DNA from: Tetramitus jugosus
Lineage: Eukaryota > Protista > Heterolobosea
Assembly: GCA_937625935.1 (NCBI GenBank)
Contig: OW569369.1
Span: 310,001 to 374,000, forward strand
DNA: 64,000 bases
Direction of reading: 5' to 3'
Under the pieces are notes generated by a model. It did not search any database and was not told the DNA's origin. It was given only the letters and a program-made list of their open reading frames with translations. The position numbers and the translations under genes are program-made. How positions within the stretch are numbered: position 1 is the first letter of the stretch; each line of letters opens with the position of its first letter. Positions 1 to 64,000 of this stretch are shown piece after piece.

Positions 1-334
1 CATTTCCTCCAGTCATCATCATCATCATTGTGCTACCACCACCACCACTACTGCTGCTGGTGCTGCTAGTATTATTGTTGGTATTGTCAGTAGAGATTGT
101 TCCCATTTGAATCCGAACAAAATAATCACAGTGACCCACGACATTGCCAATGAGACCACTGGCAGAAATTTCAGTGCCGGCCAAAGAGGAGGAAAAGGGA
201 AGTAAATTTCGGCCTTCAATCACATTGATGAGAACAGATGCAGCTATTTTTCTCTTGTAACGACGAGGGATATTGTACAATGAAGCCGAGGAAGGTGTCA
301 GTCTGTATGACTGGATGTGTTCTTCGAGTGACAT
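1..334 (-). CDS. 5' part of a gene running off the left edge; probable C2-domain protein
   Basis: Not in the ORF track because it has no stop in the window. ATG at 334 opens MSLEEHIQSY...ASVLINVIEGRNLLP...HCDYFVRIQMG, open to base 1. VIEGRNL...D-YFVRI resembles C2 strands 1-2. Confidence 0.55.
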   Translation of the reverse strand, partial: MSLEEHIQSYRLTPSSASLYNIPRRYKRKIAASVLINVIEGRNLLPFSSSLAGTEISASGLIGNVVGHCDYFVRIQMGTISTDNTNNNTSSTSSSSGGGGSTMMMMMTGGN

Positions 335-524
335 GTTTGTTTTGGTTTTTTTGTTCTGACAGCCAAAACAAAACCAAAAAATCTCCGATGAGAATTCTTT
401 TCGCTGTTGAAATCGAATTTCGAAACCAAGAACCGAAACCAAGCAACCCCAACAGCACGGAAGCTAGTACAAAAAATTGTGTATTTTTATAAATATAAGG
501 AATTTATGTGAAATTTTGATATCT

Positions 525-596
525 GGCCTAATAGCACAGCGGTAGTGCACCAGTCTTGTAAACTGGGGGTCCCGAGTTCGATTCTCGGTTGGGCCT
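525..596 (+). tRNA. tRNA-Thr(TGT)
   Basis: Cloverleaf: acceptor GGCCTAA/TTGGGCC, D-stem GCAC/GTGC, anticodon arm CCAGT-CT TGT AA-ACTGG, T-arm CCGAG-TTCGATT-CTCGG; TTTT follows. Confidence 0.97.
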
Positions 597-802
597 CAGC
601 TTTTGCTATTTTGCTCTGAGATTGATCCTATTCTTTCTCTTGGAAATTCCGAACCGTGAGAAAAAATTTGACATACAGCAACAACAAAAAAAAATCAGAG
701 ATCTCAACAAACTCAAACAACCACAACAACCAACTTCCACTTTTCCCAAATTCCCCACCCACACTTTTCTACCCAAACAACAACAATAATTCATCATCAA
801 TC

Positions 803-2001
803 ATGTTAATGAAAAAGGGTCTGCATGGCCTATGGGCAAGATCTCACCAAAAATCATCCTCACTGTTCACACAACACAATCATCAACAACATCCATCATC
901 ATTGATGACCATGAAGAATGCTACAACTCTACAACAACAATCCCTGTTTTCCACTCATGTGATATACAGACAATCTCAACAACAACAACAAGAACAACAA
1001 CAACAACAACAGCCAGCACTCAGCATGACACCACCAAAGCTCATTGTACTTGTAGGACCACCCGTATGTATTTGAGATCTCAAAACACTGCAAAAAAAAA
1101 GTCTTCGTTGTATAGATAATAACACTAAAATTTTTCTTTTTTTTTTACATTTCTCTCATGAAATAAATTCATCATATATCATCATCGGATCAAAAAAAAA
1201 TATATGTGTCTGTGTTTGTGTTTGTGTGGTGAGTAGGCATCAGGAAAAGGAACACAAACTAGATTACTCGTCAATCGTCATCCATCTGAAATTAAGATTG
1301 TTTCTGCAGAGGACACATTGCGTGAGGCCGCAAAGAATGATCAAGAGTTGAGTGAATTGTTGAGAAAGGGTGAATTGGCACCCAATGAACTCACTGATCA
1401 ATTGCTTCAACAATGTATTATTCAACAATCAGCATCAACAACAACAAGTAGTAGCAGTAGCAGTAGTGGTAGTAGTGAAAAAAATGAAGCCAATGTCGAC
1501 AATAAGAATGAAAATGAGGAAAAGAGTGGTGATCAAAACAAGCGAGTCATCATATTGGAAGGCTATCCAAGAGATGTCGAACAGGCCAAGCGATTCCTGT
1601 CATGGTTCAGCGACAAGAAATTGAGTGTGAGAAAATCACACGTCTTCATTTTGCATCTGCTCAGTGACAGAGAGAACATTATGAAGAGACTACAGGGAAG
1701 ATTGATTCATGCCAACAGTGGACGTCCCTATCATGTGACATTTAATCCACCGCATGAGGAGATGAAGGATGATGTGACTGGTGAGGCGTTGATGAGAAGA
1801 GAGGACGATCAGGACAAGAATGCCATTTTGAAGCGATTGGCCCTCTACAGAGAAGAAACATTGCCCATGATTGATTTTTTGGCAGAGCACGAGTTTGATG
1901 TGACTGATATCGTACAGGGAGAAGACGATATTATGCAAGTGTCGGAACGTATTGAACAGATTTTGAGAGAGAAGGGCGTGTTGTCTCCTGGCAGTAGTTG
2001 A
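803..2001 (+). CDS. ADK: Adenylate kinase (long/LID type), probable mitochondrial presequence; 2 exons (803-1063, 1237-2001)
   Basis: Splicing a GTATGT...TAG intron (1064-1236) restores the P-loop GPPASGKGTQ. Also LEGYPR, LID RLIHANSGRPYHVTFNPP and RREDD. Confidence 0.9.
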
Positions 2002-2247
2002 ATTTCTACTGCATTTGCACCACACACGAAACAGATTCAATGTGTGTTGAAATTATCAAGTCATACATACCCTCCTTACAATAACCAAAATAAAACGTAG
2101 CTCGAGCTTTCCAATCAAATCATCATCGTATTATCCTGTTATCCAAAAAACCGTAGAGCTCCGAAAAAGTTGTTCCGTAGTTGCATTCTCCGATCGAAAC
2201 CAATATTTTGTTTCTCCACCAAAAGCACAAAACCAACAAATTTCAAC

Positions 2248-3777
2248 ATGCACAAGGCACTTTTGTCTTCATCATCACCCATGAATGCTCGTCATGCACT
2301 CTTGACCACCAATGGTACCACCACCAAAATGATGAGAAGCCTGCCCTCCACCTCTTCTCTTCTATTCTCTGCATCACTTGCAAAGCACAACATCAACAAC
2401 AAGAATCATGGAGGAAACTTGAATGCACAACATTTCCATTTCTTTCATACGAGTGCTCGATCCATGTTGAACAATCATAATCATAATAATAATAAGATTA
2501 GTAATAGTCTAACGATGGTTAAACAACATTGTTCTTTTCACACGAGTCACATTCATCGCAATGACAACATTATTCGACAACAGGAAAACCCACAACCACA
2601 ACCACCACCACAACAACAACAGGAAAATCAGACGATAGAAGAAACAGTAGACAACGTTGTTGATGAAGTAGATGAAGACTCAAAAAAACAATCATTGATT
2701 CGATCCAAGCTCAAGGCCTATTCCGAGTTGATGAGACTGGACAAACCCATTGGTACTTATTTACTGCTGTATCCTTGCTTGTGGAGCATGGCATTTGCCG
2801 ATACTTTTTCCTTAATTCCCGATCCCGCCACTGCCATTGCTTTTTCTATTGGCGCGCTCGTCATGAGAGGTGCCGGTTGTACTGTAAATGATATTTGGGA
2901 TCGAAAAATTGATGCACAAGTGGAGAGAACAAGGGACAGACCGATTGCAAGTGGTCGTGTCTCTGTTCCCGAGGCAATTGCATTCCTGGGAGCTCAATTG
3001 TCTGTTGGAGCTTGGATTCTGTTTTCTCAGTTCAATGTGGAGACCATTTTGGCATGTACTGGTTCATTGGCACTCGTGGCACTGTATCCGCTCATGAAAC
3101 GTATCACTAATTGGCCTCAAGCGTTCCTGGGATTGACATTTAACTGGGGAGCTCTCGTTGGTTTCTTGGCCATCTCTGGGGCCACCTTCTATAATCCAAT
3201 GGTCACAGTACCATTGTACTTGGCTGGAGTGTCATGGACATTGGTTTATGACACGATTTATGCGCATCAGGACAAGGCGGATGATCGGACTGTAGGTGTC
3301 AAATCAACAGCTCTTCACTTTGGTGATGGAAAGCGAGGTAGAATGATCTTGACAGCGTTTGCAGTGTTGTTTGGTCTGTTGATGATTGTTGCGGGATATG
3401 TGGGAGCTCGATTCGATCCAATTGATCAAATGTCATACTATTTGGCTGTCTTGTTGAGTACGGCATTCTTGTTGAACATGATCCATACGGTTGATTTGAA
3501 CAATGCAGCCCAGTGTGGTCAAAAGTTTAGAGCCAATCGATTTGTCGGTCTAGTCATTTTGTTTGGTATTATTGGAGCGAATTTTTCAAAGAGAGTCCAG
3601 GCCATGAGATTTGAAAGGGAGAGAGAAGCGTTGATCAAGCAAGGTTACGATCCACAATTAGTTCCTGTCGATGAAGAACTAAAGACTGCCTCACAAATGT
3701 ACAAACAATTGGACGAGAGCAAGAAGATGAGCATTTCTGAAAAGTTGACTCTGGCATGGAAGAAGCTTGGTTTCTAA
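2248..3777 (+). CDS. COQ2: 4-hydroxybenzoate polyprenyltransferase, mitochondrial
   Basis: UbiA motifs RLDKPIGTYLL, NDIWDRKID and YDTIYAHQDKADD; long transit-like N-terminus; first ATG at 2248. Confidence 0.95.
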   Translation: MHKALLSSSSPMNARHALLTTNGTTTKMMRSLPSTSSLLFSASLAKHNINNKNHGGNLNAQHFHFFHTSARSMLNNHNHNNNKISNSLTMVKQHCSFHTSHIHRNDNIIRQQENPQPQPPPQQQQENQTIEETVDNVVDEVDEDSKKQSLIRSKLKAYSELMRLDKPIGTYLLLYPCLWSMAFADTFSLIPDPATAIAFSIGALVMRGAGCTVNDIWDRKIDAQVERTRDRPIASGRVSVPEAIAFLGAQLSVGAWILFSQFNVETILACTGSLALVALYPLMKRITNWPQAFLGLTFNWGALVGFLAISGATFYNPMVTVPLYLAGVSWTLVYDTIYAHQDKADDRTVGVKSTALHFGDGKRGRMILTAFAVLFGLLMIVAGYVGARFDPIDQMSYYLAVLLSTAFLLNMIHTVDLNNAAQCGQKFRANRFVGLVILFGIIGANFSKRVQAMRFEREREALIKQGYDPQLVPVDEELKTASQMYKQLDESKKMSISEKLTLAWKKLGF

Positions 3778-4052
3778 TTCAATTTTAAGGACGCGGGTGG
3801 GATACAACGATCATTAAAAGGTGTTTCAATACTTTAAATCGAATTCATTCAAAAATTTTAATACAATGTTGACTGATACAAAGATATTCTTCTCTGCTCC
3901 AATCTCAAACTGCCAGGTGAGGTACACTTAGATCTGCAAATAACTCTAGACATCGGATCCTTATAGGTATGTCTGCTCTTCCTCCAAAACCTGAACAACA
4001 AGCGCTTCGATCGATTGATCCTGATTTTTTTTTGTTTGTTGTTCTCCATGGA

Positions 4053-4499
4053 TTAATAGTGACCTCCACCAGCGCCACGGCCTCCTCTTCCACCACCTCT
4101 ACTGCCTCTTCCACCACCACCACCACCACCTCCACCTCTTCCTCTACCAACACCAAATCCCATTCCTCTGCCTCTACCAGTGCTCGTTATCGTACCATAA
4201 CCTCTTCCACTGCCCTTTGTAGCAGCAGATTGAGCATCCAATGTTTTGAACATGGGCGCATTTTTCAACATATCAGGCAAGATGAAATATCGAATTTTGC
4301 TTCCTCTGAGAAACGCAGTCTCCATCACTACTTGTTGACCATCTCTCTGAGTGAGAGTGACGTTGGTCAATTGACAGTTCATGTTGTCTTCAGAGTCTAG
4401 GAGGTAACCTCTGTACATTTCACCAGTTTTGGTTTCAATGGTGACCAAGTGGCCCTCTGCTTCGTGCAACAGCTTGATCGGTATGCCTATGGAGGACAT
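4053..4499 (-). CDS. SNRPD3: Small nuclear ribonucleoprotein Sm D3
   Basis: [17 protein letters not shown]...EDNMNCQL...[20 protein letters not shown] with an RG-rich tail. Confidence 0.96.
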
Positions 4500-4799
4500 T
4501 TTTTTTGCCTGTGTGTTGATTTGTGTTGTTGTGATTGCCGCACGCAAAGTTTTTTTTGGTTGAATCGGAGTTTTTTGAAACGCATGGATGCGTTCTGTAA
4601 ATGGACATGACTGCCAAAAGCGTTTTTCTGTTTACAGTTAAGATGCTTACCTCACTCCATTCCAAACGGGACATTGAGGCAAGGATTATCTAATTGGAGG
4701 ATCGCAGTACTGGTAGCGATTGACACAGCTTGTAAAAACGACAAAGCACTCAACCTGGACTGCACACACCAACATATTCTCCAACTAATAATTCTTACA

Positions 4800-7700
4800 A
4801 TGACCCAAGCAGTTCTGAATCAGAGTAGTCATGTTAACTTCCGTAGAGACAGTGGGGGAATTGGAACAGAGAGCGATAACAATAATTCTCGCGTTAGTTT
4901 CGATATGGACTCCACGATCCAGTCTGATACCAGTGCTGGACTCTCAGGAAATATTCTCTTTGGTTCTCGGAGTGCTCTCTTTTCTTTCCTGGATGCCTTG
5001 AAGACAAAGCCAAACAAGTACATGTACTACATGTACTACTGTGTGCTCATGATATCTTCCCTGCCGTTGGTATGCATCAATTTTTCAATTATTGAATTAT
5101 TGCAATAGTTTATTGACACTATATTGGTATTTTATGCAGGCGATACCTCCAGATTTGCCTTGGGGAAAAATCATGTCTCAGGTCATGAGTGGAATTCATG
5201 TAATCTCGACTTTCGGACTCCAGTATTCAAATCCATTGACATTCAAGATTCTTATTGCTTTGTTTTTCTCCATCTATATCATTTTGTTTGGGTTGGGGAT
5301 CATAGCGATACGATTGTTCACAACAGGTTCCTCGAACTTCAACAGACTCAAGTCCATCCTCCATATTGCTCTCCTTGTGGTCTCAATGTTTTCTATACAA
5401 CTCACTTATGTTTACTCCTCATTTCTGGTCTGTGATTATCGAGGATATTCGGATCAGCCAAAGTTCAACAACCAGAATTGTTTGTCATCCAAGAATGTTG
5501 TTTGGGTGGTCTTGGGAATTATTTGTATTGTGAGCCATTTTCTAATTTCGAGTGTATGCACGTACACTCTCACCGTAGTGAGTCCAAGAGATTCGTTCTT
5601 CAGTATGGATACATTTACCTTTAATTTCTATAGCCAAACATTTTGGATTGTATTCTCCATCCTAAGAGTGGTTACTAGTCATTTTGTGTGGTTAAGACCC
5701 CTACTCATGATGATTCAATCATTGATATCTCTATTGATAATCCTGATCATGGTTCCTTTCTTCCATAAGCGAGCCAATAGTCTTGAATTTGGGTTGACCT
5801 TAGGCAGATTTTTAGTATGTTGAGGGAGCTCTTTCAACTTGTCCAATTTGATCCGAAATATGATTAACACTACTTATAGATGTGTCTGGTGAGTTTAGTA
5901 CTATCCTTTATAAATGAAGATTCAGTTGATAGAATTGCAGGAATAGCGACAGGATCAGTGGCCATAGGATCTATGTTGGGAGGCTTCATCTTTGGAATTG
6001 CGTGTATGGAAGTGTATATGTGGGTGATTTGCAAACGAGGGCTCCTATATGAAGAAAAGATCAGACATCATGAAGCAAGAACTGTGAGTTCCTTTATTGT
6101 GGATATTTTTGTTCGCTTGTCTATGGCATCCACAATGGAAGATGTTGTAAGAGCTGAAAAACTGTGCAAGTTGTGCTCATTGCATGGATTTGAGAGCTCT
6201 TACTGTTTTTATAACCAGGCATTGATTAATGGGTACATCAAGAAAGATGCACCAGTGTTGAGTACAAAATTGTTGAAGAAAGCTCTAGCTTGTAGACCAA
6301 GTTACTTCCGTCACTTTTTCATTCTTTGTCGTTACAGTGATCTGGAAATGGAAATTGGGATCGATAGTGATATCAACAAGATTTTCAAAATGATTATGAG
6401 CGGAAAGCAAAAACAGAAGGAGTACTTTGATTCCGTTATTGAATTTTGGCAGTTATTGGTAGAGAAGAAAATTGACTCGGCAAAGTTGAATCAGATTAGT
6501 GAGCACTTGGAAGCCTGCTCTACTAGTCTTGAGCGAATATATACGAACATGTTTGAACAGTGGGGAAATAGACCAGATGTAGTTCGAAGTTATGCTGACT
6601 ACATGGAAAATATTAAGTGGGACAAATTCTTAGCTGGGATGTATCGAGAGGATGCCGAAGACTTGGAGAATCATTCACAGCGCTTGCAGAGAATCAAACA
6701 ATCAGCATTCTTGAAAAATATCAAGGGAAACAGTGTAGTACCTGTTCATGAAGACCAAAAAGAGGATTGTAAGATTTCACATATTCAAGAGACGAAAGAT
6801 ATGTCCACAATTAACATTACTCCTGTTCAACAAGATATGGTCCTTCAAGATTTCGAATTGGATAGCGATGAGGAGCTAGATAGTGCTGCAAACCTTACTC
6901 AGAAGATGACATCAAAAGAGATATTAAGACAGTTGATTCTTACGATGAAACCTCAGAGAACTTTGAGATTGATTCTAGTCAGCTTTACAATCGTGATTAT
7001 ACTGTTTTTACTCTCTATTTTACTGCTTAATATCAAGGGCTTAGGATCTGGATTCACTACTGCATTGATCAATGGATGTAATATGCAAGTTGTATCGTAT
7101 AACATCCTAAATAGTTGGCGATCAAGTCAATTCAATACTCTATTCGACAATTACACCCATTTAGGGAATATGACATACAACATGGTGTTACCTTCTATTA
7201 GCAGACAATCGGATTTATTGTCAGAATACTTAAGAGAGGGATTATATTCCACTTTTTCAACTAGCAATGCGAGAAAGCATATTCTTGTTGGGCTTGAATA
7301 TCCTGTTGCCATTCCACTAGTCAATGGCCATAATATCACTTCTTACTCTATTAATGCAACGATTTACGATGTCGGTAAGTAATATTAGCACATTGCATTC
7401 ACTGCAAACTCAATCTAATCGTTTCCTCTCATATCTCCTACAGTCAGGTCATACCGAGAAGCAGTTAGTACCCTCACGCGAGCTAATCTGTTGAGTACTG
7501 TGGATTCTTATAGTTTCTTATTTTTCTGGTTGAACAGAAGAACCTTATCAGATAATTTAACTACATACTGTCAAGTATTCTATGATGGTATGAATGCTGT
7601 TGTTTCCGTTCTTGTGGACTAGTGATAGTGACACCTTTTTTGAAATAACAGAGTACATATTCAATGAAGCTATCCAGAAGAAGATATTTGGATGGATCTT

Positions 7701-10096
7701 GGGTGTTGTTGGAGCTTTCAACATTTCCTATCTTCCCTTAATATTTTTTCCTTGCTTGATATACTTTCTCCGAGAACGTCGAAGAGTCCTGCTTTTGTTT
7801 GGAACTATTCCAAAGAATGTAGTCGGTGGAGTAGTTCATAGATTAAAGGAGTCATGTTTAAGGGAAGAGAATCGCTCACCTCGTAAGAAACAAACATATT
7901 TGACCCCAAAATTCAAACTTGGTTGCTTGTATGAAATCTTAAATCTACTTCTCTCTTTGTAACGTGTACATACTAAAATGATTTTATTCGTAGAATTTTA
8001 ATTGCTCTCATGATCGAAGGGGTGTGCATCTTTCTTTGTATTTACGATTCATCTCTCAGAATTTTCAACAACAACGGTACCACGGAACTCGTTTTGCACA
8101 CTGGCTTTGTCAGTAAATCTGTGAACCAAGTGACTTTTGCTGTTCGAGAATTGGTGTTTGCTCAATACTTCCCGTTGTTGGATTACAAGTTTCCTGTAGA
8201 AGAAGTAGTCCGAATAGCGAATGATGGTAAAAAGAGTTGGGATATTCTACGATTCGGTGTGGGAACAAAGAGTGGAGAGGGATTCATCGGGTTTGATAAA
8301 ACTATTGATAACTTGATTACAGATGATATCTGTCTCCCCCATTTGTTGAGTGCATTGGACCAAAAGAAATTCTATTGCAGGAGTTTGAATTTCTTGTTGG
8401 AATCAGCTATTGTTAGAGGGACAAGTTTGATTTTCAATTACAAACAGATGAGCTTGGAAGAACAACTTAGTGAATTTAATGATTTGGAAGCGATCGCGAG
8501 AGCATTTACTACAAAATTGGTATGTGTTTCACTCAATTGTTGTGCATCACAAGATTACTGCATACGGATATTGGTTGACTTAACAATCTTCTTGAGAATA
8601 GGATCGTGTCACATCATTGTTCGCGAAGAAGTCAGATGAAACAGCTGGTCTCTTATTTCCTATCGAGTATATTTATCTCATTGCGTTTGTAATTTTGCTA
8701 GTTCTGATAGTATTGATGAATTCTGCCATCAATCATGAAAGGAGAATTAATCATGAGATTCGAAAGCTGCTATACTTTTTGCCTGAGGAGGATATACTTG
8801 GCTTGCCTGAAGTATCGAACTTTATCAATACATATTCGTTCCTTGCGAAGCGTAGGGTGGTATTAGACGAAACTGATAAGACCAAGGCAATCTTAGACGG
8901 ATCTACCGATGGTGTAATTATTTGTGATGCTAATGGTGTTATAACAGAGGCAAACTCCGCAGTTAAGACACTATTCCAGCTATCTGACGTAGATATTATT
9001 GGAGCCAGTGTATCGACCTTGTTCCGAGATAGCGATGTTTTACTTGCAATCAAGGAGTTAGTGAAGTGTGGTAAGGGGCTTAATAGAGAATACAACGCCG
9101 TTAGTAAGAAAACAGGCGAATTTCCTTCGAAGGTATCGATGAGCACAGGTTTATGGGGTACTCAACAAGTGGTTGCATTATTTATCAGAGACTGTACCAT
9201 CGAAAACAAGCAAACCCAACTCATTAACCAAGAGAAGAAAAACAGTGAGAACTTGTTGCTCAACATTCTTCCTGCTCCAGTGGCTATGAGACTAAAGAGG
9301 GGAGATAGCAATATTTCTGAGAATGTTGATGACGCCACATGCTTCTTTAGTGATATGGTTGGTTTTACGAAGTTAAGCAGCACAATGGTTGCTTCAGAGC
9401 TGGTAGAACTATTGAATGATATCGTAAATACATTCGATGACTTGTGCCTTGAGCACGAACTGGAAAAGATCAAAACAATTGGGGATGCCTATTGTAAGTA
9501 ACACTTCATCCAATCAATTTTTCTTTTTGCTCTAGTTCTGACAAGAATTGATAGTTGCTGTGGGTGGTCTCTCTGGAGCATCCAATCACACAGAGAGAGT
9601 GATTCGATTTGCCCTCGATGCCATCAAGTCTCTTGATAAGTTTCAGGGTAAGATCCAAATCCGGTGCGGTTGTCACACGGGTCCACTCGTGTGTGGAGTG
9701 ATTGGGAAATCAAAGTTTGCTTTTGATGTCTGGGGTGATACTGTCAATATTGCTTCTCGAATGGAATCCACAGGTCTACCCGGTAAAGTGCAATGCAGTC
9801 GCTCTGCGTACGAGAGAACTCACGATGTTTTCCATTTCGAGGAACGTTATGGCATTTATGTGAAGGGAGTGGGAGAAATGACGTGCTACATTGTTACGGC
9901 TCCCAAGCATACATCTCACGATAGTCAACGCAGAGGAAGTATGTCCAGTTGCAACAGTCGGGAAGCCCCCAGATCCAATTTGCTCTTTGAAGATCTCGGT
10001 GGGACAACGATGGAAGAGCTCCAAGATCCCAATTCGAGTTCGAACTTTCCTTCTCTGACAGAAGAAACATTGCTTCAACACCAGCAGAACCAATAA
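4800..10096 (+). CDS. Multi-exon membrane adenylate cyclase with N-terminal TM/TmcB-like helical region and a PAS domain
   Basis: Same-strand ORFs joined by about 7 GT-AG introns (e.g. 5070-5139, 5815-5879, 8520-8601, 9495-9554). PAS-like ILDGSTDGVIICDANGVI. Class III cyclase FFSDMVGFT, KIKTIGDAY, FDVWGDTVNIASRMES; the Lys/Asp pair indicates ATP specificity. Confidence 0.88.
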
Positions 10097-10115
10097 AGAA
10101 AACAGAAATAACATT

Positions 10116-13031
10116 TTATAGCATGCCATCCAAGAGTTGCAATGCCAAGTCTTCGTCCGATGCGATCTTTGGAGTTGTCTTGACTTTTTTGGTAGAAGGA
10201 CCATCAGTCCTCTTGAGCTCCTTGGAGCTTCTCATTAAATCATCAAAGGAACGCTTTGCATGCTTCTTCTTTTCTTCGATCATTTGCTGTGTCTCTGCTT
10301 GTTGTTTCCGTAGCTCCTGTTGCTTCTTTGTGTTGCTCACTGTCTTCTTGAGTTGTCGCTTAAACACTTCCTCAAATTTAGTGTCTTTGCCATCGTCATC
10401 GCTCTCAGTGTCGTCATCATGGTCAGACACTGCGGATTCATCCTCTCCAAACTCATCCAACATTTGCTTGTATGGATTATTGTCAACTTCAATTTCAACA
10501 TCTCCCTCATCGCCAAGTGCTACTCTGCTTGAAATGCTCTTATCAATTATCTCCTTATCTCTGCCAGATTCAATGTCTTCAATTGCCTTCTTCATTCTTT
10601 CCACTTCTTGCTCCTCTTCTCTTTGCTTCTTTCTCTTCTCTCTCAACAAGTTCCTCTGTGTGAGCTTATCCTCGACTTCTGCCTCTTTCAACTGATCAGA
10701 GATTGATCTGGCGTACTTGCTCTTTTGTTCAGCCAACTCTTGAGTGTTTTGTTGCTTGAGTTCTTTCACGAGCGCCTCAAATTTCGACATGGATTTCATT
10801 TCATTACTGTCCTTGTCTTTAGTGAAGAGTGTGTGCTTTGCGAACGCTTCATTCTTCAACAGCTTCTTCTTGTTAGGTCGTATGCTATACTTTAGCTCTT
10901 CTTCCTCCTCCTTTGTAAGCTCGTGATTCAATCTCTTGACTTGGAAAAAGTCTTCATCGCCATCATCGACGCCTTCGATTAACTTGTAATTATTCTGGCT
11001 GAACACTGCGGGCTTGCTACGATCAATGTAACGATCAACTTTTGACTTTCTCTTCTTTTTGTTCTTTTGTTCGTCCTCCAGAGACTCCTCGATCGACTCC
11101 AACTCTCCCTCAATGTCCAATTCATCAATATCTGAGTCACTGTCCGAATCGGAATCACTGTCAGAGTCCGAGTCGCTATCAGAATCAATGCTACTCGAAT
11201 CGGATCCGCTATCACTCTCGGTGGATTGCTTCTTGCTCTTCTTTTTGTTCTTTTGTAAATCTTGTTCAAGCAATAGAGCTTCAGCTTCATCATCATCATC
11301 TAAATCGCTGTCCAATCCGTCGAACATGGCCTCCTGAGCCTTCTTTGCCTGATCTGCCTCCTTTCCTACTAAATCCTTTGACTGCATTTGCACATTTGGT
11401 TTCTCTGCAAGACCCAGTCGTTGAGCAAACTCTTCCAATGGCAATTCCGTAACATTAAACTTGACGGCACTCAATCCCTTGCTCATATGCTTCACATATG
11501 ACTCAAAGTATTTCATAGCCAAGTATTTCAGCTTTCCATCATGAGACAGAATGGCAGACAATTGTTCCTTGATAGACACCATGTGCCTTGGATTGAGACT
11601 CATCTCCTTCACATCGTCAATCTTTGCCTTCTCCAACATGCTCAAGAATTCCTTCTCTTGTGGCATCACGAGTGACACACTTCTTCCATGAGCATTGTTT
11701 CTTGCTGTTCTACCAATTCTGTGAATGTACACAGCGGGAGAAATGGGCAGATCCAATTGGAAAACAAGATCAATGCGAGGGAAATCGAGACCACGAGCAG
11801 CAACATCTGTTGCAATCATGAGTGCAGAACGAGCGGCACAGAATGACTCGTATTGCTCACGACGAACGTTCTGACTCATACCACCAGAGAGACCAAACAC
11901 CTTGGTTCCAATGGCCATCTGACGGAGCACCTTGGTCAAGAACGAGACTTGTTTCATCGTAGAAACAAAGCAAATAATCTTGGACTTTAGATGCTTGTGC
12001 ACAAGTGAAAACAGGATATCAACCTTTTCATGCAATTGGCAATGAATGTACGTTTGAATCAACTGTTGCGGCACCACTTCTTGATCATGAACCGAAATGT
12101 ATTCCGTGTTGGATTTACTGAGACTCAAACGTGCCAAATCCTTGACCGATTTGGTCTGAGTGGCCGAGAACAGCAACGTTTGTCTTCCAGACGGCAAATT
12201 ATCAATAATGGCGTTCAACTCTCTTTCGAATCCCATCTCCAACAATCGATCTGCCTCGTCCAACACCAAAATTTGCAAATTGTTTGCACTGAAGCCTGGT
12301 GTTTGATCCATGTGCTGCAACAATCTACCCGTCGTTCCCACCAAGATATTCATTCCGACAATGACTCTAGCTTCTTCTTCAAAGTTCTTTGTGCCACCTA
12401 CAACGAGTCCTGCACTAAAATTATGATATTTTCCAATTAACCGCAACACTTCAAAGATTTGCATGCTCAATTCACGACTAGGTGACAATATGAGTGCACC
12501 CAATCCATCATAACGTGTCCATTTCCGCCTATACAACAATTCTAGCACTGGTAAAATGAATGCCAATGTTTTTCCTGATCCAGTCTTTGCTGCACCCAAC
12601 ACATCTCTCCCGCACAATGAATGCAACAATGAAACTTGTTGAATTTCAGTCATGGTGGTATAACCGGCTTTTTTAAGTGCGTATTTGGTTCGTTTTGACA
12701 TTGGTAATCCATCAAACAATGTGGATGCGGTCAATTGTTGTTGTTGTTGTTGTTGTTGATTATTTTCATCTTCACCAGCACCACCATTGTTGTTGTTGTT
12801 GTGATGATTCTTGTGCTTCATTGAATTTTTACTAAATGGATTGACACCTCTGGAAGGCATCATTTGTTTGATTTGTTCCTCTAGTTGCTCCACCTCTCGT
12901 ATCATTTTCGTGTCCAGTTTTTGGGTGGGCATTGGTTGATTGTTTTGTTCAATGTTGTGAAGCTTTTGAGCCTTTTCATAGTCCTTGTGACGTGTTTGTC
13001 TCTTTCGTTGTCGTTGTTTGTTGTTTCCCAT
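10116..13031 (-). CDS. DDX10: DEAD-box RNA helicase DDX10/Dbp4
   Basis: AKTGSGKT, DEAD, SAT and HRIGRTAR motifs; Dbp4-like context (LYRRKWTRYDGLGALI, SATQTKSVKDLARLSL); long acidic C-terminal tail. Confidence 0.92.
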   Translation of the reverse strand: MGNNKQRQRKRQTRHKDYEKAQKLHNIEQNNQPMPTQKLDTKMIREVEQLEEQIKQMMPSRGVNPFSKNSMKHKNHHNNNNNGGAGEDENNQQQQQQQQLTASTLFDGLPMSKRTKYALKKAGYTTMTEIQQVSLLHSLCGRDVLGAAKTGSGKTLAFILPVLELLYRRKWTRYDGLGALILSPSRELSMQIFEVLRLIGKYHNFSAGLVVGGTKNFEEEARVIVGMNILVGTTGRLLQHMDQTPGFSANNLQILVLDEADRLLEMGFERELNAIIDNLPSGRQTLLFSATQTKSVKDLARLSLSKSNTEYISVHDQEVVPQQLIQTYIHCQLHEKVDILFSLVHKHLKSKIICFVSTMKQVSFLTKVLRQMAIGTKVFGLSGGMSQNVRREQYESFCAARSALMIATDVAARGLDFPRIDLVFQLDLPISPAVYIHRIGRTARNNAHGRSVSLVMPQEKEFLSMLEKAKIDDVKEMSLNPRHMVSIKEQLSAILSHDGKLKYLAMKYFESYVKHMSKGLSAVKFNVTELPLEEFAQRLGLAEKPNVQMQSKDLVGKEADQAKKAQEAMFDGLDSDLDDDDEAEALLLEQDLQKNKKKSKKQSTESDSGSDSSSIDSDSDSDSDSDSDSDSDSDIDELDIEGELESIEESLEDEQKNKKKRKSKVDRYIDRSKPAVFSQNNYKLIEGVDDGDEDFFQVKRLNHELTKEEEEELKYSIRPNKKKLLKNEAFAKHTLFTKDKDSNEMKSMSKFEALVKELKQQNTQELAEQKSKYARSISDQLKEAEVEDKLTQRNLLREKRKKQREEEQEVERMKKAIEDIESGRDKEIIDKSISSRVALGDEGDVEIEVDNNPYKQMLDEFGEDESAVSDHDDDTESDDDGKDTKFEEVFKRQLKKTVSNTKKQQELRKQQAETQQMIEEKKKHAKRSFDDLMRSSKELKRTDGPSTKKVKTTPKIASDEDLALQLLDGML

Positions 13032-13218
13032 TGTTGTTGTTGATTATGTATAGATAAATGTATTGACTGTTGGCAACGTTGTGTTGAAAATTTGTTGTTG
13101 TGAAAAATTGGGAGTTCAGCAAAATGGAGGAAGGTTCAATTTTATAGGCGGGGAAACGACGAAAGAAGACTCAGTCGCGAGTGGATTTTGGTTGTCTGCA
13201 CGTAATTTTTTTATACAC

Positions 13219-15747
13219 TTATACTTTAATTTGGGCCTTGATGTTTCCATACACTTCATTATCAATGGCAACACCTTCTGCTTCCTCAGGTCGAGCAAAG
13301 TAGATACCAAATCCACAGTTTTCATAGATTTGGTTATCATAAATCTTACACGTGACATCTTTGGAGTTAACTGAGACACCATCCCACTGATTCTGACAAA
13401 TCTCATTATTATCAATGGCAACTCTTCCTTTGGTGTTGATATAAAGACCATTGTAAGAATTGAGGAATACCTGACTCTGACGAATAGTCATATCACTATC
13501 ACCAACTACGTTGATTCCGTCCCATCCATTTTCAGTGATGATATCATTCTCAAACAGACCACTCGATGTGCCCTTGAGCCATATACCATGTAGTTTACAG
13601 TCTGACACCTGACAGTTTGTCAATGTGATCTGACACTCTTGTTGACACTCGATTCCACAACCGGATTCAGAAGAAATTTCACAGTGTTCCATGATGACGT
13701 TGCCTTGTTTGACCAACACGCCACACATTTCCTTCTCTCCAGTCTGCTTGATTGTCACATTGGATATCTTACAGGCAGCAGCAGCCTCCATCATCAATGG
13801 TGTACTCTTGGACTGGATAGTCACATGACCACTTCCCTCAAGAATCAGAGATTTCTTGATAATGACCTGCTCGGTGTAGACACCATGCTTGATCAAAATA
13901 CGATCCAAGTCCTTTGCTTTCACCACAGCTTCTTGGATTGTCTTGAATTGTTCGTTTCCGGATGATGATTTGTTGGATTTGGCATTACAGTTAACTTCAA
14001 GGGTATTAGAACCGAACAAGAGCGCAGCCTTTCTTAACACAATTGCCCATTCACTGGCTTCTTGTTCGTGCTCTGCATACAAGTACCAAGTTCTTTCTGA
14101 AGTGTAAATCTGGATAACATTTTCCTTTTCGACTATTGATTGAGCTTCTCTTGGAGTCAATAGACGAATCATCTGACCAGCCAGTTTGACACGACCCTTT
14201 GGCTCCTTGTCACTAGGATCTTTGAAGTAGTAGAGATAAGTTCCCTTCAATACACAGAATCTAGTCTTCCAACTCTTGTAAGAACCACCTTGCTTCGTCA
14301 AATAGCCACTCTTTGTGTAAGAGTTAGCCACAGTAATCTTTGATATCTCCTTCAATACTTCGATCCAACAATCGCACTCATCATCACACTGAGCACCGAG
14401 ATAAATTGTGCTCGTGTGTTCAATCTTGAATGTAAATGGCCTTCTGGTTTCATTGTTTGCTTTGGTCACCATTTTACCGACAATGTTCACCTTTCCTAGA
14501 ACGTCCTTGGCCTCCTCATCCTGGAAGAAATACAAGTGAGTATTACTCACGACAAAGTACTCCAACTTCCAAATATAGGTCCTGCTGTCCTTGGGTACTC
14601 TTCTATATAGCCATCCTTTCATCAATGCATTGTTTGTTGCCCATGAATTTGTCACATCATCCACCTCATTGTGCAAAACACCTTCCCAGATTGGAGAATC
14701 TTCATCTGTTGCCCTAAATCGTATCACATCCTTGCTAAGCATTTGTGCTGATAATTGAGCAAAAAAGTTGGATGGATCCGCTCCTGTCTCAGTGGCTTTC
14801 TTGACTCCTAAGGATTTTCGAATTGACAATCGCGGCGTTTTCATTGACAATCTCGCTGTTTGTGGTGGACTATCTTCTGTATTACTAGATGAAGAGCCTC
14901 CTGAACTATCATACAACTTGGCGAGTTCAATGACATAATCCGAATCTCGAATCAACTCCTTGCCTTCACACTCCTCGGGCAACACTCTTTTCACAACAGC
15001 TCCCTTGAGATCGAACTCTCTGCTCGGCTTCACTGAATCCTCACTGTCAAACACATAAAAGTAGCCATTGAAGATGGCACAGTACTTTTCGGACCACGAT
15101 GAAGCGCCTTCGATCAACTCTACAAATCCCTGTAATCTGGCACTAGACAACACTTCCTTTGTCAAGCAAAAGTTTGCTGTTGCCTGCAAGTGAGAAATCC
15201 ATTCCTGACACAGAGCTTCACTGTCACATGTACAATACAATGTTCTATCACGAGTCAGAATCTTGAAGGAGAACTCTCTACCAGTCTCCTCATCCGCACG
15301 TATCACTCCACTCGCCTTCTCCAATCTCACAGCACCCAAAGACTCTGATTTCTCCTCATCGGGGAAATAATAAATATTACGGTTGACAACGACAAAGAAA
15401 CGACGCTTCCATGACTTGTAACTGCCACCACGCTTGATCATCCATCCGGATTTTGATCCTCGAAGCTTCACATCACATGCAAGCATGGATTCCTTGTCTG
15501 TTTTGAGGTACATTGTCGGAGCAATTGTCTCAACACCAGATGCCAATGACTCCACGGCCTTCAACGCAGCACTATCATCGAATTCATCATCTCTCTCCAT
15601 ATCATATATATTTTCATTGTTATTGTCACCGTTACTGGGCGTGCTGGCACTGTTACTACCAGAGCTGTTTTTGTCACTGCTGCTGACGGGAGTGTTGGTG
15701 GATTTTTTAAGTCCTAGTTTTTGTAGGAATACGTTCTTTCCCAACAT
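13219..15747 (-). CDS. Multi-PH-domain protein with C-terminal right-handed beta-helix
   Basis: About four PH domains (KSGWMIKRGGSYKSWKRRFF; KGWLYRR; KSGYLTKQGGSYKSWKTRFC), then TIQEAV...GVYTEQVII and NxWDGI-type beta-helix repeats. Confidence 0.88.
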   Translation of the reverse strand: MLGKNVFLQKLGLKKSTNTPVSSSDKNSSGSNSASTPSNGDNNNENIYDMERDDEFDDSAALKAVESLASGVETIAPTMYLKTDKESMLACDVKLRGSKSGWMIKRGGSYKSWKRRFFVVVNRNIYYFPDEEKSESLGAVRLEKASGVIRADEETGREFSFKILTRDRTLYCTCDSEALCQEWISHLQATANFCLTKEVLSSARLQGFVELIEGASSWSEKYCAIFNGYFYVFDSEDSVKPSREFDLKGAVVKRVLPEECEGKELIRDSDYVIELAKLYDSSGGSSSSNTEDSPPQTARLSMKTPRLSIRKSLGVKKATETGADPSNFFAQLSAQMLSKDVIRFRATDEDSPIWEGVLHNEVDDVTNSWATNNALMKGWLYRRVPKDSRTYIWKLEYFVVSNTHLYFFQDEEAKDVLGKVNIVGKMVTKANNETRRPFTFKIEHTSTIYLGAQCDDECDCWIEVLKEISKITVANSYTKSGYLTKQGGSYKSWKTRFCVLKGTYLYYFKDPSDKEPKGRVKLAGQMIRLLTPREAQSIVEKENVIQIYTSERTWYLYAEHEQEASEWAIVLRKAALLFGSNTLEVNCNAKSNKSSSGNEQFKTIQEAVVKAKDLDRILIKHGVYTEQVIIKKSLILEGSGHVTIQSKSTPLMMEAAAACKISNVTIKQTGEKEMCGVLVKQGNVIMEHCEISSESGCGIECQQECQITLTNCQVSDCKLHGIWLKGTSSGLFENDIITENGWDGINVVGDSDMTIRQSQVFLNSYNGLYINTKGRVAIDNNEICQNQWDGVSVNSKDVTCKIYDNQIYENCGFGIYFARPEEAEGVAIDNEVYGNIKAQIKV

Positions 15748-15967
15748 TCTATTCTTTTTTCGAAGAAAAAACTACAAAGGATTGACAGTGTTTGTTGTTT
15801 TTGTTTTTTTGAGTGTTGGCGCTCTTCAAAACCCTTCACCGTGTCAAATGTCACCTGTGAATCATTCTCCGATTCATACCAAAAAATACATTTTTCTCCG
15901 ATCTCAGCAAACAAAGATCATAATTTTTTTAAATCAACTTCACAATTTTGCGAATCAATCATCACCA

Positions 15968-18900
15968 ATGCTGAACGAGAATATCAATCAGGGTGAGAGT
16001 GATTCCATCCTCCAATCACCAGATACCAATTTTCATCATCAGGAGGTTGATCTGCAACAACCAACTGACGATATCATTGATCTCACTTCACAAAAAGCGG
16101 TTCAACAAGACACAACAACAAACTCACTTGATGCAACTTTTGTCCATCAACAGCATGGAATCCATGAATCCCAAATCACACATCGATCCATTCAGTCAAC
16201 AACACCACCCACTGCACTGACATCAATGATTCACACTGGTGGTGTTGGCGGTGTAGCAAGACCATTGAAGCAATCATCTTCACTGTTGAGAGACATGGGC
16301 ATGCGTGTGACAAGTACGATGGATATGACATTGAACGCTACCATGACCGATCGTGAAAAACAAATGTTTCGCATCAAAAATCAAGTTTCATTTTTTGCTC
16401 ATGAGGGAGCTCATTTTTTGTACAATACGAGAATTATTCTCGTGTTGTTGGCATGTATCATACCATTCTTGTCATTGACTGGTAAATAGTAAGTATACAA
16501 GATGATTTTGATATTCATCAAAAATTAGTTTGAAGCTAATAATTTTTGTTTTTTGTTTAACAAAAAATTATAAAGCTCGTTGGCTCTGTTGGCAACTGGA
16601 TTCAAGGTTGTTTATGTGTTGGACTTTTTGGAACAAAAGACGTATTCGTTCTATGCGTTTTGGTCAACTTTGGCCATCTTTTGGTTCTCTGTCTACATTT
16701 CCAGTATTGGCCTATTGTTGTAAGTGTGTTTTTTTTTGAGTTTTTTGTCATTTGGTTTTTCATTCACGTGAGCTAATGTTTTCTGGATATTGGACATTGC
16801 TAGTATATCACCGTTCAATGTGTTTGTGTTGTTCCAGGGATCCATGTTTGTGATGACAATTGGCATTTGGGGATCTCTCAACTTTCAATTCTTGAGATCC
16901 AAGGCTCCAGAGGTCACACTGCTAGCAGAACGATATTTATTTGCCTCTATTCCATTCGTTTCTCTCCCACTTATTTTGTCATTGATTGTTGGATTGAACG
17001 GTGTGAAGAACTCACCATTTTATTTGAGCGTTGTCATGTGCTGTATGATTCACATGTTCCTCAGCCCATTGAAGAGCTCATTTAAGGAGGAGTCAAAGAT
17101 TGTTTCCTCTAAGAGCATGAAGGACGCCTTACTTCTTATCCAGCGACCAATTGAGTGCCAGATTTATTGCGCTTTGACTCTAGTACTGCCATCCATGGTT
17201 TACATTGCTATCCATCATCGCATTCTAGCACTATCCATGGGTCATTTTGTTAACCTAGCTATTTTGATCGCTGTTCCTTTGTTATTTTTCTGCTCGAGAC
17301 CTCAGAGATACTTGTGGTGGTATTGGAACAGAAGTGATAGTAATGGCACGACAAACTTCTTGCTGCGATTAGTGGTTGCGAGCTTGAGTTTAATATTAAT
17401 AATTATTTGGCTCGAATATCGTGTTATTTTCAGAAGATATCCCTATTTGCTGGCCATACCTGCCCCATACAATTTTATGGTGATTACTATTGCGCTATAT
17501 TCGATGATTTCAGTTGTTTTGTTTTCTCTCGCAGGAATTGTGAATTGGGCTACAAAATTGATGAGTGTGTGCATATGTACTTTCTCTGCCGCGTGCTTGT
17601 CATTTGTACTCGGCCTGCCACTTTGGATGTCCCCTGTTCCTGCTGCAGCAGCCTACTTTGGAAGCGCATTCTTCTTCTCAAGATCATGGGAGCAGTATAT
17701 CGCATTTGGAATTACCTCAGCAGTGAGTCTGATCCTATGGCTTGCTACTTCATTCTGGTTTGTCGAGTATGTTAATCGAAAACTTTTTAGCCTTTCATTT
17801 CTACTATATCTGATGACACATAACTAACATGCTCATGCAAATAATTTACTTTTCGATAGTTATGAGTTCGAATTATCATTCTTGCCAATTGAATGGTCAA
17901 TGCGTGTGAGCCATTGCACCGTTTTGATTGTAATGTTCGTTGTATTATGTGTCTTTGTGTTCCCAGCATGTGTCAAGAACACTTCGAAACCTTTGACTTT
18001 CTATTTGGTCGTGGCTCAAGCACTGGTTTTAACTTTTTTGGAACAAATGCTCTATGAACAAGGCGAGGGATTCTACTCCACACTCCTGGTTGTTATGACA
18101 TCTGCTGTTGGTTGTCTTCTATCGCTTCGTCTGTACGAATGTGATCGCTTAGAATTACAAGCAGCCTCAGTATTGCTCGCAAGTAAGTTCACGTATGATT
18201 TCTCACTGTGCAGTTCAAAACTAACTCTCTCTTCTTTAGTTTATGTTTCCAAAATTTCTGTTCTGTTCTCGGGATCTGTTCGCATGGCATTTGGATGTTC
18301 ATTCATAACATCCATCGCGCTGGCGCACATGTACCTGGTGTCGAGATCGGGCGAACGATTGAGCCATTCTATTTGTTGGTCATACTTTGTTGGATCTGGT
18401 GCGACACTGTTTATTACTCGACACTATGTCCTAAAGTTGGTACTGCAAGCATTCATTGACGTTCGATTCTATGATATTACCGAGAGTCACTTGATTGGAG
18501 CAACTTTGTTTACTTGGGGTATTGCTCTGTTGCCATTGTCAGTGAACTACATGAAGAATGTGCCAATTGTTCAACGAGCAAATATTCTTGTCTCTGTATT
18601 GGGAGCTGTATGGGGATTGTGGCAGCCCTCTATCGAAGGACTATTGGCTGAAGATTTCTCTAATATGACCGACTTTGCTTCCCTGTCACTCTGGGTTCTC
18701 ATTGCAATTACAGTTGTGTTCGTACTCTTAATGGTATTGAATATTGGATCGGTGAACAGATTCGCACCATTCAGAATTATCGCACTTGTTTGTATATCAC
18801 TGAGCATTGCAATCAGTTTTAGTGCAACATATTTGAATCATTCATCCATCATTGCATCCATTCTTCTTTGCTTGAGCGCAGTGTTTGGTGCTGCGACTGA

Positions 18901-19777
18901 TTTCGCATCTGGAACTCGAATTGCAGGCTCCTATGTCACAGTTTTCGTTGCCTATGGATTGCATTTGTTGTGCATGCCATTTATTTACTTGTTGGTCGAT
19001 AGTGTTCAAGTTGAATCAGGCACAAGTGCTCAAGATGTTGTCAGAACAGCAAGAATTGCATTGCTTGCTCTGTACGCTGTCATCAGTATTCTGTTGTCCA
19101 TCTCCATACGATTCAAGATTCGATTTTTGGAAGATTACAAGAACAATGACGAGAGTGGAGTGCGTGATATTGGACTTGTTGGCAACTTCTGCACCATTGT
19201 CGGCTATATTTTATCCATTGCACTGACTACATGGCTCGGTCCAGAGAATATCTACACTGTGTATATTGCCCTATCAGGTATATTCTTGCTATTGAACAAG
19301 GACAATATTTTACCTAGTGCTTACAACATCGAATGGACTGAGAGTCACAGGTACACATTGACTTTGGTTGTCATGCAGATAACGATGTTTACGTTGTTTA
19401 TTCTCGACACAGTGTCTCTGTTCACAGACTTCCACGTGGTCATTGTGAAGAACTACTCAGGTGGAGAGAACGCGAAGAAGGACATGCCGATTCGCTCACT
19501 TTTGCTCAAGGCCTTTGTTCACATTTTCCTGTTCTTGATCTCTGTGCCAGCTCATGTACTGAACACAAAGTTCCTGCTCACATTGAAGCGACCTAATCTC
19601 AAGCTGTGTCTCACGCTATGTCTACCGCTGAGCTTGTTCACATGTTTGATTACCAATCCTTACGAATTCTCGAGCTTGTACTTTTGGGGAGGAAGCGCAA
19701 TCGCTGGTCTATTGCTTCAAGCATTTGTCGCCACACAATTTGTTCGACTGGACACATTGACCGGACTTTTGCAATAA
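15968..19777 (+). CDS. Large polytopic membrane protein, NEF1 (No Exine Formation 1)-like; multi-exon
   Basis: Many TM segments. Motifs recalled from plant NEF1: IGIWGSLNFQFL..PEVTLLAERYLFASIPF, PLKSSFK, LWWYW, LEYRVIFRRY...IPAPYNF. Introns near 16482, 16720, 17767 and an in-frame one at 18183-18239. Confidence 0.72.
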
Positions 19778-19886
19778 GCAGCAGGAAGTGCACTGCTTCG
19801 AAGAACTGAAATCTTCAAGCAGTCAGTTAACAAAAACACATTTAAACAACAATCACTCAATCGAGCTAGGATTCAAAGTTTTTTTT

Positions 19887-20108
19887 TTAATTATAGTACA
19901 ATTCCAAGCTCATTCCATCATGTATCTCATAATCCTCCAGCGTCAGATGATCTTTGAAGATGTTGTGCCATTTTTGAATGCGAAGTTTTTCGGGCCGAAT
20001 TCCAGCAACTGCACCGACAAACAATTTTAAATCGCCGATCGTGTCATCTTCGTTGCACTTGACTCGAATCTTCTTTCCAAGACGATCGTTCAACACAATC
20101 TCAATCAT
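19887..20108 (-). CDS. UBL5: Ubiquitin-like protein 5 / Hub1
   Basis: 73 aa, [18 protein letters not shown]...[13 protein letters not shown], with the di-tyrosine C-terminus. Confidence 0.97.
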
Positions 20109-20327
20109 TCGCTCTTGTTTCTTGTTGTTTTTAGCTAGACGGAGAAACAATGGTGTTGTTCCCGACTTTGAAACCTCTGTTCTGATATTGAGGTTCAATG
20201 AATTAAATGAATGTGTTTGGACAACCAGGGCAAAAAGTAAAAATTTTCAACCGATCTCACTGGGCTGGAAAACAACAAAAGCATTCTATATAGTACTGTA
20301 CTCTCTAGAGATTAAAACGTCATAAAA

Positions 20328-21296
20328 ATGTCTGAAAAGGAAAAGCGTATGCAAAAGAAGAACCAATTCATTGACCAATTCATTGGTTATTTGGAAGAAT
20401 ACAAGAAGGTCATCATCGTCCATGCTGACAACGTCGGTTCCAACCAATTTGCTGAAATCAGAAAGCAATTGAGAGGTCTTGCTATTGTTCAAATGGGTAA
20501 GAATACCTTGTTGAAGAAGGCCATCAGAAAGTATCTTGAAGATAAGGAAGGCAAGTACAACAACAAGGCTAACGCCGAAAAGGTCTTCCCATTGATCGAC
20601 CAAATCAAGGGCAACGTTGGTTTGATCTTCACCAATGACGACTTGACCAAGGTCAGAGACGTCATTGAGGCCAACAAGATTGGTGCACCAGCCAGACAAG
20701 GAGCTATCTCCCCTGTCCAAGTTACCGTCCCTGCTGGTAACACTGGTTTGGAACCAACCAAGACTGCTTTCTTCCAAGCTTTGAACATCACCACCAAGAT
20801 TACCAGAGGTACCGTCGAAATTATCTCTCCTCACTTGTTGTTGAAGGTTGGTGACAAGGTCGGTAACTCCGAAGCTACCTTGTTGCAAATGTTGAACATT
20901 AAGCCTTTCGCTTATGGTTTGAAGATTGTCACCATCTTTGACGAAGGTGCTTTCTACTCTCCATCTGTCTTGGACTTGACCGACGAGATCATGAGCGCCA
21001 AGTGGAGCGAAGCTGTTGCTTCATTGGCTGCCTTCTCTTTGGCTGTTGGTGTCCCAACCGAGGCTTCCGTCCCTCACATCATTGCCAACTCTTTCAAGGA
21101 CTTGTTGGCTGTTTCTGCCGAAACTGGTTACTCATTCAAGGAGGCTGAGGAGACTCTAGAATTCTTGAAGGATCCATCCAAGTTCGCTTCTGCTGCTCCA
21201 GCTGCAACCTCTGCTGCCCCAGTTGAGGCAAAGAAGGCTGAGCCAGAGTCTGAATCTGAAGAAGAAGACGATGATGCATTCGGTGGCTTGTTCTAA
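20328..21296 (+). CDS. RPLP0: 60S acidic ribosomal protein P0 (uL10)
   Basis: DNVGSNQ, MGKNT, PAGNTGLEP; acidic EEEDDDAFGGLF tail; strong codon bias. Confidence 0.98.
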   Translation: MSEKEKRMQKKNQFIDQFIGYLEEYKKVIIVHADNVGSNQFAEIRKQLRGLAIVQMGKNTLLKKAIRKYLEDKEGKYNNKANAEKVFPLIDQIKGNVGLIFTNDDLTKVRDVIEANKIGAPARQGAISPVQVTVPAGNTGLEPTKTAFFQALNITTKITRGTVEIISPHLLLKVGDKVGNSEATLLQMLNIKPFAYGLKIVTIFDEGAFYSPSVLDLTDEIMSAKWSEAVASLAAFSLAVGVPTEASVPHIIANSFKDLLAVSAETGYSFKEAEETLEFLKDPSKFASAAPAATSAAPVEAKKAEPESESEEEDDDAFGGLF

Positions 21297-21619
21297 ACTT
21301 GTCATGTGTGCAAACCCCTAACACAAAAACTATGAGTTAATAGTGTGGTCAAACACACTGGTCAGTGTTATGAATGCTTATTAAAATCCAATTGAAAAAC
21401 ACCAACATGTTTCTATTTTATTATTGTTATGCCAGAGTGTCGTTTCGGGATTGATGTGTCTGGAAATCTTCCGCTTCTGTTTCAATAAGTTAAAAAAAGT
21501 GCACCACGGAAACAAACCAAACACCAAACAAAGCAACCCTTGTGGACATTGATTATTGTTTTACGAACAACTTTTCCTTTGACTGACCTCTCTCAATCAT
21601 TAAAATCATTGATAGAGTT

Positions 21620-24600
21620 ATGCTCAAGTTAAAGCCAAGTATCATTCTCAAATCATCATCTTCGTCAAAACCATCATCTCTATTGCCACCACCACAGCAG
21701 CAGCTATTCATTACACCATCCCGTCATCACCAACCACCACAACAACAACACTTATTTACAATGCAATCCAATCAACAGTGTCATTTTGGATCGTCACCAT
21801 CATCATCAGACCAGATCATCAATCACAACATCAATGCATCCTCATCACCAGTCCTATCCATTAAACAATCACCCAACGACAAGAGACAATACGGTCACAT
21901 TACACTTGACAATGGCATCTCAGCAATTGTCATCTCAGACCGCACTACAAAAGAATCGAGCTGTTCCATGAATGTGCGAGTCGGTTACTTTAATGATCCG
22001 GTTGATCGTCCCGGGTTGGCTCATTTCTGCGAACATATGCTTTTTCTGGGCACTAGTGTCTATCCAACTGAGGGAGAATACAAGAGATATCTGTCTCATT
22101 ATGGTGGCTCAAGCAATGCGAGCACGTCCTCCGAGTACACCAACTATTACTTTTCTGTGAACAATGAAGGCTTTCATGGCGGTATCGATCGTTTCGCTCA
22201 ATTTTTCATTTGTCCGCTGTTTACGGAAAGCGGGACATCTAGAGAGGTCAATGCGGTAGACTCGGAATTTCGGAGAAATTTACAGACGGATAGCAGGAGA
22301 AGCTTACAGTTGTTAAAGTGCTTTGTGAATCCGGTGCATCCGTTTAGCAAGTTTAGTACTGGTAATTTGAGTACGTTGTTGTCTCGGTCACACAATGGAA
22401 GTGCTGTTGAGAGTGCAGAGGAGAATGAGCTCAGAAGTCGTGTGATTCGTCTCTACGAGGACACATACTCTGCAGATTGCATGAAACTTGTGTGCTATGG
22501 AGCAGAGTCTGTTGACGAGCTCAAGAAAATGGTGAGCGAAAAGTTTTGTGGTGTCAAGCGATTGGAGAATCGATCACTGGCTCAAAATTTAAATGAACCA
22601 CTGTTTTTAGTTGGTAATGAAGGAGAGAATGGTGATTGTTCGTTATTGTCACCCACATGCAAAATGGTGCACCTCGTTCCAGTGAAGGATCTGAAGCAAG
22701 TGATTCTGTATTGGGAATTACCATCACAGTATCCAATCTATCGAAACAAGGTCAACTTTTATCTAAATTATTTGTTGGAGCATCAGGGAACGGGATCATT
22801 GTACCAGCTACTGAAGGGAAAGGGATTGATCAATAGTATTAGTGCTGGCGTTTATACAGAGTCATCTGCGTTTTCATTGTATCGAATTGCTATCGATTTA
22901 ACAAGTGAAGGTTTGAATCAAATCGATACAATTTTGCGTCACTTCTATCAGTATTTGCAGCTCATCAAGAGAGACACTATATTGAACGATTCATCTCAGC
23001 TAGGTTACGAAATATTTGACGAAGTTCGAAGATTGCATGAACAGTCATTTGCATGGTTGGAGAAGATTTCTCCTTCTACTTATACATCTAGGATATCGAA
23101 ACGCATGCAGGAGTATCCAATTGAAGATTGCCTGTATGCTCCATATCACTTTGGACAGTTTGATCCAGATCTAGTTGTACAGCATTTGGATCTATTAACA
23201 CCTGCTCGTATGCACGTTCAAATTGTTTCTCGTATATTTAATGAAGATGCACAGCTGCAGGAGCCAATTTATGGAACCAAGTATTTTGTGCGAGACATGC
23301 CTCAGGATTTATTTGAACGGCTGTCAAACACAACCAAGATTAGTAAGCATTTGTCAATACCTGGACGCAATTCTTTTATCGCCGAAGATTTCACTATTAA
23401 GACAGAGCAAACCGAGTTCGCCAAGCTCCACAAACTACTCGAGGACATTGAATCAAATGCAGTTCTTCCTGATTTGGAGCCACCACAGTTGATCACGAGT
23501 GAACAATCAAAACACAGAGTATGGTACAAGCCCCACTCTCACTTCTCTATGCCTCTTGCACACGTGTACTCAATGATCAGAATAAGTGGCGATGTGATAC
23601 AGAATATTCGAGGAGCATTACTTTTGAGAGTGTTCATCTCCATGGTGTATGAGAGCTTGAGTGATGTGAGTTATGATGCAGAGATGGCTGATCTCAGTTT
23701 TGAGATTCACTCTGAAACAGGTGAGGGTCTTGAGATATTTTGTGGTGGGTTCAATCATAAATTAGACAAATTGATTGGCATGTTGTACGAAAGAATCGTT
23801 AATCCAGAGTTCAATCAGATAGTGTTCGACAGGGTCAAGAATCTATATGTTCGCAAGTACAGCAATCATTCAAAGGATCAAGCAAACGAGCAGAGTAAGT
23901 ACTTGGTGAATATGGTGACGCAGGAGCCATTTTTTGCATACAATCGATATCTCAAGATGGTCGAGAAGCTAGAAATGGTGGATGTGATTCAATTTTTCAA
24001 TCAAGCCATCCGAGATAGTCCAGAATTTAAGATTGATACCTTTATCAATGGAAACATGACAAAGGAACAATGCATAACAATATCGAATCAAATGGACAGT
24101 CTTTTGAAGCACAAGGAATTGCCAGAGGAAGAACAGGCTGTCAGTTTTGTTTTCCAGCTGCCTCGTGGTCAAGTAACACTCATCGAACGCCCATCATCGA
24201 ACAATCATGACGCAAACTGTTCTGTTAATGTTCATTTTCAACTTGGTACCAGAGATTTGGTGTCAAAAGTGAAACTGGATCTGTTGGCCAAGATTATGAA
24301 GTCCTACTTTTTTGATTCACTGAGGACGAAGCAACAGTGTGGTTATTCTGTTCATACGAGACCAATTTACTATCAATGCAGTCTAGCGTTTCAACTCTAT
24401 GTTCAAAGTCCCTCACATCACCCAAGAGATGTCTATATGCGCATCAAACGATTTATCAACGAAGAATTTGTTCATATTTTGAATCACGAGCTAGACAATG
24501 ACGCATTTGATAGATACAAGGACTCTCTCATTAAGACAAAGCAGAAGCCTCACACGAAACTATTGGAGGAAAGCTTCAATTATTGGACCGAGATTTATTA

Positions 24601-24949
24601 CAGACGATATCATTGGGAGAAACTGAAAGACGAAGTTGAGGAGTTGGCCAAGATCACAAAGGATGAACTGATTGAACTGTACAACAAGCATTTTATTGAC
24701 AGGGCAGAGAGACAAGAGTTGGCCGTCTTGGTGTATGGCACAGCTTTCCCAGTGATAGCGAAACCAAATAATGAACAAGCAAGTACCAAGAAAAGCGAAG
24801 AACAATTTTTGGATATCATAGGCTCTGATGGCTCAGATAATTTCTTCCATGTGGGAGACTCAGATCAAGCAATCGAACAGTTCAAGCGATGCCATATGAC
24901 GAGTCGTTATCCAGTCAACCGTAACTCTTTCGCGACTTATAAACACTGA
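21620..24949 (+). CDS. IDE: Insulin-degrading enzyme / pitrilysin family metallopeptidase (M16A)
   Basis: Inverted zinc motif AHFCEHMLFLG; REVNAVDSE; LRTKQQCGY. Confidence 0.92.
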   Translation: MLKLKPSIILKSSSSSKPSSLLPPPQQQLFITPSRHHQPPQQQHLFTMQSNQQCHFGSSPSSSDQIINHNINASSSPVLSIKQSPNDKRQYGHITLDNGISAIVISDRTTKESSCSMNVRVGYFNDPVDRPGLAHFCEHMLFLGTSVYPTEGEYKRYLSHYGGSSNASTSSEYTNYYFSVNNEGFHGGIDRFAQFFICPLFTESGTSREVNAVDSEFRRNLQTDSRRSLQLLKCFVNPVHPFSKFSTGNLSTLLSRSHNGSAVESAEENELRSRVIRLYEDTYSADCMKLVCYGAESVDELKKMVSEKFCGVKRLENRSLAQNLNEPLFLVGNEGENGDCSLLSPTCKMVHLVPVKDLKQVILYWELPSQYPIYRNKVNFYLNYLLEHQGTGSLYQLLKGKGLINSISAGVYTESSAFSLYRIAIDLTSEGLNQIDTILRHFYQYLQLIKRDTILNDSSQLGYEIFDEVRRLHEQSFAWLEKISPSTYTSRISKRMQEYPIEDCLYAPYHFGQFDPDLVVQHLDLLTPARMHVQIVSRIFNEDAQLQEPIYGTKYFVRDMPQDLFERLSNTTKISKHLSIPGRNSFIAEDFTIKTEQTEFAKLHKLLEDIESNAVLPDLEPPQLITSEQSKHRVWYKPHSHFSMPLAHVYSMIRISGDVIQNIRGALLLRVFISMVYESLSDVSYDAEMADLSFEIHSETGEGLEIFCGGFNHKLDKLIGMLYERIVNPEFNQIVFDRVKNLYVRKYSNHSKDQANEQSKYLVNMVTQEPFFAYNRYLKMVEKLEMVDVIQFFNQAIRDSPEFKIDTFINGNMTKEQCITISNQMDSLLKHKELPEEEQAVSFVFQLPRGQVTLIERPSSNNHDANCSVNVHFQLGTRDLVSKVKLDLLAKIMKSYFFDSLRTKQQCGYSVHTRPIYYQCSLAFQLYVQSPSHHPRDVYMRIKRFINEEFVHILNHELDNDAFDRYKDSLIKTKQKPHTKLLEESFNYWTEIYYRRYHWEKLKDEVEELAKITKDELIELYNKHFIDRAERQELAVLVYGTAFPVIAKPNNEQASTKKSEEQFLDIIGSDGSDNFFHVGDSDQAIEQFKRCHMTSRYPVNRNSFATYKH

Positions 24950-24999
24950 ACACCTCGAACAATCTGAATGATGTTAAGAACTTGTCACCTGTAAAACTC

Positions 25000-25285
25000 A
25001 AAAGCTCGGTTTCACATTTCACTTCACAACTGTGTGCCTCAGGCTCAGTTCAGCTATCTGGTACTCATCAACAGCACCCGCTTTGATCTGCTCTTTGAAG
25101 CAAGCCTCGACCGGTTCACAGATTATTATCAACCTAGTGACGAATGCTTACGCATAGGTCACTATATTGACTGCCAATCGTCCCAGACTGATCATCAACA
25201 CCATATTGGCACACAGCCTATGAAGTTACGTGTAATTCCTCACCCTATCGCTGTCCTTGCGGATCACAGGTTTGCACCCCAGCTT
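25000..25285 (-). ncRNA. Signal recognition particle (7SL) RNA
   Basis: Minus strand reads GGCAGTCAATATAGTGACCT...CACTAGGTTG...GTGAACCGGTCGAGGCTT-GCTTCA-AAGAGCAGATCAAA, closely matching the eukaryotic S-domain (helix 6 with a GUAA loop, helix 8). Helix 5 pairs ACTTCAT..GGCTGTGTGCC with GGCACACAGTT-GTGAAGT. 5' Alu-like UGU motif; ends at TTTT. Ends are approximate. Confidence 0.9.
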
Positions 25286-25501
25286 GTCTTTATGAGCTTC
25301 CCTCCTCCACAAAAGATCAACTTTCTACAACCATCAAAAATAAATGTGGTTCTGCATTTGTTGGTTCCAAAAATAAAATCGAGATCTGGATTTCCTGCCA
25401 ACAACAAAATTCCAAGAGAAATTTCCTCCGCGATTGCACGCAGCTTAACACCCAAAAACACCAAAAACAAAAACCAACGCATAGCAACACACATAATCAA
25501 G

Positions 25502-25903
25502 ATGAAAATCCTACACACAATGCTCAGAGTGGGTGACCTCCAAAAGTCACTCGAATTCTACTGCGACATTCTCGGTATGAAAGAAAAGAGAAGAAGTGAT
25601 TTCCCCGACGGTCAATTCACACTTGTTTTTGTGGGTTATGAGAATGATGAACATGAATTGGAGTTGACATACAATTATGGTGTCAAGTCATATGAGATTG
25701 GAACAGGTTATGGTCATATTGCACTTGGTGTTCAAGACATTAAGCAAGTCGTTGAACAGATTAGACAATCAGGTGGTAAGGTGACGAGAGAACCTGGTCC
25801 AATGAAGCACGGAACAACTGTGATTGCGTTCGTGGAGGATCCTGATGGTTACAAGGTTGAGTTGATTGAGGAGAAGACAATGATTCCAAAGAGCGACGAA
25901 TAA
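25502..25903 (+). CDS. GLO1: Lactoylglutathione lyase (glyoxalase I), short bacterial GloA-like form
   Basis: 133 aa [13 protein letters not shown]...ELELTYNYG...YGHIALGV...[14 protein letters not shown]. The upstream ORF extension overlaps the SRP RNA and is spurious. Confidence 0.95.
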
Positions 25904-26031
25904 TAAATGAACAAATTAAATGTAAACGTTTGTTGTTTGTTTGAGAAGGTGGTTGGTTCGCTTTTTGTTGTTTGCATTGTTGTTTTTACATTTGTTTTTG
26001 AGTGAGTAGCTTGCGTTTGAGGAATACTTGC

Positions 26032-28680
26032 TTATTGTTGTTGTTGTTGTGTTGATTGCTGGTCTTGTTGTTGCTGTGCGTCAACAGTGATTGTGTTGTC
26101 ATCATTGTTGATTGTTGAGGGTTCTTCTGCCACAGGGTCAGAGGTTCGTTCACGACGAGTAAACATGGAGTACGTTCGCACCACTCGTTCATCGTTGGTT
26201 GGAACGTGAGGTTCCCACGATAGCTCCACTCTTAGCTTAGTGTTGTCATTGTACAGGATGGGACGCAAAGCACTGTTGCTGCGTGTCCTTGTGTGCTTGG
26301 AGACAGTAGGCAAGTCTAGTTGCTGTGCTGTTGGTTGCTGTTGATGTATTGGGTTCTGAAAGTTGCTTGACAATGATTCGAGCTCTACCCACAGTTGAAG
26401 CGGCGTGTTGCCTGTGAGTGCATCAAAGTTGAGCTCATCCAACTCGATGCAACCTTGAGCCAATGGGACGAGTGGCAGCGGATCGATTTGTTTGTGGAAC
26501 ACTTGAAACTCTAACTTCTCAACTTCATGGTTACTGACGTACATTGATAACGTCTCGTTCCAAGCTGGATTCTGTGTTCTTGAAATACAACTCGTTCTTT
26601 GTGGCTTCTTCCACCACACTTGATCCAACTCCTTTTCACAACCAGTCAAACTCAATTGTACAAAAGCATTGCTGGAAGCAATTTTCAGAAAATCTGGATG
26701 AGGTAAATTCACAGCTTCAATCACTTTGACCTTCAATACTCCTTGTGTCAAAAAGAAAGACTGTGCACCAAATGCACCAAACACGATAGACAAGAGGTTG
26801 ACACCTCTAAACAGATTAATAATTTTGGATCGTTCAACACTGGCATTCTTGATCACTTGCTCAGCATCCACAGTCTTTGTAAACTTCTTGTAAGCCATGG
26901 AGATTTTCTGAACGACAAAGCTGTCGAGCCTGCGAGACTTGACAAGATCGAGCCATATGACATCATATGTCTCAATACCAAAGGATCTTAGGAGCTTATT
27001 CACATAATTTTGCCACTTTTTCTGATTGGTGTTCGATATGACATTGCCATCTTCTCTGAAGAAACAGTAAGAGCTATCGTTGTCGATGGTCCACTTCTTT
27101 CGTTCAGCATTCCACTTGAATTCACCTCCCATTCTTGCAGGTCCTCTACCAGCACTAATGTTCTCCACTCTTCCCAGATGATACACGCCTGTTGCTGTCA
27201 AATCTCCATGCTTGACCGATGTCCTGTTCGGAGCAAAATTGTCTTGCTTATCAGGACAGAACGTAAAATTGCAATCAGCATCAATCACCCAAATATAATT
27301 GTTCTTTGTTTGTAGCACTCTGTTCTTACCATCTATCGTGTACTGTGCATTGAACATTTTTCGAATATTAACGTCCACTTTTCGATCCTTGCGCTCCAAT
27401 CGATGCTTGATCCGTTGTCTCAGATTGTGCTTTTGTGTCACATTGGCATACTCTGTGTCCATGTGTGGCAGAAATTCGTTCAAATGATTACTACTATGGT
27501 GTCCATCCAATTCTTCATCATCGCTATAATAAACATCTTCGTCATCGTCTTCGTCTTCGTCATCGTCATCATCCGACATGACTTCTCTCGTAATGATATC
27601 ACTAATCTCCACTCGATGAACATTTTCTTGCACAGATGCCACAATGGCATCACTCTCCTGCATCAATCGTCTCTCGTAGGTATCATCTTGCAAGATGACC
27701 ATCTCTTCTGTCACTTGATTCAATCTTTGATCATACTTGCTCATCACTATCTGATCAACATGATGATGATGATGAGAGTGAGGGTCAATTGTTGATCCTA
27801 CAACACCTTGTTGCTCATTGGTTTCATTGACTTGAGCTACAACAGCATCATTGTCGTCTACTGTAGTAGTTGCTGTTGTCGTTATTGTTGTTGTTGGTTG
27901 ATTATGATTGGCCAACAACAGTGCAGCGGCAGGAGAGAGGAGCAAACCACATAGATTCAATTGCATGTACTCTTGTAGTTGACTCTCCATGGGATGTGCT
28001 TCTGATTGGAAAGTGACCCACTTTGTCTCTGGATAGCTCTGATGATCCTTGTAGTACTGCACAAATGCCCTATTCTTCTTGTTCTTCTTATCATCATCAA
28101 CACCATTACCATGACTACCATTGTTAATGAGTAGTGATGATGAGACAGAAACAGGTAATTGATGATATTGTTGCTCTAGTGCCGCTGCAGTTGTAGCCAC
28201 AGATGTCGATGCAGATGTTGTTGTGATTGTGGTTGACCAAGTGTCCAATCTCTCATACAGTGTAGCTCTCTTGCTCTGACTGTTGGCAAACGACAATCGA
28301 AACACTGTCGGTGGAACATGATAGGGTATTTGCTCTGGTGAATAAGTGACGGCAGCACTGGGAGGCACATGTTCCTTCAAAAGCTTTTGAGCTTTTTTGA
28401 ATTTTCGATAGCGTTTGGAGGTGGATGAAGCAGTCGTGTATTCAGCTAAGTAAGTATCTTCATCACCATCATTTTCATTGTTGGGGTTATTGTTATTGTT
28501 ATAGTTGTTGTTATGGTTGTTGAGATGAGTTGTTGTAGTGAATGTGGAAGTATCGAGTTCAATGTTCTCTGATGCTTGTTGTTGTTGGTGGTGAGGTGGT
28601 CGACGTGATGATGCTGGTGGAGGAGAACGAAAAGTGTCAAGGTTGACCAGTGGATCGGTATCTGATGACTCTTGGCTGAA
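26032..28680 (-). pseudogene. C2-domain protein gene separated from its likely start codon by a transposon insertion
   Basis: Long open frame with a C2 domain (LKVKVIEAVNL...QNPAWNETL) but no ATG near its 5' end. The frame abuts the TIR at 28681. An ATG TTT GCA at 32856-32848, after an A-rich leader, lies just beyond the other TIR. Confidence 0.7.
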
Positions 28681-28694
28681 CAAGACAACACAGT
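28681..28694 (+). repeat. Left TIR CAAGACAACACAGT
   Basis: Exact reverse complement of 32834-32847; contains CACAGTT at 28689-28695. Confidence 0.85.
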
Positions 28695-28820
28695 TGCGTT
28701 AAAATCTCGAAAGACCTCTGAAATTGAGGCTTCAACCAAAGAGACTCAGACAAAAAACGACAAAGCATCAATGACCAACGACACAACCCTCAACCCCAAC
28801 ACAACAAAGACTTTTTACCA

Positions 28821-29480
28821 ATGAAGGTGACGACCACCAATCAGAAACAACATAACTTCATGACAATGTACACTTCAGAGACTTTCCAAAAGAAGAGAGT
28901 TAAGGGAGAGAGATTGGCATTTACCAAGGTAGCACTACCATCATCTGATGTTGATACCAGCGAAGAGAAACGTGATATACTTTTGACTGGTTTAACACAC
29001 AAACATCATTGCAACCCACTACATTTCGAATACAAACGGGACTCCGAGTTCATCGCACAGGAGAGAACATACGCATTCTTTCGTTTCAATGAATTCCTTT
29101 CGAACACATGTCACATTTTGAATAGAAGATTAACACCAGGGTTTGCAAAAGATGGTAGAGTTCATCTTGTCGGTATTGACTGGAGATTACTTGATCGTTT
29201 TTTCTGTCAGTTCAAGTGCAACAAGACTCATAAAACATTTCACCCCACTGTTGACCGCAAGAGAGTAGATGTTACATATTACTATTATGAATTCAGAGAA
29301 CTACCAGATCTGGGAGTAACAGACTGGTGGATCAAAAGACACCATCCTAATGATGAATTCAAAAACTATTCAGAATCATTCTACACCAAATTGAAGTTTG
29401 GTGTATGTACGGAGACCAACAGAGTTTGGGTCGATTACTGGCAGACCACCAGTTCAGAACAAGGTTTCATTACCGCGTAA
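28821..29480 (+). CDS. Transposon-borne hypothetical protein (219 aa), tail-to-tail with the transposase
   Basis: Intronless ATG-initiated ORF of globular composition inside the TIRs; no family recognised. Confidence 0.65.
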   Translation: MKVTTTNQKQHNFMTMYTSETFQKKRVKGERLAFTKVALPSSDVDTSEEKRDILLTGLTHKHHCNPLHFEYKRDSEFIAQERTYAFFRFNEFLSNTCHILNRRLTPGFAKDGRVHLVGIDWRLLDRFFCQFKCNKTHKTFHPTVDRKRVDVTYYYYEFRELPDLGVTDWWIKRHHPNDEFKNYSESFYTKLKFGVCTETNRVWVDYWQTTSSEQGFITA

Positions 29481-29611
29481 ATATTTTCCCCTTCATCATC
29501 TTCTTTGAACTATTCACCTCAACAACGCAAAAAAAAAAACAATCAAGATGATACAATCATGTGGCAAACTGTCCTCGCTCTATTCAGGATGCTCAACCTA
29601 TAGAAAATAGA

Positions 29612-32600
29612 TTACAACGACATTTCGTCCCAAAAGCTTCTCAAATCACTACTGATGGCTTGGGATGAGATACTTCGATGTCGTTTTGCATCTCTGTCGT
29701 CATCAATGCTCTCATCAGGTGAAGCTCGCTTCACGCCATGCTGAGAAGAGATGAGATTTTGACGTCCTGATAACTGTTGCAGTGTAGGATATACTGCTTT
29801 ATCGATGAGAGGCCTAAATGTTCGATCCACATACGCTACCCCCTCAGACATGATACCAGATACATGAGGATCGATTCGAGCTCTCCACTTGGAAATTAAC
29901 TCGTCTGAGATTTTACTGACGCGCTTGATTGGAATCTCCAAGATATTTTGTGGTTCTGATACACACTCGCTCTCCCAGTCCCCATCTGAATCGTCATCCA
30001 CAGCATGATCTACAAACTCATCACTATCATCGGAGTGGAATTCTTGGTCTCTGAACGGAATATTCCCTTCTTCTGTTTCTCCATTTTCACCACTATTGGA
30101 ATTTTTGGCGAACACGCGCTTGTTATATTCGCTCTCTTTACCGAGCCATTTCATTTTGTGCTTGCATGCAATATATATTCGGCGTAGAAGCAATAGAAAT
30201 CTCTGTAAATCAGGATCTATTTTGTTTCTCCCTCCCCCTCTACTAGACGCAGACTCCTTACATTGGGAATCAGTGGAATGAAAGGCCTCTGCGCCCTGGT
30301 TTTGCAATTGAGACCATGTAACGTCATTGTCTGCCTCTTCTGGTACATGTCTGATAATGTAATGGTAGTAATAGGAACCTTTTACATTGGGATACCTGTA
30401 AACAAGCACTATACCAAAGGCTTTACAGCATGCCTTCAAAAATTCCAAGTCACGATACTTTAGTGACTCTGAATCAGCTTCAAGGTACACTAGGTGTATA
30501 TATCTGTTGAGTTCTAGGAGAAGAAGTTCACAAGGGTCGGCTATATCTTGAATAATATCTTCTAAGTTCATCATCATCTCCGTAATCTGCAGCCCTCTAC
30601 TGAACGGAAATCTGCGAACGGTTTGGTCCATATTATCGTCATCTTCATCACCTCTCTCAGTTCTCCATGCAAATTTTCTTAGTGTTGGATACTGTCGGAC
30701 TCTCTCTGCAACTAAATCATACAACTTTGGATCATTTCTGCTGTAGAGAATGTTGGTCATCAAGTTTTCATGGGATCTGCATTTGCAATGCAACACACAG
30801 TATCGTATTTTAGCACCGACAAGTCCATTGTGGAATACTATAATCCTTTGGTTATATTGTTTGTACTGCTGGGTCACCGGGTCTGGGGCGTAAGAGTGAT
30901 GTCTCTCCGAAAGTTTACAGTCGCAGTGACCACAGAACATGCCATCTTCAAACATATTGGTGAAGTGCTGGAAGGCCTTCCAGTCATTCACAACAAATAA
31001 TTCGCACTGAAATTCCTGATCTTTGTATTTCAGACCATGTGTGGAGAGATGTGAAAGTGAAGGTATTACATGTTTGAAATGAGTACGGAATTCCTCTTCA
31101 CCTTCATCTCCTCTGTACATGGATATCAGAGTACATGAGTCGCGGGACTGAACAGCAAACACTTTGCAGTTCAAAAGAGTCAATGTCATCACCACAACCC
31201 CTTTTGAGCCATCAACACTGATTTTCGTTAATAGTTTCTGCTTCAAATGATCCAAGTCACCTGATTCATTTTCTTCAATCTCCAATAATGCCAAAACGAT
31301 TTTCACTGGATCCACACAATGTCCCATACCAGCACTACTCACAGATGGTTTCTTGCTCTTTTTGGACTTCTTTTTGGATTGTCTTGCAGAAGTAGGTATG
31401 TTCTCGGCTGACTCGTTTGCTTGTGTACCAGTTGGTAAGTACTGGAAACGAGATTTGACTTTTGCATTAATAGATTGTCTCATATTATTAATGGTATTGC
31501 TATGCTTCAATACAGAAGAGAAGTTGAAGAATTTTCGAAGGGCTTCAAACTTACCCAAACTAATGAGATACCAGTCAAGAAAGTAAAGAGTGTTCTCTGT
31601 TTCCAGGTTTCTGAGAATTGAATTGGTTTGCATCTGTGTTATCTTCCTTAGCTCAATTGCTTTGGTTTTGCATTGATTCATAATGTGCACAATGATAGAT
31701 TTAAGTTCATTCATGTTGTTCCTGAAGTAGTATGCCAGTAGTTGAATTTTCCCAGGAACTGGAGCATTTAGAGGTTCAAACACGACAGAGGCCATTAAGA
31801 TGGTCATGATAGTCATAACTTTGCTGGTCAAAGTAGCCTTCGTTGCCGAAACAAGGTCATCGAATTCTTTATGCTTCTTTCTTGCATCATCGCCTGGTCT
31901 GTTATTCTTTGACGGGACAATAACACTGCATCCACAGTTGGTACATTCATATCTCACAGAATCTTTACCAGAGAGATCGATTGACAATGGATTAGTTTTG
32001 GCTGCAGCAATTACCTCTTGATCTATTGCAATTTTCGTTTTAGTGTTGGACGATGTACATGTTGATGAGGGGGTGTTACTTTGGGGTTGTTGTGGTTGTC
32101 GTGTGTGTGTTACAGAATCTGTTTGCAAAATACAAGACTGTGAATGTGTTAATTGGTTAGGTAGTGAATTGGGGTATGTTGGTGTCCAATACTGTATCAT
32201 AGAAGGATGAGAAAACTGGCTGTGGTCTTGTGATTGAAAATCATCCGTACTGTAAGAGTATGAATTGTGTGTCTGAGAATATGTTGCTAAGTAGTTTATC
32301 CCAGCGGTATCGAGATAACTGGTTGTTGCAGTGAGATCAACGACAAGTTTGTCACAGATCCAATGAAGAAATGAATTCCTCAGATTTGAATAGTTACTCA
32401 GGAGATAACCAACAACCCATGGAATAGAGTATCTCTGCTTTCTACCAAACTGACATGTGAACACTTCATTCTCTGTCATATATCCTGGTTTTGCTTTTGG
32501 CATAGATGCATTATTCGTGGTTGCATGTGACTTTACGAAATCACGACTGATATGTAACAGATATCTGTTGTCCTTGTGAATTAAACCCGGAGCTAGTCCA

Positions 32601-32674
32601 TTTATTATTGTTGTGAACGGTATATCTAGCTGTTGAGAGGCCACTGTCTCCTCTGGAGGGCCTTTGATGCTCAT
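29612..32674 (-). CDS. RAG1/Transib-family DDE transposase (1020 aa, uninterrupted)
   Basis: Collinear RAG1-core-like motifs: KISVDG (D488), VQSRDSCTLISMYRGDE, VNDWK (D564), FCGHC, VLHC, YYHYIIRHVPE, QNQGAEAFH (E796). Confidence 0.85.
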   Translation of the reverse strand: MSIKGPPEETVASQQLDIPFTTIINGLAPGLIHKDNRYLLHISRDFVKSHATTNNASMPKAKPGYMTENEVFTCQFGRKQRYSIPWVVGYLLSNYSNLRNSFLHWICDKLVVDLTATTSYLDTAGINYLATYSQTHNSYSYSTDDFQSQDHSQFSHPSMIQYWTPTYPNSLPNQLTHSQSCILQTDSVTHTRQPQQPQSNTPSSTCTSSNTKTKIAIDQEVIAAAKTNPLSIDLSGKDSVRYECTNCGCSVIVPSKNNRPGDDARKKHKEFDDLVSATKATLTSKVMTIMTILMASVVFEPLNAPVPGKIQLLAYYFRNNMNELKSIIVHIMNQCKTKAIELRKITQMQTNSILRNLETENTLYFLDWYLISLGKFEALRKFFNFSSVLKHSNTINNMRQSINAKVKSRFQYLPTGTQANESAENIPTSARQSKKKSKKSKKPSVSSAGMGHCVDPVKIVLALLEIEENESGDLDHLKQKLLTKISVDGSKGVVVMTLTLLNCKVFAVQSRDSCTLISMYRGDEGEEEFRTHFKHVIPSLSHLSTHGLKYKDQEFQCELFVVNDWKAFQHFTNMFEDGMFCGHCDCKLSERHHSYAPDPVTQQYKQYNQRIIVFHNGLVGAKIRYCVLHCKCRSHENLMTNILYSRNDPKLYDLVAERVRQYPTLRKFAWRTERGDEDDDNMDQTVRRFPFSRGLQITEMMMNLEDIIQDIADPCELLLLELNRYIHLVYLEADSESLKYRDLEFLKACCKAFGIVLVYRYPNVKGSYYYHYIIRHVPEEADNDVTWSQLQNQGAEAFHSTDSQCKESASSRGGGRNKIDPDLQRFLLLLRRIYIACKHKMKWLGKESEYNKRVFAKNSNSGENGETEEGNIPFRDQEFHSDDSDEFVDHAVDDDSDGDWESECVSEPQNILEIPIKRVSKISDELISKWRARIDPHVSGIMSEGVAYVDRTFRPLIDKAVYPTLQQLSGRQNLISSQHGVKRASPDESIDDDRDAKRHRSISSQAISSDLRSFWDEMSL

Positions 32675-32833
32675 AGTTGTGTTTAGTAGTTTTCTGCTTC
32701 TTCGTTTTGGTTCAATATTCTTCTAGTTGCTGGAACTTTGAAGAACTGGAACTTTCGAAAATATTCTCCGCCTGTCGGAATGGGCGTTGTAAGCTCGGTT
32801 TCTGCCTTCTCGACAACCGTGGGTGTTTTGGAC

Positions 32834-32847
32834 ACTGTGTTGTCTTG
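32834..32847 (-). repeat. Right TIR
   Basis: ACTGTGTTGTCTTG; read inward it is CAAGACAA-CACAGTG, with a perfect RSS heptamer at 32839-32833. Confidence 0.85.
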
Positions 32848-33094
32848 TGCAAACATGTCGTTGACAATTTTGTTGCAACTCTTTTTTTTTTTTTGATTTT
32901 GTTTTTTGACTGTTGAGCGTCAAGAGCTGCGAACTTGTTTCTTGTGAGCTGAGTTCCATGAGCCAGATATCTGTAACCCTGATTCTCTCAGCTTGGCCAT
33001 TGGTTGAAATCTGTTTTTGACCGGCCAGTCATTGCTTCCCCAAGCCAAAACAAAAACTTGATTGGAAAAATCACAAAAAAGTGAAAACAAAAAA

Positions 33095-34102
33095 ATGGAT
33101 CACCCTGAACGGCGGTATGCACAGAATGCAATGATCTCCAATCGGTCCAATTGGAGAACTATGCTTGTTGTGATCATGTCTTTGCTGTTCTTCCTGCATC
33201 ACTTGTTCATTCTTGATGTGAGTGCACTGTATGTGCAGGAACCACGGTTTCTCAAGGGATCCATGCCATTTTCAGTCGCTAGCTTTGGTCTTCCCTATGT
33301 CACCCAAAAGTGTGACTCAAGTGTTGTGGTGGTTGCTGAGCCGTTGCATGCTTGTTCAATGTCGGCCGATCGCATCCGCCAAAAAGCTTACAGCAACAAA
33401 ATTGTTCTCGTGCAGAGAGGTGTGTGTACTTTTGTTCAAAAGGCATTGGCTGTGCAGGAGGCAGGTGCTGTTGGTATGATTGTGTGGAATACGATGGACG
33501 ATGTACAGTCGTTGTTGAACTCTCAACAATTACAGCTTTCAGTGTCGAAAGCAATAGAGAAAGCTCGACATGATGCAGCGACTACTACGGGTCAAGTGGA
33601 AGCTTCAGAGGGGAAACAAGCTGTTTCGTCAATCAATGATAGAGTGGACATGATTGTAAAGGATCAGCGTGATACAGATCAACAGGAAGCAGTGCGACTG
33701 GAAAAGGACTCATCAAAGCTCGAAACTGCACAAACGAGTGAAACGAAGGCGACTATTTCTGTTGGTGCTGATGGTACTACACAGATTCGATTAGTTGGCG
33801 AGGGAGTGAATGAGATTTTGGATTCCTCGCAAGTTCAAAAACTGCTCGCATCCATGAGTCAACAGCAGATGCAGTCATCCTTTTCATCAGAGGCAAAGGA
33901 TCAAACGTCATCACCACCGCCAAATGCACCACCGCAGCATCAATTATTTACGATGAGTGATGACGGGAATGGTAAGCATGTGCGGATAAGGAGTGTCATG
34001 ATTAATAATAAGGATGGAACAAAGATTAAGAAGGCTCTGGATGCAGGTCATTCAGTCAAAATCAGCCTTGGTTATTGTAACATATTAAAATATGAATACT
34101 AG
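33095..34102 (+). CDS. Secreted/membrane protease-associated (PA) domain protein
   Basis: N-terminal hydrophobic segment. PA motif AEPLHAC...IVLVQRGVCTFVQKALAVQEAGAVGMIV, a long insert, then IRSVMINNKDG. Confidence 0.8.
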   Translation: MDHPERRYAQNAMISNRSNWRTMLVVIMSLLFFLHHLFILDVSALYVQEPRFLKGSMPFSVASFGLPYVTQKCDSSVVVVAEPLHACSMSADRIRQKAYSNKIVLVQRGVCTFVQKALAVQEAGAVGMIVWNTMDDVQSLLNSQQLQLSVSKAIEKARHDAATTTGQVEASEGKQAVSSINDRVDMIVKDQRDTDQQEAVRLEKDSSKLETAQTSETKATISVGADGTTQIRLVGEGVNEILDSSQVQKLLASMSQQQMQSSFSSEAKDQTSSPPPNAPPQHQLFTMSDDGNGKHVRIRSVMINNKDGTKIKKALDAGHSVKISLGYCNILKYEY

Positions 34103-34134
34103 CGAATTCTTCATCAATAAATTATTAATTGATA

Positions 34135-35184
34135 CTAATTCAGTTCATTGTTAATGTACTTGGCCAACAGATGCACAAACATTTGTGGATTGTCGGAATG
34201 AACCCAATGACCAGCATCCGGTATCGTCTCTATTTGATAGTTGGAGAACAAGCGATCAATCTCACTCTCATATGGCTCAAAGCAATAAAACGAGTTTCCA
34301 CCCCGAATAAACAACACATCTCCATCATACTTGTTCACTTCACTCTGTCTGTTGTGATAGTATTCTGGGAAACCACCCATCTGTACAACACTTTCACTAA
34401 GTACCCCATGATTGTGAATCCATTGCCAACCCTTCTTATCTGATCGTCTCATGAGATTGGTTGCCAAAAACAGTCGAACTCTCTTATCTGGTATATACTT
34501 TGCCAAATGATCGTCCACATGATGTCTCGTTCGATACTGTTCAGAGAATTCCATGGGTAGATCGTTCATTGCCCGAATCAAATTCGGTATCGTCCAACGC
34601 TCATTATTCACATAACTCACAGGCGCAATATCCAAAATGATTGACTTTTCAATATTGTAGTGATCCACACTGGATAAATCATCGTCAGACAGAGGAGCAT
34701 ACTGTGAAACCAGTGAGGGATTCGCTCTGGATAGACACAATTGCATGACTTGTTTCCCACCCATGGAATGACCCACCAATATGACATTCTTCCACTTTTG
34801 ATCCAAAATAAAAGAGTTGAGATCATGAGCGAGTGCCTCATAGCTCATCAATGGATCATGAAACGATTCTCCGTGATTTCTAGCATCGAGAAAATAGGCA
34901 CATCGATTTCCGTTCATTAAAATGTTGTCTCGTGCTTCATCCAACTGAAAAATACTGCGCCATAGTGATTTGTGACCAAAGAGACCGTGCATCACAACAA
35001 TGGGTGTTTCTGTGGCAGTGGCTGGATCACCAATCACATGATAGGATAATTTATTTTGTTGTTTTTTGTGGTGATGGTGGTTGTGTTGTGCAACTGTGGT
35101 GGAAAAGTGTTGCTTCTTCCAACTGGCAGTGAAGAGCTTTTGACATTGTAAATAGCTGTTGTTGCGTCGCAGTAACACTTGCAT
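34135..35184 (-). CDS. ABHD11: Alpha/beta hydrolase ABHD11/YbfF-like, mitochondrial
   Basis: HGLFG, DARNHGES, GHSMGG nucleophile elbow, DIAP, AGHWVHSDNP. Confidence 0.9.
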   Translation of the reverse strand: MQVLLRRNNSYLQCQKLFTASWKKQHFSTTVAQHNHHHHKKQQNKLSYHVIGDPATATETPIVVMHGLFGHKSLWRSIFQLDEARDNILMNGNRCAYFLDARNHGESFHDPLMSYEALAHDLNSFILDQKWKNVILVGHSMGGKQVMQLCLSRANPSLVSQYAPLSDDDLSSVDHYNIEKSIILDIAPVSYVNNERWTIPNLIRAMNDLPMEFSEQYRTRHHVDDHLAKYIPDKRVRLFLATNLMRRSDKKGWQWIHNHGVLSESVVQMGGFPEYYHNRQSEVNKYDGDVLFIRGGNSFYCFEPYESEIDRLFSNYQIETIPDAGHWVHSDNPQMFVHLLAKYINNELN

Positions 35185-35412
35185 TTTTTCTGTTCAGGTT
35201 TTCTCCGTTTTGTAGTGCGCACTTTTGATGGACATTGTAAAATAAGCTGCTTAATATTTATCCGATGATAATCGGACAGATCAAAACTTCCGGATCACAC
35301 AACAGCTCACCATTCCCTCACCACGATTTTCTCCCAACCTCATACGACGCTCACCACAACAACACAAAAAACAAACTCACAACCCCAACACACAAACATT
35401 AGCAAGTAAAAC

Positions 35413-36000
35413 ATGTCCAAGGCATTCGTTCAAAAGCCAGCTCCACAATTCAAGAAGACTGCTGTCGTCGATGGTGAATTCAAGACCATCTCCCTAGATG
35501 ACTACAAGGGCAAGTACTTTGTCTTGTTCTTCTACCCATTGGACTTTACCTTTGTCTGTCCAACTGAAATTGTTGCCTTCAACGACAGATTGGCTGACTT
35601 TGAGAAGATTAACTGTGGTATCGCCGCTGCTTCCATCGACTCTGAGTTTACTCACTTGGCATGGACCAACACCCCAAGAAAGCAAGGTGGTTTGGGACCA
35701 ACCAAGTTGCCATTGATTGCTGATATTGACAAGTCTTTGGCTAGAGACTATGGTGTCTTGTTGGACGATGGTGTTGCTTTGAGAGGCTTGTTCATCATTG
35801 ATCCAAACGGTATCGTTAGACAAATCACCATGAATGATTTGCCAGTCGGTAGAAATGTTGATGAAGTCTTGAGATTGGTTCAAGCTTTCCAATTCACTGA
35901 CGAGTACGGTGAAGTCTGTCCAGCCAACTGGAGCAAGGGCAGCAAGACCATGAAGGCAGACCCAAAGGGATCCCAAGAATACTTCTCTACCGCCAATTAA
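35413..36000 (+). CDS. PRDX: Typical 2-Cys peroxiredoxin
   Basis: [25 protein letters not shown] and the YF motif. Confidence 0.97.
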
Positions 36001-36198
36001 ATTTACCCTTGTAATTTTGTTGTATCATTCATTGTTTCTAAGCTAGTTTTTGTCTTTTCTACGAGAATCAATCCACGATCATCAACGAAGGGAACACAAC
36101 AAAATTTTAAAGCAAGCATTGTTTGTTCGTTCAAATACAAAACTTTGTTCAGCTTGATTTTACTCTTTGGTGACCAAATTCCAACTCGGTAAAGCGAC

Positions 36199-36884
36199 TT
36201 AGTAGTCGTCATTGCTTCTCATAATGTCCATGAATTCCTTCTCACTAATCTCACCATCATTGTCCTTGTCAAACTCATCAATCATTGCCTGTAGTTCCTC
36301 ATCCGTCATATTCTCTCCAATTTCTCTGGCAATCTTTCTCAAATTCTTCAGTGATATGGTTCCAGAGTTGTCTTCATCGAACAAACGGAACGCCTTCTTA
36401 ATTTCTTCGAATGGATCTCTCTCAGACATTTTTTGAGTCACTGTGTGATTTATCAATGTCAGAGTGTGGGTGACACTTGAACAAAAGAGAGAATCATTGT
36501 TAACAAAACTCTACTTACTAACTTCCAGAAAATCATTAAAGTTGATTTGTCCACTGTCTGTTGTTTGAATACAAAAAGGGTGAAGTAAGTACTTAGTGAT
36601 GCAATAATTTTCAGCAATCATCCGTAACGACAAAACATACCTTCAGAATCCAATTCAGCAAAAATCCTTTGGATTTCTTCCTTCTTCACATCAAAACCAA
36701 GAGCTCTCATTGCAACTTTCATCTCGTGAGCATCGATAGATCCATTCTTATCAGTGTCAAACAGGTCGAAAGCTTCCTTGATTTCGTGTCTTTGTTCCTC
36801 TGATAGCTCAAATTTTGGTTTCCTGGTGCGAGCTACAGGCTTGCGAGAAGCTGGTTTCAAGGAAAAGTCGTTGTTTCTGAACAT
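36199..36884 (-). CDS. Centrin (centrin-3/Cdc31-like); 3 exons (36884-36641, 36557-36519, 36440-36199)
   Basis: EF-hands [48 protein letters not shown] and GTAAGT donors with CAG acceptors keep the frame. Confidence 0.93.
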
Positions 36885-37036
36885 GGTGTATTTATTACTA
36901 GAGTACAAGAGTAGATAGTGATGAGATTTTTTGTGCAACCGCAGTTTGTAGTTCTAAAAGAGCGCCAACATCTTGGCGCCATTTTTTGTTCTCCCGACTG
37001 AGCGCTCGAAATACCATTTTTTCATATTCAATGTAA

Positions 37037-37108
37037 GGGACAATGGTCTAGTGGTATGATTCTCGCTTTGGGTGCGAGAGGCCCGGAGTTCGATTCTCCG
37101 TTGTCCCC
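37037..37108 (+). tRNA. tRNA-Pro(TGG)
   Basis: GGGACAA/TTGTCCC acceptor, CTCGC-TT TGG GT-GCGAG anticodon arm, CGGAG-TTCGATT-CTCCG T-arm; TTTT follows. Confidence 0.97.
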
Positions 37109-37156
37109 TGTTTTGCATTATACTAGACGCCTTTCTGCTCTTCCCTATCCCTTGCC

Positions 37157-39100
37157 TCAGTGGTTCGGTGTACTGGGCTTGTATGAAAAGTTGCGGAACA
37201 ATCGTACATCCTCTTGATTCGAATGTACTCTTCTGTGTTTGGGTTTCATTGGAGACATTAACTTCTGATCTAACTCGTCTAAGTGGTCATCCACACTGTA
37301 AATTCTCTCAACATTCTCGTCGTCCGTATCACTGTCACTCTCATCATTCATTGGATTGAAGTTGTGGAAATCTAATGGACCCGTCAAGCGAGGTTTGATG
37401 GGAGGATTTTGTTGAAGCAGATTCCAATTGACGCCAGAGAACCATGGATGTGACTTAATCTCCTCTGCCCCATACCTGGAGCCTAATCTCTGCTGAACAT
37501 CTGGATTCAATAATCGACGGATCAAATCCTGGCATTCAGCTGAGATTTGGTGATGATTGGGAGGTGTTGGGAATTGGACTCGTTGACGTCGAATGTTGTC
37601 AAAGGTCTCATCTTGGTCCTTGCCTCGGAAAGGAGTTCTTCCGTAGATCATCTCATAAATCAGAATACCTAGAGTCCACCAGTCAACCGATGGGAAGTAT
37701 CCTTTTCCATGAATGATCTCTGGAGCAATGTACTCTGCTGTCCCTACAAAAGAGTTCATCTTTGTCAGCTTCTTCTTTGGTTTAGGATTGATCTGAAGAG
37801 TCATGGTTTGTCTGTTCTGGATGGGAGACCTGCTCTCCTGTGGTGGATGGTAATGTTGGAAGTGATGGTGGTGCTTTTGAGGTTGAACGTCATTTTCCCT
37901 GTGGAACCACTTTCTGAACATGTTTCTCTTCTGTCCACTGGGAGATTCATTGTACGGTGTCGTTGTCTGTGGAGGTTCTTGTTTGGGTATCGAAGTAGAA
38001 GTAGAGGGTAATTGTCTGGGCAATGGTTCATCCAAGTCACTTGTACTGGCTTGTTTGGACAGATCGAAATCAGCCAATCGAATATGACCAGACTCATGCA
38101 ACAGAATATTCTCAGGTTTCAAATCTCTGTAGACGACACCAATATGGTGCAAGTACTCTAGTGCCAACAACACTTCACACGCATAGAATCTTGCATCTGC
38201 TTCAGACAGTGAGCGATAGGGTTGACGGTTGAGTGCCTGGAAGAACTCACCTCCCGAGCAGTACTCTAGGATGAGATACACGCGGTCTTCATCCTGAAAT
38301 GAACTGTACAGAGTGACGATAAAGGGATTTTTTGTCGATGACAAAATTTCATTCTCCGTCACAATTCTTTCAACCTTGTTTCTCTTGATCATATCGTCCT
38401 TGTCCAGAACTTTCATAGCAAAGAGGTTTCGATCGTAGGGCGTACCGATTACATGCACTAGATAGACCTTTCCTACATCACCTCGACCCAATAAGCGAAC
38501 CTTCTCAAAATTGTTGAGATCGAGGTTTCGAAAGTTGGGTAGAGCTGCTGCGACTTGAGGAATTGGCGAAGGAACAGGTTGTCTCTGGACTTGTGGAGGA
38601 GTAGTCAATATGATTGGTGGAGCTCCAGTTTGAGATGAAGTCATGCCGTAACCATAGTTGTTCACCACTGGGACATACTGTGGTTGTTGTTGTTGTTGTT
38701 GTGAGATCATGGAAGAGTACACTGGTTGTTGCTGTTGTGGTCGCAGTTGTTGTTGTTGTTGAAGGGGAGGTTGTTGTTGCATGTTGGTGTATGAGCCCAT
38801 TGAACTTGTGATGAACGGAGACTCTCTACCTCCTTGATAGGTTTGAGAGGATATTGGTTGAAAGTTGGTGGTTGCATATTGAATTTGTGGTTGTGGTTGT
38901 TGTTGTGTTTGTGATATCATCATTGGTTGAGGTGAGTAAGAACTTTCCAAGCCGTTGGGTCTCCATCCGCTCGTTTGGGCATTGTTGTAGTTTAGTTGGT
39001 AGGATTGAGTGGTCGGTGAGGGGTTGACTGTCGAGGATAGTTGGGCCATCGGCCTACTCCCTCCAGAAGTTGTAGGTGTTGTATTGAGGTATGAGGACAT
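37157..39100 (-). CDS. AGC Ser/Thr kinase, DFD-type (Nrc-2/Kin82/plant AGCVIII-like)
   Basis: GRGDVGKV, YRDLKPENILL, DFDLS, an activation-loop insert, NSFVGTAEYIAPE; Q-rich N-terminus. An alternative ATG lies at 39154. Confidence 0.92.
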   Translation of the reverse strand: MSSYLNTTPTTSGGSRPMAQLSSTVNPSPTTQSYQLNYNNAQTSGWRPNGLESSYSPQPMMISQTQQQPQPQIQYATTNFQPISSQTYQGGRESPFITSSMGSYTNMQQQPPLQQQQQLRPQQQQPVYSSMISQQQQQQPQYVPVVNNYGYGMTSSQTGAPPIILTTPPQVQRQPVPSPIPQVAAALPNFRNLDLNNFEKVRLLGRGDVGKVYLVHVIGTPYDRNLFAMKVLDKDDMIKRNKVERIVTENEILSSTKNPFIVTLYSSFQDEDRVYLILEYCSGGEFFQALNRQPYRSLSEADARFYACEVLLALEYLHHIGVVYRDLKPENILLHESGHIRLADFDLSKQASTSDLDEPLPRQLPSTSTSIPKQEPPQTTTPYNESPSGQKRNMFRKWFHRENDVQPQKHHHHFQHYHPPQESRSPIQNRQTMTLQINPKPKKKLTKMNSFVGTAEYIAPEIIHGKGYFPSVDWWTLGILIYEMIYGRTPFRGKDQDETFDNIRRQRVQFPTPPNHHQISAECQDLIRRLLNPDVQQRLGSRYGAEEIKSHPWFSGVNWNLLQQNPPIKPRLTGPLDFHNFNPMNDESDSDTDDENVERIYSVDDHLDELDQKLMSPMKPKHRRVHSNQEDVRLFRNFSYKPSTPNH

Positions 39101-39649
39101 GAGGTCAACTTGATTTTCTATGTTGTATGACTTCGGACAATGTATCAGGATCATAGTTATGGCTTGTGCGTTCCAAGAGGCAACTGTTTTTGGATTATCG
39201 AACGTTCCGGGAGACGCATGTAATAATAGGTAGCTAAGCCCCGATTGACTAAAGAAACCATGAAATCTACGACTCGTGATATCAAAACAACATGTCCTTC
39301 TATTGATATCTGGTTATTAATTTCTCCTCAGTAAAGTGGCAGATATTTTGCAACGTTTCCAGGATAGGATACTACAATCTACCACTTCACCGAGTAGACT
39401 CTAACTGACCGACTAGATTCCATTCAACAGATTAAACCTCTCTTCTGTATGTTCTCCATGGTTGAGTTCCTCCTATGTGAAGGTTCTTGTGATCCTTCTC
39501 AGAATATCTCTTCATAACTTATCAGATGTGAGGAACCAGGAACAGCAATCGGTGTGATGTGTCTCCGCCTTGGTAACAACGACAAGAGTGGATCGCGTTT
39601 TCCCAAACTTGGCCGGCGGACCAAAAATCAGAAAAATAAAACGAAATCA

Positions 39650-41728
39650 ATGACTGAGAAATCAAGAATGTCACTGCCGAATCAATTCCTGTACAACACC
39701 AAGCCCATTACCCTGGAGCTCGACGATCCAAATCTGTTGCTCCATTTTAACAAGATTGAACGCAATAACAACAGTAGCAGTGGTTCCTTTTTCAGATCAC
39801 GAAGCTTTAGTCGTCGTCATGCTGATTCATCTGATGCAACGTCATCATCATCTGCAGCAGCAGCATCGTCATACTCTCATTCGCAAACTATATCACTCAA
39901 AGAGATATTTGGCATTCATGAGTTGTATCACAAGCACAGCATTGGCAGCAACAAGAAACAAGATCCACAGTTACAACAGCAGGAGCAACAAGAACAACAG
40001 ACACAAGAACAAGAACGACGACAAGAAGAAGAATTGATTGGATTTGTGATTCATCAATTGCACTGCACAAATGAGAAATCAAACAAGTATGCTCTCAAGA
40101 CATGTGTGTTGATTGCTGTTCCACCAGTATTGTTGCCAAGTAGTGAGGAATCTGAAGAGAACATGAGTCATCATCATCAGGTGAGAACAAGATCAGAGAT
40201 TGTGAGTGAATGGATGCAACTATTGCATCAAAGAGTGTTCCAGAGAGGTGGTAGTAGTGTTGCTGTGACTCCAAGTGAAACAAGTGTGTTACCACTCAAA
40301 CAGCAACCTGTGAGACGCATTCTCATCTTTATCAATCCAAAGTCCGGACCAGGAAAAGCAGTGGAGAGTTTCATGAAGAATGCGAAACCAATTTTGGACA
40401 GAGCTCACCTACAGTACGCCATTATTATTACGAGGAAAGCACTGGAGGCGTACGAATATTGTAGAGACGAGTTGGATCTGAGTGTGAACAAGGAGATTGT
40501 CGGTGTGGGTGGTGATGGTATCATTTTTGAGATTTTGAATGGTGTGATGGCACAGGTGAATCAGAGTCGTTTGAATTCAGAGCAGAGAACTCGGTTGTTG
40601 AGTCAGATTAAGATTGGCGTGATACCGGCTGGAACATCCAATGCACTTGCCAGTGCAATTGGTTGTCAACTGCATGTAGGTCAGGCACCGAGTGTAGAAC
40701 GAGCAGCGTTCATTATTGCTCGAGGCATGTATAGACCATTGGACATTGTGAGTATGATACAACAGGAGCAAGATTATGCCAATACTCCTTCGTTTACTCG
40801 GTATTTTGCCTTCTTGAGCTTGACATGGGCGTTCATTGCTGATGTGGATCTCGGGACAGAGAATTTGAGATGGATGGGATCTCTGAGAAATTATGTTGGT
40901 GTGTTCAAGGGATTTGGTCAATACAAGATGTACAAGGGCACATTGGAGTGGTTGCATGATGAACGAGTGGCAGATTTGGAGTCGATGAAACAGATGCATT
41001 CCCATTTTCGTCAGTCAATTCCCAAGAGTTCCTACAGCGTTGAGAGTGAAGGAGAAGATAATGAGGACGAAATGGACAATATTGACGATGCTGATCTATC
41101 GAATGATAGTAGTCAACCCAATGAGCAGCAGGAAGCATCACAACGTATGCTCGGGTTCGCTCAAAATGTGACATGGCCACCTTGTCCATTACTATCAACT
41201 CATTTTGCTCACAGGTTGAGTGCACAGGTCATTTCAGCCATTGGAACCAACACTCCACAACAAAAGAACGTAGCAGCTACTATTGGTGAAGAAGAAGTCA
41301 CGAAACAAGAGGAGGCAACGTCGTCATCGTTGGAACAACAGATTGAACAAACAGAAGCACAAGAACAAACGACACAGCATGGCGAGATCAAGACCCTTGA
41401 CTCTTCGTTCTTCATGTTTCTCGCGTCAAATCTACCTCTCATTGCTCACGACATGCCACTGACGCCACTTTCATCCATGGATGACACATACATTGATTTA
41501 TTGCTGTTGCGACAAGTGTGGTCTCGACCAAAGCTCTTGAACGTGTTCGTCAACAATATCCTGCAGGGAACTCATGTAGGAATCGAAGGCACAGAATACA
41601 TCAAGACAAAATGCTTCATGCTCGAGCCAGAGCGCGGTTACGTTGCCGTAGATGGCGAAAAAGTCAACACCTCTACAGTATTCTGTGAGGTTCACCCAGG
41701 TCTCATCAACGTACTCGTTGACAAGTAA
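39650..41728 (+). CDS. SPHK: Sphingosine kinase (DAGK-cat family)
   Basis: INPKSGPGKA, GGDG, IPAGTSNALA, FIADVDLGTENLRWMG, VDGE. Confidence 0.9.
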   Translation: MTEKSRMSLPNQFLYNTKPITLELDDPNLLLHFNKIERNNNSSSGSFFRSRSFSRRHADSSDATSSSSAAAASSYSHSQTISLKEIFGIHELYHKHSIGSNKKQDPQLQQQEQQEQQTQEQERRQEEELIGFVIHQLHCTNEKSNKYALKTCVLIAVPPVLLPSSEESEENMSHHHQVRTRSEIVSEWMQLLHQRVFQRGGSSVAVTPSETSVLPLKQQPVRRILIFINPKSGPGKAVESFMKNAKPILDRAHLQYAIIITRKALEAYEYCRDELDLSVNKEIVGVGGDGIIFEILNGVMAQVNQSRLNSEQRTRLLSQIKIGVIPAGTSNALASAIGCQLHVGQAPSVERAAFIIARGMYRPLDIVSMIQQEQDYANTPSFTRYFAFLSLTWAFIADVDLGTENLRWMGSLRNYVGVFKGFGQYKMYKGTLEWLHDERVADLESMKQMHSHFRQSIPKSSYSVESEGEDNEDEMDNIDDADLSNDSSQPNEQQEASQRMLGFAQNVTWPPCPLLSTHFAHRLSAQVISAIGTNTPQQKNVAATIGEEEVTKQEEATSSSLEQQIEQTEAQEQTTQHGEIKTLDSSFFMFLASNLPLIAHDMPLTPLSSMDDTYIDLLLLRQVWSRPKLLNVFVNNILQGTHVGIEGTEYIKTKCFMLEPERGYVAVDGEKVNTSTVFCEVHPGLINVLVDK

Positions 41729-42034
41729 AGATTTTTTGTATACTCGAACAGACACATTGCTGCTGTTTTTCCTGTAGGAGAAATACGTCAGACCAGGCCG
41801 AGTATAATTTCTTTTGTCCAGTCCTGGACAAACATTGCTTTCTGGCCAAAGATCTTCCGCAGCAGATTTGTTGATTCTTTAAGATTGAGGCGGGGAGGAA
41901 AAGCTTTTGCATTGCTCACCAAGAGCTCCACAGCAGGGGGTACAAACGAAATCAACAACCAAAAACCGATAGTGCTTTGTTTACACCGTTTTACGCACAA
42001 AAAATATTGTTCTCACTCGATATCAATCAACAAC

Positions 42035-43911
42035 ATGTGGTCTTCTTCCTCACATAAAATGAGTCGTTCACTCAAGCAGCTTGTTTCTCACAAGAACAAC
42101 AACTATCGCAAGGATATTTCATCCTTGTTGTTATTGCGTGCATCCTTGAACAATAAGCTCTCCCTTTGTCAAAAACAGAGCTATACACAAAAGGTTGATC
42201 GTGTTGTTGGTCCACTTGGTTTCCACAAGAATAGCAATGGAGAGCTTACTTCAAGACATCCCTCCATGGATGGTGATACGTTGGTTGTGTCTGCTCGTGC
42301 ATCCGACGTGCTCAACAACCCTGATTTTCACAAGCAACTAGAGAAGGAAGAAGAGAGAAGAAATAGGGAACTCATGGCCGCTCAAGCCAAGGCGACAGAC
42401 TACAGAAAAAGACCAAAAATTTTCTGGTATGTCGCCGCTATTTTTGGCGTGCTGTTTGCTCAAGAAATGTACTCTTATTATTCCTTGAGAGACAATTTGG
42501 ATCCAATGCTCGATATGCTAAAGATTGATGAGAGCTTGGAAAAACGGTTAGCTGAGCAAAATATTCCCATTCAACTGTCCTTGTCTCGTGTGAGACACGG
42601 TGGTAGTGATGAGCTTGATCAGTACGTTTGTTTCATGAATGATGCGTTGGAAATGATGAGAAACATGTCGTACAAGGATCACGGAGTTCAATTGCTCATG
42701 CAAAAGAAGGAGATTGTGGTGCCAAGACTGCTACTCATTGTGGAGAAGGCCACAAGAGAAGAAATCAAGAATAATGCAGCTCACATTTTGTTCATGTTGA
42801 CACGTTATGAAGCTTTCTCAAAGGAAATTATCAAGAATGATGGTATTGAGAGATTGAATACTCAGTTGGTGAACTGTGTGTACTCTGCAAAGTTTAAGAA
42901 TCAAGCACAGGACAAGTTGGCCGATATTTTGCGTCGTGTTTTTATTCAATTGTTTGATCATAAGACTGTGAATCAAGGTATGTTGTGTTTTTGTGTGTTG
43001 TCTTTTGTGTACATCTTTCTATTGTTTGTTCAATGAACCTTCCTTACACACTTAATAATACTATTTTGTTTGTGCGTTCAGACATTGCCAAGAATCCACA
43101 TAGCATGTCACTCGTTGTTCAGATGGCTCAATTTGATAATCCATCTTGGCTCTCACAAACAGCACTGTCATGCTTGGAGAACATTTGCGACAATCATGTT
43201 CAATTCGTGCAACAGGTTGGATCCAAGGGCTTTGCCGATGTTGAGAAAATACTCATTACGAAGAATGGTAGATTTATGGCTGGATTGAAGTTCTTGGTTG
43301 AAAACGGAAAGACAAAGGAAGTCAAGGAAAGAGCAGCCCAAGTGTTGGAAACACTCACAAAGTACAGCACCAAGGACGCATTGAAGGAGGAACCAGAACA
43401 ACGATCCATCGTAACAAGAGTCAAGAACCAGATTGCAAAGGAGTATGGTGTGAGAGATTACTTGGCTGTGTGGGTGTTCGTCTCATTGATCCCACTCACC
43501 ATTGCATACATGGCAAAGAACTATGCCAAGAGAGGAGCTCCAAAAGAATTCTTCTACAAGAAGATGAAGTTGGTTGGTGGAATATTCTTGTTGACAGATT
43601 TTGTTATCCATCCATACAGATTTGCCTTCCAATCCTACTTCTCCCCAACTCAGAGAGAGAGATTGGAGCCAGATCGCAATGCTTTTGAAAAGTGGGGACT
43701 GTTGACTGCTGCCATCTACGGTTTGCACTTGTTTGCATACTACAGTTGCCCTTATGCCCACGCTGTATATCTCTTCAGATTTATGCCATTCATGACGCTG
43801 GACACTTACACCAATGCTTTCGATGGAACAAATCGTCTTCCATACTTTACATTCCAGAAATTCCGAAAACTTCAAATGGATATCAAGGCCAGCACACAGG
43901 ACAAACAATAA
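42035..43911 (+). CDS. ARM-repeat-like membrane protein, probably mitochondrial; 2 exons (intron 42978-43081)
   Basis: Transit-like N-terminus, TM helix, ARM-like helical repeats, C-terminal TM helices. A GTATGT...CAG intron joins the two ORFs in frame. Confidence 0.7.
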
Positions 43912-43983
43912 TCAAGGTGCTATATGAACAAGTGGGAAGGGGAAATAAATAAGATAAAAGTTGTGGCGAAAGTGGTCTTTCAT

Positions 43984-46008
43984 TTACTTAAGTTGCTTCT
44001 TGATTTCTGCGAAAAACTCCAACAATTCAGTTACGCTCTTGACACCTTGTTCCTTCTCTTCGTCTCTGATACGGATGTTAACAGTACCATCAGCAGCTTC
44101 CTTCTTTCCGACAACGAGCATAAAGTTGTATTGAGCCAATTGCGCATTTCTGACCTTCTTTGGCAACTTGTTGTCAGTGACATCAACATCGACATGATAT
44201 CCAGCAAAGAACAATTGTTCCTTAACGTGTTCGGCATATTCGTTTTGCTCCTTGGAAACAGGGAGAACGATGGCTTGTCTTGGAGACAACCAGAATGGCC
44301 ACTTACCGCCATAGTGCTCAGTAATAATAGCCATGAATCTCTCCAATGAACCATAGATGGCTCTGTGGACGATCACAGGTCTTTGAACAACATTCTCCTT
44401 GCCTTCTTCGTGACTCTCAGCAGCATATTCCAATTCGAAACGTATTGGCAATTGGAAGTCCAATTGAATGGTAGCACATTGATGCTCTCTCTTGAGCGCA
44501 TCCATGACCAAGATATCAATCTTTGGACCATAGAAGGCACCATCACCAGCAGCGATCGTCCATTCGTGACCAAAGTTGTTCAAAGCGCTCTCCAATTGAG
44601 CCTCGGCCTTGTCCCATTGAGAAATCTCTCCCAAAAAGTGTTCAGGGCGAGTAGACAGAGACAACTTGAAGGTGAATCCAAAGATATCGTACATGTGCTT
44701 CATGAAATCTAGAGCACTTTCGATTTCTTGTCCAATCTGATCTTCACGACAGAAAATGTGCGCATCATCTTGTTGGAATCTTCTGACACGGGTCATTCCG
44801 GTCAAAGCTCCCTTCAATTCATTTCTGTGCAAGACACCGAAATCAGCGAAACGGATTGGCAATTCTCTGTAGGAACGATTTCTGTGCTTGAACATGAGAC
44901 AATGAGCAGGACAGTTCATTGGCTTCAATGCACTAATTTGCTTGTCAACCTCCAAACTGAAGATATGCTCGTGATATTTGTCCCAATGACCAGACGTCTT
45001 CCACAGATCAGTGTGATAAATGTTTGGGGTTTGAACCTCGTGGAATCCTCTCTTTCTATATTCGCTTCTGGTGAGGTCCAACAAAGAGTTGAAGATACGG
45101 GTGCCGTGTGGCAAGAAGAACACCATACCTGGGCACAAGTGATGGAAGAACCACAATTCTTGATCCTTTCCAATCTTTCTGTGATCTCTCTTCTTGGCTT
45201 CCTCCTGAATGTGAACCCACTCGTCCAACATTTTCTTTTCAGGGAATGAAATGGCGTACACTCTCTGGAGAGTCTCCTTGGCAGCATCAGCTCTCCAATA
45301 GGAACTCGAATTCTTGTTGACCAAGAAGGAAGTGACACGTCCAGTGTGATACAAGTGAGGTCCCTTGCAAGGATCAATCAATGAACCACATCTGTACACG
45401 GTGCAAGTTCCATTGTCAGGCACCTTTTCACTCAGCGTTTCCACCTTGAACTTGTTGCCAGAGAACAGGTCGAGAGCTTCTTCCTTGGTGACGACAAGTC
45501 TCTCAAAAATTTGCTTCTCCTTGACAATCTTACTGACAGATTGTTGAATCTTCTTATAGTCATTCTCACTGACCTGAGTGTCTTGCATGTATGATTCATA
45601 GTAGAAACCACCTTCAGCCAGTGGAGGACCCTTACAGAGCAAGCAATTGTACACTTGTTCAAGAGCTTCACCCAACACGTGAGAAGAACTGTGCCAAAAC
45701 ACTTCTTGTGCCTGTGGATTATCCCATTTCAACAATTCCATGGTGCACGAAGCTTCCAATGGTCTTCCAAGATCCCACAATTGGTCATTGACTTTGGCAA
45801 CGACTACATTTTGAGCCAATCCACGACTAATGCCCAGTGCAATGTCATAGGGCGTAGTTTCGTATGCCTTGGCCTCCTTGACACTACCGTCTGGCAGAGT
45901 AACGGTAATTGGTTGTCCCAATTTGTCTCCAAGCTCTTGCTTTCTCTTTTCCTTTAGCTTTTCAAACTTTTCTAAACGTTCCTTGTAATATTGTTGTACT
46001 TCACTCAT
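43984..46008 (-). CDS. TARS1: Threonyl-tRNA synthetase (eukaryotic cytosolic type)
   Basis: TGS domain, HSSSH editing motif, KPMNCP, RRFQQDDAH, QCATIQLDF, HRAIYGSLER. Confidence 0.97.
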   Translation of the reverse strand: MSEVQQYYKERLEKFEKLKEKRKQELGDKLGQPITVTLPDGSVKEAKAYETTPYDIALGISRGLAQNVVVAKVNDQLWDLGRPLEASCTMELLKWDNPQAQEVFWHSSSHVLGEALEQVYNCLLCKGPPLAEGGFYYESYMQDTQVSENDYKKIQQSVSKIVKEKQIFERLVVTKEEALDLFSGNKFKVETLSEKVPDNGTCTVYRCGSLIDPCKGPHLYHTGRVTSFLVNKNSSSYWRADAAKETLQRVYAISFPEKKMLDEWVHIQEEAKKRDHRKIGKDQELWFFHHLCPGMVFFLPHGTRIFNSLLDLTRSEYRKRGFHEVQTPNIYHTDLWKTSGHWDKYHEHIFSLEVDKQISALKPMNCPAHCLMFKHRNRSYRELPIRFADFGVLHRNELKGALTGMTRVRRFQQDDAHIFCREDQIGQEIESALDFMKHMYDIFGFTFKLSLSTRPEHFLGEISQWDKAEAQLESALNNFGHEWTIAAGDGAFYGPKIDILVMDALKREHQCATIQLDFQLPIRFELEYAAESHEEGKENVVQRPVIVHRAIYGSLERFMAIITEHYGGKWPFWLSPRQAIVLPVSKEQNEYAEHVKEQLFFAGYHVDVDVTDNKLPKKVRNAQLAQYNFMLVVGKKEAADGTVNIRIRDEEKEQGVKSVTELLEFFAEIKKQLK

Positions 46009-46292
46009 GATGATGATGTTTTGTTTTTGTTGTTGTTGTGCTTTGTGTGAAAGATTTTTTTGATGATGATTTTTTTTATTTGTCGCTGATTGTTGTTTGG
46101 GTGCGGGTTGTTTTTTGAAAAGCGGGAGGTGCTGGTGAAATCACAGACGCGGAGAAAAAAAGATGAATTTTACAACAGATCACTGATCACGGAACTACAT
46201 TCTGCCTCTGAAGGATTCTTGTAAAAGTTGTCTTTAAACTTCGTTGCAATATCATGAAAACTCCATTTTCCATCACCAGATACTGCCCTCCT

Positions 46293-46391
46293 GACCTAGA
46301 GACAACTTTTTCGAGATATTCGATGACATATGACTAGGTTCGAGAGGAATGGATATGTAAAGTTGTCTCTAGGTCGATGACATATGACTAG
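46293..46391. repeat. Interleaved 17-bp inverted repeat and 18-bp direct repeat
   Basis: GACCTAGAGACAACTTT (46293-46309) pairs with AAAGTTGTCTCTAGGTC (46359-46375). TCGATGACATATGACTAG occurs at 46320 and 46374. Confidence 0.85.
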
Positions 46392-46839
46392 ATAAATATC
46401 TTTCCAGTTCTTGAATTGTTGTTCTAGGTTCCAATTGGTTTAAGGATCTTGCCAAGGCTCGAAAAGAAGGTCATGTATATTTTTAGCAAGCTTTCTCTGC
46501 TTTTCGTCGTCCATCATAAAATCTAATAACTGTGGCACATTTTCATTGAGTGAAATGTTATAATACTCAAAATCTTCCAACAATGCCTCCAACAGATGGT
46601 CTAGTATTTGTTCCAGTGCATAGTATAGGGCTATCAACTTTGATTGCTCTCCTAACATGTTCAATCCCATTGTAACTCCATATTGTTTGCACGTGATTAG
46701 AAAGGTTTTTAGCTCAGTTGTAGGTATTGGTACCCCGACGTGATTGGCGAATTGAATCAGGTGGTCCTTGCTCCAATGAATGAAGACTTTGGAAGTTCGA
46801 AATGAACGGATAGAATTGCTGATTATGATGGGTAAACAA

Positions 46840-47715
46840 AAACCAATTGGTCCTGGATAGCAAGATCAAAGGTGCTCTCAAAGCAAAATCACACTCAACC
46901 AGCAGATAAATCATGGTCTCGGGACTTTTGCCACAAAGAGAACATCACCTATGGCATAGTACAGTTTCTGAATGACCCCTTTCATGTGCAAGGTACCACT
47001 CCTGACCGGTGGTAGAACCACAGTTCCAATAGAACATTTCAAGAAATAGTTCCGCTCCACTGACTTCTGTGACTCCGAATCAAGCCACCATCCTCCATTC
47101 AATCCAATAAACTATGTCCTCTGTTTTGTAAATGATTCCACTACTCCTTCTCGAATGTTGGGATTCTTTGACCACACCATTGGCTAGCACAGTAACTTCC
47201 GGCTTCCTTGTTCTTCTGGCAAGCAGTGACTCGTTGCAAGCAGTTCTAGGTATTCTTGTAGCCGGACCAATCCCTTTCATATGGTATCTTTTCTTTGTAT
47301 GACCATAACTCACCGCAAGGCTATTCTTGATACATGAGTTGAGAGGTGCCAAACAATGCTACACTTCTTACACTCATGAGCATTGGCAGAACTGATGATA
47401 ATTCGCGAAGAGTGGAGGAGTTTGGCACACCAGGCGAGGTATGTACTTACCTGGATTTGAATAGGCTCGATCTAACGAACGTTTGACCTAGCTTGACATC
47501 ATCAAGCGTATCCAGCAGTAGTATTCGTGCCTCAGTGTCCTTCTTTCCAGACAACATACTGGCGAGATCCCAGAACTGGATCTTCAGTGCCTGGAACCAT
47601 TCCAACTTACGATCAATCACAAAGGGGCTCTTGATAAACTCGAATTGGTTCTTATGCTCCAGTGCTGAAGATTGTAACCATCACTCTAGATACGGATCAA
47701 TTGTTGCCTTTCGTT
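46840..47715 (-). mobile_element. Older degraded non-LTR retrotransposon fragments (probably two copies)
   Basis: 47715-47585 reads ERKATIDPYLE*WLQSSALEHKNQFEFIKSPFVIDRKLEWF, a paralog of 51690-51575. About 47090-46890 reads WWLDS...RSGTLH...CSLCGKSPETMIYLLVEC, a decayed zinc knuckle. Confidence 0.8.
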
Positions 47716-47731
47716 CCAGCGAATTTTGCGC
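47716..47731 (+). repeat. 16-bp target-site duplication CCAGCGAATTTTGCGC (second copy 52138-52153)
   Basis: Identical direct repeats bracket the retroelement; the left copy is immediately followed by T9. Confidence 0.9.
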
Positions 47732-47946
47732 TTTTTTTTTGATACAACGCGCAGTTGCTCACTTTATTGTTTATCATTCTTTCCATTAGTTTCACTTATA
47801 CTCATTGTTAGGGCTCGGCACAAGTTCGAGTAAACTCGCGAATAAACGAATCAGTCAAATTCAAAAACAGGTCCAAATTGAAACTTTCACACACCCAAAA
47901 ACAAATTCAAATTCGAACAAACTCGAGTGACTCGCAAATAACAAAA

Positions 47947-50022
47947 ATGAATCAAGAGGAAAATATCCACAAGAGACGCCGAATTCAGCATGACTATAGT
48001 CAGATGGACCCCGAAGAGGATGATGATCTTCAAGAATACGAAGATATCACACATATTGATCAAGAGTTATTGCAGGAACTAACCAACGCAGCAGCAAAGA
48101 AAAACAAGTCAAGAAACACAACAAGAATCAAAGAAGAAGTTCGGTTTGGAAGCATTTTTCGATATCACCGATAAATAGAGATGGTGGAAAAGAAAATGAC
48201 CAAATAATCAAATGCAATTACTGTGATACTTGGTCTGTACTGGAGAGTTGCCGTCACAACTCAACCAGCAATATGCACAGGCACCTTGAAAGTGACCATC
48301 GAGATAAAATGGTCAATGAAAGCAGTATTTCGACACCTGAGTTAATTGTGGACAAGAAAAAACAGTTTTATCTAGATATTGTACGCTTAATTGTTATGGA
48401 GAATCTTCCATTCTGTTTTATCGAAATTCCATATCTAAAACATTTATTTTCGAACAATGGAGTTGAGCATGCTGGAATATCGGCAAAGAAATTGAAAAAG
48501 TTAGTTGAATCAGAGTTCAAGAACTCAAGAGAACAGTTGAAACACTTACTACTTTGTACATGCAATTCAATTGCGATTTCCGTTGATGCTTGGACTAGCC
48601 CACACAATAATTCATTTATTGGTATCATTGGTTCATGGATTGGTCCTGAATTTGAACTTTATGAGCGCGTACTTGATTTTAAATCCATCCAAGGTTGTCA
48701 TACAGGATCCAATATGGCGGAACATGTCATTGAAACGCTTAATGAATTAGATTTACTAACCAAACTACTAACCATAACATCAGACAATGCAAAAAACAAT
48801 GACACACTTTCCAGTTGTTTTTTCACTGAAAACAGCATTGAGGGGTAGACACGATCGAACAATCAGATATCAAGGAACTGAAAGTCTCATTCGTTGTCTT
48901 GCACACATAATCAATTTGGTTGTAAAAGCTATAATGTCTGTCATCAAAGCTGGAGCTCGGAAAGACTCTGAGGATGCAATCAAAAAGTTGATGAAAAATG
49001 AGAAAGTTGGTTCTCTGAGTGCTATCATGAAAGTAAGAACAATGGCATTGTATGGGTGGGGTAGAGGAAGTACGCACAGAAAAAACAAGTGGTTGGAATT
49101 GGTTACATCTGATCAACAAAAAAAGCTCATTGACTATGATGTCGACACTCGGTGGAATTCTACATTCAAAATGATCGATGATGTATTTCGTTTCCCTAGT
49201 GAGTTGAATCGATATGCAACGGATTTGGTCCCTGACCTTTTATGATCAAGTGATGACTGGATACAGCTAACAAACTTGAGGGTGCTTCTGAAAACGTTTG
49301 ACGACTTTACAAACTTTTTATCAACTCAGAAACCACAGATTGTTAATTCACTAGCAGTATATTATGCTCTTCATGACTTGTTAAATGATGTGATCGGCAA
49401 AAGGAAGAAATTTGCAAATTTGACAGATGATTTGGTGAATGCAGTGAAGTTAGGTAAGAAGAAGTATGATAAATACTATTCTCTGATGGATAGCAGCCTT
49501 GTTTACTATATAACAGCTACATTAGATCCTAGAACAAAGGCTATATGGATAGACAAACATTTAAATCAAAATGATAGATTATTTTTGACAAGAGAAGTCA
49601 TCGAAAGAATCAAATTGGAATATAATGTTGAAGATTTAGAAGAGGAAGGTATAGATGATTCACCACCGAGTTCGGATTATAGTTTGAATCAATATACCCT
49701 TCGAAGCATTGAGACAAACAAGGCAGCGTCCGACGTTGACAGATATTACAAAACTGGATCCGTTGAGGGAAGCAAAGAAAAAACAAATTTGGAATTTTCA
49801 TTGGGATGGTGGGGGGATAATCAACAATTATATCCGGTTATGTCTTTAGTAGCAAGAGACTATCTGGCAATACCAGCTGCCACCGTTTCCGTCGAGAGAT
49901 TATTTAACCAAGGTCGCGATGTTATCCAAGTAAGAAGACATTCCATGAAAGATAAAACATTTCGATGGGTCATGCTACTCAAGGATCACTATAGGCACTG
50001 CCACTCCGAGGATATAAAATGA
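47947..50022 (+). pseudogene. hAT transposase with BED finger, disrupted by about 2 frameshifts and 1 stop
   Basis: VWKHF...CNYC...HRHLESDH (BED finger), SVDAWTS, ITSDNAKN, RCLAHIINL, TRWNST, DYLAIPAATVSVERLF. Split over four ORFs, with TGA at 49243. Confidence 0.92.
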
Positions 50023-50072
50023 CACTTGCTACGGAATCAGTTGGAGGTCCACGCTCAACTTGGCCAAAGCAC

Positions 50073-50243
50073 CAATGTGTCAATGTGGGTAAATGTGCCA
50101 ATGTAGGTCTATGTAGGTCTATGTATCAATGTGTCAATGTGTCAATCGGCCAATGTGGATCAATGTGCCAATGCACAATTGAAAACTACAGCAAGGCTGA
50201 TGAATATGTGAAAATGTACCAATGTTGGCCAATGTGTCAATGT
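50073..50243 (+). repeat. Degenerate CAATGTG-type short repeat array inside the hAT
   Basis: Many CAATGT(G) units downstream of the transposase stop. Confidence 0.75.
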
Positions 50244-51096
50244 GTGATGGATGAGAGTGAACAATAATATAATGGGTCGAAGGTGGAAAGACTGTTCTAT
50301 TCAGATAACAAGTAGGGAAGCTGGTTAGAAACCATTGTCAGTGATCGAGCTTGGATCCCAACTCATCGATCAGTGGATACTCATTCCCTAGTTGTTATCG
50401 GGGATATTGTCCAGAATTTCAATCGCCCTTACCCAAGCAGGCGACCTTTCAATATTATCTTCTGTATTATTACGAAGTTTCTTGATGATATCCTTAATCT
50501 CAGCTCTTTCCTTTCCCTTTTGTCTGGGAAATGAGTTGAGGTGAAGTGTGAGGAGTCTCCTCATCTTCTTCTTTTTTCTGTCAAGTTAGAATTACCATTT
50601 CTCGGTCGGTGTGTGTTGTCGAACCCTTGAGCAAGTCTGAGTTCACTCTCGGTCATGAGATACTTCTGTTTGAAATAGATCCAAGCAGTATTATCCACAT
50701 GCCCGGAGTACGTGACCTCTCCTCGAGAAACTAGTTTTTTCGTTATTTTGATTAAAATCACTTCACTGGTTGTGGATGGTGTTTTCATTTGTTGTCTTAT
50801 TTTGCAATTGCTGTTCCAACGGTTGAAATAATGGTCATATGGTTGATGAATCTCAAGAATCAAGAACAAAAAGATTAAAAAAGAATTGAAATATTATATT
50901 TGGTTTATTTGCGAGTCAACTCGATTTGAATCTGATCTCGTATTTGTTTGTTCTCTTTTTTCCTTCAGATTTCGAACAAGCAAGTTTCCGGCGGAGTTAT
51001 TTGCAAATAAATTCGAGTGTATTTGTGCCGAGCCCTACTCATTGTGCCGCTCGCAGAGCGGCACTTGTCTTTCCTTTCAGTAACGCTCGGAGAGCG

Positions 51097-52137
51097 TTAC
51101 TTCTGTTTGTAGTCTTTTGATTGCTGGTAAAGTGTGTGCAAAGTAACGATGCAGCGACTCTTTACCCAACTGACAAAGCTACGTGCCTTGCGAAGGGCTA
51201 ATTCTAACTTCATTCCATTCTTCACCAGTGCATCCATAACCTCATCAAGAGCTTCACTTTCAACGCCCATCATTCCCGAGAGGTACTCCCGACTGGTCTT
51301 CCGGGATCTCGGGAGAAGTACCCCATTTCTGAATACAACTTTGTCAAACCACAAATTCACATTCGATTCTCGATGCAATGGGAGTTTGAGCAGTTTGTTG
51401 TAAACTTCCAACACAAGTTTTCGACGAGCGTCTATAGCACACTTGCATCGGATCAGACAGTGAATGATGGTTTCTGACTCAATACCGCACCTTGGACACA
51501 GATCCGGTTCGTCATCATCATACAAATCATTACACACTGCTCTAGTGTGCAATGTACCGCTTCTGATCTGTGCGTGGAACCATACCAACTTGCGATCTAT
51601 AACAAAGGAGTTCTTGAGAAACTCGAATTGGTTCTTGTGCTCCATTGCGGCAGACTGTAACCACCACTCTGGGTACTGTTCGATTGTGGCCTTTCTTTCC
51701 CTGAAGAGTATCTCTTTGAGATCATCATGGCCTCTGGCGTATTGCCCATTACATCGGATTATGTGCATAAACCCCTTTGGGTGGTGTAAATCCTTGCTCA
51801 TACATTCTGGCATTGCCTTGACAGTGAGTATCAACTCTTGATAAGTTTTTAGACCAAATCCTCTGCCAATCAGTTTTCAGTGCCTCGAAACTTCTGACTT
51901 CGCCCTCTTGCAACAGTTGTTGCTTCTGATAGATTCCCGCTCTACTCAGTAACCTCAATTGCCGTGTAGTTAGGTAATTTGACAAATTACACCCTTCGCA
52001 ACGACTGTATGAGTCGTCAGTGATGATAATTCCTCTCTCGTGCAATCTCGAAGCACATCACTTCATGAAGGAGTGTTTGACGCTGTTGATTCTGTGGTCC
52101 GATTGGAAGACGTTCTCCAGTTGGAACGTTTTGTGTC
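51097..52137 (-). pseudogene. C-terminal fragment of non-LTR retrotransposon ORF2 (post-RT region plus zf-RVT-like knuckle)
   Basis: LSRAGIYQKQQLLQEGEVRSFEAL; RSGTLHT...CPRCGIESETIIHCLIRC. Frameshifted; RT core absent. Confidence 0.82.
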
Positions 52138-52183
52138 CCAGCGAATTTTGCGCAAAATATCAGTGTGAAATTAAACAATATCG

Positions 52184-52257
52184 GCGGTTGTAGATCAGTT
52201 GGTTAGATCGTGAGCTTAACACGCTCAAGGTCGCCGGTTCGATCCCGGTCAATCGTA
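52184..52257 (+). tRNA. tRNA-Val(AAC)
   Basis: GCGGTTG/CAATCGT acceptor, GATC/GATC D-stem, TGAGC-TT AAC AC-GCTCA anticodon arm, GCCGG-TTCGATC-CCGGT T-arm. Confidence 0.96.
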
Positions 52258-52499
52258 TATGTTTTGTCATTCTCGATCTCTCAGCGTCATTTAACTCCAT
52301 TGGTGGGAACGCATAATGGTAACTCCCTCATTATGACCCAATGGCGCTCTACTCAATTGACACTGTCCATCAGGGTCCGATGGAGCTTTACTCACTAGTG
52401 AGACCAGTCCGCTTTTCATTTTTTGAACTAAGCAATTTATGTGGTGTGCTCCTCTTGTATCAATCGTATGCAAGTTTTGAATTTATGCTGTCAACCTTT

Positions 52500-55400
52500 T
52501 TATTTCTCTGCTAAAGAGAGAACAATGTTGTCAAAGAATGAAGGTTCGTTCATTCTTGATATCCACTCCTGTGCTGCCAAGTCATTCGTGTCAATCGCCA
52601 AAATAGAGAGACATATTTGCTGCATGAGAGGAAAGTCTTTCGCTAAGTAAGCTTGCTTTGCTTGGTTGTGCAGATCGCACAGGGTCACCTGCTGAGGGGT
52701 TGCTTCCTCCATGAGGCATAGAACAGCATAGATATGGATGGGCTCTGGCCGGCCGAGGAAACTGACGTGTGAAAGCCACATGCACAAACATCTATCCCAT
52801 ACGTGGTTCAGTGTGTTCTGTCCAATAATTGTTTTCGTACCATAAACTTTGTTTAAGCTTTCAAAGCGAGAGGCAGTGGTTACTCCTTCGCCGAGTGCAG
52901 TGTAGCTGACTCTGCTGGATGAGCCCACATTGCCCACCAAGCACATGTCAGTGTTAATTCCAACACGAATCTCAATCAAAGGATACCCAATGACTTGCCA
53001 CCTGCTATTCAATTCTAGTAATCGTTTGTGGATTCGAATAGCGGCAGACACGGCCTGAAGTTGATGCTGTGGTACGTCATGAGGAACATTAAACAACGCC
53101 ATTATACAATCTCCAATGTACTTGTCAATAATGCCGTGATGTTCTGTAAGAATGGCTGACATTTCTGTGAAGAACTCTTCCAAGATCATAATGAGCAACG
53201 GAGCGTCCAACATTTCAGTGATCGAAGTAAAGTCCTTAATATCCAAGTAGAGAACGGTGATGATATGGGGAGACACTCCCAACTGAACTGTTTCATTCTT
53301 GCGCACCAACTCCTTCACTACAGTGCTGGGCACGTACTTGGTAAAGTTGTTCAGCGCTTTCTGCATTTGACGCATGGAGGATACCATATTGTCAATTTCG
53401 TACAATTTCAGTGTCATGGGCTGCTTTTCCTGCTCAAAGTCCATATTCGCAATTCGTTTCATTTGTTTGGACACTGTTTTCAACGGAATCGTAATCACAC
53501 AGCCTATCAACAGAGCAACGAGAATCGATAGAATAATGACTGAGATACTGACGGCTAGTGTGATAGTATTTGCACGGTCAATCGCACCAGTCACATCATC
53601 CTCTCTCAGCACAACAATCGATATCCAGCTATTGTCCGGAGATTGATACAATCTACTCATGGCCACCAATCTCGTGACACCTCCCGAGTCGTCATACTGA
53701 AATGTGGTGAATCGCCCCACGTTGATCAACGAGTTTTGTGCATAGCGTCTCTGAACTTGCTGAGCCGTTTCTCTGACAACGGGATCCGAATGATTCTGTG
53801 CCTTAATTGGCTCAAAAATATTGGTCGCATTTTCGGTTGAAGCCTCTCCAATGCTGACTCCAATGAGATATCCCTTGGAGGTGATAATCATCACCCGTGT
53901 GTTGGTCGAATTGGCTACCAATTCTTTGAGAAACAAGCTGACTTGATCCACTTGTAGCACGACTGCCGCAACACCTGATCCCTGACCACCCTGATGCAAA
54001 AATGAGGAAGAGAATGCAACTGAAAGATATGTACCACCTGCCATTGATACATACATTGGTGTCCACACTGGTCTGTGATACTTTTTAGGATAAGTGTACC
54101 ACTCTCTGCTCGATATATTATAGTCTTCGACGACTCTCGGTGGTCCATACGTGTTTAACGAATTCTGGTCCAAGTAGTACTGTGATAGGAGGTTCGGATT
54201 GGACTCATCCGACACTGACAGCAAAAAACTGTGATTAATGTCCTTGAAGACTGCAGTGACCACATGAGTATCATCTCGTGCCACCATGAGACCATTAATA
54301 ATCGAATACTGGAGAAAACTGGCAAACACGGAGATGATTCCCTTTCGATCACTCGGATCCATCAGATTGATACCCAATTTCTCTGCTTGTTGCAACTGTG
54401 TGAGCACATTGAGCAAAATTTCAGTTGCTTCTCTACCCTTGGAAACAATGTGATCAGTGATGCCGCCCGTAATGGTCAACTCTGTTCTTCGTGCCACATC
54501 ATTTGTCCCCCGTTTCGTCACAGTAAAATTCGTAATCCAAATGGCGAGACCAGTGAGAGCAACACCCAGTACGAGCATGACAAGAATGACTGTAGAGACA
54601 CTCCAAAATGTTCGATGCAGACACGCACCACAGACCTTTGCTGAATGACGACCATTCTTTGAATACCTATTGCTTCGTTTCTGTTCTTGTTGTGCCGTCG
54701 TTGCATTGTCATTGTTTCCACTGTTATTATTCTTGTTATTTTTTTGGTATTTTTTCCATGGGCGTCGCCATCCACCAAAACTATCATTGTTATTATTGTT
54801 GTTATTTATCATATTGGACATGGAGGCACTAGAGTTACGATTCCCAGGCAGTCCTGATAACCTATGACTTGGATCATTCAAAAAGCTAGTACTAGTAGCC
54901 ATAGGAATCATCATCATATTCGTAGCAGTTGATGCATCATCTGATAGTAAGCTAATGGATGGACGATTCAAAGTGTGGTTCTGCGTGTAGGCACCATTGG
55001 TCGTCGTCGTACTGTTTGAAACAGATAACGCAGCAGATTGTCTCCTCGCTGATGATTTTGTTCGCTTTTGAGAAGAAGAAGAAGAAGAAGAATTGGATGA
55101 TGATGATGATGAGGAAGCAGAGGAGGATGAAGAAAACCATAACCGTCGCCATGATTTTACGTGATCATTTTGTTGTTCGACATCACTTGTTGTTGTTGGT
55201 TCATTATTATTATTGTTATTGTTATTGTTGATGGTTGTTGTTGTTGTTGTTGAGGTAGTGGTAGTGGGAATAGTCATTGTTGGATCGTTCATGCTGATAT
55301 TGGCAGCAGTAATGAGAGAATCATTGTTGCTATTATTCATCGCAACATGATGATGATGATTGTTGTTAGCTTCTATTGTTGTTGATATTATTTCTTGTTG

Positions 55401-55679
55401 TTCATTTGTTTTTGTTGCGGGAAATGAAGTCCGAACAATGTGATTTACGGGGTCCATGTGATCAACTGTTGTTGTTGTTGTTGTCTGCTCAGAGATTAGA
55501 TTCACGAGAGACAATTGTGATGATGTACCACTCACAATGTTATTATCATCATCATGATGATTATTATTATTATTATTATTGTTGTTGTTATTTTGTGGAG
55601 ATGTTGAATTGTTGTGGTCGTTGTTTATATTATCATTCGTGTACTGAGGATGATGATTGTTGGGTTCCGTACTGGTCAT
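52500..55679 (-). CDS. Receptor adenylate cyclase: TM-Cache-TM-HAMP-class III cyclase (bacterial-like catalytic domain)
   Basis: Cache-like REWY...PVWTPMY, HAMP ITIPLKTVSKQMKRIANMDF, cyclase LDIKDFT, IDKYIGDCIMA, YTALGEGVTTASR. Confidence 0.88.
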   Translation of the reverse strand: MTSTEPNNHHPQYTNDNINNDHNNSTSPQNNNNNNNNNNNHHDDDNNIVSGTSSQLSLVNLISEQTTTTTTVDHMDPVNHIVRTSFPATKTNEQQEIISTTIEANNNHHHHVAMNNSNNDSLITAANISMNDPTMTIPTTTTSTTTTTTINNNNNNNNNEPTTTSDVEQQNDHVKSWRRLWFSSSSSASSSSSSSNSSSSSSSQKRTKSSARRQSAALSVSNSTTTTNGAYTQNHTLNRPSISLLSDDASTATNMMMIPMATSTSFLNDPSHRLSGLPGNRNSSASMSNMINNNNNNNDSFGGWRRPWKKYQKNNKNNNSGNNDNATTAQQEQKRSNRYSKNGRHSAKVCGACLHRTFWSVSTVILVMLVLGVALTGLAIWITNFTVTKRGTNDVARRTELTITGGITDHIVSKGREATEILLNVLTQLQQAEKLGINLMDPSDRKGIISVFASFLQYSIINGLMVARDDTHVVTAVFKDINHSFLLSVSDESNPNLLSQYYLDQNSLNTYGPPRVVEDYNISSREWYTYPKKYHRPVWTPMYVSMAGGTYLSVAFSSSFLHQGGQGSGVAAVVLQVDQVSLFLKELVANSTNTRVMIITSKGYLIGVSIGEASTENATNIFEPIKAQNHSDPVVRETAQQVQRRYAQNSLINVGRFTTFQYDDSGGVTRLVAMSRLYQSPDNSWISIVVLREDDVTGAIDRANTITLAVSISVIILSILVALLIGCVITIPLKTVSKQMKRIANMDFEQEKQPMTLKLYEIDNMVSSMRQMQKALNNFTKYVPSTVVKELVRKNETVQLGVSPHIITVLYLDIKDFTSITEMLDAPLLIMILEEFFTEMSAILTEHHGIIDKYIGDCIMALFNVPHDVPQHQLQAVSAAIRIHKRLLELNSRWQVIGYPLIEIRVGINTDMCLVGNVGSSSRVSYTALGEGVTTASRFESLNKVYGTKTIIGQNTLNHVWDRCLCMWLSHVSFLGRPEPIHIYAVLCLMEEATPQQVTLCDLHNQAKQAYLAKDFPLMQQICLSILAIDTNDLAAQEWISRMNEPSFFDNIVLSLAEK

Positions 55680-56291
55680 TTTGTCTATGGTAGTTTTTAG
55701 TTCGGATATGGTGTGGTGCTAGCATGAGTGAAATCAAGGCCAATAGAATTTGGTCCCGGTGTCGCACAATATAAATGATGTCTCTACAATGGTAGTATCA
55801 ACCAATAATGAAAGTGCTTTGGGTTTTTTCTAAGCGGTTTTTTTCGAGCTGAGCTTGATTTGGTGATTCTCTGCGATTAAAGAAAAATGAGAGATTCAAT
55901 TGAGAGACGCACAGAATTATTGGAGAACGAAAGAATAACACAATGATAGGTCAGAGATGAAACAATGTATGTGGTTTTCTTGTGCGAGTTATGTGAATAA
56001 TAGCTGATCCTAGCAACACCAATCTCTGAGTCCTCGCTGTGAGGGGTTCGTTGCCCAGAAGCGAATTTTTCGACCAAAGTTAAAATTGGCAGGTATATCC
56101 GCGGTGGTACTTTTTTGACCAAGTAAAAACGGGTGGAATAATAGTCTCTACAGAATCCCGTTCCGGCGCAGCGGTCGTGCAGGTGTCAAAAGGAATGAGA
56201 GTCGTGCTCGCGTCGAGATTATCTGAACTTACTTTTCTTGTCATTGATCCGTAGGACAATATTGCTCCACAAAAGTAAAGAAGTATCCATG

Positions 56292-57170
56292 CTATTGCGA
56301 TTCGGTTCTACCCGGTTTGTTTCGCTTCCGTATCAATTTGCTCCACAATCTCCGAACTCTCGAGTCGCCATGTTGTTCGGGGCTCTCTGTGCGGTCTTCT
56401 TGTTTGGTCTTTCCTTCTCTCTCCAGCTTTTCTCCGTGATCACTTTCACCACCGAGTCTTGTTGCTTCTTCGTCCATACTTTCAAATGTTGGCAAGGGCA
56501 ATGGACTTCTGTTCAAGATCTGCTCCAACTTGCTGGTATCCAACTCAACAGAATCATCCAAGAAATGAATAGACTCCAAAATACTACCAGCGCTCTCACG
56601 AGAGTTCGTTGTACGATTGCCCGGCGGTTTACATTCAGTAGGAGAGTGACCACCTGTCGCACCTACATCCGTACTGCTGTTCGTCCGACCTTTTCCACTG
56701 ATTCTACTCATGATTCCTGTCTTCTCCTTTTGAACTAGAGGAGTGTGAGGAATGATATTTCCAGAAGTGGAGTTGTGTTTTCCACTTGACTGAATTACTT
56801 GATTGGTTTGATTTGATGTTTCCAAATTATCCCTCCTCTCGACATTATGTTGCTTCGCGTTATCGTTTCTATGTACAAACAGTTGATTGGTATTCGTGGT
56901 GGTTGACCAGTGTCCAAACCGAGAAAAATTGGAGTTGGCTGAGAGTGGCGTCCTCGGTGAAAACGGAGTTTGTTGGAGACGACTGAGATGTGTATGCTCT
57001 TCTTCATCCAACGAAAGAATGAGTTCTGTTGTTGATGATGGTTCGCTTTGTGGTGGTTCCATAATGATCGTGGTGGTGTCTGATGATTCCACATGTCGAA
57101 CATTGCGATGAAACCCTAGAGGAAATGTGTGGACCAGAGAGCTCTTTGGACGGCTGTCACTTGAGGCCAT
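56292..57170 (-). CDS. Hypothetical disordered protein (292 aa)
   Basis: ATG-initiated S/T/E-rich ORF filling the gap between genes; no domain recognised. Confidence 0.5.
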   Translation of the reverse strand: MASSDSRPKSSLVHTFPLGFHRNVRHVESSDTTTIIMEPPQSEPSSTTELILSLDEEEHTHLSRLQQTPFSPRTPLSANSNFSRFGHWSTTTNTNQLFVHRNDNAKQHNVERRDNLETSNQTNQVIQSSGKHNSTSGNIIPHTPLVQKEKTGIMSRISGKGRTNSSTDVGATGGHSPTECKPPGNRTTNSRESAGSILESIHFLDDSVELDTSKLEQILNRSPLPLPTFESMDEEATRLGGESDHGEKLEREGKTKQEDRTESPEQHGDSRVRRLWSKLIRKRNKPGRTESQ

Positions 57171-57380
57171 GATCTGATTGGTTGACGTGGGAGGTGTGGC
57201 TGATGTTGGAGAAGATCTGAAATTGCGTTTCGTGGGAGCTCATCAAAAGATTTTATCTTCAAACTTGATCGCAACAAAAAATCTCACTGTTGAGATTACA
57301 AAAATTTATAGGAAGGACCAAAACGGGTAATGGTACTTCCCGCACATGATGACGCCTGACAAGTAAGAGGACATGGTTGC

Positions 57381-60159
57381 TCAACTGCCTCTTGGAGTGT
57401 TTCTCGAACCACCTCTCTGTCCTCTCTGTTTTATATCAATGGTATAGTTCAGAGCTGAGATCCATTCCTTTAACTCCTCGCTCGTCTTGAATCCGATGCG
57501 AAATGTTCTCCTTCCGCAGTTGATATCGATCAAGAAGGGGAAATCGGCCAGTAACTTGTTGGATGACGGTACAGGTGTCGATACCTCTGTTACTGACTTG
57601 ATTGTATGTGTGGCCACTCTACCCTTGACTTTCATTGTTTTCCTCGATTCGAAATAACTGAACTGGTCAACTGTAAGTGTAAAGTATCGTTCCTTCCAAC
57701 TCTTTCGAACAGCTCCCAATTTGATCATATCACCATCAATTAGTAGATTATCTGTTCGCAACTCTCTCGTCAAAATAAGCAACTGTTTAAGGTCTTCCCT
57801 GAACTCATATTCCTTCTTATCGAATTCTGAAAATGTTTTCAGTACTTGTTTGTTGGTACTTCCACCGCGAGAGCGAATTGTCTCACTAATCGTGTAATGC
57901 CAAATTTCAATCGTTTTGGCATAGAATGCATCTGCAAACACTTTTTGTTTATACTTGGCAGTGAAAAAGTAAACTTCGCCAAGCAAGCAATATGCCATCT
58001 TCTTTTTCGACTCATACTTGTCTCCCCAATTCATTTCGATCAATTTGAGCAATTGAGTCGCAGAGGCATCGAATTCAACTGTGCAGTCCGCTGTGAAACT
58101 CGATTGCATCGATCGCACAGCACCCAACTCAAAAAACAAGCGTCCCAAGTGCAACAGACACGCGGCGTTGTTCGGATTCTGGCGCAATGTTGCCTCAATC
58201 GATTGTATACCTCGCTCAATTAAACTGTTTCGCAACGTGACTTGTGACTCGGACAGCATTAAAGCAACATCCTTGCTCAGCAATACACTACAATACATGG
58301 AGTTTTCTGTGGGTTGAACGATTGGCGCCGAAGAGGGGGGTGTCGATGGAGATGATGGTGTACTGATTGGCAGAAAACCGCCACTGATTCGACCATTTTG
58401 CAACTGTTTCATCCGCTCGCTAAACTTCAATAATAGCTGTGCTCGATCTTGATTAATTCGTGTCTTAAATGTCAAGTCATGCACACTATAACTCCTCGTT
58501 AGCATGCTACTGATTTGATCGTCATCGTATAGTGAATCATTCATGGAGTGCAACTCGAAAACAACAGAGGCGGATGGTACATGCGTATTTGCCTTTTCAA
58601 ACAACGCTGATGCATAATACAAACAATTGTCTTCGTTCAGATGATAATCTGCCTTTTCTTGCAGAATTTTTTGCTCAATGCTCATCACCCTCTCCCATGT
58701 CTCAATACACTTGTCAATGAGCTTGAGATCCTCTATAGAATACACCCAATTCGTCTTGCTTCGGTCATCAGTCGAATCAGTAATGATCGGATTGCTGTAA
58801 ATAGCACTCAGCTCTCTCCTTCTCCGAATCTGATACAATTGCAGTGTTCCCAGATTGGTGAGACACGATAGGAGAATACTGTTGGACAAATCGTACCGTT
58901 CCACACATTCCAAACACTCTTCATAGGACACCTTTGCCTTATCACACAACGGCTCCCATCTTTGTCTCCTAAAAGTGGACCACTCTGTCAAAATCGTACC
59001 AAAATAAAAGTGCATGAGCGTAATCATGCTCACAATTTCATTAAAAAACTTTTCATCTCTTTCCAGCGATCCCATACACTGCTTTAAGCAATGATTGGCA
59101 ATTGATTGAGCATTGTCCATTTGCAGGCACACTTCTTGAAAAAACTTGTCCGAATAATCCGTTGAACCAATCATGCTAAACTTGCTAATCAATTGTTGCT
59201 CCTGTGATCTTGCACTCACAATTTTCATAATCGTGGATTGCAACAGGGCTCGACTCTGCAGAAAATAGAGCTTTGATTTCAGGAGGAGCAATTCGAGAGG
59301 ACTCATGCCATCCAGGAATGGATTTCCACTCGTTGTACTACTCGAACTCATTCTCACCATCATGTTGTTCGTATTCGTATTCGTATTGTTAGTATTAGTA
59401 TTATCAGTATTATTAGTATTATTATTATTATTATTATTCGTATCGTAATCATCTGCATCAGAAACAATTGTTTCATCCTCATGATCTTCAATCTTTGTCG
59501 CATTTTTCGTCACAGTGTTACAACTAGTCATACTAGTAGCATTAGCAGAATGAGCACGTCTACTACTCGTATGATTGTTCGCTACGACAATGGACGTTCG
59601 ATCAATAGACACGTGCTCCAACAGGGACAGTGCATGCCTCGTTTTCGAATCACACGAATTATACAAGTACAATTTTTCTTGTGCTTGATTCTTGAGTTGA
59701 CAACAATTGGCCATCAAATAATAGGCATGAGCATGCAAGTAGCACAGTCTTGCATCTCTGTCATTGTACTTTCCCATTTGTTCTTCAATTTTGAACCGAT
59801 CGACCAACTCTTTGCACATGCTATAAATGTTATCGGATTTCAACTTGTGAATTTGATAGTGTGATTGTGAAGTGTTGGGCACATCGATCGATACCAACAA
59901 ATCTGAGACATGATCATCACATGGATCATCAATATCATATCATTGTTATTGTTAAGTTATTATTATTATGTTGTTGTTATTGTTATTGTTGTTAGTGTTT
60001 GATAAATGATCACATGACAAAAAAAAATTGGGAGAGTGGTTTTATTCCACCGCACACACACACAGAAGAAGTGAGATTTTTTTTCAGTCTTTTGTCTCTG
60101 GTTGTGTTGTGGGTTCCAACTGCTGTGTACATACCTTCTTCATGTCTCTGGTAGGACAT
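57381..60159 (-). CDS. TPR-like helical protein with C-terminal PH domain; 2 exons (60159-60135, 59902-57381)
   Basis: A 25-nt first exon ATG TCC TAC CAG AGA CAT GAA GAA G|GTATGT splices in frame to CAG|ATTTG. PH motif GDMIKLGAVRKSWKERYF...EWISAL. Confidence 0.82.
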
Positions 60160-60693
60160 TGTGTAGTTTGACTGATTTTGTTGTTTTGTGTTTGTAGTTG
60201 GTTAGATGATTCGGAATTACGTGGGGGTCGACGAGAGAGCTTTTTTTGCTTGTTTTTGTGCGTGAGGTTAAGGTTCAGTTTTTGTTGTGGTGGGTGTCGG
60301 TGGCTGCTTTTGTTTGGGCATTTTATTTTTGACAGGTGATATGTTTACAACTGTCCAGGTGCCAACAAACAGTCGAATCCAAGGGTTTCCCAGAGTGGCA
60401 GTCGGGTCTGGATATCTCCTTGGCCACAACGAACCGATAGTGGAAAACGGGACAATATCCTAGAGGCAAACAAGTCATCCTTTTTGGAGTGGCGAGATGG
60501 ATTGCGTCGCCAGCGTCATTGACAGCAAGAGAGAATGTATTGGCTTTTTTGAGGAATGACAGATGCACTCTCGAATCCCATGACACAAACAAGATTACGA
60601 TATACACTCCATATTTAGTGATCGTATGAATAAGGCCTGTATTTGACCATCAAACACCCGGTCTTACATCGCCAATGTTACGATCAAGCACCA

Positions 60694-61215
60694 CTACGAT
60701 TTCTTCTGTTCCTGGACAACAATTGTTTCGGGCTCTGAGAATCTACCCCAGTGCTTCTCAGGTGGATAACCCTTGCTCACCAACTTTTCATTCGTTTCTT
60801 GCCACAGTTCAAGATAGTGCTCCTTCAGTGTCGGAGGCAAGTCCATTGGTTGACAGAACCAATGATTTTCCTCCTTTAAAATCTTTCGAGCTTCACGTTC
60901 GATTCGATCAGCCTTGTTCCCATAGGCAAAATCAGCCTGATAAGCCACCAAGAACGGCACCAACACAAAAGGAATATAATTGAGCGGCAGTGGAGATATT
61001 CTCCGAAGTCGGATCATTCTACCTAAACTTACTCCGCCCATGATGGCATAGAAACCACAGAGCCAATTGACACGATCTCTCATCATGGCCATCCGAGATG
61101 CCATTTCCATGTCTCTCCTCCGCTTCATCTTCTTGAATTGGAGTAATTGTTGTTTGATGGCAGCATTTCTCTGTCTTTCTTCCACTTGGTTGAGAACACT
61201 GTTTACGATACCCAT
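60694..61215 (-). CDS. PLGRKT: Plasminogen receptor (KT)-like / DUF2368 membrane protein
   Basis: R..EMASRMAMMRD..W, two TM helices, PF.VAYQADFAYGNK..RI..EA..IL family signature. Confidence 0.8.
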   Translation of the reverse strand: MGIVNSVLNQVEERQRNAAIKQQLLQFKKMKRRRDMEMASRMAMMRDRVNWLCGFYAIMGGVSLGRMIRLRRISPLPLNYIPFVLVPFLVAYQADFAYGNKADRIEREARKILKEENHWFCQPMDLPPTLKEHYLELWQETNEKLVSKGYPPEKHWGRFSEPETIVVQEQKKS

Positions 61216-61347
61216 GTTTGATGATCTGAGAGTGTGTTTTATTGTGAGTGCAAGGCCGCGAATGCCGAGTGTGAATTCCGTTTTTTTGTTGTTATTTGTT
61301 CGAAGTTGGTTGTGTGAAATCGAAGAGAAACTCCTCTCTCTCAGAAT

Positions 61348-61584
61348 TTATGTTTTTTTTACAAACTTAATGTTACAAGGAGTGGTGATATTAAGGACTC
61401 CGGAAATCTTGAACCGGGGAGTGGGAAAAGTACCCCAGTGCTTCTCAGGAGGAAATCCGTGACTGATCAAGTAGTCATTATGATCTTCGTACACTTTCAT
61501 GTAAGCATCTCTCATCGTTACTGGCAATTCCATTGGCTTATGGAACCAATGATGGAGTTCTTCCTTCAAAATTTTATGTGCTTC
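61348..61584 (-). pseudogene. 3' portion of a tandem PLGRKT-like paralog, cut off upstream by transposon-like DNA
   Basis: EAHKILKEELHHWFHKPMELP...GFPPEKHWG aligns with EARKILKEENHWFCQPMDLP...GYPPEKHWG; homology stops at about 61584. Confidence 0.72.
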
Positions 61585-64000
61585 CTAAACCGAAAGAAAA
61601 CGCCTGAAATCGGTTCCGTTCGCTGTTCGAAAAGTTCCACCGGTGCTTTTGGCCAAAACAGGAATCTTCCTCCCGTCGAAAGGAGGGATGACCATGACAT
61701 TGCTGATCGATTCCTTGCTCACAAGACAATCAGAAAGAACTTTTGATCTGGTGTTCATGGCCATGGTGGAGCTCCATTATGGTTCTTAGAGTATTTTTGT
61801 TTATTTTTGACTTCTGGGACACAGGGATTCCCGGATGACATTTTTTTGACTCCCGAGCCGCTCCACCTCTGTTTTGTTCTTCCTTTTTGGTTGATACCTG
61901 GAGAAGTCTGCACATGCGTCATGTCTCAAGGTAGAGCAGTCCGAAACGGGACAACAACGAGTCACGCGCCAGGTTAGAAAGGTAGATGCAGCAGTGGAGT
62001 TCAATGGTAGCTTTATTTGTAGCGGGGCTTATCTCAGTGTCATGGCGTGCCAATCTAGCACATCCATGACATACTCAACTTGGTCATCCACAATAAATAC
62101 AATCAACAAATTGTTGATCTCTCGTAGATCTTTACTGTTCATTGTCATCAAACGCTTGTTGTGCACGTTCTGCACAGTCACCATCCATCTCTCCTCATCT
62201 CCTTCTTGTTGTTTGTAAATCTTGTGGATCATTCCAATCCTATGTCACCAATTGAGGTAGGTCAACATTGATACAATCACACAAAATGCAGAGGAATACA
62301 TACGATCGGTCCTTGAACCTGACAAAACTGTTCTGAAAGGTTCTTTGCCTGACATGAGCTCTGGACTCTACCAATCTTCCATCAATTCTAGCGTACTTGA
62401 ACACTGTTTGACTGAAATCCCTAGTTGATGACGACTTTTGTTTGTCTTGACCGTAAATAAAGACAGACCGGTCATCATTAGATGTAGTGGGCAATCACCA
62501 TCTTTTTGCTCTTTCATCACAAGTGTTAGTCAGGACAACTGAACAAGCACACAGCAAGTCATTCACATACCTTCATTCGTTGTAGTACTTTTCTTGTCGT
62601 ATCATCCTTCACTTCACTCATTCGACGGTCCGAGAACTGATAGAGCGGTATCGCTTCTGACAATCCCTTCTCAACACGATAGGTGCCATGTATCCCACTG
62701 AGAACAATCTTGTTAAAACTCTCAAACGGAAAGGCACTATAGCAGATCAACGGTCCATGTCTCTTGTAACACCAGCCATAATGAATGAGCAAATGAATGT
62801 TGTAGGTGGCCCGATCATACCCATAGAGAGTTTGGAATCCTTTGACATAGTCGAACAATTTTGCTTTCCATCCCAGTTGTGTTGATCAACAGAGGAGTCA
62901 CCATCGACTCTAATTCTTTTCCAACATCTCTGATGTTCTTCTCTTTCCATTTGTCTCCAATTCTTCTTATTGCTTTGTTGTTGTTGACGGGAAGTTCGTA
63001 TGTTTTGGATTTTTGTATCCCTTTGCGGAGTAATTTCTGTACTTGGTTGACTGGCGCCACCTGTCGGAAATTTTTGTTTCGACTGGCAAACAAAAACAAC
63101 AACTACGGTATACAATGTCAAGCTCTACTGCCTCGCAATGAAAACAATGATTTTAATTGCTGGTCCGGCCCTGGGTTTAGATCCTCTGGGAGTTAGCTAT
63201 GCCTTGCCCAGTGCTGCCAAGAAATTGGAACGAACAAACTTGAAGCGAGAGGATGTCAAAAAGATTGTTTCTCTCGCAACGCTTCATTGTACCTTCTTCA
63301 AGGAGAAGAAGAGGAAGGAAGATGTATTGAAAAAGCAAGCAATCTATAATGGAAGGGATGATACTCTGTTGAAGATTGCCATGAGTGCTCAGGCTGCTCT
63401 GAAAAGTCGCAAGAAGTTCTCCGAATATGTGTCTGTTGCATTGAGAGCATTGCATGCCGATAGAATCGACGGTAGCAACAAGAGACTGAGAGAACCTACG
63501 GTACCAGAAGATACTGAACAAGATAACGGTTGTAGTACAACCAAGAGAGCAAGAACTAGCTCTTACATTGAAGAATAAACATCCAATCATTTGAAACAAA
63601 ATGAGAGCTGCTTCTTTTTGTTGGTTGAGGAGCTTCCAACACCAAACAACGTCACTTGCTCAGGTAGAGCAAGCCATGGAGCTCGAACCCAGAGCACCCT
63701 CCTGCTGTGCAATGAACCGTACTCTCACTCTGACAACTGGCGCAACCAAAGACCCAAAAGAACGCTACCTGACACGCCGAGGGGCAAGGCGGCGCTTTAT
63801 TTTTTTACCCGGGGAACCCCAATTCAACCTTCCATCAGAAGTTCGAGGAGGTTGACATAAGACATGTCCTTTCGAGCTCCCATCAAGAACGATAAAGATG
63901 TGGTTGTGTTCTTGTAATCCACATGATAACGCTCTCTTAGAGTGGCAATAGATCCCGAAAGCGTGGAGTACACGTTTCCAATGAATGACTTTGCCAACAC
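61585..64000 (-). mobile_element. Degraded EnSpm/CACTA-like element, probably extending beyond the window
   Basis: 62858-62559 encodes YNIHLLIHY...GPLICYSAFPFESFN, the catalytic-E region of EnSpm-like transposases, with fragmented downstream frames to about 62030. Boundaries uncertain. Confidence 0.6.
63138..63578 (+). CDS. Hypothetical ORF within the putative element
   Basis: 146-aa basic helical ORF; no family recognised. Confidence 0.35.
   Translation: MKTMILIAGPALGLDPLGVSYALPSAAKKLERTNLKREDVKKIVSLATLHCTFFKEKKRKEDVLKKQAIYNGRDDTLLKIAMSAQAALKSRKKFSEYVSVALRALHADRIDGSNKRLREPTVPEDTEQDNGCSTTKRARTSSYIEE

Follow-up and report, generated by a model that had tools for sequence, protein, structure and literature searches.

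A transposase that resembles the RAG1 core raises the question of whether the element encoding it also recognises its ends and captures its target in the manner of Transib and ProtoRAG. This question is posed by a locus of Tetramitus jugosus within a 64-kb stretch of DNA (hereafter the window), which had been read in an initial annotation as a Transib/ProtoRAG-like element with RSS heptamers and a short target-site duplication (TSD). The element is real and is best read as a two-gene cut-and-paste DNA transposon that belongs to neither Transib nor ProtoRAG; it possesses a RAG1/Transib-type fold with its catalytic residues, terminal inverted repeats (TIRs) starting with CA(A/C) and a conserved second gene, while target bases are neither gained nor lost upon its insertion.

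Boundaries of the Element

The transposon, termed family A, spans 4167 bp (28681-32847, no strand assigned) and is delimited by the termini CAA..TTG without a TSD, its ends being set by copies with other flanks. The perfect 14-bp TIRs noticed earlier were found on the ORF2 side (CAAGACAACACAGT, 28681-28694, plus strand) and on the transposase side (32834-32847, minus strand), and random region pairs of equal size reached at least 14 bp in only 16 of 5000 trials. The true end was determined as CAAGA in three copies with three different flanks, including the window copy, the C32 copy and the groundwater copy L069, and the match between the window and the contigs of run X4 stops precisely at positions 28681 and 32847. 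Termini of the form 5'-CA..TG-3' are present in 13 of 13 elements, whose short TIRs begin with CA(A/C). Short non-autonomous copies of family A were not supported, the TIR pattern being no commoner than the control and the ORF2-side end being found once.

The heptamer-like strings are located in both TIRs, namely CACAGTG at 32833-32839 (minus strand, end positions 9-15) and its counterpart CACAGTT at 28689-28695. They do exist as annotated, 8 bp inside the ends, but their interpretation as meaningful RSS heptamers did not hold, as they are internal, occur at chance frequency (8 CACAGTG observed versus 13.5 expected in the window), vary between copies (CACAGTC in L069 and AACAGTG in the C32 copy) and are missing from the ends of the elements of sister family B and of Naegleria lovaniensis. 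The element gives no evidence for an ancient RSS origin.

Transposase and Its Fold

ORF1 (29612-32674, minus strand), an uninterrupted frame of 1020 aa between the TIRs, encodes a DDE transposase. The RAG1-core motifs listed in the initial annotation are all present in the quoted order, and D488, D564, C581/C584, H629, H771/H776 and E796 are near-invariant among the relatives (alignment A1), the zinc ligands being conserved together with the DDE residues; a CxxC is also present at 244/247. The catalytic residues D488, D564 and E796 are encoded at 31211-31213, 30983-30985 and 30287-30289 (minus strand), respectively, and the RAG1-core/Transib-like region was placed at about aa 354-854 (30113-31615, minus strand) by structural alignment and conserved residues.

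The structure model of ORF1, which starts after the N-terminal 214 aa, matched the RAG1/Transib-type DDE fold in the comparison with HzTransib, RAG1 and BbRAG1L (Z 20.8-23.5), versus Z 12.9 for the P element, and the solved structures of the CMCT clade that appeared in this comparison were RAG1/Transib members only. The closest structure was HzTransib (PDB 6PQX; Z 23.5, 412 residues, 13% identity, VIA-align), and the match to RAG1 460-1004 reached Z 22.5 (VIA-align), with rmsd values of 3.7-3.8 Å over 412-433 residues across the 6PQX and RAG1 matches. RAG1 residue 460 aligns from about ORF1 residue 354, giving a non-core N-terminal region of about 350 aa instead of the roughly 480 aa first estimated. 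The CxxC (C244 and C247; 31934-31945, minus strand) falls in a low-confidence part of the model and is kept in most relatives covering the site. An N-terminal domain at about aa 35-125 (32300-32572, minus strand) is weakly common to the relatives (alignment A6) and has no family match in Pfam, PHROGs or PDB; a resemblance to KilA-N/Bro-N found no support from these three resources.

Sequence searches with ORF1 alone and ORF2 alone against Pfam and PDB sequences returned no match, nor did a word-based protein search with the ORF1 core, while an exhaustive HMMER search retrieved 58 relatives. The family HMM ranked exclusively RAG1 chains in PDB, with weak scores. No relatives turned up when contig collections of metagenomic, viral and prokaryotic origin were scanned, and the sole match in BFVD was a fragmentary one from Sylvanvirus.

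Insertion without Target-Site Duplication

The insertion splits a host gene with a C2 domain near its C-terminus, the body of which occupies 26032-28680 (minus strand), and its start codon (32854-32856, minus strand) has been severed from the body after codon 3. At this locus and at L061, a 0-bp join restores the host frame, and a change of 1, 2, 4 or 5 bp breaks it, changes of 3n bases being invisible to the frame test; a 0-bp join is likewise in frame at L033. The paralogous empty site of L062, the sole true empty site read base by base, is a blunt join that excludes a 3-bp TSD too, and three copies in N. lovaniensis are also joined bluntly.

Thirteen junctions from the present genome, N. 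lovaniensis and metagenomes were compared. The collection of further copies, which had been suggested for defining the ends and the TSD length, established the CAAGA end common to three copies; a duplication of at least 2 bp was observed at 0 of 13 junctions, where the identity of the would-be TSDs equals the background. The junctions are unlike one another and share no fixed target sequence. One base is common to both sides at seven of them (p about 0.04, post hoc), which makes an occasional 1-bp duplication possible, though it is excluded at L061. Models with shifted ends (trim -3 to +9 bp) produced no common TSD except AT within CAAT..ATTG at trim 4, which was rejected because it would need a CAATTG target and the empty site of L062 lacks CAATTG.

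The altered end geometry proposed at the outset is borne out, but as a complete absence of TSD, rather than as an imperfect 4-bp TSD. The TGAA/TGCA pair on the flanks is attributable to chance, since 4-5-mers with one mismatch arise at 8% of random blunt junctions and the removal of 4 bp breaks the host frame, shortening the host ORF from 885 aa to 79 aa. A Transib/ProtoRAG-like element that recognises RSS heptamers and makes a short 4-bp TSD could appeal to this pair, to CACAGT(G/T) in both TIRs and to a fold nearest HzTransib and RAG1; given the broken host ORF, the lack of a TSD at the 12 other junctions and the internal, variable heptamer absent from the sister families, it is scarcely credible.

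It is also conceivable, albeit unlikely, that the transposase only excises blunt-ended elements and that host end-joining pastes them into double-strand breaks, perhaps with ORF2 cutting the target bluntly. Such a process predicts neither TSD nor target motif, as seen at the junctions, and blunt RAG signal ends are known to be joined by NHEJ (PMC12337333). Against it, both ends are intact to the base in all complete elements, the checkable targets lose nothing, and ORF2 matches no nuclease fold. End-joining is usually less clean than the junctions seen here.

The Second Gene

ORF2 (28821-29480, plus strand; start possibly ATG at 28860) encodes 219 aa and is convergent with ORF1. It adjoins ORF1 in at least ten elements, in convergent or tandem orientation, and is conserved across the family. 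Its structure model contains an alpha+beta domain at aa 75-215, for which the best score against 48,161 PDB chains was Z 4.4, with no Foldseek or Atlas match and no nuclease fold. A Kelch/RAG2 identity was discarded, as the model is a small alpha+beta domain without a RAG2 match. By analogy rather than homology to RAG2, ORF2 may somewhat more probably than otherwise act as a non-catalytic partner subunit; a regulator or anti-silencing factor is a less likely candidate, and a nuclease an improbable one. Both ORF2 and the interruption of the host gene had been overlooked in the initial annotation.

Classification and Comparison with Known Systems

The element is likely a heterolobosean lineage of the CMCT clade (EnSpm/Mirage/Chapaev/Transib plus RAG1) that moves by cut-and-paste with unstaggered insertion, a placement that does not rank RAG1 over Chapaev or other CMCT lineages, the tree built comprising family members only. 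Family A shares with this clade the motifs C(2)C (C581/C584) and H(3-4)H (H771/H776), located between the second D and E, and the 5'-CA..TG-3' termini, whereas the described lineages all make 2-5-bp TSDs (PMC12730594) and family A makes none. With Transib (HzTransib, 6PQX) it shares a RAG1-core-like DDE transposase, C(2)C, HxxxxH and short TIRs, but its ends are CAA instead of a terminal RSS-like heptamer (CAC...), the 5-bp TSD is absent, the transposase bears about 350 extra N-terminal residues, and a second gene is carried. With ProtoRAG/RAGL (BbRAG1L; AanRAGL of Aureococcus) it has in common the RAG1-core fold (Z 20.8-22.5), two genes tail-to-tail inside the TIRs and, as with AanRAGL (PMC9435367), a unicellular eukaryote as host. 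In contrast, its second gene does not encode a Kelch beta-propeller, RSS-like bipartite TIRs and a 5-bp TSD are lacking, and no RING or Chapa domain was detected. In Chapaev and Chapaev3, the N-terminus carries a Chapa zinc finger, to which a RING may be added (PMC4411706). ORF1 shows one conserved CxxC and no Pfam match, its model beginning after the N-terminal 214 aa. Chapaev and Chapaev3 generate TSDs of 4 bp or 3 bp, neither of which is found in family A, 3 bp being excluded by the L062 empty site.

An already catalogued lineage, such as a Chapaev-, Lanisha- or EnSpm-like family of Repbase with its TSD absence on record, appears quite improbable. Some relatives weakly match DUF1280 and Transposase_21, the closest Atlas clusters consist of unnamed proteins from cnidarians and fungi, and Lanisha is described in Repbase Reports only. 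However, the 2025 clade definition, Lanisha included, gives 2-5-bp TSDs (PMC12730594), the supplementary data of the 2022 RAG/Transib survey yielded no Naegleria or Tetramitus entry, and in a TE survey from 2026 just 0.14% of T. jugosus is masked, without mention of a family of this kind.

Proposed Mechanism and Significance

For the favoured CMCT lineage with unstaggered insertion, Transib/RAG chemistry suggests that a transposase dimer would assemble on the terminal 10-14 bp and nick at the end, whereupon the flank, on the assumption of a hairpin, would be hairpinned and blunt ends with 3'-OH freed. Judging from the junctions and assuming direct strand transfer, both 3'-OH groups would attack target phosphodiester bonds that lie directly across from each other, with a stagger of 0 instead of 5; two nicks would remain for ligation, without any gap in need of filling. 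In RAG1 and Transib, the target DNA is bent 150-170 degrees and attacked 5 bp apart (PMC12337333). A same-fold relative with zero stagger would imply that the RAG1/Transib geometry can be re-set, offering a natural comparison for the determinants of TSD length.

Spy of the PHIS group is likewise a TIR DDE transposon without TSD and is thought to join at unstaggered positions (PMC4122938), but it employs an IS5/Harbinger-type transposase and an AAA|TTT target, in contrast with the RAG1-type transposase and the lack of a fixed target in family A. As transposase type and target differ, the TSD would have been lost independently, and family A would join Spy as the second group of eukaryotic TIR/DDE transposons that lack TSDs, the two belonging to unrelated transposase clades. 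More speculatively, it might represent an undescribed superfamily-level RAG1/Transib branch whose second subunit has a new fold, was gained without any link to RAG2 and has shifted target capture to unstaggered transfer; a two-subunit RAG-type transpososome would then have been invented a second time, by convergence, and would insert with no duplication. Family A also indicates that a tail-to-tail gene pair like that of ProtoRAG can come about with a second protein not related to RAG2, a point relevant to how RAG2 was recruited. Family A may also provide a duplication-free insertion tool.

Recent Mobility

The element has recently been mobile. The window locus is empty in strain X4, where the element resides at another site, and the insertion is thus polymorphic between strains; L069 is 98.7% identical to the window element at a different site, and family B includes five 4206-bp copies that are 100% identical in five different flanks. 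The initial description of a deep-branching, possibly active heterolobosean transposon with a RAG1/Transib-type DDE fold is supported, and the element is probably active. An intact, recently mobile copy makes the questions of stagger and partner testable. The X4 copy of the element is devoid of 484 bp of ORF2.

The transposase and its fold

The transposon at 28681-32847 (4167 bp), the window member of family A, carries on its minus strand the 1020-aa frame described in the initial annotation (ORF1, 29612-32674), in which the RAG1-core motifs reported there were located as D488, D564, C581/C584, H629, H771/H776, and E796. These residues are almost invariant in the alignment among the relatives covering each position. 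Sequence searches of Pfam and the PDB with ORF1 returned no match, and residues 215-875 were modeled with AlphaFold2 (mean pLDDT 78, with most of the core above 90). With this model, Foldseek recovered only RAG1, BbRAG1L, and HzTransib at E < 0.001, and VIA-align gave Z scores of 23.5 for HzTransib, about 22 for RAG1, and 20.8 for BbRAG1L; other transposases reached 12.9 (P element), 10 (ISCth4), and 7.8 (Hermes). The model makes a solid case for a predicted RAG1/Transib-type fold. This match gives RAG1 no precedence over Chapaev or EnSpm, neither having a solved structure among the matches. The structural match begins at about residue 354, so that the non-core part comprises about 350 aa, including an N-terminal domain, a low-complexity stretch, a CxxC, and predicted helices. 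The N-terminal domain is weakly conserved among relatives and was assigned to no family in the searches.

The language-model neighbors of ORF1 are unnamed cnidarian and fungal clusters, together with RAG1 clusters, while its only named relatives are from Naegleria lovaniensis. A tree confined to family members, with no outgroup, revealed deep diversity and placed ORF1 on a long branch. RAG1-like elements are already known from unicellular eukaryotes, as exemplified by AanRAGL (PMC9435367), so occurrence in such a host is by itself no novelty. The supplement of that paper yielded no heterolobosean entry, and it is quite improbable that the lineage has already been described in Repbase. C-terminal fusions to a Ulp1 protease domain or a Zn2Cys6 cluster were seen in the distant transposase relatives P0042, P0044, and P0021 (loci L067, L066, and L060).

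Element ends

The 14-bp inverted repeats are present as first described, at 28681-28694 and 32834-32847. Comparison of the window copy, a truncated copy on contig C32 (92% identical), and a groundwater copy (L069, 98.7%) revealed that the true start of family A is CAAGACAA in 3/3 copies with three different flanks; the seven bases that follow are CACAGTG, AACAGTG, and CACAGTC, respectively. The ends of the sister family B in the same assembly are CAATACAGTT and CAATCCAGTG, those of N. lovaniensis and metagenomic elements are CAATACAACCAC, CAATACAACGAC, CAATGTAACCCA, and CACAACAATTTA, and all share CA(A/C)-, like the CMCT clade (EnSpm/Mirage/Chapaev/Transib and RAG1). The RSS-like heptamer, to which meaning had been attached, is incidental, being internal, variable between copies, and rarer in the window than expected (CACAGTG, 8 observed versus 13.5).

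Insertion without target-site duplication

Thirteen junctions were compared: five from family-B copies (4206 bp, 100% identical, on five contigs), three from N. lovaniensis copies, four from single elements, and one from the window element. An exact duplication of at least 2 bp was found at 0/13, the would-be 2-8-bp duplications showed background identity (0.18-0.31), and one base was common to both sides at 7/13 (p about 0.04, post hoc), so an occasional 1-bp duplication may occur. At locus L062, the element lies inside one tandem-repeat unit, and the paralogous unit presents both flanks joined with no bases gained or lost. At the window locus, where the flanks were joined in silico solely for a reading-frame test, blunt joining yields 885 open codons read from the ATG at 32856; with 1, 2, 4, or 5 bases removed, only 15-80 codons are left, the next methionine being residue 234. 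At L061 the blunt join gives 998 codons versus 376-383 with bases removed, such tests being blind to 3n-base changes. The imperfect 4-bp duplication (TGAA/TGCA) proposed earlier would break the host frame on removal, and an element recognized through its heptamer and generating a 4-bp duplication is rejected as extremely improbable. All CMCT lineages are reported to have 2-5-bp duplications (PMC12730594), and Spy has been called unique for their absence (PMC4122938). The family-B copy at L033 (contig C3) seems to lie inside an ORF resembling, by eye, a non-LTR retroelement C-terminus, and its blunt join keeps that ORF in frame.

A second protein, ORF2

Absent from the earlier description is ORF2 (219 aa, 28821-29480, plus strand), which lies inside the element tail-to-tail with ORF1. 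Homologues adjoin the transposase in families A and B, the C4, C16, and C25 elements, N. lovaniensis, and metagenomic contigs, mostly in convergent orientation; in L065 (4104-9014) and L067 they lie upstream in the same direction (weak HMM matches, E 0.001-0.005). A 1314-bp element on contig C24 (L056, 1009-2322) contains an intact homologue and no transposase between TIRs CACAACAATCTA. The ORF2 model (pLDDT 81, above 90 over most of residues 80-215) predicts a long helix that leads into a beta-sheet, rather than a propeller. Its best Z against 48,161 PDB representatives was 4.4, Foldseek returned nothing below E 0.001, and the best TM in an Atlas search was 0.31, weak results which do not amount to proof of a new fold.

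On contig C4 (469000-476500, L039), two related elements stand back to back, with diverging ORF2 genes and ends abutting near L039:1850, and a reverse-transcriptase ORF is close by (7888-9501). The C16 element (L040, C16:402000-411500) has an unusual setting, its neighbors resembling, by eye, ribonucleotide-reductase, PIN, and restriction-endonuclease ORFs.

Class assignment and proposed mechanism

The window element probably works like Transib/RAG1. It differs from Transib in its termini and missing duplication, from ProtoRAG (RAG1-like transposons with a RAG2-like gene) in RAG2L, TIRs, and duplication, and from the CMCT clade, whose motifs and termini it shares, in the duplication only. Excision would probably proceed by nicking and flank hairpin formation of the RAG/Transib type (compare PMC12337333), and integration by unstaggered strand transfer, in which target bonds facing each other directly are attacked; ORF2 would be a putative partner subunit or regulator. 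This is the likely reading. In a rival reading, considered unlikely, the transposase only excises and host end-joining pastes the element into blunt breaks.

Mobility, transcription, and the interrupted host gene

The assembly (26,350,207 bases, 56 contigs; window about 41% GC) contains the window copy as its only full-length family-A member; Tetramitus jugosus CCAP 1588/3C is reported at 26.3 Mb, 55 scaffolds plus mitochondrion, and 41% GC (PMC11106597). Contigs of run X4, from an independent groundwater strain, diverge from the window sequence at precisely 28681 and 32847, and their joint bypasses the element, so the insertion is polymorphic. ORF2 in X4 carries a 484-bp deletion.

The element is inserted after codon 3 of a host gene in which Pfam detects a C2 domain only; the host itself is probably a free-living amoeba. 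From the host ATG, a frame of 57 codons runs into the element, and the host promoter may likewise read into the element and drive transposase transcription. In run X7, whose library type is not on record and whose contigs appear gene-bounded, a 744-nt contig covers ORF2 (28752-29495), ORF1 is represented by pieces, one contig reaches across the right element end (32585-32894) into the host 5' region, and the host gene is represented by the non-window allele alone (28102-28626). If X7 is RNA, this is suggestive of a transcribed ORF2 and a silent window allele of the host gene.

In family B, the transposase gene of each of the five identical copies (C3, C9, C10, C40, and C45; L033-L037) is interrupted by an in-frame TAA some 184 codons from the beginning of the open frame, where P0021 has a sense codon; no frame-keeping intron was seen. 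Possible routes by which these copies moved recently despite the TAA are read-through, re-initiation, or help in trans.

Elsewhere in the window, a tRNA-Val was confirmed at 52184-52257, at which a 6-kb stretch without long ORFs (46009-52257) ends.
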